Shown: positions 1 to 64,000 of the stretch, piece by piece
Layout: every line of letters starts with the position of its first letter
Numbering within the stretch: position 1 is the first letter of the stretch
Assembly (NCBI GenBank): GCA_041937175.2
Contig: CP166615.1
Span: 3,968,001-4,032,000 of the forward strand
DNA length: 64,000 nt
Origin: Limnothrix sp. BL-A-16
GTDB lineage: Bacteria > Cyanobacteriota > Cyanobacteriia > CACIAM-69d
Direction: 5' to 3'
The notes under the pieces: generated by a model
The model's database searches: none
What the model saw: the letters and a program-made list of their open reading frames with translations, nothing else
Told to the model about the DNA's origin: nothing
Program-made: the position numbers and the translations under genes

Positions 1-271
1 GGCTGACGTGAAAGAAGTCAAGATGCGCTACAAAATCGACCCGCACGATTACCAAGTGCGGATCCGCGCCGCTGAACGCTTCCTCAAGGCCGGTGACAAA
101 GTGAAGGCTACGATCACCTTCCGGGGGCGGGAAATTCAACACGCCCACCTGGCGGAAACCCTGCTCAATCAAATGATGCGGGATCTGCAAGAAGTGGCTG
201 AGGTGCAGCAAGCACCGAAGCGGGAAGGCCGCAATATGATGATGCTGCTGTCACCCAAGCGGGAAAAGTAA
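1..271 (+). CDS. infC: Translation initiation factor IF-3 (C-terminal part; truncated at window start)
   Basis: [15 protein letters not shown]...[14 protein letters not shown]...[11 protein letters not shown] is the IF-3 C-domain signature. Confidence 0.97.
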
Positions 272-388
272 CCTTCGGCCAGGATGGCCAGGGGTGAAAA
301 CTGGGTGATGGCACGCGGAGGCCCCTGGGCCCAACCGTGACCATTAGATTGACGAGCCATCCACGGTTTTGTCACCCTTGTGTGGTGG

Positions 389-410
389 GGGGCGCGCGAT
401 CGCGCGCCCC
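389..410. repeat. Perfect 22-bp palindrome centred on a HIP1 octamer
   Basis: GGGGCGCGCGATCGCGCGCCCC read directly. Confidence 0.9.
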
Positions 411-456
411 TCTCCCTTGCCCGTCCGCCCACTCCATATTGACTGACCGATCGCCC

Positions 457-3400
457 ATGGATGCCAACTATCAGGGAACCCGAGGCGGCGCATGGCAACA
501 GGTGCTGCGCTGGCTGAACCTTCGGCCCGAAGAAGGAGAACGCACTTGGTTGATGTTCGCCTTCTATACCACCACCACCGTGGGGTTGAGTTGGCTGGAT
601 AACAGCACGGCGGGCCTGTTTGTCGATCGCTACGGGGCCGTGGGCCTGCCGCTCATTTACTTGGGCAACGCGGCGATCGGGGCCTTGATGGGCTTTGCCT
701 ATTCCCTGATGCAGAAGGTTATTCCCCTGCGTCAGACGATTGTCTTGATTCCGATTTTGATTGCCCTGCCCCTGGTGGCCTTTCGGGCGGGCTTGGGCAT
801 TGAGCACCTGGCGGCGATCACGGTTTTTGTGATGCGGCTGTGGCTGGATGTGACCTATGTGCTCAATGACATCAACACCTCCATCACCGCCAACCAGCTT
901 TTTAACATTCGAGAAATTAAGCGCACCTATCCCCTCATCAGCAGCGGTGTGCTAGTAGCGGATGTGATTAGCGGTTTTTCGCTGCCGGTGCTGTTGGATT
1001 GGGTGGGGCTGCCGAATGTGTTGCTGTTGGCGGCCGCTACGATCGCCTTTGGGGGCGGCATTTTGTTTTATCTGGGCCGGGCCTACAGCCAGGCCTTTCC
1101 CGATTCCCCCAGTCGCTACACCGAAGAGTCCCAGGCGGATTCTAATCGCCGGCTTCAGGGGCCCCTGCGCAGCTATGCGGGCTGGCTGGTGGCCTTTTTC
1201 ATGCTGGCGCAGGTGTTGTTTTTGCTGGTGGAATTTCAGTTCTTCGATCGACTGGAGTTGCAAAGTAAAACGTCGGCAGTCACGGGCACTGGGGGCGACG
1301 TGGCCAGCGAGATTGCCAGTTTTTTGGGCCTGTTTAATGGGGTGTTGGGGTTGGCGGAGTTGCTGACCCAATGGCTGGTGTCCAGTCGGGCGATCGAGCG
1401 GATTGGCCTGTTTCGATCGGCGGCTATTTTGCCCACGGCGGTGCTGATTTCCGGGGTGTTGGCCCTGTTGAGCATTCCGCTAGCGTCCCATGGATTTTCG
1501 GGCGCGTTCCTCGGGGCGATCGGCCTGAAGTTCATGGATGAGCTGCTGCGCTACACCCTCTTTGCCAGCACCAACCCGGTGTTGTTCCAGCCCATTCCCG
1601 ACAGCGTGCGAGGCAGCATCCAAGCCCGGGTTCGGGGCGTGTTTGAGTCGCTCTCCACGGGGCTGGCGGGGCTGCTAATTTTGGGGACGGTGTTTGTTTG
1701 CAAGCACTTTTTACCACCGGACTACCTGGAAGCCCAAAGCTGGATTGTGCTGGGGGCGATCGTCATTTTGGCGGTGCTCTGGGTGGTGGCGGTGTTGGGA
1801 TTGCGATCGCGCTACATCAGCCTGTTGGTGATCAGTGCTGAGCGGGGCCGACTGGGCACGATGGATGTGGATTCTTCCACCCTGCGCCAGGCGGTGATTG
1901 AGGCCCTGGTGCAACCGGGAACCACCCCCGAAGACAAGCGATCGTGCATCGAACTCCTGAGCCGCATTGACCCCGAGCGGGCCAGTGAAGTGCTCGCCCC
2001 CCTGCTGACCGGGTTTCCGCCCGTGCTGCAAAAGCAATGTTTGGAAGTGATGCTGGAGCGGCCCCAAACGGACTATCTCGCGCAAGTGCGGGCCCTGATT
2101 GTGCAGCAACCACCGCCGGAGGTGCTGGCGGCGGCCCTGCGCTACGTCTGGATTACGGAATCCGATCAGGATGTGCGCCATTTGCAGCCCTACCTGCGGC
2201 CCGAGGTGGATCCCATGGTGCGGGGCACGGCGGCCTCGTTGATTATGCGCCGAGGATCTGCGAGCCAGAAGGCGGAAGCTACCAACAGTTTGCGCCGAAT
2301 GCTCACCAGCGGTGATGTGCGAGAGCGGGTGATGGGTTGTCGGGCCTTGGGCGAGGCGGCCTATCTCCAGGCCCTGCGGTTGTATGTGCCGGATTTGCTT
2401 CAAGATTCATCGGTGGAGGTGCGTTGCGCCCTGCTGGAAGTGATTGCCTCGGCCCGGCTGGAAGACTACTACCCGGCCCTGTTGCGGGGGCTAAATTACA
2501 AGAGCACCCGGGAATCGGCCCTGCGCGGGTTGACCAAGCTGGAGCATGAGGTGCTGCCGATGCTGTTGGAGATGGCGGAGGACTGCCATAAGCCGGATCT
2601 GATGCGGATGCAGGCCTGGGGGGCGATCGGGCGCATTAGCACCTCGGAAGCCTTGGATATTTTGGTGTCGCGGTTGTTGGTGTCCTGGGGAGCCACCCGC
2701 CAAACGATTATGCGTACCCTGCTGAAGCTGCCCGACGACGCGGGGATTGAGGGCGTGTTGCGGCGGATTGGGCGAAGTGGGGTGGAAATGGCGATCGACC
2801 AGGAGTTGCGCTACGTGGGGCAATTGGCGGCGGCGCTGGTGGATTTGTCGGAAGCGTCCCTCACGGGGCGGGAGGCGGATTTGCTGCGCCAGTCCCTGCG
2901 CGATTCGATCCAGGATGCCCATGAACGGCTCTTTTCCTTGATGAAGTTCCTCTATCCGATCGGGTCGATTCAAGCGGCTTCCTTCAATTTGCGATCGGGG
3001 TCGCGGGAGTCTGTGGCTCGGGGCTTGGAAATTTTGGATAATACGCTGGATATTCCCAGTAAGCGGGCGGTGTTGGGAATTTTTGACTCGGCGAACGATC
3101 GCGATCGGCTGGCGGCGGTGAATGAGCTGATGCATTACCAACCGATGGCTCCGCGCGATCGGGTGCGGCGGCTTTTGGATTTGCGCTACTTTCTGTCCGA
3201 TTGGCCCTTGGCCTGTTGCTTCCATGTGGCGCGGTCTTTGCGCTGGAGCCTGACCACGGATCAAACCCTGGCCTGTTTGCGTCACCCACGCGGCTTTGTG
3301 CGGGAAGCGGTGCTAGCCTATTTGGAGTTGGCTTCTCAGCGGATGTTGGCGGAGATTTTGCCCCGGATGGTGCATGATCCCGATCGCCTGGTGTTAGCCC

Positions 3401-3474
3401 AGGTGCAACATCTGGCCCAGGGGTTGGGCGTGGCCCTGCCCACCAAGTCCGCCGAGGCCTCGGGCCCGGTCTAG
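457..3474 (+). CDS. MFS/TLC (nucleotide-transporter-like) membrane domain fused to HEAT repeats
   Basis: Many hydrophobic segments in the N-terminal half (motif ANQLFNIREIKRTYPLISSG), followed by helical HEAT-like repeats. ATG at 457 preferred over GTG at 337. Confidence 0.8.
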   Translation: MDANYQGTRGGAWQQVLRWLNLRPEEGERTWLMFAFYTTTTVGLSWLDNSTAGLFVDRYGAVGLPLIYLGNAAIGALMGFAYSLMQKVIPLRQTIVLIPILIALPLVAFRAGLGIEHLAAITVFVMRLWLDVTYVLNDINTSITANQLFNIREIKRTYPLISSGVLVADVISGFSLPVLLDWVGLPNVLLLAAATIAFGGGILFYLGRAYSQAFPDSPSRYTEESQADSNRRLQGPLRSYAGWLVAFFMLAQVLFLLVEFQFFDRLELQSKTSAVTGTGGDVASEIASFLGLFNGVLGLAELLTQWLVSSRAIERIGLFRSAAILPTAVLISGVLALLSIPLASHGFSGAFLGAIGLKFMDELLRYTLFASTNPVLFQPIPDSVRGSIQARVRGVFESLSTGLAGLLILGTVFVCKHFLPPDYLEAQSWIVLGAIVILAVLWVVAVLGLRSRYISLLVISAERGRLGTMDVDSSTLRQAVIEALVQPGTTPEDKRSCIELLSRIDPERASEVLAPLLTGFPPVLQKQCLEVMLERPQTDYLAQVRALIVQQPPPEVLAAALRYVWITESDQDVRHLQPYLRPEVDPMVRGTAASLIMRRGSASQKAEATNSLRRMLTSGDVRERVMGCRALGEAAYLQALRLYVPDLLQDSSVEVRCALLEVIASARLEDYYPALLRGLNYKSTRESALRGLTKLEHEVLPMLLEMAEDCHKPDLMRMQAWGAIGRISTSEALDILVSRLLVSWGATRQTIMRTLLKLPDDAGIEGVLRRIGRSGVEMAIDQELRYVGQLAAALVDLSEASLTGREADLLRQSLRDSIQDAHERLFSLMKFLYPIGSIQAASFNLRSGSRESVARGLEILDNTLDIPSKRAVLGIFDSANDRDRLAAVNELMHYQPMAPRDRVRRLLDLRYFLSDWPLACCFHVARSLRWSLTTDQTLACLRHPRGFVREAVLAYLELASQRMLAEILPRMVHDPDRLVLAQVQHLAQGLGVALPTKSAEASGPV

Positions 3475-3683
3475 GGGCTGGGGTGGCTCCGAGTCGATTG
3501 AACTCTGCCCGCGAAGAACCCCCAGCCCAGCACTCGCCACTCCCACAAAGCGGGATAAGATAGCGGGGTGTTGAGCTTTCATCATGTCGTTTCACCCCCA
3601 GCCTTGCCCTCGCGGTGCATCAACCAGCTTTGAGTCATTGACCGCCTGGGGCCTGTTGCCTGACCCACCGCGCCTAGCCGCTC

Positions 3684-4172
3684 ATGCTCACTAGCGTCGA
3701 TCGCCTGCTCTTTATCCGCGAAGTCCCGATTTTTAAAGAACTGCGCGACGAGTTCCTCGTGCGGTTGGCTTCCTGCATGGATGAGTTATCGTTTTCTGCC
3801 AAGCAAACGATCTTCACGCAGGGGCAAGAAGGGCGATCGCTCTACATTGTGGTGTCGGGACGGGTGCGAGTGCATCTGAACGATCGAGATTTGGCCCATC
3901 TGGGGAAAGGATCCTTTTTTGGGGAAATGTCGCTGTTTGATGCGGAACCCCGATCGGCCTCCGTCACCACGATCGAACCCTGTGAATGTTTGATGCTGAC
4001 CCAACAGCAGCTCTACGACGCGATCGACGAAACCCCCGATATTGCGGTGAATGTGATTCGGCTGCTCTCCCGTCGGATTCGGGAGCTGAATCAAAAACTG
4101 AATGCCAGTCGCGACTTGGACGGTAAGGGATCCGGATCAACCCTCTTGCCGTCCAATTCCCAAAACAGCTAG
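3684..4172 (+). CDS. Stand-alone cyclic-nucleotide-binding domain protein (no Crp HTH)
   Basis: IFTQGQEGRSLYIVVSGRV and an intact phosphate-binding cassette FFGEMSLF...PRSASV; only 162 aa. Confidence 0.9.
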   Translation: MLTSVDRLLFIREVPIFKELRDEFLVRLASCMDELSFSAKQTIFTQGQEGRSLYIVVSGRVRVHLNDRDLAHLGKGSFFGEMSLFDAEPRSASVTTIEPCECLMLTQQQLYDAIDETPDIAVNVIRLLSRRIRELNQKLNASRDLDGKGSGSTLLPSNSQNS

Positions 4173-4246
4173 GGCCTAGGATTTAGACCTGATTGGAGTC
4201 GCCAGCCGAACCCTAGCCCCCACAAATCGCCCAGTCAGATCCTGTC

Positions 4247-6757
4247 CTAGAGGGTGATCGCCCCCGTGATCGCCTCAGTGCTGGCCAGCTTCACCAGTCG
4301 ATCGCCCTGATCTTCGCGGCCCAAGACGGGGAAATCGGCCCAAGCCAAACCGCCCGATCGACCCGTGTTGGTGCTGATCCACCAGAGGCCGCGATCGGCT
4401 ACCGGAGCCATGGCCACCAGCCGATCGCCCCGAGCCAGGGTCAGGAAATTGCTGCCCGCTTCGCCCAATCCATTCAGGCGCAGGCGATCCACTCGCAGTT
4501 GCTTGCCATAGCCCCGCTCGGTGATCAGGGCCAGGGTTTGCCCCGGGCCCAAGGTGCAACAGCCCAACAACCGTTCCGATCGACTCACCTTCGTGGCCAA
4601 GGCTCCTTGGGTGTTGCGATTGCTGACCGGCAGGGTAACCGCGTCCAGGGGCAAAATCATCCCTCGGCCCATGGAAGTGGCCACCACCAGCCGATCGCCC
4701 TCGGATCCCAAGGCGGCGGCCACCAACTGATCCCCCTCCTTCAGCTTTAGGGCCACCAGGCCCCGCCCGGTAATTCGCTCAAATTCCCCCAGGGCCAAGC
4801 GCTTCACCCGCCCTTGCTGAGTGAGCACAATCAAATCCTGGGGCGGATGGGGATGATCGGCAAAGTCCAACGACAACACGGCCACAATTTCCCGGGCCAG
4901 GGCTGCCACCGAGTCATCCGCACTTTGCAGGGCGGTCGATCGGGCTGATTCCGGCAGCAGCGTAACCAGGGGCAATCCTCGGGGCGCTTTTTTGCTGATC
5001 GGGGGAATGTCGCCCACCCGCAGGCTATAGGCCTTGCCCGATCGGGTGAGCACTAGCAGTTCCCGATCGGTTTGCGTATTAAAGGTCTGCACGGCGGCCT
5101 CGTCCCGCTCCGTCAGCTCGCCCGGCGTGGGTTCGCTGCGCCGTCGCTTGGGCGGAACCCGCCGCACATAACCCCGATCGCTCAGTTCCACAATGGCCGG
5201 TTCTGGAGCCGTGGGAGCTGCCACCGCTGGCGATTCCGTGGTCGCCTGCACCGTCGCTTCATCCAAAATTCGGGTGCGGCGCGGATCAGCAAATTTCTTT
5301 TTGAACGATCGCAGGTCTTTTTTCAGAAATTTCAGCCGTTCTTGTCGATCGGCCAGCAAATTCGACAGCTCTGCTAGGCGCGATCGCAGGGTTTCCCGCT
5401 CCTCCAACAGTTTTTGGCGCTCCAGTCCCGTCAGTCGCCGCATGGGCATTCCCAACACCGCCTGGGCCTGGGAATCGCTCATGCCCAGCCGCACAGCCAA
5501 CTGGGCTTGGGCAGTGGTTCCATCCGGGGCAAACCGCAAAATCTCGATCGTTTCATCCAAATGATCCAGGGCCAGGACTAACCCTTCCACCAACTCCAGT
5601 CGATCGGCCACTTGCTCGCGATCGGCCGTCAATTGCTTGGTCAGGGTTTCTTCCCGGAACGCCAAAAAGACTTGGAGGGCCTGCTTCAGGCTCAACTGCT
5701 GGGGCTGGCGATCGACAATGGCCAGCAGAATCATGCCAAAGGTGGACTGCAAATCCGTTTGGCGATAAAGCTGCTTTAAAACCGCCGCTGGCTCCGCCTC
5801 CCGCTTCAGTTCAATGACGACCCGAATTCCGTCGCGATCGCTCTCATCCCGCAAATCGCTGATGCCCGTTAGCTTGCCCAGGTTCACCAACTCGGCCATT
5901 TTTTCTAGCCAACTGGCCTTGTTGGTTTGGTAGGGCAATTCCGTCACCACGATCGCCGTCCGTTTTTGGCGACCCCGCCCGCCGGGAATTTCCTCCACAT
6001 GGGTCACCCCGCGCAGGACAATGCTGCCCTTGCCGGTGCGATAGGCATCCTCAATGCCCTTGGTGCCGATAATTTCGCCCCCGGTGGGGAAGTCGGGGCC
6101 CGGAATCAGTTTCCACAGTTGCGCATCGGACAAGTCCGGGCGATCGATCAGCGCCACCAACCCATCCACCAACTCGCCCAGGTGGTGCGGGGGAATATTG
6201 GTGGCCATACCCACGGCAATGCCCGAACAGCCATTCAGCAACAACAGGGGCAACTGCACCGGCAACACCACCGGCTCCTGTTGGGAACTGTCGAAATTGG
6301 GCGCAAAGTTAACGGTGGCCTCGCTCAGGTTCGCCAGGGCTGAAACCTGGGCAATTTCCGCCAATCGAGTTTCCGTGTAGCGCATGGCGGCCGGTGGATC
6401 ATCGTCGATCGAGCCAAAATTGCCATGGCCCTGCAACAGGGGATAGCGCATGGAAAAGCTCTGCACCATCCGCACCAGTGCGTCATAAACCGCCTTGTCT
6501 CCGTGGGGGTGATATTTCCCCAACACATCCCCCACCACCCGGGCACATTTGCGAAAGGGGCGATCGGGCGTTAATCCCAACTCATGCATCGCGTACAAAA
6601 TCCGCCGATGCACCGGTTTGAGGCCATCCCGCGCATCCGGCAGGGCTCGGCCGACGATCGTACTCATGGCGTATTCCAAATACGATCGCTGCATTTCCCC
6701 ATGCAACGAGGTCGGAATGATTTGCCCAGAGCCAAGAAGGTTGAGTTGCGCGGTCAT
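4247..6757 (-). CDS. gyrA: Type II topoisomerase subunit A (GyrA/ParC-like paralog)
   Basis: [22 protein letters not shown], catalytic [21 protein letters not shown] and a pinwheel-like CTD. No GyrA-box seen, so it may be ParC-like. Confidence 0.88.
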
Positions 6758-6907
6758 CAGGCGAGTCCAGTCCAAAAAACGGCCAAGGGGTGAGCGAAAT
6801 TAAAAATCGCAAGAAAGACGAGGATTAATCAGCAGTCGCTTGCACGGAAAGAGCAATGAGGCATAGCATAACAACTAGACAGCCTCGCGTTTGGCGCAAC
6901 TTGCTCG

Positions 6908-7309
6908 ATGAAAACGGTTTTGATCGTTGAAGACGACCCAATTAATGCACGCGTCTTCTCCAAAATTTTGACCAAGCGGGGCGGCCTGGCCGTGCAGCAC
7001 ACAGAAGATGTGGAAGAGGTCGTGAAGATTGCCCGGGCGGGCGAAGCGGACATCATCTTGATGGACGTTTCCTTGGCCCACAGCACCTATGAGGGCAAAT
7101 CGGTTGATGGCATTAAAATCACCCAAATGCTGAAGGGGGATCCGGCCACGGCCAAGCTGCCCATCATTTTGGTGACGGCCCACGCCATGGAAGGCGATCG
7201 GGAAAATTTCCTGTCCGAAAGTGGCGCGGATGACTACATTTCCAAGCCCGTGGTGGATCACCAGGCCTTTGTGGACAAAATCGTCAGCCTGCTGCCCACG
7301 GATGCTTAG
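6908..7309 (+). CDS. Single-domain response regulator (DivK-like)
   Basis: VLIVEDD, ILMD, VTAHAM.GD and YISKP receiver motifs, all intact. Confidence 0.92.
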   Translation: MKTVLIVEDDPINARVFSKILTKRGGLAVQHTEDVEEVVKIARAGEADIILMDVSLAHSTYEGKSVDGIKITQMLKGDPATAKLPIILVTAHAMEGDRENFLSESGADDYISKPVVDHQAFVDKIVSLLPTDA

Positions 7310-7405
7310 GGCGGGCGATCGAGGGCTGGAGAGATAGTTCACGGGTCGCCAATTGCTGTTTGGGCCATCTTCCGTTGGGAGGGTGGCCCATTGCCCGATC
7401 GGCCC

Positions 7406-9649
7406 CTAGGCCTGATTGCCCGTGGCTTCCAGGGATTCGAGAATGTTCAAAATTTCCAGAGCGGCGGCGTAGGTATCGTTCAAAATCCGTTCGTCTTCTT
7501 CGGGATCATCGGTCAAGTCATCCAAAATGAGCCGCAGGGCCCCAATAATTTCGCTGAGGCGCGATCGCACCTGATAGGAAATTTGGGCGAAGGTTTCATA
7601 GCGATCCATGCCCCCACCTCCTGAGTCGCTGTAGAACGATCGCTGAACTTGCAGCGCGTCTTCAAACAACTCCATGGTGCTCAACATCCGAATGGCCGAT
7701 CGATAGGATTCGCGCAGGAGTTCTTGGCGTTCCTCGTTGCTGTCCACCAAGTCATCCACCAGCAATTGCAGGGAGCCGACGGTGATGTTGAGCCGGGTGC
7801 GAATTTCGTAGGAGGTGCGGTTGAAGGTTTCGCTGGCGGTGGCCATCGGTTGCTGCACCCGGGCATTGCCAAACTGCATGGTGTAGAGCTTGGCGTAGGC
7901 TCCGCCCTTGGCCAGCAGTTCCGCATGGTTGCCCACTTCCACCACGCGCCCCTTGTCCAGGACGGCGATTTGGTTGGCCCGCTGCACGGTTGAGAGGCGG
8001 TGGGCAATGGCGATCACGGTGCGATCGCGGCTGAGGGTTTCGATCGCCTCCTGCACCAACCGCTCGGACACCGTATCCAGGGCGCTGGTGGCCTCATCCA
8101 AAATCAGCACTGGGGGATTTTGCAGCAAGGCCCGGGCGATCGCCAGCCGCTGCCGTTGCCCCCCCGACAACATCACACCCCGATCGCCAATGGTGGTTTC
8201 CAGGCCGCGCGGCATTCGCTCAATAAATTCCATGGCGTTGGCTAATTTGGCGGCGGCAATCACCTCCTCATCGGTGGCCGTGGGCATCGGGTAGGCGATG
8301 TTGTTGCGGATGGTGTCGTTAAACAGAAAGGTTTCTTGGCTGACAATGCCCAGGGATCGCCGGAGCGATCGCACATCAAAGCTGCGTAAGTCTTGACCAT
8401 CAATGAGGATCCGCCCCGCCGTTGGGTCGGCAAACCGGGGCACTAACTCCACAAGGGTTGATTTCCCGGCTCCGGAGCTGCCCACCAGGGCCAAGGTTGT
8501 GCCCCGGGGCAAGGTGAGGGTGATGTCTTGGAGTGTCAGCTCGCTGCTGCCTTCGTAGGCAAAGCTGAGATTTTCAAACCGAATGTCCTGGTGCAGTCCC
8601 GTGAAGGGGGTGGAACCATTGGCCAAAAAGGTCTTGTTGCTCGATCGCAAAAAGTCTTCCACCACATCCACACTGGCGGCCGTGTTGGCCAACTGGCCCC
8701 GCAACCGGTTGAGCTGGGCCACCAGGGGCAACAGCCGAAACAGCAGTGTCAGATAGGTTAGCAGCACCGTGGACAGGGCACTGAGCTGATCCGCAAACAG
8801 CCAGCGACTGATGCCAACGATCGCCATCAACATCACCACGCTCACCACTTCCGTGACCGGGGCGATCGCGATCGAGTTGGCCTGGGATTTAAACTCCGCT
8901 GCCTCCCGGGCCTTGGTTAGCCGCAGCATTCGATCGAACTCCCGCGCCTCCATGGCAGCCGATCGCACCAACCGCATCCCGCCCAAAATCTCCAACAGGG
9001 CCACGGAATAGTCCTTGGAGGTTTGGGACACATCCTTCCCCAGTTGGCGGGATTGGTTGACATAGAGCTGATTAATCCACACCACCCCCGTAAACAACAC
9101 CGTGGCCACCACCGTCAGTTGCCAAGACAGCAGCAGCAACAGCCCCACCATCACCAGGATCGAAACCACCGTGGCCACCAATTGCAGCAAATTGGCCACC
9201 GTGGCCGAAACCCGCCCAATTTCATTCCCCAGGCGGTTGTTGATGTCGCCCACGCGGGTGCGAGCAAAGTAGCTGAGATTTACATCCAGCAGTAACTGAA
9301 TGGCGTTCATGCGCAGGTCAGCCGCCAGCGATCGCTGCAAAATTCCGACGGCCAAGGCGCTGAGATAGGTGGCCAGGTTTTTGAGGGCGATCGTGCCCAC
9401 CACCGCCACGGCCATGGCGATCGGTTGGTAGGCCACCGGCAGCCCCTCAAAGGGCGAAAAAAGTTTGCGCAAAATGGGCGGCCCGCCGGACAGCACCATT
9501 TCTTGGCCCAAAAAGCGCAGCACCACTGGCACAATCAGCGCCGTGCTCACCCCGTTGAACAGGGCCCCCGAGAAGCCCATGATCATGGTCCAAGCCGCTT
9601 GTCGGGGATAGCGCCGAATCAGTTGCCAAAGGAATTTGCGTCGGGCCAT
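7406..9649 (-). CDS. ABC exporter (MsbA/HepA-like TMD+NBD) with a C-terminal tandem HisKA-like extension
   Basis: TM domain, Walker A GSSGAGKS, LSGGQRQR, ILDEATSALD, AHRLST; about 150 extra C-terminal residues. Confidence 0.92.
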   Translation of the reverse strand: MARRKFLWQLIRRYPRQAAWTMIMGFSGALFNGVSTALIVPVVLRFLGQEMVLSGGPPILRKLFSPFEGLPVAYQPIAMAVAVVGTIALKNLATYLSALAVGILQRSLAADLRMNAIQLLLDVNLSYFARTRVGDINNRLGNEIGRVSATVANLLQLVATVVSILVMVGLLLLLSWQLTVVATVLFTGVVWINQLYVNQSRQLGKDVSQTSKDYSVALLEILGGMRLVRSAAMEAREFDRMLRLTKAREAAEFKSQANSIAIAPVTEVVSVVMLMAIVGISRWLFADQLSALSTVLLTYLTLLFRLLPLVAQLNRLRGQLANTAASVDVVEDFLRSSNKTFLANGSTPFTGLHQDIRFENLSFAYEGSSELTLQDITLTLPRGTTLALVGSSGAGKSTLVELVPRFADPTAGRILIDGQDLRSFDVRSLRRSLGIVSQETFLFNDTIRNNIAYPMPTATDEEVIAAAKLANAMEFIERMPRGLETTIGDRGVMLSGGQRQRLAIARALLQNPPVLILDEATSALDTVSERLVQEAIETLSRDRTVIAIAHRLSTVQRANQIAVLDKGRVVEVGNHAELLAKGGAYAKLYTMQFGNARVQQPMATASETFNRTSYEIRTRLNITVGSLQLLVDDLVDSNEERQELLRESYRSAIRMLSTMELFEDALQVQRSFYSDSGGGGMDRYETFAQISYQVRSRLSEIIGALRLILDDLTDDPEEDERILNDTYAAALEILNILESLEATGNQA

Positions 9650-9875
9650 TGGATCACAAGGGAAAGGGAACGAGATCTACCCAAAATAGGCAGCGGTGGC
9701 CAAAAACCACACCAAGAACCCATCAGGCAGAACCTGATGCAACGTCCTGACGCGATCGCCCCGGGGATCTGGAGAAATGCGCATCTGAATTTTAGGCCGG
9801 GCATTGGCCCGATGGGGGGCGACCGCCACCGCTTCTTGGCCACCGACCCGCAGCAGCCCCACCCCGCCGCCCTAG

Positions 9876-10015
9876 GGCCTGTCGTCATTTCGCCCAAAAC
9901 CCTAAATCTGCCGTTAGCGGATCGTGGGGGACAAGGGGCTTGAGCATCTTGTTACGACGATTAGGGCGCGGAAGATCAACCGTTTCAGCATCACCTCGAA
10001 AAATGACGACACCCC
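9876..10015. mobile_element. MITE copy A1 (140 bp) with terminal inverted repeats, flanked by CTAG
   Basis: CTAG|GGCCTGTCGTCATTT ... AAATGACGACACCCC|CTAG; homologous to 31179-31339; degenerate internal palindrome at 9932-9951. Confidence 0.8.
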
Positions 10016-11224
10016 CTAGCACCGATCGAGAATTTGGTGCAGGCCCGTGGCCATCGCTTCCAGGCTGTAGTGCTCAATGCAGCGCTGCCGGGCCCGCCGC
10101 CCGATCGCCCCCGATTGTTCCGGATCATCCAACACCTGGCGAATGGCTTGGGCCAGTTGACTCGGCTGGCTGGGTTCCACCAACAGCCCCGTATCCCCCA
10201 GCAATTGCGGAATATCGCCCACGCGGGTGGCAATGACCGGCTTGCCCATGGCCATGCCGTCCGTCAGCTTCAGGGGAAATTGGGCGCGGGTTTCCGGGGT
10301 GTCCCGTTGGGGAACCACCACCGCGTGGGCCGCCGCCACCACCGCTGGCATCTCCGAGGCCGGTTGTTTGGGTAAATAGATCAGCCACCGGCCCCAGCGG
10401 GCCTGTAGTTGCTGGTCATAGTCATCGTAGGGACTGCCCCCCACGATCACCAGCCGAATTTGTGGATCGTTGAGCTGATCCAAAGCCACCAACAAGTCTT
10501 CAACGCCTTTGTAGGGGCGGGTGGCTCCTGGAAACATCAAAATTTTGTAGTCTTGCCAGCCTTGGTGCGATCGGGCGGCGACGGGATCGAATCGATCGGG
10601 ATCAAACAGGGCCGTATCCTTGCCGCTGGGAATCAAAACCCCACCGAACCGTTGCTGTAACGCTAAGGTATTGACGGTAATCGCTGTGGCATGGCTGGCC
10701 CAAGGCTCGATCGCCTGGAGATAGAGGGGATGATCGGGCCGGCGCAGTTCCCCATCTTTACCTAACAAGTCGCGCAGAAATTTGCGCGGCCGCAGCCGAT
10801 AGCGGTATTGATCGCCCCCGTGCCAGCTCAACTCCCAATCATCAATATCCACAATCACCGGCCGCCGATGGGCGATCGCCTTCAGCAGCCCCAAGCCGTA
10901 GCTGCTGGGCTTCAGCTTTTGGGCATAGATGATATCGCCGGTAATTTGGGGCCAAAGCCGGGCGATCGAGCGAAAGTAGCCAGGATAGGGGTAACCCGGT
11001 ACGGTCACCACCTGCCAGTGGGGCGGAGCGGGCAACGTTCCCAACTCCCCAAACACCGACCCCACGATCTGGATTCGATAACCCAGGCGATCGAGTGCTT
11101 GGGCCAACAAAAATGTGCGCACCGCACCGCCCCAACGGCCGACCCCCTTGGTGGACAGATCGCTCACCAGAATGGTGACTTGGCGCGGTTGGGCCGAGGG
11201 TTGAGACTTGGAGAAAACAGACAT
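10016..11224 (-). CDS. Glycosyltransferase family 4 (GT-B)
   Basis: RPYKGVEDL and FPLKLTDGMAMGKPVIATRVGDIP motifs; start uncertain (11224 or 11257). Confidence 0.88.
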   Translation of the reverse strand: MSVFSKSQPSAQPRQVTILVSDLSTKGVGRWGGAVRTFLLAQALDRLGYRIQIVGSVFGELGTLPAPPHWQVVTVPGYPYPGYFRSIARLWPQITGDIIYAQKLKPSSYGLGLLKAIAHRRPVIVDIDDWELSWHGGDQYRYRLRPRKFLRDLLGKDGELRRPDHPLYLQAIEPWASHATAITVNTLALQQRFGGVLIPSGKDTALFDPDRFDPVAARSHQGWQDYKILMFPGATRPYKGVEDLLVALDQLNDPQIRLVIVGGSPYDDYDQQLQARWGRWLIYLPKQPASEMPAVVAAAHAVVVPQRDTPETRAQFPLKLTDGMAMGKPVIATRVGDIPQLLGDTGLLVEPSQPSQLAQAIRQVLDDPEQSGAIGRRARQRCIEHYSLEAMATGLHQILDRC

Positions 11225-11341
11225 CAGCGGCACAGCAGCAAGAGGGCGAGGAACCACCGCAGATCAGCCGATTCGCCAATCTGCTTCAGGGTTCTGACGG
11301 TTTAGATCGCTCGGCCAGGCCAAATCTATGGCCAGACCAGC

Positions 11342-11542
11342 CTATGGATGCACAATTCGCACCCGCCCCAACTTCACCAGGTCAAAAAGCCTGGACACTT
11401 GCCGCCGCTGCTCGTCAGTCATCTTAAAATCACTGAGAAGGCAGTTGGCCAGGCTCAGGTAATCTTGCCGGGGAATCGCTTCGACTCCATCTAAGCGATC
11501 GAGAATTGGCTGAAGGTCGAATTCTGTCGCTTTCGTCGCCAT
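11342..11542 (-). CDS. Small hypothetical protein (66 aa)
   Basis: ATG at 11542 gives MATKATEF...RLFDLVKLGRVRIVHP, which fills the gap divergent from gloB without overlap. Confidence 0.65.
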   Translation of the reverse strand: MATKATEFDLQPILDRLDGVEAIPRQDYLSLANCLLSDFKMTDEQRRQVSRLFDLVKLGRVRIVHP

Positions 11543-11648
11543 TGACGCTGATGTCGAAGAGGTCGCAAGGCCGATCCGCCGCGATTTTCGCCGCTTGCGC
11601 GCTCTTCGCGCGGTGGGGGGTCTGTTGTTAATTCTATTTCGCACCCCA

Positions 11649-12431
11649 ATGTACGTCGAACGCATTCCGGCTCTGTTGGACAACTATATCTTTTTGTTAG
11701 TCGATCGCGCTCGTCAAGAGGCCGCCGTGGTCGATCCGGCGGAAGCCCAACCGGTGCTCGATCGGCTGGCAGCCCTCAACTGCCGCCTCACCACAATTTT
11801 TAACACCCATCACCACCGCGATCATGTGGGTGGCACACCGGCCCTGTTGCAGGCCTTTCCTGAACTGGTGGTCTATGGGGGCGCGCGCGATCGGGGGCGA
11901 ATTCCCGCGCAACAGGTGTTTTTGGAAGGGGGTGAAACAATTCTCTTTGCCGATCGCACCGCCCAAGTGTTCTTTGTGCCCGGCCACACCCGCGCCCATG
12001 TGGCCTATTACTTTGCCCCCGCCAACGGCCCCGACAGCGACGGTTGGGGCGATTTATTTTCCGGGGATGTGATTTTTGGGGCCGGTTGCGGTCGCCTCTT
12101 TGAGGGCACACCGGCCGAAATGCTCCAGTCGATCGACCAACTGCGCCAACTGCCAGACAGCACCCGGATTTGGTGTGCCCATGAATACACCCTGGGTAAC
12201 CTGGAATTTGCCCAAACCATCGAACCCCAAAACCTCGCGCTGCAACAACGCCTCCAGGAAACTCGCCTCGCGCGATCGCACCAGCAACCCACCGTCCCCC
12301 TCCGCTTGGGCCAAGAAAAACAAACCAATCCTTTTCTACGTTGGGATAGTCCTGCCGTCCAAGCCGCCATGGCCACCGATGATCCCGTGCGCACCTTTGC
12401 CCGTCTGAGGGGTAAAAAAGATCTTTGGTAG
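11649..12431 (+). CDS. gloB: Hydroxyacylglutathione hydrolase (glyoxalase II)
   Basis: DNYIFLL, THHHRDHVGG, PGHT, GCGRLFEG, CAHEYT, EKQTNPFLR. Confidence 0.96.
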   Translation: MYVERIPALLDNYIFLLVDRARQEAAVVDPAEAQPVLDRLAALNCRLTTIFNTHHHRDHVGGTPALLQAFPELVVYGGARDRGRIPAQQVFLEGGETILFADRTAQVFFVPGHTRAHVAYYFAPANGPDSDGWGDLFSGDVIFGAGCGRLFEGTPAEMLQSIDQLRQLPDSTRIWCAHEYTLGNLEFAQTIEPQNLALQQRLQETRLARSHQQPTVPLRLGQEKQTNPFLRWDSPAVQAAMATDDPVRTFARLRGKKDLW

Positions 12432-12698
12432 CGATATCAAGATGCCGTCAAGATGTCGCCTCTCCCCATCGAAAATCCAGGTTGCTCCTTTGATCCTCCA
12501 AGGGGCATGAAAATTGGTAACCCTTGAATCAATTTGACCCCGGCATCAACCAAGATGACCATTGCTATCAATTGCTATCAATGGTGCAAGTGGTTTTGAG
12601 ATGGGCAATTGAGCCACTATTTCGATCACTAAGAGGGATGATCGATTCTCTAACAACGCTCCTGGAAAAGGCGAATTAGCGATGAAGTTTAAATCTGC

Positions 12699-12740
12699 GT
12701 AGTTTCGGCTACAAATAGTCCAAAAAATCCTTGCTAGGCT
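12699..12740 (+). promoter_or_regulatory. NtcA-activated (class II) promoter
   Basis: GTA-GTTTCGGC-TAC (12699-12712), then exactly 22 nt, then a TAN3T -10 box TAGGCT (12735-12740). Confidence 0.85.
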
Positions 12741-12797
12741 ACGGGGTAATTCTCGAATCTGCTGCCGCATTGGGCAACAACGAGTTGAATCAAGCCT

Positions 12798-13601
12798 GTG
12801 GCTCCTATTAGCATTCAGATTATTGAGACGAATCCACACCTACGCTCGTTGTTGGGGTGGCACTTACAACAACTGGGCTACGTGGTTTGTCCGTCAGCAA
12901 CGCTTCAGCAAGCACGGGACGTGGCCCAGGCCCAACGGCCAATGTTGGTTGTGCTGGATCCCGATTTGCCCGATGGGGATGGTTTGGAATTCTGTGCCTG
13001 GTTGCAACGGGTTCAGCAGCCGATGGTGCTGATGATTTCGGCGCGATCGGGCGAGGCGGATGCGGTGGCGGCCCTGCGGGCGGGAGCAGATGACTATCTG
13101 CGTAAGCCTTTTGGGATGCAGGAATTTTTGGCGCGGGTGCAGGCGTTGGTGCGTCGGGGCCGATCGCGATCGGCTCCGGCCCTGCTGGACTGCGGGGTGT
13201 TGCGGATTGATCTGATTCAGCGGCGGGTGTGGCTGTTTGAGCGGTCGATCGAGCTGACCCCCCAGGAATTTAGCCTGCTCTATGCCCTGGCCCAGGCGGG
13301 CGGTGTGCCCCTCAGTCGGGCGGAAATTTTGCAGCGGGCTTGGCCCGAGTCGATCGACAATCCGCGCACGGTGGATACCCACGTGTTGTCCCTGCGCAAA
13401 AAGCTGGAGGCCGATCCCCGCCAACCCAGCACCATCCAAACCGTCCGCAATGTGGGCTATCGCCTGAATCTGGAGCGCTTGGAACTGCATCGGGAACCCA
13501 CCAATGGCCATGGCCCGCCGCCAAATCCGGTGGGGGGTGGCCCCGCTGGTTCGGGCGGGGGAGCCTTGTCCCGATCGATGTTGTCCGTGTCCTCGGGCTA
13601 G
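12798..13601 (+). CDS. nrrA: OmpR-family response regulator, NrrA-like (nitrogen-regulated)
   Basis: Atypical receiver start IETNPHLRSLLGWHLQQ, winged-helix output (RTVDTHVLSLRKK, IQTVRNVGYR), and the upstream NtcA promoter. Confidence 0.8.
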   Translation: MAPISIQIIETNPHLRSLLGWHLQQLGYVVCPSATLQQARDVAQAQRPMLVVLDPDLPDGDGLEFCAWLQRVQQPMVLMISARSGEADAVAALRAGADDYLRKPFGMQEFLARVQALVRRGRSRSAPALLDCGVLRIDLIQRRVWLFERSIELTPQEFSLLYALAQAGGVPLSRAEILQRAWPESIDNPRTVDTHVLSLRKKLEADPRQPSTIQTVRNVGYRLNLERLELHREPTNGHGPPPNPVGGGPAGSGGGALSRSMLSVSSG

Positions 13602-13660
13602 GGGCGATCGCGCTAGGATCCTGACAAATCAATTGGATCGAGCTAGCCCGATCATCGCGC

Positions 13661-14368
13661 ATGTTTCCCATTGGCGACGACAATCCCACCCGCCGCACAG
13701 CCTATGTGACCTATGGGTTAATTGGGGTTAATTTGCTCGTATTTTTATACGAAATTAGCCTCAACCCCTTGCAATTACGGGCGTTGTTCGAGGTATGGGC
13801 CGTTGTGCCCTTAGAGCTGACCGCACAGTTCAACGGCTATCCGGTCACCATTCCCGGAACCAACCTACCCGAAGCAATCACCCTGCTCACCTCCCAGTTT
13901 TTGCATGGGGGCTGGGCCCACTTGGGCGGAAACATGCTGTTCCTGTGGATCTTTGGCAACAATGTTGAAGATCGATTGGGATCCATGAAATACCTCCTGT
14001 TTTACCTGGCTTCGGGAGCCATTGCAGGGCTTTGCCAGTGGTTCTTCGCGCCGCTATCTTCCGTCCCTTCATTAGGCGCGAGTGGTGCGATCGCGGGGGT
14101 GATGGGAGCCTATATCTTGCGCTATCCCCGAGCGAGCGTTTTAACCCTCGTGCCCCTAGGATTCGTGCTCATCCCCTTGCGAATTGCGGCTTTTTGGTAT
14201 TTGGGTATTTGGTTTTTGCAACAGGCGCTTTATGGGCTGGGATCGCTCCAACAGCCCATGAATATCGGCTTGAGTGAGGGTGGAATTGCCTATTGGGCCC
14301 ATGCGGGCGGTTTCGTGGCCGGGGCCTTGCTGGGGCCATTGTTGGGGCTATTCAAGAAAGACGATTAA
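13661..14368 (+). CDS. Rhomboid-family intramembrane serine protease
   Basis: FLHGGWAHLGGNMLFLW, GASGA (catalytic Ser), AHAGG (catalytic His). Confidence 0.95.
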   Translation: MFPIGDDNPTRRTAYVTYGLIGVNLLVFLYEISLNPLQLRALFEVWAVVPLELTAQFNGYPVTIPGTNLPEAITLLTSQFLHGGWAHLGGNMLFLWIFGNNVEDRLGSMKYLLFYLASGAIAGLCQWFFAPLSSVPSLGASGAIAGVMGAYILRYPRASVLTLVPLGFVLIPLRIAAFWYLGIWFLQQALYGLGSLQQPMNIGLSEGGIAYWAHAGGFVAGALLGPLLGLFKKDD

Positions 14369-14489
14369 GCAAAAACTCCAGACCGGGAATGCTCACTGAT
14401 CGGTTTGAAAGGCATCCCGATCGCCCGTCCGAGCTGAACTTTGAGCCAGGTGTTTAGTCAAGCCTACGAGCACGGACAGTTTATTTTCA

Positions 14490-14626
14490 TCGGTCAAGTC
14501 AAACCCTATTGGTCAACTCAAGCGACTGCCACCGTTACCCGATCGTTAGGCAGCAAGGGGCTTAAGCCCCTTGTCATGGTGACTGGTTCCGCAACGTTGA
14601 CCCAACGAATTAAGCCTGTTGTGCCA
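14490..14626 (-). repeat. Dispersed repeat cassette B, copy 1 (perfect palindrome at 14554-14573)
   Basis: Reverse complement aligns with 38641-38770 (GGGTCAACGTTGCGGAA.CAGTC.CCAT.ACAAGGGGCTTAAGCCCCTTGC.GCCT.ACGATC); distal boundary approximate. Confidence 0.8.
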
Positions 14627-17434
14627 CTACAGATTCAGCACGGCCAAGGTGATATCGGCGGCCCGTTGGATTTGGAAACCCAGTTTTTCGCACAGATGGC
14701 GCATGGGGGCGTTGTTGGGCAAAATTTCGCCCCGCAGTCGATCGATCTTTTCGTCGCGGGCAATGGCAACCAACCGCTGCAAAAGTTCCGTGCCTAGCCC
14801 CTGATTTTGATAGCGATCGCGAATCAGCATCGCAAACTCCGCTTCATTGGAGCCGTGCAGCTTGCTAATGCGGCTGACTCCCAAAATTTCCCGCTCTTCG
14901 CTGGGATCGCGTCCCTCCGCCACCAGTGCCATTTCCCGATCGTAGTCAATGAAGCAAATCCGCGATAGGCGCTCGTGGCTAATGCGCTGGCTCAGTTTCA
15001 GGGCGTGGAAATAGCGTAGATAAACCGTTTGTTCCGACAAGCTCTCGTGGAAACGCACCAAAGGCGGTTCATCCTCCGGGCGAATGGGGCGGATGTTGAC
15101 CGCTGTGCCATCGCGCAGAGTCCAGGGAGCTGCGTATTGAATGGGATAAGGGCGGATGGCCGGCCGGGGCAACGTTGCCGGATCCATGGGCGGGTGCAAC
15201 ACCACCCGCGCATCCAGGGCAATCAGCGAACTGGTGGTTCCGGTGGCCACGGCCTGGCCAGCCTCGCGGGCGAGGAGGGGGTTGATGTCAATTTCCTTAA
15301 TCCAGGGCTGTTCCACCACCAGTTGGCTGAAGCGCACCAGGAGTTGCTCCAGGGCGGCCAAGTCCACGGGGGCCCGGCCGCGTACCCCTTGCAGGGCTTT
15401 ATAAATGCGGGTTTGTTCCATCATCCGCCGGGCCAGGGTGGTGTTGAGCGGGGGCAGGCCCAAGGCCCGATCGCGGAACACCTCCACCAACTGACCGCCC
15501 AACCCAAACAGCAACACGGGGCCAAATTGTGGATCCACACTACTGCCCAGGATCAGCTCATAGCCATCCAACTTGAGCATGGGTTGCACGGTTACCCCCA
15601 AAAAGTCCGCCGTCAGGACGCGCCGTTGGGGATCGGTATCCCCTTCTTCGGCGTTGCTGCTGGTTGGTTGGGGTTTGTGGCGGTTGGCGATCGCCACGCC
15701 GGCCACGATCGCCAGGTAAGCCCAGCGCACCTCATTGGCATTTTGCAAATTCAGCCGCACACCGCCCACATCGCTTTTGTGGGTGATGGTTTCGGAATAG
15801 AGCTTCAGGGCCACGGGATAGCCAATGTCGTTGGCAATTTCCACGGCCTCTTCGAGCTTGGTGGCGATGCGGGTTTCCACCACGGGAATTCCATAGGCGG
15901 CCAGGATTTGCTTAGCTTCAAATTCCGTGAGTAGATTGCGGCCCACCGCCTGGGCTTGCTGAATAATCCGAGTGACGGCGGCCCGATCGGGTTCGGCGGC
16001 AAAGCTGCCCGCCACTGCGTTGGGGGTTTCATACAGTCCCCGCAGGTTGTAGCTGTAGCGCCACATGTAGTTGAACACCCGGGTGGCCGCGTCGGGGTAG
16101 GGGAGGGTGAAGATGCCCGCTTGGTTCAAAATTGCCTCGCCAGCGGCCACGGCTGAACCGCCCATCCAACTGGCCAAAATGGGCTTCCCGCAATGGGCAT
16201 AGGGCCGCAGCCGTTCGGCAATTTGGGTGGGATCGGTCATGGCCTGGGGGGTGAGGATGGTCAGCAGCCCGTCTCCGTTGGGATCGGCGGCGGCAATTTC
16301 CAAGGCCTGGGAATAGCGATCGGGGTCGGCATCTCCCAAAATGTCGATCGGGTTGCGGCGGCTCCAACTGGGCGGCAACACCTGATCTAACCGCTCGATC
16401 GTCTCCGGCGACAGCTCGGCCAAATCGCCCCCACCGGACACCACCTCATCGGCCGCCAACACTCCGGGGCCGCCCGCATTGGTCAACACAATCAACTTGC
16501 GCCCCCGGGGGCGGGGTTGCTTGGCCAACACTTCGGTCATGTCGAACAGGTCTTCGATCGTCTCGACGCGCAACACCCCCGATCGCCGAAAGGCCGCATC
16601 CAACACCGCGTCACTACCCGACAGCGATCCCGTGTGGGAGGCGGCCGCCTGGGCCGCCGCTTCCGTGCGCCCCACCTTGATCACCATGATCGGTTTTTGC
16701 AACGCCACTTCTCGCGCCGCCGACAGGAAGGCCCGCGCATCCCCCACCGATTCCATATAAATGGCGATCGTGTGGGTGCGGGGATCATCGCCCAGGTATT
16801 CAATCAGGTCGCCCCAGCCCACATCCAGCATTGACCCGATCGACACAAAGGAACTGAAGCCCACCTGTTCCCGGAAGCTCCAATCCAAAATCGCCGTACA
16901 CATGGCCCCGCTTTGGCTCAGGAATGCCACATTTCCCGGCCGAGCCATGGCGCTGGCAAAGGTGGCGTTCAAACCGGAAATCGGATTCATCACCCCCAAG
17001 CAGTTGGGGCCCACCACCCGCATGTTGTAGCGACGGGCTTCGGTCAGGAGTCGTTTTTCTAGCTCAATGCCAGCGGGGCCAATTTCCTTGAAGCCCGCAG
17101 ACAGAACGATCGCCCCGCGTACCCCTGCCTGGCCACAATCGCGAATCAAGTCGGGAACGGTGGCGGCCGGGGTGGCAATCACCGCCAAATCCACGGTTTC
17201 GGGCACGTCTGCGATCGAGGGATAAGCTCGCACCCCCAACACGTTCGATCGCTTGGGATTAATCGGAAACACCGTGCCCCCAAAGGGGTTTTGCAACAAA
17301 TTGGTCAAGAGCGTGCGCCCCACACTCCCTTCCCGATCGGTTGCGCCAATCAGCGCCACACTCCGAGGCACAAAAATTGCATCCAAAGGATGGCGATCGG
17401 GAGAGACTTCAAGGGCGATGGAAGCAACTGTCAT
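14627..17434 (-). CDS. Acetate-CoA ligase (ADP-forming)-like / GNAT fusion (Pat/PatZ-type protein acetyltransferase)
   Basis: CoA-binding [22 protein letters not shown]-grasp HKSDVGGV and EIDINPL, C-terminal GNAT (IRPIRPED...YQNQGLG). Confidence 0.92.
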
Positions 17435-17847
17435 AGCCAGCGACCTACGTGAATGCAATAGGTAAAGAAAACAAAGGGGCAATGCCGGGCCCATGGCCCA
17501 ATTGTTCAGATCAACGCAACACCGCTCAGGCAGCCCCAAGGTCGCAATTCATCCCGGCCCTAGCGCTCGTCTGGGGTTGAAACCATCGCCGCAATTTCAT
17601 GACGGCATTTGCGGGGATGCAAATACTGGGATTGGTTTCTGCTCGGAGGTTAGGAAATCTGTTGATCGTGAAGTCTTGATCCGATCTTGACCCGACTTGA
17701 TGGGGAATTTCCTAAATCGCATACAGTTTTTTCGATTCAGGGTGATTGATGCAGCGCCCTGATGCTGCCTCATCAATAACATTAGAAACATTGAAAAAGG
17801 GTGACTCAAAGCCATCTGAACGAAATCTGAAAAGAATTGGATATTAA

Positions 17848-18963
17848 TCAATTGGATCCTGAGGGGCGGCGGATATAGCCCAGCAGAGATTGGGGATTGA
17901 TCCAGCGGGTGTGGGATCCCAGCCGATCGAGCAGGTTAGCCCGGAGCACTGGGGGCAATAAACTAATCAACAGTAATCCCAACAAGGCTTTCACCGCTCC
18001 GGGCGATCGCCCAAAGGCCGGATCATGGCCCAAGAGATGCCAACCCAATTGCCAACCGAGCTGCCCTTGGCGATCGGGCGGGTTCAATCGCAGGGTCACG
18101 GCATCCAAGCGCGGGGCCAAGTATTTATAGAGCAGGTATTTATAAAAATTGCCAAAGGCGATCGGCCCATGAACAGCCAGGTGGGGATGCTGGGCGATGG
18201 TTTGCCGCAAACAGGCCAACCCCGATCGCGCAATGCGGGCCACATTCGCCGACTGGGATCCCGCGGCCATCCGATAGAGCACCTGCACCCGGGGCACACA
18301 AACCAGCGGAAACCGGGCCGCCAACCGCAACCACAAATCCCAATCCTCCGAAGGAACCAGATCGGGATCAAAGGGAGCGATCGGGCGGGGATCGGCGGGA
18401 TGGGGCCAGCCCACGGCCGCCAGGGCCGATCGGCGGATCAGCGGGTTAGAGCCGTTTTCTAAAAAATTGAGCTGTAACAAAGCGGGCAGCACGGCTCCTT
18501 CCAGGCTGACATAGCTGCCCCGGTGGGAAAACTGTGCCCGATCGTCCACGTAGTCCGTCCAGCTATAGGCCAAGGCCGCCTGGGGATTGGCGGCCAAGGC
18601 CGCCCACTGGGCCGCCAATTTGTCCGGAGTCCACCAATCATCCGCATCCAAAAAGGCAATCCATTGACCCCGCGCTTGGGCTAAGCCTCGGTTCCGGGCG
18701 ATCGCCTGGCCACTGTTCGCAAACCGGAATGGCCGCACCCGAACATCCCGCGCGGCCCAAGCTTGCAAGCAGTCCCAGGTCTGGTCGATCGACCCGTCAT
18801 CCACCACCACAATTTCAAAATCTGGGTCGGTTTGGGCCAAGACAGACTCGATCGTGTGGGAAAGGGTAGCCGCTGCGTTGTAGGCCGGAATGATCACCGA
18901 GATCGCCGGGCTGGGCATTGCTGAATCCAGTCTTGTGGCGTTGGGTATTGCTGCTTTGGACAT
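17848..18963 (-). CDS. Glycosyltransferase family 2
   Basis: SVIIPAYN, VVDDGS, ARNRG, FLDADD, EDWDLWLR; start may be 18918. Confidence 0.92.
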   Translation of the reverse strand: MSKAAIPNATRLDSAMPSPAISVIIPAYNAAATLSHTIESVLAQTDPDFEIVVVDDGSIDQTWDCLQAWAARDVRVRPFRFANSGQAIARNRGLAQARGQWIAFLDADDWWTPDKLAAQWAALAANPQAALAYSWTDYVDDRAQFSHRGSYVSLEGAVLPALLQLNFLENGSNPLIRRSALAAVGWPHPADPRPIAPFDPDLVPSEDWDLWLRLAARFPLVCVPRVQVLYRMAAGSQSANVARIARSGLACLRQTIAQHPHLAVHGPIAFGNFYKYLLYKYLAPRLDAVTLRLNPPDRQGQLGWQLGWHLLGHDPAFGRSPGAVKALLGLLLISLLPPVLRANLLDRLGSHTRWINPQSLLGYIRRPSGSN

Positions 18964-19071
18964 TGGGTTAAACGATAGGCCGCCTCAAAAACAGCAATCG
19001 AGAACGGAACTTTCGCGATCGCCGCCTACAATTTTGGCAATGCTGCGAGGGGCCCGACTGCCCTGCTATCC

Positions 19072-19608
19072 ATGAATCGTCGATCGTCCGCCGCCTCCGC
19101 CCCGATTGCCACCCCTGGGGTTACGCCGCAGTTTTCCAGCCAAGATTGGCAACGCTTGAAACGGGTGCGAGCGATCGCCACCCTGATGGACAATGCGATC
19201 GAACTGCCGATTGTGCGCTACCGGGTGGGTCTCGATCCCGTGATTGGCCTGCTCCCGATCGGGGGAGACCTAGTGAGTTTTTTGCTGTCGGTTTATTTGG
19301 TTTGGGAGTCGGCCCGCTTGGGCACACCGCCCGCCCTGCTCACCCGCATGACCGTAAACATTGCCTTGGAAACCCTGGCCGGCGTGGTTCCGGCCCTCGG
19401 GGACTTGGTGGATGTGGCCTGGAAAGCCAACGCTCAAAATTTGCAGTTGCTGGAGGCCCATTTGCACGCGCCCGATCGGGGGCCGGGGCGTGTGTCCAAA
19501 CGGTTTGTGTTGCTGTTGATTGGGGGCCTGTTGCTGTTGACGATCGCCACGGCCAGCCTCAGTCTGTGGTTGCTGCAACTGGTTTGGCAGACCCTCGTTG
19601 GTGCATAG
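19072..19608 (+). CDS. DUF4112-like membrane protein
   Basis: LMDNAI..P...RVGLDPVIGLLPIGGD...GDLVDVAWKAN pattern. Confidence 0.85.
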   Translation: MNRRSSAASAPIATPGVTPQFSSQDWQRLKRVRAIATLMDNAIELPIVRYRVGLDPVIGLLPIGGDLVSFLLSVYLVWESARLGTPPALLTRMTVNIALETLAGVVPALGDLVDVAWKANAQNLQLLEAHLHAPDRGPGRVSKRFVLLLIGGLLLLTIATASLSLWLLQLVWQTLVGA

Positions 19609-19638
19609 GCTTGGGGAATTGGATCATCGGCTTTAGGG

Positions 19639-20930
19639 TTAATCAACAGTGATTGATTTCCTCTTATTTGCTCACATTCTCCTAAAAATGCGAATCCATC
19701 CTAGAGGCTGTCATACAATGAACAGATGCTACTCGGATTCAAAACTCAACTTAAGCTCAACAACCAACAACGCACCGCGTTAGCTCGCCATGCCGGTGTT
19801 GCGCGTCATGCTTGGAATTGGGGTTTGGGACTGACCAAGGAAATCCTTGACCACAACCAATTACATCCCGAGGGAAAGATCAAATTTCCATCCGCTATTG
19901 ATTTGCACAAGTGGTTAGTAGCCTTGGTCAAGTCTGAACACCCTTGGTACTATGAGGTTTCCAAAAGTTCTCCTCAAAATGCCCTTCGTCATTTACGGGC
20001 GGCTTGGGATCGCTGCTTCAAAAAGACTTCAGGTGCTCCTAAATTCAAGAAAAAGGGTCGCCATGACTCCTTTGAACTGGATGGAGCTATTCATATTAAG
20101 GGTTTGAATAAGATTCAGGTTCCTAAGATTGGCATCCTGAAGACCTATGAAGCCTTGCCTCAAAATGTTCAACCTAAATCAGTCACCATCAGCCGCCAAG
20201 CGCATGATTGGTTTATCTCGTTTCGGATTGAGATCGAACCCGTCATTACGCCTAAATTGGTTGATGTTGTAGGTGTTGACTTGGGTGTCAAGTCCTTGGC
20301 AACTCTCAGCACTGGAGAATTGTTTGAAGGTGCTAAAGCCTACAGACAACTGGAGTCCCGGCTCTCTCGGTTGCAATGGCTGAATCGCCACAAACAGCGA
20401 GGATCTGAGAACTGGAAAAAGGCTCAATTGAGGATCGCCCAGTTGCATCAGCGAATCGTCAACATCCGTAAAGACACGCTCCATAAGCTCACGACCTACC
20501 TCGCCAAGAACCACGGCACGGTAGTCATTGAGGATCTGAATGTGTCTGGAATGATGGCGAACCGCAAGCTAGCCAAGGCGATTCAGGATATGGGGTTCTA
20601 CGAGTTTCGGCGGCAACTGGATTACAAGACAAAACTTTATGGCTCTGAACTGGTGATCGTAGACCGCTGGTTTCCATCTAGCAAGACTTGTTCCCGTTGT
20701 GGCAAGAAAAAAGAGACCCTATCGCTTTCAGAGCGGGTGTTTGATTGTGATCACTGTGGATTGCAGATTGATCGCGATTTGAATGCCGCGATTAATCTGC
20801 AAAAGGCGGCCAGTCCGGTCGTGTCAGCCTGTGGAGCGGATGAAGCCGACTTCGCCGCAATGAAGCAGGAAGTTTCCTGATTGCTGTATTTGCTAGTCAA
20901 TTGCAGCAATTGTTAGTGAATTAGTGACGG
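19639..20930 (+). mobile_element. Non-autonomous IS607-type element carrying only tnpB
   Basis: GG at both junctions (TTAGGG|TTAATC and ...GTGACGG|TTGGAT); TATTTGCT directly repeated near both ends (19665, 20887); more AT-rich than the flanks, and no CGATCG seen inside. Confidence 0.78.
19726..20880 (+). CDS. tnpB: RNA-guided endonuclease TnpB
   Basis: N-terminal HTH, RuvC D (VGVDLG), E (VIEDL), D (DRDLNAA), and zinc finger CSRC...CDHC, all intact. Confidence 0.96.
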   Translation: MLLGFKTQLKLNNQQRTALARHAGVARHAWNWGLGLTKEILDHNQLHPEGKIKFPSAIDLHKWLVALVKSEHPWYYEVSKSSPQNALRHLRAAWDRCFKKTSGAPKFKKKGRHDSFELDGAIHIKGLNKIQVPKIGILKTYEALPQNVQPKSVTISRQAHDWFISFRIEIEPVITPKLVDVVGVDLGVKSLATLSTGELFEGAKAYRQLESRLSRLQWLNRHKQRGSENWKKAQLRIAQLHQRIVNIRKDTLHKLTTYLAKNHGTVVIEDLNVSGMMANRKLAKAIQDMGFYEFRRQLDYKTKLYGSELVIVDRWFPSSKTCSRCGKKKETLSLSERVFDCDHCGLQIDRDLNAAINLQKAASPVVSACGADEADFAAMKQEVS

Positions 20931-20950
20931 TTGGATGAGTTCGTTGCGGC
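20805..20950 (+). ncRNA. Putative TnpB omegaRNA (scaffold overlapping the tnpB 3' end and right end, plus flank-derived guide)
   Basis: GCCTGTGGA...GAAGCAGGAA tail typical of tnpB 3' ends; established TnpB architecture; boundaries inferred. Confidence 0.6.
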
Positions 20951-22307
20951 TAGGGTCGCCCAACAACGGCTCGATCGGAGGCGGTATCACCACCGGCTGT
21001 GGCGGGCCACCCCATTGGGTTTGTAAGGCCGTGAGGAGTTTGTCTTGCTCCGCCCGCAGGCTGTTGACCTTGGTGCTGCGGTTTTGAATCGAAAACCAAA
21101 CCAAGCCCCGATCGCGCGTGGGCAAAAATCCAGACAGGGCACTGACATTAAACAAGCTGCCGGTTTTGACAGCGGAACCGGCGGGCATTTTGCGCCGGGC
21201 AATGGTTCCCCGATCGCGTCCGGCCATGGGCAACAGGGCCGCAACGCCCTCCGGAATCCCCAGCCCTTGCAAGCGCCGTTCCAAGGCAATCCCGATCGCG
21301 GTGATCGCCCTTGGGGAAAAAGCATTGCCCTGGCCCAAACCGGAGCCATTGAGCGATCGCAATTCTGTTTCCGAGAGACCCGTGAGCGATCGCAACTGTT
21401 GCGCCACCTTCACGCCGCCGCCCATCTGGCGGGCCAGGGTTTCGGCCATGAAGTTATTGCTGTAGAGGTTCATTTGCTTCAGCAAACTCAGCAACGGCAG
21501 CGATCGATGGCGAATCAACAAGCGCCGACCCGCCACGGGGGTGGTCGTGCCCGGTGTGGCGGTGGCGGTGGGCAGTTGGTTGGGCGAAGCCGAGGGCAGG
21601 GCATCCAATGCCGGCCGCACCGTTCCCGCAATCACCACCTGGGGCTTGGGGGTGTCGGGGGGCATGGCTCCATGGACACGGGTGAGCAAGGGTGACCAAG
21701 CCGCCCCATTGATCCCTTGGCGCAGTAAGGTTCCACCCAGGGCTGGCCCCGGTGGGTTGGGGTCTTCCGGATCGGGCAAAAAGTTCATCTCAAAGCGCCC
21801 TTCAATCACCAGGTCGCCCGTAACCCGGTTGATGCCCAACCGCTGGAGCGCATTCCCGAGGGCGATCGCCTCTTCCCAAACAAACATCGGATCGCCCCCG
21901 CCGCGCACAATCAAGTTGCCCTGGAGGGTTCCTTGGGCGATCGACCCGTCGGCCCAAATTTCCGTGATGAATTGATGGTTTGGATCCCAGGTTTCCAAGG
22001 CCGCTAAGGAAGTGGCCACCTTGGTCAAGGATGCGGCGGACAGGGGCCGATCGCCCTGATGTTGGGCCAAGACTCGCCAGTGGGCTTGGAACCAGAGGCC
22101 CTGCTCAGCGGGGTCAATGCCGGCCGCCTTCAGGCGATCGAGATATTGCTGCACCGTTGCCTGTGCTTGGGGTTCCGCCTGATTTGGCCCCCAAAACCAA
22201 CTGCTGCCAGCATGATTCAAATAAGTCACGGCTCCCTGGTGGAGCAAGTCAACCCCGGGGGAGAGGGTGAGCAGCGTTGCGAGTCCCGTACCGATGAATC
22301 CTTGCAC
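20913..22307 (-). CDS. dacB: D-Ala-D-Ala carboxypeptidase/endopeptidase (peptidase S13, PBP4-like)
   Basis: SxxK (ASLTK), SxN (SNN), KTG, GGGDP; GTG start at 22307 inferred. Confidence 0.9.
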   Translation of the reverse strand: MQGFIGTGLATLLTLSPGVDLLHQGAVTYLNHAGSSWFWGPNQAEPQAQATVQQYLDRLKAAGIDPAEQGLWFQAHWRVLAQHQGDRPLSAASLTKVATSLAALETWDPNHQFITEIWADGSIAQGTLQGNLIVRGGGDPMFVWEEAIALGNALQRLGINRVTGDLVIEGRFEMNFLPDPEDPNPPGPALGGTLLRQGINGAAWSPLLTRVHGAMPPDTPKPQVVIAGTVRPALDALPSASPNQLPTATATPGTTTPVAGRRLLIRHRSLPLLSLLKQMNLYSNNFMAETLARQMGGGVKVAQQLRSLTGLSETELRSLNGSGLGQGNAFSPRAITAIGIALERRLQGLGIPEGVAALLPMAGRDRGTIARRKMPAGSAVKTGSLFNVSALSGFLPTRDRGLVWFSIQNRSTKVNSLRAEQDKLLTALQTQWGGPPQPVVIPPPIEPLLGDPSRNELIQPSLIH

Positions 22308-22350
22308 TGTTATTGAATGCCCTGATGAGTTCTCTGATTTGCTGCGTTGC

Positions 22351-24048
22351 CTATTCGCTGCGTCGCCACCGTCGCAGCAGGATCTGCAATTCCGGCAGGC
22401 GCAACTGCCAAGCCACGGCCCCAAAAACCCCTAAGCCCGCTGAACCTGCCAACACCAACAACAGCAATTGCTCCAGTAGCGAGGATCCCAAGGATCCTGC
22501 TAGGCCCCAGCGCACCCCCCAGGCTACACCCCCAGCCAGGAAGCTCCCCAACAGCACACCGCCAAAGGGCTTGGCCCAATCGCCCCAGGGCAAGCCGCCC
22601 ATGCGTCGATCGAGCAACCAGAGCAGGGCCGCCATGGCCAGGGCATTCACCCCCACCGTGGCCAACACAATGCCGGCCGCGCCAAACCGAGGCACGAGCC
22701 ACCAGTCCAGCAGCGCATTAAACCCGATATTGACCAAACTGATCCGAAAGGGGGCATTGGCATCACCCAGGGCATAGAAGGCTCGCACCATCACATCCCG
22801 CCCCAGATAGACAAACATGCCAATCCCGGCGGCCATCAAGACGCTGGCCACCAGCTGGGAATCGTTGCTGTTGAAGGCTCCCCGCTCGTAGATGACTTGA
22901 ACGATCGGGTCGGCCAGGGCGATCGTTAGGCCGCTGAGGGGCAACATGGCGATCGCGGAGACCAACAACCCTTGCCGAAGCCGATCAATAAATACGGGGC
23001 GATCGTCCGCTGACCGGGCCAACACCGGCAGCAGGGGCACGAGCACCACGTTGGACACCAGGCCCAAAGGGGTTTGGATCAGCAAGTTGGCGTAATTGAG
23101 AGCCGCCGCGGCCTGGGGTACAAAGGAGGCAAAGAATAAATCCGTGTAGAGATTAATCTGCAACATCCCGGAGGAGAGGGCCGCGGGCCCCATCACGCCC
23201 ATCACCGCTTGCACTCCCGGGTGGCGCAGCGACCAGCCCAGCCGAAACCGCCCCATGCCCGCTTTGAGTTGGGCGGGCAGTTGGACTAACCATTGCAGGA
23301 GGGCCCCGGCCGTGGTGCTGGCGGCCAAAAGCACCCCACCCAGCGCCAGGGTGTCAGGGCCAGAGCCGCCCTGCTGCCAAGCGAACCAGCCGATCGCCCC
23401 GATCGTGACAATGCTGGACAGAACGGGACTGATTGAGGGCAACCAATAAAGATCGGCGGCGTTGAGCGTGCCGAAGCCAATCCCGATCGCTCCGGCCAAA
23501 AAGGCGATCGGGGCCATCACCTGCAATTGCAAAACCGCCAGCTCACGGGTTTGGATCGCCGCTGCGGTGTTGTGGACACTCAAGCCGGGAGCCAACAGCC
23601 CGATCGCCGGTTCCGCAAACACCACCAGGGCCGCACTCACCACCAGTAAGGCCCCACAAACTACCGTGGTGACCGTTTCCACGATCACCGCAGCCTCTGA
23701 TCGATCGCGCTTGGCCAACACACTGACCATGGCGCTGTGGAAGGGGCCGTTGATGCCGCCCAGCAGAATCAGCAGAAAGCCCGGTAGCACGTAGGCATAG
23801 GCGAAGGCATCCACCACCGGCCCGGCTCCAAAGGCCGCTGCGATCACCTGTTGGCGCACCAGACCCGCCACCTTGCTCAGAAGGGTGGCCCCGGCCACGA
23901 TGCTGGCAATGGACAGGATTGATCGCCCGGCCGGGATTGGCTCCGGGGCCTTTGGGGGCGGGGTTTCCGGGTCGAGATTGGCGGCCGGCTCGGCGGGCGA
24001 GGGGGGCGGCAATTCGGAAGCGGAGGAAGGGGGCGGAGAGTCGGTCAC
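22351..24048 (-). CDS. murJ: Lipid II flippase MurJ (MviN)
   Basis: ATLLSKVAGLVRQQ, GGINGPFHSA, YERGAF, RAFYALGD; polytopic membrane protein. Confidence 0.95.
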   Translation of the reverse strand: MTDSPPPSSASELPPPSPAEPAANLDPETPPPKAPEPIPAGRSILSIASIVAGATLLSKVAGLVRQQVIAAAFGAGPVVDAFAYAYVLPGFLLILLGGINGPFHSAMVSVLAKRDRSEAAVIVETVTTVVCGALLVVSAALVVFAEPAIGLLAPGLSVHNTAAAIQTRELAVLQLQVMAPIAFLAGAIGIGFGTLNAADLYWLPSISPVLSSIVTIGAIGWFAWQQGGSGPDTLALGGVLLAASTTAGALLQWLVQLPAQLKAGMGRFRLGWSLRHPGVQAVMGVMGPAALSSGMLQINLYTDLFFASFVPQAAAALNYANLLIQTPLGLVSNVVLVPLLPVLARSADDRPVFIDRLRQGLLVSAIAMLPLSGLTIALADPIVQVIYERGAFNSNDSQLVASVLMAAGIGMFVYLGRDVMVRAFYALGDANAPFRISLVNIGFNALLDWWLVPRFGAAGIVLATVGVNALAMAALLWLLDRRMGGLPWGDWAKPFGGVLLGSFLAGGVAWGVRWGLAGSLGSSLLEQLLLLVLAGSAGLGVFGAVAWQLRLPELQILLRRWRRSE

Positions 24049-24244
24049 GGTCGAAGGGCGATCGAGAATCCGATCGAAAAAGGCTGGTTTGCAGCATACC
24101 CGAGCCGGGGAGCGATCGACCTTTTCGCCAAACCGCTATAGTCGATCTGCATCGATTGGCTCCCCGATCGCCGCCCGCCAACGTTCAAATTTCGATTCAA
24201 GATTCCAACTTTTCCCTTGATCGTTTCGATCGCTTCTGAATCCT

Positions 24245-26650
24245 ATGACCCTGACTAGCCATCCCCCGTCCCCTAAACCAACGGCCGTGCTCACGGTTTC
24301 GGGCATGAAATGTGGCGGTTGTGTGGCGGCTGTGGAAAATCGCCTGAAGCGCCAACCCACGGTGGCCGATGCCAATGTGAACTTGGCGACGGGCTTGGCG
24401 GTGGTGGATTTGCTGCCGGGAACCGATGTGCAGGCCACCGTGCCTGCCCTGGCGGCGGCCTTGACGGGGGCAGGGTTTCCCAGCGAAGTGCAAACTTCGG
24501 CAGATTTGACCCCGATTGCCCCGGAAACCCCGGCCACGGCGGGCGATTGGTGGCGGCCCCTGGTGATTGCCGGGGTGCTGTTGCTGATTTCCACCTTGGG
24601 CCACCTCGATCGGCTGGGGGGCCCGCCCATCCCGCTAATCAGCCGGGTGGAATTTCACTTTGCGGTGGCGACCTTGGCCCTGCTGTTTCCGGGGCGAGAG
24701 ATTTTGCTAGAAGGGTTTCGATCGCTTCTGCGCGGCATTCCCACCATGAATTCCCTGATTGGCTTGGGAACCGGTGCGGCCTATTTGGCCAGTGTGGTGG
24801 CCTTGGTTCACCCCAGTTGGGATTGGGCTTGTTTTTTCGATGAGCCGGCCATGCTGTTGGGGTTTGTGCTGTTGGGCCGCACGATCGAGGCCCGGGTGCG
24901 GGTGCGATCGCGCGAATCCTTCACGGCCCTGCTGGCCCTGAAGCCAGCCCTGGCGCGTCGGTTGACCCAGGAACCCACGGAGTTGGGAGAAGCGCTGCCA
25001 ACGGAATCAATTCCCGTGGGAACGGTGCAGGTGGGCCAAGCCCTGTTGGTGTTGCCGGGCGATCGGTTGCCGGTGGACGGGGTGGTGGTGCTAGGTAAAA
25101 CCACAGTGGACGAGGCGATGTTGACGGGGGAATCGCAGCCGGTGATCAAGCAGCCGGGCGATCGCCTGCTGGCGGGAACCCTCAACCAATCGGGGGCAAT
25201 CGTGATCCGGGCCCAGCGGGTTGGCCGCGACACGGAATTGGCCCGCATTGTGCAATTGGTGGCCGAAGCCCAAGGGCGCAAGGCTCCGATCCAGCGGTTG
25301 GCCGATCGCGTGGCGGGCTATTTTTGCTGGGGGGTGATGGCGATCGCCGGGTTCACCTTCGGCTTTTGGGCCCTCTGGGGCGATCGATTCCCCGCTGTGT
25401 TGCAAGCGGCCGCCCAAACCACCACCCACGCCAACCACACCGCTCACCTGGCCATGGCTGGGATGGCCCCCATGGTGTCGGAGCCGGTGACCCCTGGACA
25501 ATTGGCCCTGAAGCTCGCCATTTCCGTGCTGGTGGTGGCCTGTCCCTGTGCCTTGGGCTTGGCCACGCCGACGGCCATTTTGGTTGGCTCCAGTTGGGGC
25601 GCAGAACAGGGGATTTTGATTCGGGGTGGGGATGTGTTGGAGCGGCTCCAGCAGGTGGCCACGGTGGTCTTTGACAAAACCGGAACCCTCACCACGGGGC
25701 GACCGGTGTTGGTCGATCGCCAACCCCTGGTGGCTGAGATGACGGGCGATCGCCTGGTGCAGTTGGCGGCGGCCGTGGAGCGGGGCACAGGCCACCCCCT
25801 GGCCCAAGCGATCGCCCAAGCGGCCGCTGCGTTACCCGCCCTCCCGGCCCAAGACTTCGTGACGGAACCGGGGCTGGGAGCCAAGGCCCAAGTGGCCGAT
25901 CGCCCCGTTTGGGTCGGCAATCGGGCCTGGCTGGCTCAAGGGGGAATTTCCTTGCCGGAGTCGCTGGAGTCGGCCCTTCAGCAAACGGCCCAGGCCGGGA
26001 AAACACCGATCCTGGTGGCGGAGGGCGATCGACTAGTGGGGGTGCTGTCGGCCGTCGATGAGCTGCGACCCGACGCGATCACCACCGTGCAGCGGCTCCA
26101 GCAACTGGGGTTGGACATTCGGGTGTTAACGGGCGATCGGGCTGAGGTGGCCAACGCCCTAGCCGATCGGGTCGGCCTGCCCCGATCGGCCGTGGTTGCC
26201 GAGCTGCGACCCGACCAAAAAGCCCAAATCATCAGCCAATTGCCCCATCCGGCCATGGTTGGCGACGGCATCAACGATGCACCCGCCCTGGCCACCGCTC
26301 CCGTTGGTATTGCCCTGGGATCGGCCACCGATGCTGCCCTAGAAACCGCCGGTGTCATTTTGACGCGCGATCGACTGCTCGACCTGCCGAGCGCGATCAT
26401 GCTTGGCCGCGCAACGTTCCGTAAAATTCGCCAAAACCTGTTATGGGCCATCGCGTACAATGCGATTGGCATTCCCCTCGCGGCGGGCCTTTGGTTACCC
26501 TCCGTTGGATGGGGGCTTAGTCCTGCCACCGCTGCCGCTCTGATGGCTTTCAGTTCTGTCAGTGTGGTAAGTAATTCCCTGCTCCTGCGTGTTAGCGCCC
26601 GATCGGCAGTTAGTGCGCTGCCTGAACAAAACCAGACATGTCAGAATTAG
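24245..26650 (+). CDS. Cu(I)-transporting P1B-type ATPase (CtaA-like)
   Basis: GMKCGGC metal-binding domain, TGES, CPCALGL, DKTGT, HP, GDGINDAP, YN and MAFSS. Confidence 0.93.
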   Translation: MTLTSHPPSPKPTAVLTVSGMKCGGCVAAVENRLKRQPTVADANVNLATGLAVVDLLPGTDVQATVPALAAALTGAGFPSEVQTSADLTPIAPETPATAGDWWRPLVIAGVLLLISTLGHLDRLGGPPIPLISRVEFHFAVATLALLFPGREILLEGFRSLLRGIPTMNSLIGLGTGAAYLASVVALVHPSWDWACFFDEPAMLLGFVLLGRTIEARVRVRSRESFTALLALKPALARRLTQEPTELGEALPTESIPVGTVQVGQALLVLPGDRLPVDGVVVLGKTTVDEAMLTGESQPVIKQPGDRLLAGTLNQSGAIVIRAQRVGRDTELARIVQLVAEAQGRKAPIQRLADRVAGYFCWGVMAIAGFTFGFWALWGDRFPAVLQAAAQTTTHANHTAHLAMAGMAPMVSEPVTPGQLALKLAISVLVVACPCALGLATPTAILVGSSWGAEQGILIRGGDVLERLQQVATVVFDKTGTLTTGRPVLVDRQPLVAEMTGDRLVQLAAAVERGTGHPLAQAIAQAAAALPALPAQDFVTEPGLGAKAQVADRPVWVGNRAWLAQGGISLPESLESALQQTAQAGKTPILVAEGDRLVGVLSAVDELRPDAITTVQRLQQLGLDIRVLTGDRAEVANALADRVGLPRSAVVAELRPDQKAQIISQLPHPAMVGDGINDAPALATAPVGIALGSATDAALETAGVILTRDRLLDLPSAIMLGRATFRKIRQNLLWAIAYNAIGIPLAAGLWLPSVGWGLSPATAAALMAFSSVSVVSNSLLLRVSARSAVSALPEQNQTCQN

Positions 26651-26721
26651 CCGTAACCGAGCTACGTCAAGAGTCTCCACGCTCCGTGGAGCACAGTTAA
26701 TCCAGTCCGCATAATCAGCCC

Positions 26722-27156
26722 ATGCCCGCAGAACCCAGGCAAAATCACCTCTTAATCGTTGAAGACGACAAGGGGAGACGGGAAGTCATTCTCGAAAATC
26801 CCGTCTACTCCATTGGACGCGATCCCAAGTGCGATGTCATCCTTGTTTCTCAATTTGTGTCGCGTCGGCACGCCACCCTCGTTCGTCTGTCCTATGACGA
26901 CGGTACAGCCTATTACCGAATAGTCGATGGCAACCTCAAGGGCAAACCCAGTGCCAATGGGCTGTTAATTAACGGTCGTAAGCTGCAAGTCCACGATTTA
27001 CAAAACGAGGACGAAATTGTCTTTGGGCCCCAGGTTCGGGCCATCTACTACACCCTCAAGCAAGATACGCTCTCGATCGGGCCGCCGGACGAGTTTGATA
27101 TCACCTTGATTAGCCCCAACATGGTGGGTGACCCGGAAGACACGGATGATGATTAA
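26722..27156 (+). CDS. FHA-domain protein
   Basis: IGR, VSRRHA and SANG FHA motifs. Confidence 0.9.
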   Translation: MPAEPRQNHLLIVEDDKGRREVILENPVYSIGRDPKCDVILVSQFVSRRHATLVRLSYDDGTAYYRIVDGNLKGKPSANGLLINGRKLQVHDLQNEDEIVFGPQVRAIYYTLKQDTLSIGPPDEFDITLISPNMVGDPEDTDDD

Positions 27157-27551
27157 CCCTTGTGTTAATCAGAACCCATAGGAGACTCCAGAATCTGAGC
27201 GTTTGAAGATGCTGTTGTTTGATCAGTCATCCCTCAAGGCTTCTGGAGTCATGTTTAAGCATTATCCTATGCGCTTTCCTATCGTTTTCGGCGTTGATTG
27301 ATTTAGCGTTGATTGATTCAGCATTTACGAAGCATCTACGAAGCATCTACTGAAAAGGTTTCTGAAAAGCTAAAACCGCGCCAGAGCCAGCCGCTGTTAC
27401 TGACCAAGCTCATTGAGAGTCTTAGGAAAGTTGCAGGTCTTGGCCCCGTTTCGGTTTTGGCTTTTCTTCGTTTTGGTTGTTTAAGCTGTGGGTTAATTAA
27501 TGCGCGGATGGATCGCCCTGTGAATTAATCGATGAATGAATCGATCGCGCC

Positions 27552-28601
27552 CTAGCCCAATTGAGCCGCGCACACCGCCGCTCCCAGCAGGCCCACTTGA
27601 GGATTCAAGACCACCGAAACGGGCACATTTTCTAGCAGCTCGCTCACCCGGCCCTTGCTGCCAAAGTGAAATAGAAACTGGCCCCGATCGAGCAAGGGCA
27701 AAATCTTGGCGGCAATGCCTCCGGCCACATACAGTCCGCCGTAGGGCAAGAGCTTCAGGGCCAAGTTGCCCGCCTCGGCTCCATAGGCCGCCACAAACAA
27801 GTTCATGGCCTGTTCGCAGAGTGCATCGGACTCTTCCAAGGCAGCACGGGCAATGATTGCGCCGGGATCGATGCTCTTTTCGCTGCGGCCCATTTCCTGT
27901 TCCCAGGTGCGGATGGCTTGGGCAACGGTGCTGTTTTCGTGGCCCGTTTGCCGATCGCGCAAAAATTGATAGATGCCGACAATCCCTTGGCCAGAAACAA
28001 TCCGCTCCACGGAGACCCGATCGATTTGATATCGCTCCTGCAAATAGTTGTGTAGTTCCCATTCCAGGGCCGATCGGGGCGCAAAGTCCGTGTGGCCGCC
28101 CTCGGTGCTGAAGGCGCGGTAGCGGCCCGGCTCGCCCGTTGGAATCAAAAATCCTTCGCCCAAGCCAGTGCCCGCCCCCAAAATCCCGATCGGGGCCATG
28201 GGGTCGGCCTTGGCCGGCTGCAACACTTGCAAATCCACCGCTTCCAGCACCGGGATGCCATAACCGACGGCGGCAAAGTCGTTGATCAGTTCCACGTGGG
28301 GAATTTCGAGGGCTTGGATCAGCCGATCGACCTCCAGGAACCAGCCCAGGTTGGTGAGCCGTGATGTGCCGTGGGCCACGGGCCCCGCAATCCCAAAGCA
28401 GGCGCGATCGGGCCGGCGATTGAGTCCGGAAGCCCCCAAAAAGGTTTCCACCATCGGCACCAAGTCGGTGAAGTCCCGGCTGGCGTATTGGGCCTCATAC
28501 AGGGGTTGTAACTCCACCGCCTGGGGGGTGCGGCTGTCGGTTTCCACCAACCGCAGAATCGTTTTGGTTCCGCCCACATCACCGGCCAACAGCAGCGCCA
28601 C
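27552..28601 (-). CDS. glk: Glucokinase
   Basis: AGDVGGTKT, LINDF, GAGTGLG, EGGH, YVAGGI. Confidence 0.96.
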   Translation of the reverse strand: MALLLAGDVGGTKTILRLVETDSRTPQAVELQPLYEAQYASRDFTDLVPMVETFLGASGLNRRPDRACFGIAGPVAHGTSRLTNLGWFLEVDRLIQALEIPHVELINDFAAVGYGIPVLEAVDLQVLQPAKADPMAPIGILGAGTGLGEGFLIPTGEPGRYRAFSTEGGHTDFAPRSALEWELHNYLQERYQIDRVSVERIVSGQGIVGIYQFLRDRQTGHENSTVAQAIRTWEQEMGRSEKSIDPGAIIARAALEESDALCEQAMNLFVAAYGAEAGNLALKLLPYGGLYVAGGIAAKILPLLDRGQFLFHFGSKGRVSELLENVPVSVVLNPQVGLLGAAVCAAQLG

Positions 28602-28741
28602 GGTTTCGCCTCCCGTTCTCAGATTGCTAGAGCTTCAGTAGGCCAAGGAACTCTGGCCCGCCCATCATTTTCTGCCCTGTACCGATGCGCGGGTTGCCCC
28701 AAGGCCCAATCGATCGATCTTGGGTCTTGTTTTGATTCCAA

Positions 28742-28829
28742 TCTTTGACCACCCCGTACGAGTCTTTGACCACCCCGTACGAGATCCCGGGAGGGCAGTC
28801 CCAGGGGACAAGGGGCTTAGGCCCCTTGT
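28742..28829. repeat. 21-bp tandem duplication followed by a solo REP-like palindrome
   Basis: TCTTTGACCACCCCGTACGAG x2 (28742-28783); ACAAGGGGC-TTAG-GCCCCTTGT (28808-28829). Confidence 0.88.
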
Positions 28830-28856
28830 TTACGGTGATCTTGATGCAGTTGCGTC

Positions 28857-29933
28857 TTAGTTTTGCTCGAAGGGCAGGCCAAAGACCGAGCAGAATGTTT
28901 TCTCAACCTTATAGCCCGAGTCGATCGTCTCTAGCGGGTCTTTCCGGAGCCGGTGACGCAAACAGAGCACAATCACCCGGCGGATGTCATCGACGGTCAC
29001 TTGGGTGCGACCTTCGAGGGCGGCGATCGCCTTGGCGGCCCGGTTGGTCACAATGTCGCCCCGCAACCCGTCCACGTCCAGCTCAGAACAAACCTGGGAA
29101 ATTTGCACCCGCAAATCGTAGTCCAGCTCCACCGAGGGCAATAGGTTCCGAGCGTTTACCAGTTTGGCTTGCAGGGCTTGCTGCTCCGTTTGGCAACGAT
29201 CGAGGTAGCTTTGGGGGCTGCTGTCAAAGGCCGATCGCTCTTCCACGATTTGCACCCGCAGGTTCGGCTCCTTCACGGTGCGAATTTCCGCGTGCATCCC
29301 GAAGCGATCGAGCAGTTGGGGCCGCAGCTCCCCTTCTTCCGGGTTGCCGGAACCCACCAACACAAACCGCGCTGGGTGGCGAATCGAAATCCCTTCCCGT
29401 TCCACCGTGTTCCAGCCCGAGGCCGCCGAATCCAGCAGCACATCCACCAAGTGGTCATCGAGCAGGTTCACTTCATCCACATAAAGGATGCCGCGATTGG
29501 CCTTGGCCAACAGGCCCGGTTCAAAGGCTTTCACCCCTTCGGCCAGGGCTTTTTCAATGTCGATCGTGCCGCAAACGCGGTCTTCGGTGGCTCCCAAGGG
29601 CAGGTCAACCATTTGTACCTTGCGCTGCACCACGGGCAAGGACTGACCCGCCAACGCCCGATCGCGCACCTCGTCGCTCATCAATTCCGGGTCGCGGGGG
29701 TCGCTGTTGAAGGGGTCGCCGTCCACCACATCGATTTCCGGGAGCAAGTCGGCCAGGGCGCGAATCGTGGTGGATTTGCCCGTGCCCCGATCGCCAACGA
29801 TCAACACACCCCCAATCTTGGGGTCAATGACGTTGAGCATCAACGCCAACTTCATTTCTTCTTGACCGACGATCGCCGTGAAGGGAAACACGGGCCGACG
29901 GCGGGTTTCGGAACTGACAACGGTTGCGGTCAC
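28857..29933 (-). CDS. chlI: Magnesium chelatase subunit I
   Basis: [40 protein letters not shown] start at 29933. Confidence 0.98.
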
Positions 29934-30263
29934 GGGCGTTTCAGGTAAGGTCGATTTTGAAGGGTTGGATCTTATTGGGATCGAAATTGGGCGGGCCCTT
30001 GCGGCCGGCCGTCTTTCATTTTGCCATAGGGGTTGCGCTCCCAACGGGCGATCGGCTCGTTGGGGGAGGCTGATACCATGGACTGGTAACTTTTCAAAAA
30101 TTTCGGCAAGGGCTGGGCTGTGGCTGCAACTTCATCTCCTTGGGTCTCGGTGGCACGCATGGTGGAAGAGCTGCTCTACTCAACTCGCCATCGGGCCAGC
30201 CTGGGCCCGACGGCGCGGGGCCCGGCGGCCCGGCGGGGGCGCTCATCGCGTCCGGTCGGCCCA

Positions 30264-31172
30264 ATGGCGAATTCCCAACCTAGTCGCCCCCAGCCAACTC
30301 GGCGTGATTCGCTGGATGATCCTTGGGCCGATGACCCCGATCGCTACGTGGATGAATATGCGAACCAAGATGCCGACCAATATGTCGATCGCCCCGTAGA
30401 CCGGCTCGGCGATCGATCCCTCAATCGCCGGCCACGCCCCAGCCACCATCCGCGTAAAACACGCCTCCGCTCTCGCTACGCGGCCCGATCGATCATCACC
30501 CGGCGTTGGTTGCCTTGGGTTGCCGGTGGCAGCCTGCTCTTGCTGTCGGATTGGCAGCTAGGATCCGCCGCTGCGGCCGGTGGAGCCGTGGTTTGGCTGG
30601 TCTACCGCACCGAGCCGCGCCATTGGCAATCCCTCGATCGACAAATTCAAGGTTGGTTGCGAGAACTGAACCGGGGCGAAAACGGCAAGCTGACCCTGGC
30701 CCTGGTGGGTGGTGGTGCAGCCATGCTGAGCACCTACGTGGCCGCGGCCGTGTTGGGAGAATCGACCGGCTGGCTGGGGGCGGCCACGGTGCTTCAGGGA
30801 TTTGGAACCCTGGGCGCATTGGCCCTGCTGGTGCGCCACTGGCTCGGCCAACCCACGATCGAGCACGATCGCCTCTTCCATCGGGCGATCGAGCGATTGA
30901 GCGATCGCGATCCCCTTTCCCAACTGGCCGCCGCCCGCCAACTGGGCCACCTGGCCGATCGGGGGCACTTGGATGCCACCCAAACACGCACCGCCGCCGA
31001 CTGTGTACGGTTGCTGTTGCAACAGGGGTGCGATCGCCCCGTCCATGAAGCCGCTTGGGATACCTTGGCCGTGCTGGAACCGGTGGGCGCAGAACCCGGA
31101 GCCGCCCGATCGGGACGATCGCCCCAGCCCGTTTTGGTGCGTTTGCCTCGGGTCACGGTTCGATCGCGCTAA
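30264..31172 (+). CDS. Hypothetical membrane protein with a helical C-terminal domain
   Basis: Long ORF with several hydrophobic segments and a HEAT-like tail; start uncertain (30120-30264). Confidence 0.65.
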   Translation: MANSQPSRPQPTRRDSLDDPWADDPDRYVDEYANQDADQYVDRPVDRLGDRSLNRRPRPSHHPRKTRLRSRYAARSIITRRWLPWVAGGSLLLLSDWQLGSAAAAGGAVVWLVYRTEPRHWQSLDRQIQGWLRELNRGENGKLTLALVGGGAAMLSTYVAAAVLGESTGWLGAATVLQGFGTLGALALLVRHWLGQPTIEHDRLFHRAIERLSDRDPLSQLAAARQLGHLADRGHLDATQTRTAADCVRLLLQQGCDRPVHEAAWDTLAVLEPVGAEPGAARSGRSPQPVLVRLPRVTVRSR

Positions 31173-31178
31173 CCCTAG

Positions 31179-31339
31179 GAGTGTTGTCATTTCGCCCAAA
31201 ACCCTGATTCCACCGTGACAAAATCGCGAGGGGCAAGGGGCTTACTCGTGAGGGGCAAGGGGCTTAAGCCCCTTGTTACGACGATTTGGCAACGGAAAAT
31301 CTAGGGTTTCAGCCTTACATCGAGAAATGAGGACAGGGC
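31179..31339. mobile_element. MITE copy A2 (161 bp, with an internal duplication of about 22 bp)
   Basis: CTAG|GAGTGTTGTCATTTCGCCCAAAACCCT ... GAAATGAGGACAGGGC|CTAA; perfect palindrome at 31256-31275; collinear with 9876-10015. Confidence 0.8.
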
Positions 31340-31623
31340 CTAATCCCCAGCGATCAAACTGATGGGATTGGGGTGGAAGTTTCCCGGGTGGAACAGCGAA
31401 TTCTTGAGAAAACCAGAAAATTTGAGAAAATTGCACCCGGTTCGTGTTTAAGGTTTCATGGGCTACCGTTTCCTGAAGATCGCGGCCAGCCCACATTGGC
31501 AGTCGATCGCAACCAGTTAAGATAGAAATACCAACTTCCATCGGGGTCACCTTCAATCGCGTTGCCAGGGTGCAACAAGCGCACGCGATTCCCGAGTTCT
31601 AAGCCTTGCACCAAAGGAGGCCT

Positions 31624-31869
31624 ATGCTTCAAGACCCTAGAGCCGTCCGCCACTTTCAAAAAATCGCCGATACGATCGCTGAACTGTGGAATCGGGGCTA
31701 CCGCTTTGACGATATGCGGATGTACCTTGACGGTTACTTGGCAGCCCTGCGTTACACCGAGTCCTTGGAAGCGTTTTCGATTAATCGTCTCGAAGAGGAA
31801 GCCACGCGCTATCTCTACGACCCATCCAACTACGACATGGTGCAACCTCAGCCGGATTTGGTTGAATAG
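31624..31869 (+). CDS. Conserved small cyanobacterial protein (DUF6761-like)
   Basis: AGGAGG RBS at 31615-31620; MLQD...ELWNRGYRFDDMRMYLDGYLAALR pattern. Confidence 0.8.
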   Translation: MLQDPRAVRHFQKIADTIAELWNRGYRFDDMRMYLDGYLAALRYTESLEAFSINRLEEEATRYLYDPSNYDMVQPQPDLVE

Positions 31870-32487
31870 TGCCGCTGACCGCGCTCCAATGTCCGCGATC
31901 CAATGTTTTGATGATTTGATGGGTCATTTGATCAGTGATTTGATTGTTGCAGTCACGTTCTCAGGAGATTGTTCCTAATCACGTTGCCGGCATCATATCC
32001 CCTTCAAATCTTTTGCAACTTCCCTTTTGCAACTTCTCTCAGTCGATTGTCAGGCAAATTAGGTGTTCAAATTCACTTTTTCAACTCTTGTTGACTTGAA
32101 AATTTGATAACCCAACTCAATGGGCTAATAAGAACCAACCTGCTGTTGTTGTCGTCAAGTCATGTTTCAGCGTATGGGACTGAAACAAGGTTGGCTCAAG
32201 AATTTGGAGTATAAGTCTCTCCTTTTTCTTGCTCTAGCATGGTGTTTTTAAAGATTGGTAGACTGATTGGGGCATCCTATGCAAAATTGGGATCCTGGTC
32301 AGTTTTTTTGTGGGCTGATTTTTTGTGGGCTGATTTTTTGCGGGCTAGATGAGTGCTGGGTGAGTCCAGCTAGCTACTGGTTCATGAAATTGGTGATTAA
32401 CTTGTTAACGAAGCGGCGGATCGTTGGATTTTGATCGCTGGATTTTGATGATCTGATTTTGATGGTTTGAGCAGGATAACCAAGCGC

Positions 32488-32961
32488 ATGGGTGTAGTGA
32501 CTTTAAGACCAGCTCGATCGCCCGATCGGGATTTGGTGCTGTCCTTAATTAGTCAGCTTTATGAGCATGAGTCCATTGAATTTGCCCTCGATCGGGTGGG
32601 GCCTGCGCTCGATCGGCTCCTGGCCCAACCGGATTGGGGCACGGTGCTTTTGATTCAGCCGGAAAGTGATCCCCAGCCCGATCGCCCGGCAATTGCCGGT
32701 TATGCCGTGTTGGCCTATCTTTACAGCCTCGAATTTGGCGGGATGGTGGCGCTGCTTGATGAGCTATGGATTAGCGAGGCCTGGCGCGGCCAAGGGTTGG
32801 GGCGCAAAACCATGGAAGCGATCGAGCAGTTCTGTGGCGATCGCGGGCTGGTGGCCCTGCGGTTAGAAGTGGGCAAAACTAACCTAGTTGCCCGATCGCT
32901 CTATCAGTCCTTGGGGTTCCAGGATCTCGATCGCGACTTTTGGACCAAGCGCCTCGGCTGA
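32488..32961 (+). CDS. GNAT N-acetyltransferase
   Basis: LDELWI...WRGQGLG acetyl-CoA motif A; N...LYQSLGF. Confidence 0.9.
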   Translation: MGVVTLRPARSPDRDLVLSLISQLYEHESIEFALDRVGPALDRLLAQPDWGTVLLIQPESDPQPDRPAIAGYAVLAYLYSLEFGGMVALLDELWISEAWRGQGLGRKTMEAIEQFCGDRGLVALRLEVGKTNLVARSLYQSLGFQDLDRDFWTKRLG

Positions 32962-33035
32962 GGGCCGGGCTGACGTGTTCTGCTTTCAGACTGCCGCACT
33001 ATTCCTATCACCGTTAATTTGCGTTCATTAGCCCT

Positions 33036-33548
33036 GTGATTTCCATCGAAAACCCCCAACCGGCCACCGTCCAGATTCGATCGGCCCAACCGGCGGATGT
33101 GACGGCCCTCTTTCACCTGATTGAAGCCCTAGCGGCCTACGAGAAACTGAGCCATCAGGTCACCGGTTCCCCGGAAGCCCTGCGATCGCACCTGTTTGGT
33201 GATCGGCCCTTTGCCGAAGCCCTGGTGGCCGAGGCCCAGCCCACAGCGGGCGGCGCGGCCGGCATCGTTGGGATGGCGCTGTTTTTCTATAACTATTCAA
33301 CTTTTCTAACCCGGCCAGGCTTGTATCTCGAAGATCTGTTCGTGTTGCCGGCCTATCGGGGTCAGGGTTTGGGGAAAGGACTCTTGCAAGCGGTGATCGA
33401 TCGGGCCCGATCGCAACAGTGCGGGCGGGTGGAGTGGAGCGTGCTGGACTGGAATGCTCCGGCGATCGCGTTTTATGAGCACATGGGCGCAACGGTTTTG
33501 CCCGACTGGCGAATTTGTCGGGTGCTGTTGCCTGAAGCGATCGCCTGA
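33036..33548 (+). CDS. GNAT N-acetyltransferase (SSAT/diamine acetyltransferase-like)
   Basis: LAAYEKL, YLEDLFV..YRGQGLG, WSVLDWNAPAIAFY. Confidence 0.92.
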   Translation: MISIENPQPATVQIRSAQPADVTALFHLIEALAAYEKLSHQVTGSPEALRSHLFGDRPFAEALVAEAQPTAGGAAGIVGMALFFYNYSTFLTRPGLYLEDLFVLPAYRGQGLGKGLLQAVIDRARSQQCGRVEWSVLDWNAPAIAFYEHMGATVLPDWRICRVLLPEAIA

Positions 33549-33598
33549 CAACCGGCCCACCAGCTCGCCCCGGCAAATTGTCTAGGGCGATCGGCTAA

Positions 33599-34345
33599 TT
33601 AATCCTGGATCTCAATGGGCGATCGTCCCAAAAACTCATCCAGCTTGGCCCGCACCACCTGGATGTCTTGCCACATCAACCATTTGGGGCTGCCCTTCTC
33701 TCGCGACTGGTTTCGCAGCAGGTAAGCAGGATGGAAAATGGGCATACAAAGCCGCCCTTCCCATTCCAGCCACTGGCCCCGAATTTTAGTAATTCCATCC
33801 TTGCGACCGGTCACGCCGCGCACCGCCGTGGCTCCGGTCAGCAAGATAATTTTTGGATCCACTAACCGAATCTGCTCCATCAGGTAGGGCCGACAGGCCG
33901 CCGCTTCCTCGGGGGTTGGGGTGCGGTTACCGGGCGGCCGACAGCGCACCACATTGCAGATATACACTTCCGTGGCTAGGTCAATGCGCACGGATTCCAG
34001 GATTTTTTCGAGCAACTGTCCCGATCGCCCCACAAAGGGCAACCCGGTTTCGTCCTCCGTTTGGCCCGGCCCTTCGCCAATAATCATGATTGGGGCCGTG
34101 GGCAACCCACGACCGACCACCACGTTGGTACGACCGCCGGCCAGCTCGCAACGCTGGCATTGGCGGCAATGGGCAAACAGCGCTTCAAGGCTGTTGTAGG
34201 TTCCCGGCGGAATGGGTTGCCGACCGTCTAGGGGAATCCGTTCGAGGTCGATCGCGGGGGGAGGTGGGGGCGCAGGCGGTGCAATGCCCCCAAAATCGAA
34301 CAAACTAATTTGCTCGCTCACGGGATCAGTGGCGGACACGATCAA
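33599..34345 (-). CDS. Uracil-DNA glycosylase family 4 (Fe-S)
   Basis: CQRC, GEGPG, PFVGRSG, NVVRCRPP, FHPAYLLR. Confidence 0.95.
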   Translation of the reverse strand: MIVSATDPVSEQISLFDFGGIAPPAPPPPPAIDLERIPLDGRQPIPPGTYNSLEALFAHCRQCQRCELAGGRTNVVVGRGLPTAPIMIIGEGPGQTEDETGLPFVGRSGQLLEKILESVRIDLATEVYICNVVRCRPPGNRTPTPEEAAACRPYLMEQIRLVDPKIILLTGATAVRGVTGRKDGITKIRGQWLEWEGRLCMPIFHPAYLLRNQSREKGSPKWLMWQDIQVVRAKLDEFLGRSPIEIQD

Positions 34346-34410
34346 ACAACTTCCTTTTTCTTCCGGTGGCTAGAGTCCGGTGGCAACCCGATCCTGGGGG
34401 CCGGGCTGAC

Positions 34411-35487
34411 CTAGACGGCGGCGGGTTCCATCCCCAGACGGGCCAGCAGTCGATCGAGATCAAAATGCTCGCCCATCAAGTGGCGGATGCATTGAATTTT
34501 AATCGGTTCCTGCAAACGCACTTGCCCAAAGGCCCGATCGACAATTTCCACCGTGGTCAACGTGTCTAGATCCACCGTCAGCACCGGAACTTCCAACTCT
34601 TCGGCGCGGGTGATGATTGTCGGATCCGGCGGCACTTGCCCCGTCAGAATCAAGCAATGGGTTGAGGTTTCCAAGGCTGCAAACTGAATATCAGCGCGAT
34701 CGCCCCCGGTCACCACGGCCATGTTGTTGCCCTTGCGGAAATACTTGAGGGCCGAATTCACGTTCATGGCCCCGATCTTCAGGTCTTCCACCATCAGTTC
34801 CAGGCGATCGCGGCAACAGAGCACTTCCGCATCCAGTTGGCGCACCAGTTCACCCACGCTGACACTTCGCAGCAGGGCGTTGCGCGGCAGCAGCCCCAAA
34901 ACGGGAATGCCTTGGGACTCCAAAAATGGCCGCGCTACACCGTTCACCGCGTCCAGTTCCTTGGCAGGCAAACGATTCAGCACCACGCCCGCCAGCCGAT
35001 CGCCCAGCAGTTCCCGCGCGGCCATCAGCCGATCGACCGTCAGGGTGGGTTCATAGGAACAAACCAGCAACACGGACGCATCCAACGTCCGCGCCATTTG
35101 GGCCATGGATAGTTCAAATAAACTGCCCTCTTGTAAGGAGGCGGGCCCCTCCATCAGCACCAACTCAGCGCTGGTGTTGCCATAATCCTCCAGCAAGGCG
35201 CTGTAGTGGGTGGGGTCTTCCCCTTGCAACCGCTTGAGCACCGCATCGGAGGTTAGTTGCACCAGCGTCGGCAGCAGTCGATCGCTCGGGAGGTTCAATG
35301 TCTCGCGGATCAGCCGCACATCCGCATCTTCGCCATCCGTGGCCGTCATCAGGCCACCGAGCGGCTTCCCGTAACCGATCTTGATGTCCTTGGTGGCCAA
35401 CAGATGAGCCAGACCCAGCAATACCGCTGATTTGCCGCTGTACTCTTCCGTAGAACCGACGATCAAATGCCTGGGACGAAACGGCAC
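34411..35487 (-). CDS. Phosphotransacetylase N-terminal-like (BioD-like + DRTGG) protein
   Basis: YSGKS P-loop-like motif, VTGGDRADI, LILTG; no PTA catalytic domain. Confidence 0.88.
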   Translation of the reverse strand: MPFRPRHLIVGSTEEYSGKSAVLLGLAHLLATKDIKIGYGKPLGGLMTATDGEDADVRLIRETLNLPSDRLLPTLVQLTSDAVLKRLQGEDPTHYSALLEDYGNTSAELVLMEGPASLQEGSLFELSMAQMARTLDASVLLVCSYEPTLTVDRLMAARELLGDRLAGVVLNRLPAKELDAVNGVARPFLESQGIPVLGLLPRNALLRSVSVGELVRQLDAEVLCCRDRLELMVEDLKIGAMNVNSALKYFRKGNNMAVVTGGDRADIQFAALETSTHCLILTGQVPPDPTIITRAEELEVPVLTVDLDTLTTVEIVDRAFGQVRLQEPIKIQCIRHLMGEHFDLDRLLARLGMEPAAV

Positions 35488-36445
35488 GCTAAAACTCCTG
35501 TGTTGTGCAACAAACTGGGGCGAAATGAACCGTCTGCGGTTGAGGGAAATCGGTTGAAATCGGGGAACCGTGGCTCGATCGAAGGGCGATCGAAAAGGTT
35601 AGCGATCGTTGGCAGAACCGGCGGGGGTCTCTCGCTGCGTCACAGACCCGTTCAACAGATCCATCGGCCTTTGCGAGGGGGAAACTCCGCAACCCAGAAC
35701 CGTGGGCGGTCTTCAGTATTCAGAACGTGATTCAGAACGTGAATTGGCTTTCAGATGTCGTCAGATTTGAGGGGCGATTTTCAGGTGCGATCGACCCATC
35801 AAATCTGGAGGGATACCAGACATAGCAATCCTGTTAATGCAATTAAATCATTAATGTGTATTGCAGCGATTGCAACTGTCCATTACACCTGGTATGGAAG
35901 GGTAACGATTGTAACAAGTTGTTAGGGATTGTTGCCGCAATTTTGCGCCCTGAGTCCGGGTGGGCTGAGGTGTTTGGGGATCGCTCTTCCGGGTTTGAGA
36001 ATGGGTTTGGAAACCGACGGCCGGCCGCCGATGCGACCCGATCGCCCCTCTAGGGTTAATCATTCCCAAAATTTCTCGCCCATGGGCAGCTCCGAAGCAA
36101 CCCAATTCAAGGTTCCCCGGACGATTTGGCGGACGATGGGGCTAAGGGGGCAATTATGCGATCGTCTCCTAACATTACCAAAAAAATAATGCCTGATTTC
36201 GGTTGGATGCTGAACCTACCGTTGAGCCTGATGCGGGATTTGACTTCGGGATTTGATTCTGGAATTTGATTTCGGTCTGATTTTGATTTGGCCAAAGTCT
36301 GATCGGGTTTCGCTGGTCGGAGGCTGAAGGGTAAGTCCAACCAGCGATCGCACCAATCTGAGGGCCAATCCAAGCCGCGATCTAAGGGCTAGACCGAAGG
36401 GCCCAGCAAGGGCCGATCGGAAGGGATATTTTAGTCCGCTTGATC

Positions 36446-36820
36446 CTATTCCAAATGGCTCAGAAGCTTGCGATAAAAGGCCTTTGAAAAATCCGTCACC
36501 CGCGTTTTTTTATAGTCAATTAACACATCAATTAGAAAGCTAATAAATTCAAAATTAGCCATGGACACTTCGTAGCTTAATTCTGCATTGCCATCAAACT
36601 GAATTCGACAGCGGGTTAGGTCGGCCGGCAGGGTGGAAACACGCCAGGTGGCCACAAAGGGAATATCATCGCCGCCTTCAATGCGACGTTTACCCTCGAT
36701 CGATCCCTTTTGGTATAGCCCGATGGCAAAGGGCAACACGTTTCGTTTTGCGCCCTGATAGTAGGGCAGATAAACGCCAACGGCTCCCTTGGCGGCCGGT
36801 TCTAGTTTGTCCAACGACAT
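36446..36820 (-). CDS. ebsA: Type IV pilus/secretion-associated protein EbsA
   Basis: VYLPYYQG.KR..LPFAI.LY..G..EG.R.IEGG...LPADLTRC...DFSKAFYRKLL. Confidence 0.85.
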   Translation of the reverse strand: MSLDKLEPAAKGAVGVYLPYYQGAKRNVLPFAIGLYQKGSIEGKRRIEGGDDIPFVATWRVSTLPADLTRCRIQFDGNAELSYEVSMANFEFISFLIDVLIDYKKTRVTDFSKAFYRKLLSHLE

Positions 36821-37143
36821 GTGGCGTGGCCTCCTGTGGCCCGTGAGAGGATGACGAGATGATGGGGGGTGGTGACAGCATTGGGGCGATCGCGCCGTGG
36901 CCGTCAACCATCGGCAATTGCCGCATTTGCCATTATTGCCAAGCCAGACCCCTTCAACAAGGGGCGTTTGGGTCTCCAGAATTCCTCAAGAATGTCGTAA
37001 GAATACCGTTGATTCACCGGGCCTAAACTGCGCCAATTGGTGGGATGGATCGCTTGCGTGATTTGGCCGCAAGCGGTCTAATGCTAGGGAAGATTGCCGT
37101 TGATTAACCCCAACCCATTACTTGCACCATCTTCCTGAAGCAT

Positions 37144-38640
37144 ATGACGGAACCACTTCTTGACCGGGATGCTCTCGATCGAACCACGGCGGAATCGGGC
37201 GACCAGTGGGATTGGAGCGGTGGCCTCGAAGGGCGACGGCGCAAGGCGGCCACGGCTCTCTTTGTCCTTTGGTCCACGGTGGTGATGTTGCACTATGCGG
37301 CTTGGGGGCCGGCCTTTGTGTGGGTGGTGACGGTGTTGGCGGGGGCCTATGTGTTGCGAGTGATGGCGGCTCCCCAGGCGGCGGCGACTGCGCGATCGAC
37401 CGACCAACGCGCGCCGATCGCCCCGGATGTTTCCCGATCTCCGGTTGCTTTGGCGGCGGAGGCTTGGCCTTCGGTGGCGGTGTTGGTGTCGGCCAAGGAT
37501 GAGGAAGCGGTGATTGGGGCGCTGGTGAAACGCCTCTGCGCGATCGACTATCCAGCCGATCGCTACGAAGTTTGGATTATTGACGATGGCAGCAGCGATC
37601 GCACCCCCCAGGTGTTGCAACAACTGCAAACGGTTTATCCGCAATTGCGCGTTTTGCGGCGGCCGCCGGGGGCCGGGGGCGGCAAGTCCGGCGCGTTGAA
37701 TGCGGCCGTGGCCCAGGCGCGGGGCGAAATTTTGGTGGTGTTTGATGCGGATGCTCAAATGCAGCCGGATTTGTTGCGGCAGGTGGTGCCAGTTTTTGAT
37801 CGATCGAGCGTGGGCGCGGTGCAATTGCGCAAGGCGATCGTCCAAGCGGAAGCCCTTGATTTTCATCCCGATCGCAATAACTTTTGGATTCGGGGTCAGC
37901 AGGCAGAAATGGCCCTCGACAGCCACCTGCAAGGACAACGGGCCCGCCTGGGTGGCGTGGGCGAACTGCGAGGCAATGGTGAATTTATTCGGCGCGCCGC
38001 CCTCGAACAATGCGGCGGATTCAACGAAGCCACCATCACCGACGACTTGGATTTGGCCGTGCGGCTGCACCTGAACGGTTGGGATATTGAATGCTTGATG
38101 TTCCCGGCGGTTCTGGAAGAAGGCGTGACCCGCCTCAAGGCCCTGTGGCATCAGCGGAATCGCTGGGCCGAAGGGGGCTACCAACGCTATCTCGACTATT
38201 GGCGGGCGATCGCCGGGAATCGCGGTGGAGCCGCCAAAACCTTGGATTTAGCCGTGTTTTTGCTATTCCAATACCTCGTTCCCCAAATGATTGTGGCTGA
38301 CTGGGTTGTGGCCGGCATTCGGGGCGATGGGCCCGTGCTGACTCCGTTGGCTACGGCGGGGCTGTTGCTTTCCGCCTTGGGGATGGTGTTGGGGTTGCGA
38401 TTGGTGGCGGTGGGCACTGAATCCCCCACCCATTGGGGCGATCGCCTGGTCAGTTGGTTGCGCACCCTCAGCCAAACAGCCTTGGGTTTGGCGTACATGC
38501 TGCACTGGTTCCCCGTCATTGCCAGCATGGGTTTGCGGATTGCGGTGCGGCCCAAGCAGTTGAAATGGGTGAAAACGGCCCATGCCGGTTCCGGGGAACT
38601 GGCGATCGAGCTAGATGATCTCGACTCCGACCATTCCTAG
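37144..38640 (+). CDS. mgdA: GT2 monoglucosyldiacylglycerol synthase (MgdA-like)
   Basis: GRRRKAA before the N-terminal TM segments, DDGS, GGKSGALN, FDAD, TDDLDL, QRNRWAEGGYQRYLDYW. Confidence 0.82.
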   Translation: MTEPLLDRDALDRTTAESGDQWDWSGGLEGRRRKAATALFVLWSTVVMLHYAAWGPAFVWVVTVLAGAYVLRVMAAPQAAATARSTDQRAPIAPDVSRSPVALAAEAWPSVAVLVSAKDEEAVIGALVKRLCAIDYPADRYEVWIIDDGSSDRTPQVLQQLQTVYPQLRVLRRPPGAGGGKSGALNAAVAQARGEILVVFDADAQMQPDLLRQVVPVFDRSSVGAVQLRKAIVQAEALDFHPDRNNFWIRGQQAEMALDSHLQGQRARLGGVGELRGNGEFIRRAALEQCGGFNEATITDDLDLAVRLHLNGWDIECLMFPAVLEEGVTRLKALWHQRNRWAEGGYQRYLDYWRAIAGNRGGAAKTLDLAVFLLFQYLVPQMIVADWVVAGIRGDGPVLTPLATAGLLLSALGMVLGLRLVAVGTESPTHWGDRLVSWLRTLSQTALGLAYMLHWFPVIASMGLRIAVRPKQLKWVKTAHAGSGELAIELDDLDSDHS

Positions 38641-38770
38641 GCAGCGCAGCAGTCTGAATTCATCGGGTCAACGTTGCGGAATCAGTCGCCATAACAAGGG
38701 GCTTAAGCCCCTTGCCGCCTGACGATCTGGGAGTAGCAGCCAGTGGAATTGACTGATGAATTGACCGATC
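38641..38770 (+). repeat. Dispersed repeat cassette B, copy 2 (palindrome at 38695-38714)
   Basis: Inverted homolog of 14490-14626; starts right after the mgdA TAG stop. Confidence 0.8.
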
Positions 38771-38828
38771 ATAAGAAGCTTGCCTTGCGACTGGTCAGCA
38801 CATCAAAAAGCACACCTAAAGAGGGCAT

Positions 38829-39692
38829 ATGCTCGCAAATTGGCGCTTTTGGGTCATGGGTCTGATCGTGGGAATGGTGGTGGGATGTCGTGCGGACTCG
38901 AACAGCCCCAAGGGCCAAGCAAAACCCCAACAAACCCTGACTGTTTCCGCCGCCGCCAGCTTGCAACCCGCCCTCACTACCCTGCAAGCGGAATATCGCC
39001 TGGTGGAACCCACGGTGCAGTTAAGCCTCAATTTCGGTTCTTCCGGCGCGCTCAAGCAGCAGATTTTGCAAGGGGCCCCCGTGGATCTGTTCATTTCTGC
39101 CGACACTAAGACCATGGCAGAGTTGGCGGGGGCGGGTCTGGTAGATCCGACAACCCAACGAGATTTGCTGACGAATGAGTTGATTTTGGTGGCGCGCTCT
39201 GGCATTTCCCTGCGGAGTTGGCAAGATCTGGCTCGGCCAGGGGTGAAATTTGTGGCGATCGGGGATCCGGAACGCGTGCCGGTCGGTCGCTATGCCCGCG
39301 CCACGTTGGTGTCTTTGGATCTTTGGAAAGCCGTGCAGCCGAAGTTGGTTCTGGGCCAGGATGTCAGACAGGTATTGACGGCGGTGGTGACTGGCAATGC
39401 GGATGCGGGGGTGGTGTATGCCTCCGATGTGCGCCGATCAACTGAGCCGCCAGAGGGGTTGGTGGTGGTGGGGGATGCGCCGCCGGGATCCCATCCGCCC
39501 ATCACTTACCCGATCGCGGTGATGGCCAAAACGCGCCAACCGGCCGCCGCTCGCCAATTTGCCGACTGGTTGGGGAAACCCACCGCCCGATCGATCTTTG
39601 TTCGCTATGGGTTTGTGCCCCTGAGTTTTGGGAGTGCTTCACCCTTGCCGCATCCGGTGGCGGCCCCTAAGCGATCGCCCGCCCATTCATGA
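38829..39692 (+). CDS. modA: Molybdate ABC transporter substrate-binding lipoprotein
   Basis: Lipobox VVGC, SAAASL, FGSSGAL..QI.QGAP.DLFISA, VPVGRYA, VYASD. Confidence 0.95.
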   Translation: MLANWRFWVMGLIVGMVVGCRADSNSPKGQAKPQQTLTVSAAASLQPALTTLQAEYRLVEPTVQLSLNFGSSGALKQQILQGAPVDLFISADTKTMAELAGAGLVDPTTQRDLLTNELILVARSGISLRSWQDLARPGVKFVAIGDPERVPVGRYARATLVSLDLWKAVQPKLVLGQDVRQVLTAVVTGNADAGVVYASDVRRSTEPPEGLVVVGDAPPGSHPPITYPIAVMAKTRQPAAARQFADWLGKPTARSIFVRYGFVPLSFGSASPLPHPVAAPKRSPAHS

Positions 39693-40372
39693 CTAGCCTT
39701 GCCAGTGGGGTGACCCAGTGGGATTGGTCGCCTTGGAGTTTGTCCGTGGGGGCGGCCCTCTGGGCCACGGGGTTGGCCGTGAGCTTGGGCTTGCTGATCG
39801 CCTGGGCGATGCTGTCCTGTCGGGAACCCTGGCGCAGCGCGATCGATACGGTGTTGGTGTTGCCGCTGGTGTTGCCGCCGACGGTGGTGGGGTTTGGGCT
39901 GTTGGTGTTGTTGGGTCGCCAGGGGCCGATCGGGTTGGCTTTGGAATCGATCGGGGTGTCGGTGGTGTTTTCGCCTTTGGGCACGGTGGTGGCGGCCACG
40001 GTGGTGGCCTTTCCCTTGGCCTATCGCACCTTGCTTTCCACCTTTGAACAGTTGGATCCCGATCTGTTGAGGGCCGCACGCACCTTGGGCCTGAATGGTT
40101 GGCAGATTTTTTGGCGGGTGCGGTTGCCCCTGGCGCGATCGGGCTTGGTGGCGGCGGCCTTGCTCACCTTCGCCCGATCGCTCGGAGAATTTGGGGCCAC
40201 GGTCATGTTGGCGGGCAATATTCCCGGCCGCACCCAAACCATTCCCAGTGCCATTTTTGCCGCCGTGGAAGCGGGTGACTGGCCCCGGGCCCAACTGTGG
40301 GTGTGGTTATCGCTCGCGATGGCCCTGCTGGCAATTGTGGGGCTTAATCAAGCGGCCCGTCGCCCTTGGTAG
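39689..40372 (+). CDS. modB: Molybdate ABC transporter permease
   Basis: LPLVLPPTVVG, FARSLGEFGAT, AGNIPG.TQT; ATGA overlap with modA. Confidence 0.95.
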   Translation: MTSLASGVTQWDWSPWSLSVGAALWATGLAVSLGLLIAWAMLSCREPWRSAIDTVLVLPLVLPPTVVGFGLLVLLGRQGPIGLALESIGVSVVFSPLGTVVAATVVAFPLAYRTLLSTFEQLDPDLLRAARTLGLNGWQIFWRVRLPLARSGLVAAALLTFARSLGEFGATVMLAGNIPGRTQTIPSAIFAAVEAGDWPRAQLWVWLSLAMALLAIVGLNQAARRPW

Positions 40373-41711
40373 GGGGAGCGGTGGGTTCTGAATTCGTTGC
40401 AGAACTTGTTGCAGAATTCGGCGGTTTGATCGGTTCGATCAATTCTTCAATGAACTCGATCGGCTCGATCGGCCCCGTCGTTGCGGGCGACCAAATGAGC
40501 CAACCCGCCGCCACCGCAAAGGAACCCGCCGCCTGACCAGGATGCAGCGGCAACCCCGTGGCACTCAGCAGCGCATTCACGGCCGCAAAGCCACCAAAAA
40601 AGCATCCAATCCCCAATCCCACCCGATCGGGCATCAGGTCGATCGCCAGCGGAATGCCCCCATTGAACAGCCCCGCCCAGGCCACCATCATCACCAACGC
40701 CAGCGGCCAAGTGATGATGCCCAATTGCGGCAACGTCAGCATTGGCAGCCCCATACCCAAGGCGATCGCCCCCGCCAACATCACCGATCGATTGCCCCAC
40801 CGGCCCGCCAACAGCCCCATCACCAACGCCCCGATCGCCACCGTCAGACCCACCCCCAACCCAATTACACTGCCGGGCCATTGGGGCAACTGGCTTTGCA
40901 AGGCAGCGGGCACAATGCCAAAAAACAGCCGCAACCCCCAACCCACGGCCGCCCCCAATCCCAACAGCCGGACGACTTCTCCCCAGTGAATTGGCCCAGG
41001 ACGGTTTTGGGCAACGGCGCTGGCTCCCAGAACTCGATCGGGCCCCGCCAATTGCAAGACTCCCGCCGCCGCCACCAGGGCCAACGATCCCAACCCAAAG
41101 GCATAGGCCGGGCCCAACTGCAAAACACGATCGCGAACCAAAGGAGCCACCGCCCCCACCAAGCCCGCCGACAAAACCAGCAGACTGTTGGCCTGGGGCA
41201 GTTGACTGCTCAAGGCGTATTGACCAATGAGGGCGATCGCGGGCGATCGAAACACCGCCATGGCCACCGCCCACAGCACCACAGTCACCATCAACAGGCC
41301 CTGAATGATGGCCCCGCGCCCCAACGTCGCCGCCACCATGGCCCCAAACATCAACACCGTCAGCCCCACCCCCGCCACCACCAGGGGATAGCGGCTGCCC
41401 ACGCGCAACCGGGCCCGATCGCTCAGGCCTCCAATCACCGGCTCCAATACTGCCGCCAGGCCATCTTCCAAAATCAACACCGCCCGATCGACCCCCGGTA
41501 ATCCCACGGCCGCCAACAACTGGGGTAAATAGAACCGATACAGCACCCAAGCCAGGGAAATGCCTCCTTGTAATCCCGCCAATCCCAACACGGGCCGCCA
41601 CAGGAGGTTGCGTTCAGGTTTGGTTAATTCAGGTTTGGTTAATTCAGGCTCGTTTGGCTTGGGATGGGCGACAGGCTCAGGCGATGGGGTCATGGGATGG
41701 GGCCAGGGCAA
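40344..41711 (-). CDS. MFS transporter
   Basis: About 12 hydrophobic segments; GGLSDR...GSRYP MFS motif A. Confidence 0.85.
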   Translation of the reverse strand: MPWPHPMTPSPEPVAHPKPNEPELTKPELTKPERNLLWRPVLGLAGLQGGISLAWVLYRFYLPQLLAAVGLPGVDRAVLILEDGLAAVLEPVIGGLSDRARLRVGSRYPLVVAGVGLTVLMFGAMVAATLGRGAIIQGLLMVTVVLWAVAMAVFRSPAIALIGQYALSSQLPQANSLLVLSAGLVGAVAPLVRDRVLQLGPAYAFGLGSLALVAAAGVLQLAGPDRVLGASAVAQNRPGPIHWGEVVRLLGLGAAVGWGLRLFFGIVPAALQSQLPQWPGSVIGLGVGLTVAIGALVMGLLAGRWGNRSVMLAGAIALGMGLPMLTLPQLGIITWPLALVMMVAWAGLFNGGIPLAIDLMPDRVGLGIGCFFGGFAAVNALLSATGLPLHPGQAAGSFAVAAGWLIWSPATTGPIEPIEFIEELIEPIKPPNSATSSATNSEPTAPPTKGDGPLD

Positions 41712-41865
41712 AGACTAATCGCCTCTGGGGCGATCGGGCGGATAGTTCCGGTCTAACCGATCGATTCGGCTCCTGGCGAACCTGTCCGGGCGATCGTCCG
41801 CATCAGCAAGGATTCTGGATCAATCGCCGTCACTCATCCCTCAGCGTCGGGGCTGAATTCTGGCG

Positions 41866-42312
41866 CTAATTCGCCGTGGCCGCTCTCAGGGTGTCAATAT
41901 TGGCTTCCCAATTGCGCCCATCAAAGGGTTCAATCAGCACCTGTGCCGGATCGGTTAAATCAACTCCATCCAGACAGCGGGCATTCACGCTGTAGCCATC
42001 CGGGTGCGATCGGGGCAGATAAAACGACTTGATGCCACAGGTGCGACAAAACAAATGTTTGGCCGTGCCTGTGTTGAAGGTGTAGGTGGTTAATGCCGTT
42101 TCGCCCTGCAACAGTTGAAAGCGCGATCGGGGAACGAGCAAATGCAAAAATCCCGTTTTGTCGCAGATGGAACAATTGCAAGACTGCACCTGTAAGGGCG
42201 ATGGCCCCTGCACCTGAAAGCGCACGGCTCCGCAATGGCAACCGCCCTCATAGGTGATGGCAGCGTCACGAGCGGATCCAGCCTCCGCCGTGGGGTTGGG
42301 TTCTTGGGTCAT
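41866..42312 (-). CDS. GFA / CENP-V family protein
   Basis: GGCHCGAV, CNCSIC, FCRTCG, SVNARCL. Confidence 0.93.
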   Translation of the reverse strand: MTQEPNPTAEAGSARDAAITYEGGCHCGAVRFQVQGPSPLQVQSCNCSICDKTGFLHLLVPRSRFQLLQGETALTTYTFNTGTAKHLFCRTCGIKSFYLPRSHPDGYSVNARCLDGVDLTDPAQVLIEPFDGRNWEANIDTLRAATAN

Positions 42313-42355
42313 GGCGAATGGTCGATCGAGAAGAAACGGATCGCTAAGGCTTAAG

Positions 42356-43042
42356 TTAAGGCTTAAATTGTCGATCGAACGTGGCCCGGTCGATCGGTTG
42401 TGGCACTTCCAAACCCTCGCCCCCCAACACCGTCAAGGGTTGGCCTTCCACCAAAATCCAAACCTTTGCAGCGGGATTCAACGTGCTGGCCGTGTAAACA
42501 ATTTGGCCTAACCGTCCCATCATCGATGCACTGCCGCCACCGCTGGTGAATTCCGACGACAGGTTCACCCGCACCCCTTCCGGCGCGATCATCACGTCCA
42601 GCAGCTTGGTGTTGGTGGGAATGGCGCTGCTTAAGTTGTTGTCGGTGGGTTGCCCGGCCAAAACTTGCTCGATCGCCCCGCGCAGTACCTCATCTGGCTC
42701 ACTGCTGGCCACAGTTTTGGCCGGCTGACCCGCCATCACAAAATGGGTTCCCGTGTCCTTCAGCCAATAGACCTGGGACTGCTCAGCGATCGGAGCGGTG
42801 GCCGCAGGGGCAGGAGTCGCCTTGGGCGATTGGGGCACGGCGCTGGGCGGCGGCGTGGGTGCAACGCTGGCCGCCACCGAAGGGCTGGGGCTGGGAATTG
42901 TCGTTGCGGCGGAAGGGCTGGGGGTTGGGGTGGGGGCTGTGGAAGCATTCCACCAGGCAACGCCGGCCCCCACTGCCACGGCCGTTGAACCAACGGCGGC
43001 CACAAGACTGATGGGTAGATTGCGACGGGGACGATCGGACAT
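42356..43042 (-). CDS. GerMN-domain membrane-anchored protein
   Basis: TM anchor, Pro/Thr linker, VNLSSEFTSGGGSAS...QIVYTAS...V.ILVEG. Confidence 0.88.
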   Translation of the reverse strand: MSDRPRRNLPISLVAAVGSTAVAVGAGVAWWNASTAPTPTPSPSAATTIPSPSPSVAASVAPTPPPSAVPQSPKATPAPAATAPIAEQSQVYWLKDTGTHFVMAGQPAKTVASSEPDEVLRGAIEQVLAGQPTDNNLSSAIPTNTKLLDVMIAPEGVRVNLSSEFTSGGGSASMMGRLGQIVYTASTLNPAAKVWILVEGQPLTVLGGEGLEVPQPIDRATFDRQFKP

Positions 43043-43365
43043 GGTGACAAAACCTCCTGAGGCGGTGCAAACGCAAGGCCCATAGCCAGCCTGGAACCGC
43101 ACTGGGCATGGCCCAACCAACTGAAACTGTGACCGAAACTGTGACCGCAACGGTGGCTGAGGCAGTACCGGAAACCGTTAGCGAAATGGTTCTTGAACTC
43201 TTGTTCTGGGTGGGGGGATGGAAACCCGGATCATTCGAGGGTGGCGATTTGGGGGCAACTTGGGGGCGACTTAGGGATCGATCATCGGGTTCAACAATGG
43301 GCGATCGGGCTGTTACGGCCATTCTAGGCCGCTCCTCAACAGTCGGTGTGAAGGCTCCCCGGGAA

Positions 43366-44352
43366 TTAGGCTCCTTGGGCCAGTTCCATCAGGGCCACTT
43401 CCCAGGCCAAGCGAGGTTGCACATAGCCCATCAGTTGCTTGCGGAGGGCTTCCAATCGACGCAGGTCCCGATCTCGCTGGGGCCAAGGCTGATCGCCCTG
43501 TTGCCACCAGGTTTGTTGCAGATAGTTCACCAGCCACAGTTGCTGCTCCAGGTCGATCGCCTTATCGAGCTGCCGGGCCAAATCCAGGGCCGCAAAGGCG
43601 GACTGGGGCGGTTGGCGCAGGGCCATCAGCAAGTCCTGTGGCAGGGTTTGCAACCGTTGCCAATGGGCGATCGCCTGGCCAGGACAGCCCTGGGCCAAGG
43701 CCAACACTTCGGGAGCGTCGCGCAAGTCGCCATGGCCCGCCCGATCGAGCACTTGGATCAACTCCGAGGGAGCCAACCGGCGAAAGGAAACCCGCGCGCA
43801 ACGGGAAACCAAGGTGGGCAAAATCGCCTCGGGGCCAGGAGCCAACAGAATGATGGTGGCGCGGCCCGGTTCTTCGAGGGTTTTTAAAAGGGCATTGGCG
43901 GCCCCTTCGGCCATGGTTTGGGCCGCTTCAATCACCACGAATGATCGGGGCGCTTCCATGGGTGGCCGGCCGAGGCTGGTGGCCAATTGGCGAATTTGTT
44001 CTAGGCGCACCTGGGGTGGTGTTTTCTTTTCCAGACCGCTGGCTTGGGCTTGGCTGATGGAAATTAGTTGTCCCCGATCGAGGTAGGTTGGCTCCAGCCA
44101 AATCAGATCGGGGTGCATTCGCTCGCGCACCCGTCGTCCCAAACTGGCCGCCAACTCCGGGCGATCGGGCGGACAAAGAATCCATTGGCCAAAACATTCC
44201 GCCGCCAACTTGCGCCCCACCCCATCGGGCCCCGCAAACATATAGGCCGGCGCAATTCGATCGCGGGCGATCGCCATCGTCAAAAAATCAATGACCGAAT
44301 CTTGACCCACTAGGGGCCCAAACCCAGCCCGAATCGTCGCTGGCTCCAGCAT
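43366..44352 (-). CDS. holB: DNA polymerase III subunit delta'
   Basis: AYMFAGPDGVG, HPD, AANALLKTLEEP, TLVSRC; follows tmk. Confidence 0.93.
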   Translation of the reverse strand: MLEPATIRAGFGPLVGQDSVIDFLTMAIARDRIAPAYMFAGPDGVGRKLAAECFGQWILCPPDRPELAASLGRRVRERMHPDLIWLEPTYLDRGQLISISQAQASGLEKKTPPQVRLEQIRQLATSLGRPPMEAPRSFVVIEAAQTMAEGAANALLKTLEEPGRATIILLAPGPEAILPTLVSRCARVSFRRLAPSELIQVLDRAGHGDLRDAPEVLALAQGCPGQAIAHWQRLQTLPQDLLMALRQPPQSAFAALDLARQLDKAIDLEQQLWLVNYLQQTWWQQGDQPWPQRDRDLRRLEALRKQLMGYVQPRLAWEVALMELAQGA

Positions 44353-44448
44353 CTAACCGGCCTCCATCCCCATGGCCCCCTTGTTTCCGTCCTGTGATCT
44401 CGGCCGCAATGACCTGCATGAACGACCTGCATTCCCCCGGCTGTTCGA

Positions 44449-45201
44449 TTAGAACGCGGGCTGCACCGGAACCGGCCACCAACAGGCCAAGCGCTCGGTC
44501 AACACCGCTTGGGTTTGGGCAAAGGTGGCGGCCAGGTCTCCATCGGCGGCGATCCGCACCACTCGATCGGGATCCTGGGTGGCCAAGGCTCCAAACCCCG
44601 ATCGCACCCGTTCATGGAATTCGATCGCGCTGCGTTCTAGGCGATCGGCCGGGCCCCGCCGCGCCGCCCGCCGGGCCAAGCAACAGTCGATCGAGGCATC
44701 AAACCACAGGGTTAAGTCACTGGTTAAACCCGCCGTGGCAATGCGGTTCAGGGTTTCAATCAGAATTAAATCCTGTTGGCGGCCAAAGCCTTGATAGGCC
44801 ACGGTGGAATCCACAAATCGATCGCTCACCACCAAGGCCCCGGCGGCCAAGGCTGGTTGCAGCACCTGCGCCACATGCTGGGCCCGATCGGCCGCATAAA
44901 GCAGTAGCTCGGTGCGATCGGCTACCTCCCAATCGCCCGAGAGGAGCAAGTGGCGAATCTGCTGGCCCAAGGCCGTGCCTCCCGGCTCCCGTGTCACCAC
45001 CAAGGGGCGATCGCCCAAAATGCCGCTGGCCTTGAGCCAATCCACCGCCCGCTCCAGTTGGGTGGTTTTGCCTGCGCCGTCAATTCCTTCAAAGGTGACC
45101 AACCGGCCCGGATTTGTCGTAACTGTCGGTGATAAATCCAGTGGTGACAGACCCGATCGCGGCATGGTGTCCAATCCCATAACAACTGTTTCCGTCCCCA
45201 T
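44449..45201 (-). CDS. tmk: Thymidylate kinase
   Basis: FEGIDGAGKTT, TREPGGT, LYAADRAQH, DRFVDST.AYQG; exact start uncertain. Confidence 0.95.
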   Translation of the reverse strand: MGTETVVMGLDTMPRSGLSPLDLSPTVTTNPGRLVTFEGIDGAGKTTQLERAVDWLKASGILGDRPLVVTREPGGTALGQQIRHLLLSGDWEVADRTELLLYAADRAQHVAQVLQPALAAGALVVSDRFVDSTVAYQGFGRQQDLILIETLNRIATAGLTSDLTLWFDASIDCCLARRAARRGPADRLERSAIEFHERVRSGFGALATQDPDRVVRIAADGDLAATFAQTQAVLTERLACWWPVPVQPAF

Positions 45202-45353
45202 CGCCAGCTTTCCCAAGCAAAACCCTTGGGATCTGGTTCTGTTTTGCTCACGATCCCTTGGTTCCGGGCCCCAAGTCCACAGTCGAGAGCAAAAGCGCTT
45301 GGGTATTATAGGGTTGGACGCGGTTCTACGCAGTTTCACGCAATCGAATCTTC

Positions 45354-45701
45354 ATGGCTCGTTATACCTGTCTATTCTCCTTCTCACAGCCGTCAGATCA
45401 ACTGCTTGGCCAGCTTGAACCCTCGCTGACCGATTGCGGTCTCAACGTCGTCCACAAAACCGTTGATTATCTCCTTGCGCGTGAACGACCGGGCAAAGTG
45501 TCCTATTACCGTTTGGTGACGGTGGAATTGGTGATCGATCGCGCCGACGAAGTTCGCAATCGCGCTCGCTTAAACCTGATTGTCAAGAATGAAGAGCTGG
45601 CCCTTCAGCAAAATAATCATTGTCGGCAAATGTCCGAGCAAATTGGCCAAACCTTGCAGGACAGCGGCTTGCTGGAACTGCTCAGTAGTGTCACGGGCTA
45701 G
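45354..45701 (+). CDS. Conserved hypothetical protein
   Basis: Non-overlapping ORF; MARYT...DYLLARE.PG.V....LVTVE...KNEEL pattern recognised from cyanobacterial proteins. Confidence 0.75.
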   Translation: MARYTCLFSFSQPSDQLLGQLEPSLTDCGLNVVHKTVDYLLARERPGKVSYYRLVTVELVIDRADEVRNRARLNLIVKNEELALQQNNHCRQMSEQIGQTLQDSGLLELLSSVTG

Positions 45702-45722
45702 GCAATTCAGGCGATCGCGCCG

Positions 45723-48700
45723 TCAAGGCGTGAGGGTTGGCGGTTGCGCCAAATCGGCAATTTGTTCTAGTTGGAAATTGTCGAGCAAGTCCTCGATCGC
45801 CTGGCACAAATCGTGATGGCCCGGTGGTAACTCCGTGAGCAGCACCCGCACCTGATCTTCATCGGCACTGCGGGCGGCTAAGTCCAACGCCAAGCGCCAC
45901 TCGATCGGCAGTTCCGCAAACCGATCGCGCAGGTTCAGGCTGGGTTGGCCATCGAGCACTGAATGGGGAGCCATGGGCACGGCGATCGGGCAGATGGGGC
46001 CCTGGGGAGCCAGCAGGCCGCGAATCAGATCCAACAGCAGAGGACAAAGCGGGGGCGAATTGGGCAGCAAGGTGCAGTCCAGCTCTTGCAAACAATGGTG
46101 ATCTTGGGGACTGGGGGCAATGGCCACAATCGCACAGGGACGATTCACCAGGTTCTTGCGCTCGATCGCCCGGATGCGGCGAATGGTGGCCAGCCCTTCC
46201 CCGTCCGGCAGCCGCAGATCCACCCACAGCAGTCGCGGTTGCCAGGAAGTCCATTGGCGCAAGGCATCCCACCCGTGACGAACACATTGGCTTTCCAAGC
46301 CCACCTGTTTCAGATAGTTCACATAGGCCTGGCCCCGATCGAGCAGAGGATCCACAATTAACAAGCGTCCAATCCAGGGTTCGGGCGGCGCGGACTCCAG
46401 CAGGGCCAGGGGCTTGCGGGCCGGTGGCTCCGGATGCGCCAACAGGCCATCCAGGCGGGGCAAGGGCACTTGCAGCCGAAAAATGGTCAGGATGCCCGGG
46501 CGACTTTCCGCCACCAAAGAACCCCCCATCAGCAGGGCCAACCGCTGCCCGATCGCCAAGCCCAAGCCCGTGCCCTGGCGCAGACGACGGCCGGCCTTGG
46601 CCTGCACAAAGGGTTCAAAGATGTCAGTCATTTCCTCGGGGTGAATGCCTTCTCCGGTGTTGCTAATTTCAAAAACAAGCAGGTCACCTTCGCCTAAATC
46701 AACGGCGAGAGTGACTTGGCCGGGCATCCCAACGAATTTGAAGGCGTTATCGAGCAAGTTGGTTAAAATTTGCCGCAGCCGCCGGCCATCACCCTTCACC
46801 CAATGGGGAACCGTGCCCGCTACGGCCATTTGGAAATGAACACGGGCACTGCGCGATCGCATCTCAAAAATTTCATGCAAATCGCTTAATAGGGCCAGCA
46901 GATCAAAATCGATCGGCTCCAGTTCCAGATGATCCGTTTCCACCCGGGCGATCGAGAGCAAATCATCAATCAGTTGCAGCAGGTAAGAACCATTGCGGGC
47001 GATCGCGTCCAGATGTTCCAGGGCCGGATCCCTGGGGGGGGAAATCAGGCCCAAAACGCGCGATCGCAGCAGTTGCCCAAATCCCAAAATGGCGTGGAGT
47101 GGCGTGCGCAACTCATGGGTCACATTGGCCAAAAAGACTGTCTTGGCACGGTTGGCCTGTTCCGCTGCGTCCCGGGCCGCCGCCAAATGGTGATTCGCCA
47201 CCGCCAAGGCCGCCGTTCGTTCCGAAACCTGCCGTTCCAGGTTTTGGTTGTAGCTCACCAATAATTCCTCAGTCACCTTGCGATCGGTGATGTCTTGCAA
47301 CACCACGATCGCCCCAGTCACGGCCTGCTCACTGTCAAACAGCGGCACGGCCAACACCTCCAAGGGCAGGCGGCGGCCGTGGGTTTGCTGCACATCCAGC
47401 CGCGTGGGTGCAACGGTTTTTCCTTCCAGGGCCAGGATCTCCGGTAACTGTTGCGTGGGAAATTGCGTCTCGCTGCCGGCCAAGAACAGGCGGTGATGCA
47501 AGGTTTCGCAGGTACGCCCCAACGGTTGCAGCCCGATCGGCAGTTGCAAGAGGCCCCCCGCCACGGAATTAACGTACTGCAAGGAACCGTCTTGGCTCAA
47601 AACCAACACCCCCATCGGCAGCGACTCCAGCACTTGGGTTAAGTGACTTTTGCTGTCCTGGAGGGCGCTGAAGGACAAACGCAGGGTGGCCGACATGGCG
47701 TTGAAGGTTTGGGCCAAGGCATCAAATTCGCGCACCCCCGTGTTGCTGTCTACGGGTTGAAACTGGATGCGGGCAGCGGCGCGGGTGGCCTGGTTCAGTT
47801 GCTCCAGAGGGCGCAAAACCTGCTGCACCGTCCACCATCCAATCCCCATGGCCAACAGCAGCGCCGTGCCGGCCAACAGCAACATAATTTCGGCGGTTTC
47901 TTGCACATCGCTCAGAAAGGCCGATTCGGGAACCAACACCGCAATCCACCAATCGGGGGTCGTGGGATGGTTGCAGCGCTTGAGGTGAAGTAGGTAGCGC
48001 TTGCCGTGGAATTGGTAGAGCTGGCTGGTGCGATCGGGCAGATAGCGAAATCCTCCGAATCGATCGAGCAGGTAGTAGCCCACGCTTTGGATGGACCGAT
48101 CGGGGAAGCTCTGCAAGGACAAGGGGTGCAGTTGGTTCAGTTCGCCCCGCTGTTCCACCCGATAGGGCAACTGATCGCTGGAGGTGGCCACCACCGTCCC
48201 CTCATCGGTGAACACAAAGACCTGACCCTGAGGCGGTAGGGGAATCGATCGCAGCAGTTGCCCCACGGTCAGCAGGTTTAAGTTGGCGCTAAACACCCCC
48301 AACAATCGGCCGGAGCGATCGTCATACAGCGGCCAGGCATGGTGCATCACCCAATCGGCGCTCCATTGCCAGTTGCGGTTTTGTTGGCGCTGATCCAAAC
48401 TGCTCCAGGTGGGCTGGCCAACCCCCACCGCCGCATTAAACCAAGCCTGGGATTGGGGTTCGCTGGTCCAATAGAGCCGAGGGCGACCGGCTGGATATCC
48501 CCGATCGCTCACAGACCATTGCCAGATACTTTGGCTATTGCCTTGGCCGTTGGCAAAGCGCCGCCACCCTCCTAACCGCGACACCCCGCGCAAATTGCCC
48601 TCGGGATCGCTGTAAACCAACTGGCCCAAGTCGGGAAACTCCCGCAACCGTCGCCACAGGTATTGTTCGATCGCCCGCCAATCTCCTTGGGGCCATTGCC

Positions 48701-48998
48701 CTGTTAGGAAATCATTCGTTTGCAGTTGGGCAACGGTGTTGTAGGTACGAAAGAGGTTTGTGAGCTGTAAATGGGCCTGCTGGCTGCTCATTTGCAGCAG
48801 TTGCTTGGTGTTTTCGGTGGCAACGGTGCGATTGCTGCGCAGGGCTAAGTAGGCGATCGCCCCCACCACCAGCACCAATTGGATCACAAACGGCACAATG
48901 ATCAGCCACCGCAGAGAAACCGCCCAACCGCCGCCCGCCGAAGGAGCGGTGGTCTGCGATCGAACCGGGGGTGGCGACTCTGGGGCGGATGGTTTCAA
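45723..48998 (-). CDS. Membrane hybrid histidine kinase (Cache-HAMP-PAS-HisKA-HATPase-REC)
   Basis: 2 TM segments, DITDRK, THELRTPL, QILTNLLDNAFKF, GTGLGL, degenerate receiver. Confidence 0.92.
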   Translation of the reverse strand: MKPSAPESPPPVRSQTTAPSAGGGWAVSLRWLIIVPFVIQLVLVVGAIAYLALRSNRTVATENTKQLLQMSSQQAHLQLTNLFRTYNTVAQLQTNDFLTGQWPQGDWRAIEQYLWRRLREFPDLGQLVYSDPEGNLRGVSRLGGWRRFANGQGNSQSIWQWSVSDRGYPAGRPRLYWTSEPQSQAWFNAAVGVGQPTWSSLDQRQQNRNWQWSADWVMHHAWPLYDDRSGRLLGVFSANLNLLTVGQLLRSIPLPPQGQVFVFTDEGTVVATSSDQLPYRVEQRGELNQLHPLSLQSFPDRSIQSVGYYLLDRFGGFRYLPDRTSQLYQFHGKRYLLHLKRCNHPTTPDWWIAVLVPESAFLSDVQETAEIMLLLAGTALLLAMGIGWWTVQQVLRPLEQLNQATRAAARIQFQPVDSNTGVREFDALAQTFNAMSATLRLSFSALQDSKSHLTQVLESLPMGVLVLSQDGSLQYVNSVAGGLLQLPIGLQPLGRTCETLHHRLFLAGSETQFPTQQLPEILALEGKTVAPTRLDVQQTHGRRLPLEVLAVPLFDSEQAVTGAIVVLQDITDRKVTEELLVSYNQNLERQVSERTAALAVANHHLAAARDAAEQANRAKTVFLANVTHELRTPLHAILGFGQLLRSRVLGLISPPRDPALEHLDAIARNGSYLLQLIDDLLSIARVETDHLELEPIDFDLLALLSDLHEIFEMRSRSARVHFQMAVAGTVPHWVKGDGRRLRQILTNLLDNAFKFVGMPGQVTLAVDLGEGDLLVFEISNTGEGIHPEEMTDIFEPFVQAKAGRRLRQGTGLGLAIGQRLALLMGGSLVAESRPGILTIFRLQVPLPRLDGLLAHPEPPARKPLALLESAPPEPWIGRLLIVDPLLDRGQAYVNYLKQVGLESQCVRHGWDALRQWTSWQPRLLWVDLRLPDGEGLATIRRIRAIERKNLVNRPCAIVAIAPSPQDHHCLQELDCTLLPNSPPLCPLLLDLIRGLLAPQGPICPIAVPMAPHSVLDGQPSLNLRDRFAELPIEWRLALDLAARSADEDQVRVLLTELPPGHHDLCQAIEDLLDNFQLEQIADLAQPPTLTP

Positions 48999-49104
48999 GC
49001 GTGCTCTCCTCTAGGGCCGAGGCGCAAGCAAGGGGCTAATCAACAGCTAATCAACAATTGAGGCCGAAATTGGAGCCAAGGCGATTGACCGATCGCACCC
49101 AAAC

Positions 49105-50118
49105 TCAAGCATCGGAGCCTAAACATTCGCCGGGTTGAAGGTGCAGGCCGTTGGCAAAGTCCCAGCCGGGTTGCGGCCGTTTGCCCGCAGGCACCACTTG
49201 GCGCAACAGTAGATAATCTTGCCCAGTGCGCACCACGGGGCCCCATCCCTTCAGGATGCCAACGATCGTTCCGGGTGGCCCCGCGATCGCCTGCCACTGG
49301 GTCTGTAAATTCTCCCATTGGGCGGCAAGGGAACCAAAACTCTCGGGTAATTGAGACCAAAACGTTGAACCCAAAGGGGCCGTTTCCAACAGCTTCAGGC
49401 CGTTGCCGCGCAACTGGCTGTGGCCGTTGGGGATCATGGCCCGCACTTGGTTATGGATTGCCAAGGCCGAGTGTGACCAGTCGATCGCCCATTCTTCTTT
49501 TTTGATTGGGGGGGCGTGGGTGGCTTCGGCCGGTTGGGATTGGGGCTGAAGCGACCCATCGGCCAAGCCCCGTAAGGTGGGGGGCAACAGATCCGCCGCG
49601 ATCTCCGCCAGCCGTTCCGCCAAGCTTTGGGCGTTGTCCAGGAGGTCGATCGGGGTGTCGCCCCGCAGCAACATGGGGCCCGTGTCCATCCCTTCATCCA
49701 TCAGCATGGTGACAATGCCCGTGAGGCGATCGCCCGCTTGCAAACAGCGCTGAATCGGGGCCGCGCCGCGATAGGCCGGCAGGATGGAGCCATGGCCATT
49801 GATGCAACCCAACCGGGGCATGGCCAACATTTCTGCCGACAGCAGTTGCCCATAGGCCACCACCACAAAGGCATCGGCTTGGGTGGCACGCAGGCGATCG
49901 AGGGTTTCGGGATCTTTCTTGACCCGATCGGGCTGCCAAACCGGGATGCCCGCCGCCAGGGCCAGTTGCTTCACCGGGGAAGGAATCAGGTCGCTGCCCC
50001 GTCCTCGCCGTCGATCGGGTTGGGTGACCACGGCCAAGACCTCAAAATCTGGCTCGTTGATCAGGCGCTGCAAACTGGGAACCGCAAAGGCGGGAGTACC
50101 GAAAAAGACAAGCCGCAT
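49105..50118 (-). CDS. fmt: Methionyl-tRNA formyltransferase
   Basis: MRLVFFGTP.FA, VVTQPD, VVAYG, HGSILP.YRGAAPIQ, MDTG. Confidence 0.97.
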   Translation of the reverse strand: MRLVFFGTPAFAVPSLQRLINEPDFEVLAVVTQPDRRRGRGSDLIPSPVKQLALAAGIPVWQPDRVKKDPETLDRLRATQADAFVVVAYGQLLSAEMLAMPRLGCINGHGSILPAYRGAAPIQRCLQAGDRLTGIVTMLMDEGMDTGPMLLRGDTPIDLLDNAQSLAERLAEIAADLLPPTLRGLADGSLQPQSQPAEATHAPPIKKEEWAIDWSHSALAIHNQVRAMIPNGHSQLRGNGLKLLETAPLGSTFWSQLPESFGSLAAQWENLQTQWQAIAGPPGTIVGILKGWGPVVRTGQDYLLLRQVVPAGKRPQPGWDFANGLHLQPGECLGSDA

Positions 50119-50199
50119 GGTGATAGGAAAAACAAAACGGTCGGAGGGGCGATCGATGCTGAACCCAACGCAAGCCAAACACCGTGACAAGCGGGCCGA

Positions 50200-51147
50200 T
50201 CAGGGGTTCATCAACGGTTCAATCACAATTTCGATTCGTCGATTGCGTTGCTGGCTGGCGGGATCCGGGTCGGGCGTGAGGGGCCGGCTGGCCCCGAAGC
50301 CGGCCGTAACCCAACGGTAGGGGCCCGTGAGCCGATCGGCCAGGTATTGACCCACGGCCTTGGCCCGGCGCAGGGTTAATTCTCGGTTGGCGGCCGGATC
50401 CCCGATCGCGTCACTGTGGCCGGCAATGCGCACGGTTGCGCCTGGGTAGTTTTGCAAGTCGGCGGCAATGGTGTCCAGAATGGCTCCGGCTGCCGGTTGC
50501 AGGTTGCTGTGATTGTCCTGAAACAACAAGTCCGTCGGCAGGGCGATGGTGAGGCGGCCGGCGGTTTGGGTGGGGGTGCTGCGGGTGGGGGATGGTGCGC
50601 TGCGGGGTGTGGATTCCGTGCTGTTCAGGGCTTGGGCGATCGCCTGCACCCGTTGCTCGATCGGCCCCGTGGGATTGCGATTGCCCAACTCCCCTTCAAT
50701 GGCCGTGGCCTCCCCAATCAGGGCATTCAGATCCGCTTCGAGGGCTTGCAGTTGGGTTTGCAGGGCCTTGCGTCGATCGGGGCTGAGGGTTGCGGCTGGA
50801 ACCGGCGACGCACTCAGGGTTGGACTGGGGCTGGGAATGGGGGCTGGGGGTAAGGCCAGCGGGCCGGGCGAGCGGGGCCAACGGGTTAACCATTGATCCA
50901 ACTGGCGCAGGGCCAATTCCAGCGGTGGGGTGCTGGTGATGGTTCCCGGAACCCAGCGAGCGGCAGCTACCCCGCCCAAAACCCCTGCAATCCCCAGTCC
51001 CAACAGCAGGGCCAGCCGCAACAGGGCAACAATCCAACCCCAAGGGCCCGGTCGGGGCGATCGAGCTGGAGGACGACCGGGCCGGCGCGATCGGTTCCGA
51101 TTGGGTTGGGGATCTGGGGTGGGCGGTAGTTCAAACGGCGATTGCAA
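50200..51147 (-). CDS. OmpA/MotB-family peptidoglycan-binding membrane protein
   Basis: TM segment, coiled coil, then GHSD...N..L..RRA..V...GFG...NRRIEI. Confidence 0.9.
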   Translation of the reverse strand: MQSPFELPPTPDPQPNRNRSRRPGRPPARSPRPGPWGWIVALLRLALLLGLGIAGVLGGVAAARWVPGTITSTPPLELALRQLDQWLTRWPRSPGPLALPPAPIPSPSPTLSASPVPAATLSPDRRKALQTQLQALEADLNALIGEATAIEGELGNRNPTGPIEQRVQAIAQALNSTESTPRSAPSPTRSTPTQTAGRLTIALPTDLLFQDNHSNLQPAAGAILDTIAADLQNYPGATVRIAGHSDAIGDPAANRELTLRRAKAVGQYLADRLTGPYRWVTAGFGASRPLTPDPDPASQQRNRRIEIVIEPLMNP

Positions 51148-51230
51148 AACTCAAAACGTCCTATCTTGAGGTTGATCGGGACATAGACCAGACGGGACTG
51201 TTTCCATTCTAGGCTGGTTCTTTGCTGGGC

Positions 51231-52418
51231 CTAGCGCCCGAGCCTGTTTTCAATCCCTTCGCAGCCGCCGGGAATTGTGCCGCGTGTGCGTTCCCCGCCC
51301 CACATGCAGCAATAGACCCGATCGGCCTCGGATAGATCAACCACGCCGCTCAAGTCGGCATTTTCAATCACGGCTCCTGTGCCTTCGCCGGTTTGGTAGT
51401 TGGCTTCGTCGTCCTCGCGTGATCGGGGCGTGGCGGTTTCCAAATTGCCGTAAAACAGCCTGACTCCCTTCAAGTCGGCTCCCCGCAAATTGGCCTCAAA
51501 TAAAATAGTGCGGCTGAGGTTGGCCCGGGTTAAGTTACAACCGCTGAGGTCGGCTCGCACCAGGTTGGTTTCCCCCAGGTCAACCCACCGTAGATCCGTG
51601 CCTTGAAGATCAGCCCCCGCTAACATCACGCCCAGATCAATGACCCGCACGCCCCGGGCCCGATCTTCTTCATAACCGCCGGAACCGTCCAAGATTGGCC
51701 GACCCAGCAGCCGATCGCGCTTGAGGGGTGTAACCAGCTTGGCTTGGGACAAAAAGCGCACAATTTTGGACTTGCCCTCCGCATCCACACTGCCAAGAAT
51801 GGCGGCGGTGCGGCCTTCCGCGATCGCCCGTTCTTGGGGCCAATCTTCCAAAAAACCCTGCTCATCCAAGGCCAAGTCCGATACGCCTTGGAAATAGGCA
51901 TCGATAGTTTGCTGTTGGGTAATCCGGTTTTGCTGAATGGTTAGATCCCGCGAGAGTACATATTGCTGCCAGGCCACATAGACCGCCAACACGGCGATCG
52001 CAATTTGGCCTAAGGCTCCCAGGGCTTCGCTAATCGCTCCCACCGCATCCCAATTGATGCTGAGGCGGGTTCCCTGTTCCCCCTGCGATCGCTCCGTGCC
52101 CCACAACAGCAGCAATCCAAAGACCCCAATGATCGATCCCAAGGCTCCCGCGATCGGCACACGCCAGGAAACGGGGATCAGTTGATTCCAGAGCTGGCTG
52201 CGAAACGGTGTGAGCAACCATAGACCCGTGCCCAAGGATCCCAAGCCACCAATTAACCCCAGCCAGAGATTGCCGGAAATTAGCCCCAAGGCTAACAGGG
52301 CGATTGTGGTGGGGACAACCACCGTGGTCAGGGTGCGGGATAGGGGTGAGGCAATTCGATCGACCGGAATCGATCGACTACCCGCGCCACCCTCAGATTT
52401 TTCAACAGACAAGCTCAT
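51231..52418 (-). CDS. Membrane protein with pentapeptide repeats
   Basis: N-terminal TM segments; ADLQG/TDLRW/ADLSG/ANLSR/ANLRG repeats. Confidence 0.88.
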   Translation of the reverse strand: MSLSVEKSEGGAGSRSIPVDRIASPLSRTLTTVVVPTTIALLALGLISGNLWLGLIGGLGSLGTGLWLLTPFRSQLWNQLIPVSWRVPIAGALGSIIGVFGLLLLWGTERSQGEQGTRLSINWDAVGAISEALGALGQIAIAVLAVYVAWQQYVLSRDLTIQQNRITQQQTIDAYFQGVSDLALDEQGFLEDWPQERAIAEGRTAAILGSVDAEGKSKIVRFLSQAKLVTPLKRDRLLGRPILDGSGGYEEDRARGVRVIDLGVMLAGADLQGTDLRWVDLGETNLVRADLSGCNLTRANLSRTILFEANLRGADLKGVRLFYGNLETATPRSREDDEANYQTGEGTGAVIENADLSGVVDLSEADRVYCCMWGGERTRGTIPGGCEGIENRLGR

Positions 52419-52644
52419 GCAACGGCTCCTTAACCGTTTTATTGAACTCTTCAATTCCCAGAATGCCAAGGGCCAATCATGGCCCCAAAACTTCTTTAAA
52501 ACGGTAGCAATTGATTTTGACGCAAGCTACAGTTCCCTGAGAGACTAGACCATTAACGCCAGCCACGAGCTTGTAGCGCTGCCGCCCGGCAACCTTGGCA
52601 ACGCCTGATCTGGCAGTCATCCCTAATGTGAACTTCCGAGAAAC

Positions 52645-53808
52645 ATGAAACTAGCGGCGCGGGTCGGACAAGTCACCCCCTCCATCACGCTCGCCATCAC
52701 TGCCAAGGCTAAGGCCATGAAAGCGAGCGGTCTGGATGTCTGTAGCTTCAGCGCCGGGGAGCCAGACTTCCCCACTCCGGCCCATGTGGTGGCGGCAGCC
52801 CAAAAGGCTTTGGATGAGGGCAAAACTCGCTATGGCCCGGCGGCAGGGGAACCGGCCCTGCGCCAGGCGATCGCCCAGAAGCTGAATCGTGATAACCGGT
52901 TGCCCTATGAACCGGAGCAGGTGATCGTCACCAATGGGGGCAAACATGCCCTCTACGGTTTGATGATGGCGACGATCGAAGCGGGCGATGAGGTGATTAT
53001 TCCCGCGCCCTACTGGCTCAGTTATCCAGAGATGGTGGTGCTGGCGGGGGGCAAGCCGGTGATTGTGCCCACCACGGAGGAGACGGGCTACAAGATTACG
53101 CCGGAACAGTTGCGATCGGTGATTACGCCGCGCACCAAGTTGCTGGTGATGAATTCGCCCTCGAACCCCACGGGCAAGGTTTACAGCCCCGACGAAATTC
53201 GAGCGATCGCCCAAGTGGTGATCGAAGCGGATATTGCGGTGGTGTCCGATGAAATTTACGAAAAAATTCTCTACGATGGGGCCGAGCACCTGAGCATTGC
53301 GGCCGTGGAGGGCATGTTCGATCGCACCCTGGTTTGCAATGGGTTTGCCAAGGCCTATTCCATGACTGGCTGGCGGGTGGGCTACCTGGCGGGGCCCCAT
53401 GCCCTGATTAACGCCGTGGCCACCATTCAGGGCCATGCCACTTCCAATGTTTGTACCTTTGCCCAGTTTGGGGCAGTGGCGGCCCTGGAAGAGTCCCAAG
53501 ACTGTGTGGCGGAAATGCTGGCAGCGTTCACGGAGCGGCGATCGGTGATGTTGGAGCGGATCCGGGCCTTGCCGGGGATCACCTGCTCAGAGCCGGAAGG
53601 TGCGTTTTATCTGTTCCCGAATATTACGAAGCTGGGCCTCGGGTCGATCGAGTTTTGCCAGCGCCTCCTGGAAGAGTTCCAAGTGGCCACGATTCCCGGC
53701 TTGCCCTTTGGGTCGGATGCCAACTTCCGCCTGTCCTATGCCACGGATCTGGATACGATTTTGCGGGGTATGGATCGACTGGATAAGTTTGTGGCTTCTT
53801 TGCAGTAG
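52645..53808 (+). CDS. aspC: PLP-dependent class I aminotransferase (aspartate aminotransferase-like)
   Basis: [31 protein letters not shown]. Confidence 0.88.
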
Positions 53809-53953
53809 GCGGCCATCAGCGTTCAATCAGGGCGCTGAATCCTCGATCATGGCTTGATTGATCATGGCTTGATTGGGGGATTCAGCGCCAGCGACGGGGT
53901 TGTTTGAGATGTGTTGATCGCCTCATTCACCGTAATCAGTTCCCCTAACAGCC

Positions 53954-54223
53954 ATGAACCGCCCCACTAATCCTTTGCAAATTTGGCAGTTGGCGACCCC
54001 TTACGATCGGCGAGAGTTTGCCATGGGGCTATTGGTGGCCCTGTCGTTGGGGGTGGGCTTTGGGTTTGGTGCTGAAAATTTCTATGTGGGCCTTTTAACC
54101 GGTTTGGTGGTGATGACTCTTCAGCAGCAACAGTTGGCCACGACGGTGCTGTTGCGGGAACTGGGCAAGGTGCGGGAGCTAGTGGATCAATCGGGCGATC
54201 GGGCTGAGGATGGGCCCGCCTGA
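53954..54223 (+). CDS. Small hypothetical membrane protein
   Basis: Two hydrophobic segments; fills the gap between aspC and lptC. Confidence 0.55.
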   Translation: MNRPTNPLQIWQLATPYDRREFAMGLLVALSLGVGFGFGAENFYVGLLTGLVVMTLQQQQLATTVLLRELGKVRELVDQSGDRAEDGPA

Positions 54224-54282
54224 GATTTTGGGGATCCTGAACGGGCGATCGAACCCAGGATGGTGGATTCTGCGGATCGATC

Positions 54283-55998
54283 CTAGGGGCCAAACAGGTT
54301 TGAGAACGGATCTTCAAAAATGCCGGTTTCTGTCCCCAACAGGGCCGGCGGAATCGGCGGCAAGGTGCTGGGAACGGGCGGCGGGCCCACGGGCGTGGCA
54401 GCGGGCCCCGGCGCGGGCGCACCAACGACGGGACTGGGCGCGGGCGCAGGGGAAGCGGCAGCCTGGAGATTTTCCGGGAAGAAGGTCGATCGGGCGCGGC
54501 TGTTGCCCCCGGATTGCAGGAAGATTGCGCCGTCTTTCATGGAACCCACGCCATAGTTACCCCGAGAAATCAGGAAGGGGTTGGCCTGTTGATAAAACAC
54601 ATTGCCGAAGGCTTGAAGTTGCTGATCGCGCATGGACCAAATCAGCCGATCGCTGCTGAGGTTGGCGCTGCGGAGGCGGGACACACCGCGCACATTGCCC
54701 AACATTTCGGCATTTTGGTTTTTGAGATCCATGAAGCCCCGATCGGCGTTTAACACCACCTGCTGTTGTCGTTCGTAGACCGTTACGGGGCGATCGGCCG
54801 TCAGGGACTGGGCTTGGAATTGCCAAATCAGGGAATCGCTGGCCACGTCTACCCCAGGATTACCGGTGCTGACTTGGGCTTGGTTACGCAAAAAGGCAAC
54901 GCGATCCTTTAAGCTCACATCTACCAAGTTGCCCACGGCCCGATCGGAAATGACACAGCGGCCGCCCGCACAGTTAAACCGCTCGATGATGGTGCGGGTG
55001 TCGCTGCTGACCAGTTGCGGTTTTTGTTGCCACACCACCCGCTGGGATTGCACGCGCACGGCGGGATCCTGGCGCACGCCCACCACGTTCCCGATCGCCT
55101 GGGCCACTTGGTCTTTCATTTGCCAAATAATGCGATCGGCCCGCAGTTGCATCGGCGGGTTCTGGCCGGTGGCAACGGCCTTGCCCTCCGCCTGGGCCAC
55201 TTGGTCTTTCATTTGCCACAACACCCGATCGGCCGTCAGCCGGTTGGCTCCCTTGTTCTGAACGGCGACCACATTCCCGATCGCCTCGCTGACTTGCTTT
55301 TTGCGCTGCCACACCAGCCGATCGGTCGTCAGCTTCATCTCGGGCTTGCTGCCGGTGGCCACCACCTTCCCGATCGCCTGTAGCTCGTCGGCCTTCATTT
55401 GCCAAATCAGCCGATCGCTGTCCAACTTCATCTGGCGATCCTTGGAGACCAGCTTCACCGCCTGCACCATCTCCACCCGGCGATCGCGACTGAACGCCAC
55501 CGCCTCCTGGGATTGGATCTTGGCCTGGGGATGATTCAGCGTCACCCCGCCCTTCATTTGCAGTTGGAACTTCGCGGGTTCCCAAGTGGCAGAGCCGCCC
55601 TGGAATTCCATTTTTTCCCGCACATCCTTGGCGCGCAAGTTGCCGGAAACCTTCAAAACTTGCCCGTTTTGTTCCACTTCCCCCTGTTTGGCCGTGATCT
55701 CATAGACCACCTTGCCATCCTGGAACAGCTTGCCCTTCACGTCCGACAGTTTGGCCAGCTTGCGATCGCGAGAATAGCGTGCTTGGTTGGCCCGCACTTC
55801 CCACAACACCTGCCCCTGCTTGTCCGCTCGGTTCAGGGTCAAATTGTCAAATACCAAGTCTCCTTGGAAGTCCTCGGCGGCCTTCGTGTCGGCGGCAATT
55901 CGTTCCTCCCCTCGGTTGCGATTGCCACAGGCCGTGCTCAGGCCGGCAATCAGTGCAAGGGCGACCAGTCCCCGAATAGCGCGAGTTGGAAAGCTCAT
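54283..55998 (-). CDS. lptC: LptC-family LPS export lipoprotein with expanded beta-jellyroll repeats
   Basis: Lipobox LSTAC, LWEVRANQARY, and repeated L.(A/S)DR..WQ....Q..A.G.V units; downstream of metG-NYN. Confidence 0.78.
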   Translation of the reverse strand: MSFPTRAIRGLVALALIAGLSTACGNRNRGEERIAADTKAAEDFQGDLVFDNLTLNRADKQGQVLWEVRANQARYSRDRKLAKLSDVKGKLFQDGKVVYEITAKQGEVEQNGQVLKVSGNLRAKDVREKMEFQGGSATWEPAKFQLQMKGGVTLNHPQAKIQSQEAVAFSRDRRVEMVQAVKLVSKDRQMKLDSDRLIWQMKADELQAIGKVVATGSKPEMKLTTDRLVWQRKKQVSEAIGNVVAVQNKGANRLTADRVLWQMKDQVAQAEGKAVATGQNPPMQLRADRIIWQMKDQVAQAIGNVVGVRQDPAVRVQSQRVVWQQKPQLVSSDTRTIIERFNCAGGRCVISDRAVGNLVDVSLKDRVAFLRNQAQVSTGNPGVDVASDSLIWQFQAQSLTADRPVTVYERQQQVVLNADRGFMDLKNQNAEMLGNVRGVSRLRSANLSSDRLIWSMRDQQLQAFGNVFYQQANPFLISRGNYGVGSMKDGAIFLQSGGNSRARSTFFPENLQAAASPAPAPSPVVGAPAPGPAATPVGPPPVPSTLPPIPPALLGTETGIFEDPFSNLFGP

Positions 55999-56278
55999 AG
56001 GTGCAGCAGCGGTTGATCCTGAGTCTGATCTTGGGTTGGCCCCTAGGTTGGATTCTGGGTTGGATCCGGCTGAATTCGTTGGGGTTGAATTCGGCTCGAT
56101 CGTGGCCGAGGGGGCTAGCCCATGGGCGATCGCTGGGGATCGAAAAACCGCGATCGTCAACCGCAATTCTAAAGGCGAACGGGCAGGGACGGGATTGCCC
56201 AGGCCAGTTTCTTGCGGGACTGGGGCCCCAGCGGGCTGCCATGCGCACCACAACTGAGGTCTGCAAGGGGGCGCAAGC

Positions 56279-56878
56279 TTAGCTCTCTAAACGCTCTTCA
56301 TCCGCATGGGGTAAGGGATGGTAGGTGTAGCCTTGGCGGGGGCTTTTTTTGATGTCGTCCTTGATCGCATCCAAATCAATATAGCGATCGGCCACGTTGA
56401 TCAAATTGTCGCTGGTCATCGATCGCAAGCTGACCACTTCCACCCGGGCCCCGCGATAGCTCACCGCATCCACCGCATAGGCTAAATCCCCATCGCCACT
56501 GACCAAAATGGCCGTGTCATAGGAACCCACCAGCGCCATCATGTCCACGGCGATTTCCACATCGAGGTTGGCCTTTTTAGACCCATCGGGGAGCTGCACC
56601 AAGTCCTTGGCCACCACCCGATAACCATTGCGCCGCATCCACAACAAAAAGCCCTGTTGCTTTTCGTTGGTGCGATCGACCCCAGTGTAAAAGAACGATC
56701 GCAACAGCCGCGACCCGGCGGTCAGGCGGCAAAGCAGTTTGGTGTAGTCGATTTCAATGCCCAATTGCAGCGCTGCATAGAACAAATTTGACCCATCAAT
56801 AAAGATGGCAACCCGCCCTCGATTTTCCAGAACTTGCTCTGGCGTAAAGATTGGATCTCGCTCCATGTTGCTATTCAT
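56279..56878 (-). CDS. NYN-domain protein (LabA/DUF88 family, LalA-like)
   Basis: IFIDGSNLFY, DVEIAVDM, LVSGDGD. Confidence 0.92.
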   Translation of the reverse strand: MNSNMERDPIFTPEQVLENRGRVAIFIDGSNLFYAALQLGIEIDYTKLLCRLTAGSRLLRSFFYTGVDRTNEKQQGFLLWMRRNGYRVVAKDLVQLPDGSKKANLDVEIAVDMMALVGSYDTAILVSGDGDLAYAVDAVSYRGARVEVVSLRSMTSDNLINVADRYIDLDAIKDDIKKSPRQGYTYHPLPHADEERLES

Positions 56879-57083
56879 GATTGTTATGCCTCGTCGTTTA
56901 AAGAAGAAGATGGAACCTGCTCGATCGCCAGCCCATCGAAAAAGGTTTCAAAGGTTCTTAAAGAGCAAAAAGAAAGAAAAAGATCATCAAAAGCTCGGGA
57001 CTTTTCAGGAGAGTTCTAGCAACTCCCTTCACGATAACCCGATCGCTCCGGTGGTCAATTCCAGTGCAATCGGTGCTCGCAAG

Positions 57084-58697
57084 TTACTGCGGCATTTCCA
57101 GCTTTTGGAACACGGGTTGCGGTTCCGCCAGCCCTTGCCCTGTCGGTAGGCCACCCCAATGGCCATGCCCCCCTAATTGCTCCCGCAGGGACGGATCCGC
57201 ATTCACGCGATCGAAATCCACTGCAAACCCCAATTGGCCATAAATCCGGCTGCTCAGTTGAGGCACGATCGGGGACAGCCAATAGGCCGCCAACCGCACC
57301 GACTCCAACACCGCATACAGGATTGCTTCCACAGCCGCCCGATCGCCCTGTTTGAACTTCGTCCAGGGGGCCTGCTCGTCTAAGTACTTGTTGCCCGTTT
57401 GCGCCAACGTCAGCACCGACTGACAGGCCTCGTGCAGCGCCATGGCCCGATAGGCTCGCCCTGCTCGATCGCCCAACGTCGTGCCCAGTTGGCGCAAAGG
57501 ATCCGTTTCCGCCACCGTCACCGACGGCACCCGACCCTCGCAATACTTGTGGGCCATCTTGAGGGTTCGGTTCAGCAAATTTCCCAAATCATTCGCCAAG
57601 TCCGCATTCACGATATTAATAAACCGCGTTTCATTGAAGTCCCCATCGCGGCCAAACTCAATTTCCTTGAGGAAGTAGTAACGAACCGCGTCGCTCCCAT
57701 AACGATCGATCAATGCCACCGGATCGATCGTATTCCCCAGCGTTTTGCCCATCTTTTGGCCATCTTTCGTTAAGAAGCCATGACCAAACAACCGTTGGGG
57801 AATCGGCAACCCAGCCGACATTAACATTGCTGGCCAATAAATGGCATGAAACCTCAGGATATCCTTACCAATCACATGGGTACTGATCGGCCACCAATGC
57901 TTCAGGGCATTCTCCAGGGTCGGGGCTTCACCGGGTTCTAACAGTGCCGTCACGTAGCCCAACAGCGCATCAAACCAAACATAAAGCGTATGCTTGGGAT
58001 CATTGGGCAGTGCGAATCCCCAGTCGATGTTGACTCGTGAAATGGAGAAATCTTGCAGCCCCCGTTCCACAAATGCCAACACCTCATTGCGGCGACTTTC
58101 CGGTTGAATAAATTCCGGATGGTCTCCATAAAATTGCTGAAGGGTCGCTTGATATTTGGAGAGCCGGAAAAAATAATTTTCCTCATCGCGCCACTCAGCC
58201 TGCTTGTTGGGATGCACCAGGCAATGATGATCCTCCGTTAGCTCCCGTTCTTCCTTAAATTCTTCGCAGGAAACGCAGTACCACCCCTGTTGCTTGCCAG
58301 AATAAATGTCCCCCGCAGCCCAAACCCGCTCAAAAAATTCCACCACAATGGCGCGATGTCGCTCGTCCGTTGTCCGAATGAAGCGATCGTAACGGATATT
58401 CAGCTTTTGCCAGAGATCGGTGAAACCCTGGACAATCTCATCACAGTGTTCCTGAGGGTTTTTGTTGCGTTCCTGGGCTGTCCGTTCGATTTTTTGGCCA
58501 TGCTCATCGGTGCCGGTAATCATTAGCACCGGATGCCCCTGTAACCGATAAAAACGGCCCACCGCATCCACCGCCATCGTGGTGTAGGCACTACCGATGT
58601 GGGGTAATGCGTTGACGTAATAGAGGGGGGTTGTGATCGTGAAGGGGGACGGTTGGAGGGGAGGCGGGGAACTGGTCAAATCTTCGGTGACAACCAT
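57084..58697 (-). CDS. metG: Methionine-tRNA ligase
   Basis: PHIGSAY, TGTDEHG, YVWFDAL, GKDILRFH, KMGKT (KMSKS-like). Confidence 0.97.
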   Translation of the reverse strand: MVVTEDLTSSPPPLQPSPFTITTPLYYVNALPHIGSAYTTMAVDAVGRFYRLQGHPVLMITGTDEHGQKIERTAQERNKNPQEHCDEIVQGFTDLWQKLNIRYDRFIRTTDERHRAIVVEFFERVWAAGDIYSGKQQGWYCVSCEEFKEERELTEDHHCLVHPNKQAEWRDEENYFFRLSKYQATLQQFYGDHPEFIQPESRRNEVLAFVERGLQDFSISRVNIDWGFALPNDPKHTLYVWFDALLGYVTALLEPGEAPTLENALKHWWPISTHVIGKDILRFHAIYWPAMLMSAGLPIPQRLFGHGFLTKDGQKMGKTLGNTIDPVALIDRYGSDAVRYYFLKEIEFGRDGDFNETRFINIVNADLANDLGNLLNRTLKMAHKYCEGRVPSVTVAETDPLRQLGTTLGDRAGRAYRAMALHEACQSVLTLAQTGNKYLDEQAPWTKFKQGDRAAVEAILYAVLESVRLAAYWLSPIVPQLSSRIYGQLGFAVDFDRVNADPSLREQLGGHGHWGGLPTGQGLAEPQPVFQKLEMPQ

Positions 58698-58974
58698 GGA
58701 TCGACAGACGAGATTAGGGGGATTTGTTAAGCGGAAAAACTGAGTATTTTTTCACAGCTTCTTAGAATACGGCCGAACCGAGCTTGCCGTCTATGGAGTA
58801 CGGGGCGGGAGTCTGGGAGAGTTGAAGGAATTTTGGATCCAATTTTGGGCTGCAATTTAACCGAACCGGGGGACTGGGGCCAGCTTTACCCTAGGCGATG
58901 AGGGGGAAAAGCGGAGGGAACGATCGGGGTTTCCATAGATTTGTGCAGATTTGCGCGGAAGATGCCCCAGGAAT

Positions 58975-59060
58975 GCACTCATCCTGCGGCCTAGTTGAGT
59001 AACTTCGGTTGTTGGGCTAGGACTGGTATCCCTACGCCTTGAGGCTGCGGAGGATGTCAA
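58975..59060 (+). mobile_element. Orphan IS200/IS605 right end / omegaRNA-like structured remnant
   Basis: Ends GGTATCCCTACGCCTTGAGGCTGCGGAGGATGTCAA, resembling IS605 right ends (hairpin then TCAA); preceded by a C(UUCG)G hairpin rich in G-U pairs. Confidence 0.62.
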
Positions 59061-59524
59061 TCTGCCGTCAATCGGTAGGGGCTGCGCATCCCTGGCTTGA
59101 AGGTTCCAACCCAAACCTCGTAGGTGCCAGCCGGCCATTGGGGTGCGGTCACTTGGGCGGAAGCCGTGCCCACGGTGTCATCGCCACAGAGGAGCAGTCC
59201 GTTGGGGCCGCGCACGGCCAAGGTGGTGTCGTCTTGGCCGCTGTTGACACTGAGGGTCAGGTTGGCGATCGGGGTTTGCAGGGTCAGGCGGTGATTGGGA
59301 CTCAGGGAGCTGAAGCCAAGACAATCGTGGCCCGCTTGGTCGGTCGATCGCCCCAGGACAGCGGAGGGCAAGTCATGGGAGCCGATCGCCGTGCCGGTGA
59401 GGGAACCCTTGGGACTGTTGTTGGAAAGGGTCAAGTCTCCATCAATGGAAGTCTGGGCGATCGCGCGGGTGGCCCAGCAGCTCACCATGGCACAACCTAA
59501 GGTCAAAATCAGGGCAGGTTTCAC
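59057..59524 (-). CDS. Secreted hypothetical protein (PPC-like beta-sandwich)
   Basis: Signal peptide ending AIA-Q; CLGF...DTTLAVRGP...CGDD...GTYEVWVG. Confidence 0.75.
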   Translation of the reverse strand: MKPALILTLGCAMVSCWATRAIAQTSIDGDLTLSNNSPKGSLTGTAIGSHDLPSAVLGRSTDQAGHDCLGFSSLSPNHRLTLQTPIANLTLSVNSGQDDTTLAVRGPNGLLLCGDDTVGTASAQVTAPQWPAGTYEVWVGTFKPGMRSPYRLTAD

Positions 59525-59645
59525 GGTTGAAGGACTCTAGTTGCAAGCTGAATGGGTACTATTCAACCTATTCTCAGCGGTGCGACCTTGGCCCGCCGTT
59601 TCGACCTATTTTTGATCCGACTGTGGCAGTTCCACGGAGACAAAG

Positions 59646-59825
59646 ATGCCGTTAATTTTGGGGGCGATCGGGGCGGTGGCCCTGCTGCTGTTTTTGGACT
59701 GGACTGTGGTGGGGGCCTTTGTGGCCGTTATTCGTGGCTGGGTGGGTTGGGTGTTGCCGTTGCCCGGTTGGTTGGCGGCCGTTGGGGGATTGGCTTTTTT
59801 GGTTTGGTGTCTGAGTGAGGATTAG
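59646..59825 (+). CDS. Small membrane protein (59 aa, absent from the ORF track)
   Basis: GGAG RBS at 59636-59639; MPLILGAIGAVALLLFLDW...LAFLVWCLSED*. Confidence 0.55.
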   Translation: MPLILGAIGAVALLLFLDWTVVGAFVAVIRGWVGWVLPLPGWLAAVGGLAFLVWCLSED

Positions 59826-59833
59826 CGCTGAAG

Positions 59834-59882
59834 ATTGGGTGTTGAGAATTGGGTGTTGAGAATTGGGTGTTGAGAATTGGGT
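59834..59882. repeat. 14-bp tandem repeat x3.5
   Basis: ATTGGGTGTTGAGA repeated. Confidence 0.92.
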
Positions 59883-59924
59883 ACTTTTAAAATCGCATAG
59901 TCCTAGCAGTTAGTCCTAGCAGTC

Positions 59925-61988
59925 CTAACGGGGTTCGATCGCGGCGGCAACCGCCAATGGCTGTTTGGCATCGAGAGGCAGTTGCCCATCGATCGGAATT
60001 TCGATCGTGAAAGTGGTGCTCTGGCCCAGCTGCGATTGGCAACTGAGGCGACCACCATGCTTTTCCTGCACAATTTTGTAGCTGATGGATAGGCCCAAAC
60101 CGGTTCCTTTACCCACATCTTTGGTGGTGAAAAAGGGGTCAAAAATGCGCTGAAGCAAGCCATCGGGAATGCCTAAGGCATTGTCTTGAATTTGGATTTT
60201 GACCCATCGATCGGGCGTGGTTGCCGTAAAAATTTCGATGGTGGGGATCCGCTTCTCCTGAGGATTCAGAATTAATTCCTCTAATGCATCGATCGCGTTC
60301 GAGAGCAAATTCATGATCGCTTGGTTTAATTGCCCCGGATAGCAGGTGACCAAAGGTAGATCGCCATAGTGCTTTTTCACCACAATCTCCGATCGCCCCT
60401 TACCCGACTTCAAGCGACTGCCCAAAATCACCAAGGTGTTATCAATTCCTTCATGGAGATTGACCTGTTTATAGTCTGCTTCATCCAGCCGTGCAAAATT
60501 TCTGAGGGAAGTCACGATTTCACGAATGCGTGATGCTCCTACTTCCATGGAACTCAGCAGTTGGGAAAAGTCTTCGATGATAAAATCCAACTCCTCATCA
60601 TCAATAGGGCCGCTTTCGGATTCCACTTGTAAAGGCTGATCATCCCGATCGCGGTAAGCTGCCATCACAGTCAACAGTTGATTCATATAGAGCTTGGCGT
60701 GAACTAAATTACCGTAGATAAAATTCACAGGATTATTAATTTCATGGGCGATTCCTGCTACTAATTGCCCTAAACCTGACATTTTTTCACTCTGAACTAA
60801 CTGGCTTTGAGCTTGCTTGAGTTCCAGCAGAGTCGCTTCCAAATCATCATTTTTCTGGCCCAGGTCAACCACGACCGTTTGAATTTCGGCTGTCATGCTA
60901 TTGAACGTGGCGGCTAAGGCTCCCAACTCATTTTGTTGTGAAACTTGAACCTTGGTTTGATAGTTGCCTTCTCGGATTTTTTTGGCGGCCGCCGTTAATA
61001 AGGTCAAGGGCTGAATGAGCGATCGCGTGACCAACATCCCGATCGCGGTCGAGATCATAATTGAAATCAATAGGGCCCCCAACAACACTAAGCCCCACTG
61101 TCTGACGGGGGCATAAACTTCCTGCAAAGGCAGCTCCACCACCACATACCATTGGATACTAGACATATAATCCGTGACCCCGAGCACTGGCACATTTGCT
61201 AGACCTTGATAGGAGCGAACTCGGTTGGAATTGGTTCGTTTTTCCGTGGCGTATTGAGTGACATTGGCAGGTGCTTTTTGCAACTGAAAACGCTGATAGG
61301 TTTCGTTGGGCGATCGAGTTTTGGCAATTAATATCCCTCGTCGATCCAGAATGTAGGTATAGCCTGTTTGACCGACTCGATTATGAGCAACAATAAAATC
61401 AAGAAACTCTAAATTAACTTGAGCCACTAGTACCCCATCCAATTGATCTTGCTGGTTATGCACAGGAATGGCGATGGTGATTGCGGGAACTTGTGTCCTA
61501 GGATTCAGTTCCACTTGGGTAATCTGTCGAGATTGATATTGAAACACCCGTTGCACCACGGAATAATAGGGACGAGTGAGGGCAATGGCCGCCGCTTCAT
61601 CACGCACGTAGGGGGCAATGGTAGTTAATAGCTTGCCCTGGCGATCGAACAGGGCAACAGACTCATAACTGTGGTTATCGCGCACCAATCCTTCGAGCAT
61701 ATTGCGATGTTCCCAAGGATGTAGCTCGCTGAATCCGCGCACCTTGGTTAAATAGCTCAAATGGAGTTGCATATCGTCCAAATAGGTCTCAATGCGACTG
61801 ACGATCGATTGGGATCGAATTTGTTGAAGCTGCAAAGTGCGATCAATATAAGACTGGTAGCTCAAACTAATGAGAGCACCCCCAATTAAAACCACATTAC
61901 CGATCACCAAGGTCACCAATCCCACTCGCATTAACATTGCCAGGGAATATTCACGAGCAAAGAAACGGCGGAAAAAGGTTGCTTTCAT
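59925..61988 (-). CDS. Sensor histidine kinase (dCache-HAMP-HisKA-HATPase)
   Basis: 2 TM segments, HAMP (NELGALA..FN.M), AGIAHEINNP, NLLSNAIDA, FFTTK..GKGTGLGL. Confidence 0.93.
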   Translation of the reverse strand: MKATFFRRFFAREYSLAMLMRVGLVTLVIGNVVLIGGALISLSYQSYIDRTLQLQQIRSQSIVSRIETYLDDMQLHLSYLTKVRGFSELHPWEHRNMLEGLVRDNHSYESVALFDRQGKLLTTIAPYVRDEAAAIALTRPYYSVVQRVFQYQSRQITQVELNPRTQVPAITIAIPVHNQQDQLDGVLVAQVNLEFLDFIVAHNRVGQTGYTYILDRRGILIAKTRSPNETYQRFQLQKAPANVTQYATEKRTNSNRVRSYQGLANVPVLGVTDYMSSIQWYVVVELPLQEVYAPVRQWGLVLLGALLISIMISTAIGMLVTRSLIQPLTLLTAAAKKIREGNYQTKVQVSQQNELGALAATFNSMTAEIQTVVVDLGQKNDDLEATLLELKQAQSQLVQSEKMSGLGQLVAGIAHEINNPVNFIYGNLVHAKLYMNQLLTVMAAYRDRDDQPLQVESESGPIDDEELDFIIEDFSQLLSSMEVGASRIREIVTSLRNFARLDEADYKQVNLHEGIDNTLVILGSRLKSGKGRSEIVVKKHYGDLPLVTCYPGQLNQAIMNLLSNAIDALEELILNPQEKRIPTIEIFTATTPDRWVKIQIQDNALGIPDGLLQRIFDPFFTTKDVGKGTGLGLSISYKIVQEKHGGRLSCQSQLGQSTTFTIEIPIDGQLPLDAKQPLAVAAAIEPR

Positions 61989-62085
61989 GGTGATGTGATG
62001 AAAAAGAGAAAAATCCCTTGAACCCGGTCTGAATTTGGTGAGCAATGGTCAAGGCTCAAGGATAACGGTCTTGAACTAAGAAGTC

Positions 62086-63300
62086 TTAGACCTGAATGAG
62101 TTCTTGTCGGTTAAGGTCAAGGGACAAGCCAAAGGATTGGGGCCCACCCACCTGCTCGATCGCTTGTCGGACAAAGCGCTCATCTACCAAATCCTGTGCA
62201 ATGGCTTGGGGATCGAGGTTGCGCAGAAATTCAATTTCGCCTGTGATCAGCGTCGATTGAAGCGATCGCACCAAGGCTGTTGTATAGGATGGAAAAGGAT
62301 AGGGCTGGAATGCGATGCGTTGTGATCGCCATTCCGGATGTTTAATTACCCCTTGAATTCGGTAAAACTCTGAATCAGAATAGGTCAGAACACGATCCAA
62401 AATGGACACTGGATAGGGCATATAATTTCCCCCATCCCGAGAGAGCAAATAGGCTAATTCAGATCGATTAATTTGAGACCATTGTTGTGCTTGAATAATC
62501 GCATTCACCACTCGTTGAGTCCATTGGGAATGTTGCCTAACGTCCGCTTCATGCATCAACACCACACAGCAAGCATGATCTTTCCAAACATCTCCTGTTA
62601 GACGTAATAATTTGCCTATGTGTGTCAATTCTGCCGCTGCATTATGGGGTTCCGCCACGATATAACCCGCTATTTTTCGAGCCTTGAGAGCTGCGACCAT
62701 GTCCGGTGGCGGCAACACTTGCAACGCCACTTCCCGATCGCCCAATTTGCGAGGTTCCGTCCCATGAACCGGCTGCAATCCGTGATCTCGCAACAGAATT
62801 TGCAAAATGACATTGTGCAAGGAATACCAAGAGGGAACGGCGAGCGATCGTCCGGCTAAATCTTGAACCTGATTGATTTCCGGCAAAACCGTGATTGCAG
62901 AACCGTTCGTGTGGTTCCAAGCCATCACTTTGGCGGGAAATTTCAGGCCATAACGCATCCAAATGGCCGTAGGCATCAGGATATGAATCAGGTTGACCTC
63001 CCGCTTCATAAACGCTTGGGCGATCGCATCCCACGATCGATAGCGTTGGATGGGGGCAACGTCTAAATCCTCATGGGCATAAAAGCCTTTTTCCTGGGCT
63101 GCTAATAGGGGTGAAGCGTCGGTGATGGGTAAGTAACCAATTTTGAGGCGGGGTTCTTGGGTGCCCAAGGCCCGATCGAGCCATCCAGTTTGACATCCAC
63201 CCAAAGCACTGGCCAATCCTGTGGAGGTTGCAAATAAACCAGTTAAGTGGAGCCACTGACGGCGGGTTAATGGTTGAGTCCAAGAATCAGGAATAGCCAT
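62086..63300 (-). CDS. NrtA/CmpA-like ABC substrate-binding lipoprotein (Tat signal)
   Basis: TRRQWL Tat motif, lipobox LGGC, IGYLPITDASPL, PPPDMVAAL, VAEP, HACCVV. Confidence 0.88.
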   Translation of the reverse strand: MAIPDSWTQPLTRRQWLHLTGLFATSTGLASALGGCQTGWLDRALGTQEPRLKIGYLPITDASPLLAAQEKGFYAHEDLDVAPIQRYRSWDAIAQAFMKREVNLIHILMPTAIWMRYGLKFPAKVMAWNHTNGSAITVLPEINQVQDLAGRSLAVPSWYSLHNVILQILLRDHGLQPVHGTEPRKLGDREVALQVLPPPDMVAALKARKIAGYIVAEPHNAAAELTHIGKLLRLTGDVWKDHACCVVLMHEADVRQHSQWTQRVVNAIIQAQQWSQINRSELAYLLSRDGGNYMPYPVSILDRVLTYSDSEFYRIQGVIKHPEWRSQRIAFQPYPFPSYTTALVRSLQSTLITGEIEFLRNLDPQAIAQDLVDERFVRQAIEQVGGPQSFGLSLDLNRQELIQV

Positions 63301-63393
63301 GCAAATGGACGAATTTGAAGGAAAAGCAAAGACGCGGTGATTGAATCAAGCCATCGGGGCCAATGGCTCAGAAGTCTTGCTGAGAACTATGGT

Positions 63394-63445
63394 TGAGCAA
63401 TGGGGTTGAGCAATAAGGCTGAGCAATGGGGTTGAGCAATAAGGC
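63394..63445. repeat. Four TGAGCAAT boxes at 13-bp spacing (26-bp unit x2)
   Basis: TGAGCAATGGGGT-TGAGCAATAAGGC x2, upstream of the binding-protein gene. Confidence 0.9.
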
Positions 63446-64000
63446 TCAGAGAGGTGGCTGAGAAATAGGGTTAAAAATCTCATCAACTTCATTCTGAAAA
63501 CTGACCCTTGGACCAAGTTGTCTAGCCTAGTAACCATTATCACTTTCCAAACCCTATTATTCGAGGCAAGATCTCAATGCTTCCCAGTTACTTCCCGGTT
63601 ACTTCCCAAAAATGGGTCAAGAAATGCTGATCATCGCGGCAGGCGCAAAATGCTAATGACGGGTGTTGATGTTCATTCTTGAGGTTCAGGGCTGATATCT
63701 GAATAGGTGTTCAGGAAATAATTAAAACGTCAATGAATAACAGGTTGGATATCAGGCGCAATATCAGGCGCGATATCAGGTGTGATATCAATCCTGGTAT
63801 CCATACTGACTTGTGAACTGGAAGATGGGCTGAAATATCGTAAATTTGCAATATATAGGGCTGAAATCAGGGAATTTTTCAGGCTGATAAAAGTTTTCTG
63901 AGATTTTTGATGGACAGGTGAAATCGTCAGGATCGGCGGCTCTCGAATCATCAAGCCCCAAAAAGTGGATGGGTGCTCCATGAATCGGGATCCAAAATGG

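Follow-up and report, generated by a model that had tools for sequence, protein, structure and literature searches.

Positions 19639-20930 of the 64,000-nucleotide stretch of Limnothrix sp. BL-A-16 DNA analyzed here (the window) are occupied by a discrete insertion element of 1292 bp, consisting of a left end of 87 nt, an intact tnpB gene and a right end of 50 nt. Judged by sequence comparison, the element is a non-autonomous derivative of the IS607 family, and it can be explained with considerable confidence as a tnpB and guide RNA unit that was inserted at a GG dinucleotide by a transposase (TnpA) acting in trans, would be maintained in the manner of the published homing and retention model, and is now stranded in its host. 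Passages of two preprints set out this model, in which TnpB and its RNA cut the donor joint or the empty sister copy and recombination restores the element (bioRxiv 10.1101/2023.03.14.532601; bioRxiv 10.1101/2023.11.20.567912). The element is an unexceptional representative of a transposon family that is already well characterized and offers little that is new in kind; the locus represents a clean natural case of the published IS607/TnpB logic, uniting insertion at a GG core with a GGG motif and a right-flank guide. Its practical value lies in the empty site of a sister species, in another filled/empty pair, formed by a protein-free derivative, and in copies that fix the ends to the base.

The ends of the element are defined by its copies in the complete genome (4.56 Mb, two contigs). 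Two additional full copies with 95% identity are located at C1:1042402-1043692 (minus strand) and C1:3503544-3504835 (plus strand), and in the three-copy alignment similarity runs from GGG/TTAAT to GTGACGG/ (slashes marking the borders), with unrelated flanks outside. Because the two further copies align to the same end bases and diverge beyond them, the boundaries exceed chance expectation, and the limits of 19639 and 20930 given in the initial annotation are borne out by these shared ends together with the empty site described below. The left end (19639-19725, plus strand) begins with TTAATCAACAG at 19639, the point at which the homology of the three copies starts, and is directly preceded by CTTTAGGG (19631-19638); genome-wide blastn matches to it are restricted to the three full copies. 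The right end after the tnpB stop codon (20881-20930, plus strand) harbors a variable hairpin (~20882-20909), whose arms co-vary among the copies of this genome, two TTAGTGA motifs (20913-20919 and 20921-20927) and a terminal ACGG, so that it closes with GTGACGG at 20930. Eight right-end fragments, matching the element just over its final 77-178 nt, are also present in the genome, and the terminal bases of the 11 right-end copies are ACGG (9/11) or ATGG (2/11), followed by unrelated flanks. The GC content of the element is 44-51%, compared with ~60% in its flanks. GGTT is common to both junctions of the window copy, and the position of the cut is therefore ambiguous within up to 4 nt, each placement giving the same empty site. 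A direct repeat of TATTTGCT near both ends had also been put forward, and it was rejected as a signal: the motif occurs three times in the window against 1.18 expected, a count reached in 11 of 100 shuffles, and in both other copies the left end has CATTAGCT in its place.

A same-genus genome (G002), whose dacB gene is 95% identical, provides the empty site. Its orthologous locus (L022) aligns at 1-1498 with window 18140-19637 and at 1501-3769 with window 20932-23201, and the two bases between these blocks are substituted counterparts of window 19638 and 20931; exactly 19639-20930 is therefore missing from the G002 locus. The empty site predicted in the initial annotation was thereby recovered in the ortholog alignment, with contiguous flanks and the stop codon at the predicted place, the dacB product ending in ELIQT there, against the ELIQP predicted for BL-A-16. 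A second filled/empty pair was found in the opposite direction, with a 172-bp tnpB-less derivative in G002 (L120) and an empty site in this genome. This derivative comprises ~30 nt of the left end and the last ~150 nt of the element, and its junctions read GGAGGG/...GTGACGG/TTACG, where this genome has GGAGGG directly joined to TTACG. In both pairs, insertion occurred after GGG, the element ends in CGG and the target was not duplicated. Contigs from three public runs (X15, X17 and X1) cover 19300-19712 and bridge the left junction, indicating that the same insertion is present in closely related strains or populations; contigs at the right junction reach just 27 letters into the element and were not counted as bridging. 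A contig that joins 19638 to 20931 was not found, which has no bearing on excision, as rare variants are dropped from contigs. Of the contigs from RNA libraries, just one (X3, 19635-19909) falls on the element; its flank is that of another copy, and it is no sign of transcription of the window copy.

The tnpB gene (19726-20880, plus strand) encodes an intact protein of 384 aa and starts 87 nt after the left boundary, which leaves no room for a tnpA gene, as the proposed solo-tnpB organization had implied. The protein matches the Pfam families OrfB_IS605 (3.3e-25), Cas12f1-like_TNB (9.5e-25) and HTH_OrfB_IS605 (5.6e-11), as well as the PDB TnpB chains 8bf8/8h1j (E ~6e-47). Its DLG, IEDLN and DRDLNAAINL motifs, which we take to be the RuvC triad, and both CxxC pairs, presumably a zinc finger, align with those of solved TnpBs. 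All three copies in this genome have complete 384-aa frames without stops, and across five compared copies (three here, two in G002), all full-length, pairwise dN/dS is 0.06-0.15 at dS of 0.12-0.36. Such low ratios are evidence of purifying selection in the history of these lineages and need not mean that the window copy is functional now, and this selection may have acted in past, mobile lineages rather than on the window copy. In a Fanzor-like clade of cyanobacterial IS607 TnpB, as characterized in part of PMC10711439, DPG replaces the D-hydrophobic-G motif and the glutamate is relocated. That signature is absent here, as the protein has the canonical VDLG and VIEDLN.

Affiliation with IS607 is indicated by the genes adjoining tnpB in relatives. 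Related loci (62) are all cyanobacterial; among named records Limnothrix redekei comes nearest (95-96% aa identity), and further relatives belong to Nostocales, Microcystis, Crocosphaera, Cyanothece and others (~60-75% aa identity). For 39 loci with at least 5 kb of sequence, 70 upstream ORFs of at least 90 aa were collected and 57 were scanned against Pfam, the 13 others being short antisense ORFs that overlap longer ones. An ORF of 181-208 aa encoding a MerR HTH and a Resolvase domain occurs in six loci (L060, L070, L071, L076, L081 and L086), and in five of these it ends 17-23 nt inside tnpB; in L086, the Resolvase match is incomplete and the ORF stops ~40 nt before tnpB. Shortened or split tnpA genes above the Pfam cut-off are found in L067, L064 and L059, and a weaker fragment in L062; overall, an ORF with MerR and/or Resolvase above the cut-off adjoins tnpB in 9 of the 39 loci. 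The tnpB genes of relatives with a MerR-HTH and Resolvase tnpA share 64-73% aa identity with the window copy. At the six tnpA-bearing loci, with boundaries placed by alignment and not by empty sites, the left end follows GGG, and the right end is CGG in all 10 aligned rows.

The element could alternatively be assigned to IS200/IS605 as an IS1341-like solo tnpB, moved as single-stranded DNA by a Y1 (HUH) TnpA that acts on subterminal hairpins and inserts 3' of xGGG, but we regard this assignment as highly improbable. The Pfam domain name OrfB_IS605 and the short palindrome AATCAA..TTGATT located right at the beginning of the left end would fit it, and duplication-free insertion 3' of a fixed motif would give the same filled/empty picture. 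The genome also contains a Y1_Tnp ORF (C1:1721528, 265 aa), but this sole representative is distant from any tnpB match and adjoins none. Among the 57 scanned upstream ORFs of the 39 relatives' loci, Y1_Tnp was found in none, whereas a MerR HTH and Resolvase tnpA adjoins or overlaps the tnpB start in 9-10 of the loci, including next to tnpB genes of >70% identity, and the window copy has GG at both junctions, as in IS607. These serine-recombinase genes beside the relatives' tnpB support the IS607 type named in the initial annotation.

The IS607 element appears to be isolated from its transposase. The initial annotation had called for a search for other copies and a trans-acting IS607 tnpA: the copies exist, two of them full-length, but tblastn of the complete genome with three relatives' TnpA returned no IS607 tnpA (best E 0.43), and the sole Resolvase match is a 442-aa large serine recombinase with a Recombinase domain. 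G002 carries a different, complete IS607 element with its own tnpB and a tnpA 35% identical to the relatives' tnpA, and a similar tnpA with one in-frame stop is present in another genome (G001). Since the genome has no cognate tnpA, the three copies are stranded: mobility in this genome is unsupported, and excision should be rare or absent.

A conserved structured RNA, putatively the scaffold core of the guide RNA (omegaRNA/reRNA), lies at 20806-20869 (plus strand) and overlaps the 3' end of tnpB, as judged by covariation. A covariance model built from 10 copies of this genome gave 15 matches in 41 loci of relatives, all at the 3' end of tnpB, and RNAalifold predicted three helices with 19 pairs from the alignment of these 15 relatives. 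In this alignment, 97.5% of 281 cells are paired, compared with 32-59% when the partners are slid by 1-3 columns, and at nine pairs both partners have changed. The observed paired fraction and covariation score were never equaled in 500 shuffles, and the count of pairs with compensatory change was reached in 78/500; the sequences had been aligned to a model that goes back to the first RNAalifold structure, a bias in favor of the structure, but the tested pairs were predicted anew. That first RNAalifold run, on the 10 within-genome copies, had returned an unsatisfactory structure whose covariation term was positive, and was replaced by the 15-relative alignment. The pairs are intact in the window copy, where 20741-20930 folds better than its shuffles (z = -3.5). 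The Rfam family RAGATH-18 (RF03064) matches at 20828-20871 with 29.5 bits, below the gathering threshold of 44.9, and it gave no match in the loci of 10 relatives at E of at most 0.1. The outer helix CCUGU...GCAGG, the inner hairpin and the GAUGAAGCAGGAA consensus of RAGATH-18 correspond to helices 2-3 of the covariation structure, but at this score the RNA is not a member by the Rfam criterion. A search of 19550-21050 for sigma-70-like promoters found none, with a consensus that may miss cyanobacterial promoters.

The junctions of all copies, together with the two exact-length filled/empty pairs, bear out the earlier proposal of a GG core without target duplication. Seven distinct left flanks from this genome, G001 and G002 all end in GGG preceded by a purine (A/G), and all 11 right ends finish in GG preceded by a pyrimidine (YGG). 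In the window copy, the last two G of the GGG 5' of the left end (19636-19638, plus strand) form the left crossover core, and the GG of the terminal ACGG forms the right one. As reported in PMC10711439, IS607 elements enter and leave the DNA through crossovers at GG dinucleotides, ISXfa1 TnpB depletes GGG, the fixed junction G is part of the scaffold, and the ISXfa1 reRNA is ~150 nt long and runs past the boundary. In another account, CboTnpA targets TGGG, within which the GG is strictly required, and CboTnpB depends on a TGGG TAM (bioRxiv 10.1101/2023.11.20.567912). The GGG at 19636-19638 is thus a candidate TAM. Of the TAM of about (T)AGGG suggested earlier, the GGG is favored by the seven flanks and the literature, while the T gained no support; going by the flanks, the TAM would be better stated as GGG, with the limit that flanks reflect the target choice of the transposase as much as the preference of the nuclease.

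The putative guide of 16-20 nt occupies the right flank (20931-20950, plus strand) and would be antisense to the last codons of dacB. The first base after the right end varies among 10 distinct flanks (T in 4, A in 3, C in 3), which suggests that the variable guide begins at 20931; this start agrees with the one originally assigned and with the published placement of the last G in the scaffold. Over its first 16 nt, each of the 11 flanks matches nothing but itself exactly. One GGG site with two mismatches (the guide of the copy at C1:3504836 against C1:2396236) was treated as chance. In occupied sites the guide match is preceded by CGG or TGG (11/11), and in target sites by GGG (7/7), so that empty and occupied alleles would be distinguished by the base at -3.

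The element lies between two convergent genes. A dacB-like D-Ala-D-Ala carboxypeptidase gene (20913-22424, minus strand; Pfam Peptidase_S13, E 1.9e-43) faces a DUF4112 gene (19072-19608, plus strand; Pfam DUF4112, E 5.3e-34), and prior to the insertion ~25 nt would have separated the DUF4112 gene from the dacB stop; in G002 the two genes are contiguous. As the initial annotation had read it, the dacB translation ends in ELIQPSLIH, with SLIH and the stop codon (20913-20927) supplied by the right end of the element. The ancestral stop codon, TAA at 19633-19635 (minus strand) and TAG at the same position in G002, is now cut off from the gene by the insertion. The four-residue C-terminal extension is probably neutral.

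The locus may have reached its present state as follows. A serine-recombinase TnpA provided in trans and since lost from the genome would have inserted the element by GG crossover into the target ...TTTAGGG/TTGGATG..., between the last and the penultimate sense codons of dacB and without target duplication; the right end would have restored the proline codon by chance before adding SLIH and a stop. By analogy with the family, the element would encode TnpB and a scaffold of ~130-190 nt ending in ...GTGACGG, continued by the guide from 20931, and the complex would recognize GGG plus a guide match, that is, the uninterrupted end of dacB. The occupied allele would be spared because its guide match is preceded by CGG and not GGG, and an empty copy would be cut and repaired from an occupied one, restoring the element.

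Against this homing scheme, the element might instead be an inert relic, with IS607 anatomy but with TnpB and RNA no longer expressed or active, which persists as nothing removes it. This reading is unlikely. It draws on the missing cognate tnpA and the lack of a promoter-like site, and the eight decayed right-end fragments here, six of them at matching G002 sites, suggest that decay is the usual fate of this family here; however, the 384-aa frame is uninterrupted in all three copies, and neither the catalytic and zinc-finger motifs nor the RNA pairs of the window copy are disrupted. It is also conceivable, at a very low probability, that the host has co-opted the insertion, with antisense transcription of tnpB and the guide RNA or flank binding by TnpB-RNA modulating dacB, and with the C-terminal extension perhaps of consequence. 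An RNA running antisense to the dacB 3' end had been anticipated and is true by geometry, and on geometry the convergence of tnpB and its putative guide on dacB would suit such a role, as would the maintenance of the insertion in the related strains of the three runs that bridge the left junction. But the flanks of the other two copies are unrelated, G002 manages without the insertion, and the flank beside the right end lacks the GGG motif. Nuclease-dead TnpB-derived regulators do not have intact RuvC motifs, unlike the window copy.

Among known systems, ISXfa1 of Xylella fastidiosa and CboIStron of Clostridium botulinum resemble the element in combining TnpB with a right-end RNA, in having GG at both junctions without target duplication, and in a scaffold, predicted here, that ends in the junction G, with the variable guide next; the GGG 5' of the left end here compares with their published TAMs GGG and TGGG. 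Unlike them, the window copy is devoid of tnpA, with none of IS607 type in the genome, and its tnpB belongs to a cyanobacterial sequence family; an Rfam search found no group I intron here, in contrast to CboIStron. ISDra2, of IS200/IS605, is mobilized by a Y1 transposase, and its TAM is TTGAT. The ISDra2 TnpB (8h1j, 8bf8/8exa) is a homologous nuclease (E ~6e-47 over residues 69-363), likewise with the TAM at the left flank and the guide from the right flank, but the transposase found in relatives of the window element is a serine recombinase, and GGG is the motif at the flank. Within the IS605 families of Geobacillus, as part of bioRxiv 10.1101/2023.03.14.532601 describes them, most tnpB genes are without tnpA and rely on a trans transposase, empty sites in related strains equal the donor joint, and protein-free mini derivatives (PATE-like) exist. 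The missing tnpA, the empty donor joint and the protein-free derivative all hold here too; the mini derivative differs from the PATE-like elements (Y1/IS605) in being of IS607 type and in keeping the whole guide-RNA region. The locus bears on how tnpB copies persist in genomes without their transposase, and it lends itself to assays of the TAM and guide with a compact 384-aa cyanobacterial IS607-type TnpB.

The protein-free derivatives that keep the guide-RNA region are the only lead with some novelty. The guide-RNA module could be independent: were its orphan RNAs loaded by TnpB from the full copies, the mini elements would act as guide-only hyperparasites with homing and retention in trans, or as a guide reservoir usable by the host, a speculation to which we give little credence. 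In the sister species G002, the 172-bp tnpB-less IS607 derivative has transposed. The eight right-end fragments in the present genome, which has no IS607 tnpA but three intact tnpB copies, comprise one similar to this derivative and seven that are right-end-only; they keep much of the RNA sequence and end in YGG.

The sister species of the same genus (G002), whose dacB site is empty, carries a mini IS607 derivative of 172 bp that lacks tnpB and is inserted 3' of GGAGGG (L120:282-453). This mini element comprises a left end of ~30 nt and a complete guide-RNA/right-end region, the latter being 97% identical to the right end of the element at the dacB 3' end in the window. Its insertion site is empty in the BL-A-16 genome (C1:946240-946260, outside the window); such a site, filled in one species and empty in the other, indicates that the 172-bp tnpB-less mini element moved on its own.

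A similar internally deleted copy is present on the minus strand of the BL-A-16 genome (C1:589524-589640), in which AAGGG is followed by 17 nt of the left end fused directly to the last ~110 nt of the right end, and the same form occurs as loose ends in contigs of the public sequencing runs X15, X17, and X1. In addition, contigs of X15 and X17 (organism A) contain a joint from 19935 to 20839 that skips 903 nt within tnpB; this joint, the shorter side of which is only 28 letters, represents an internally deleted copy located somewhere in the organism A genomes of these two runs.

The BL-A-16 genome also harbors seven right-end-only fragments (C1:3738167, 1149192, 4273536, 3909133, 394834, 682668, and 3815918), which share 72-89% identity with the 3' end of the element, retain much of the guide-RNA-region sequence, and all terminate in YGG (a pyrimidine followed by GG). 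For six of the seven, a counterpart lies at the corresponding site in G002, indicating that these six are older than the split of the two species.

Two distant tnpB genes in the BL-A-16 genome, located at C1:672153-673238 (36% identity, open frame of 426 aa) and C1:1089486-1090448 (31% identity, open frame of 423 aa), are members of other TnpB lineages. At a locus in an Oscillatoriales MAG resembling the compared genome G001 (L111), one right end is separated by a single A from TTAATCAACAG, with which a further left end begins, suggesting head-to-tail or nested copies.

Within the window, a minus-strand ORF of 371 aa (17848-18963) lies upstream of the DUF4112 gene, which converges on dacB. The flanks of the element are throughout very rich in HIP1-like GCGATCGC and GATCGC words, and the abundance of HIP1-like words fits a cyanobacterial host.
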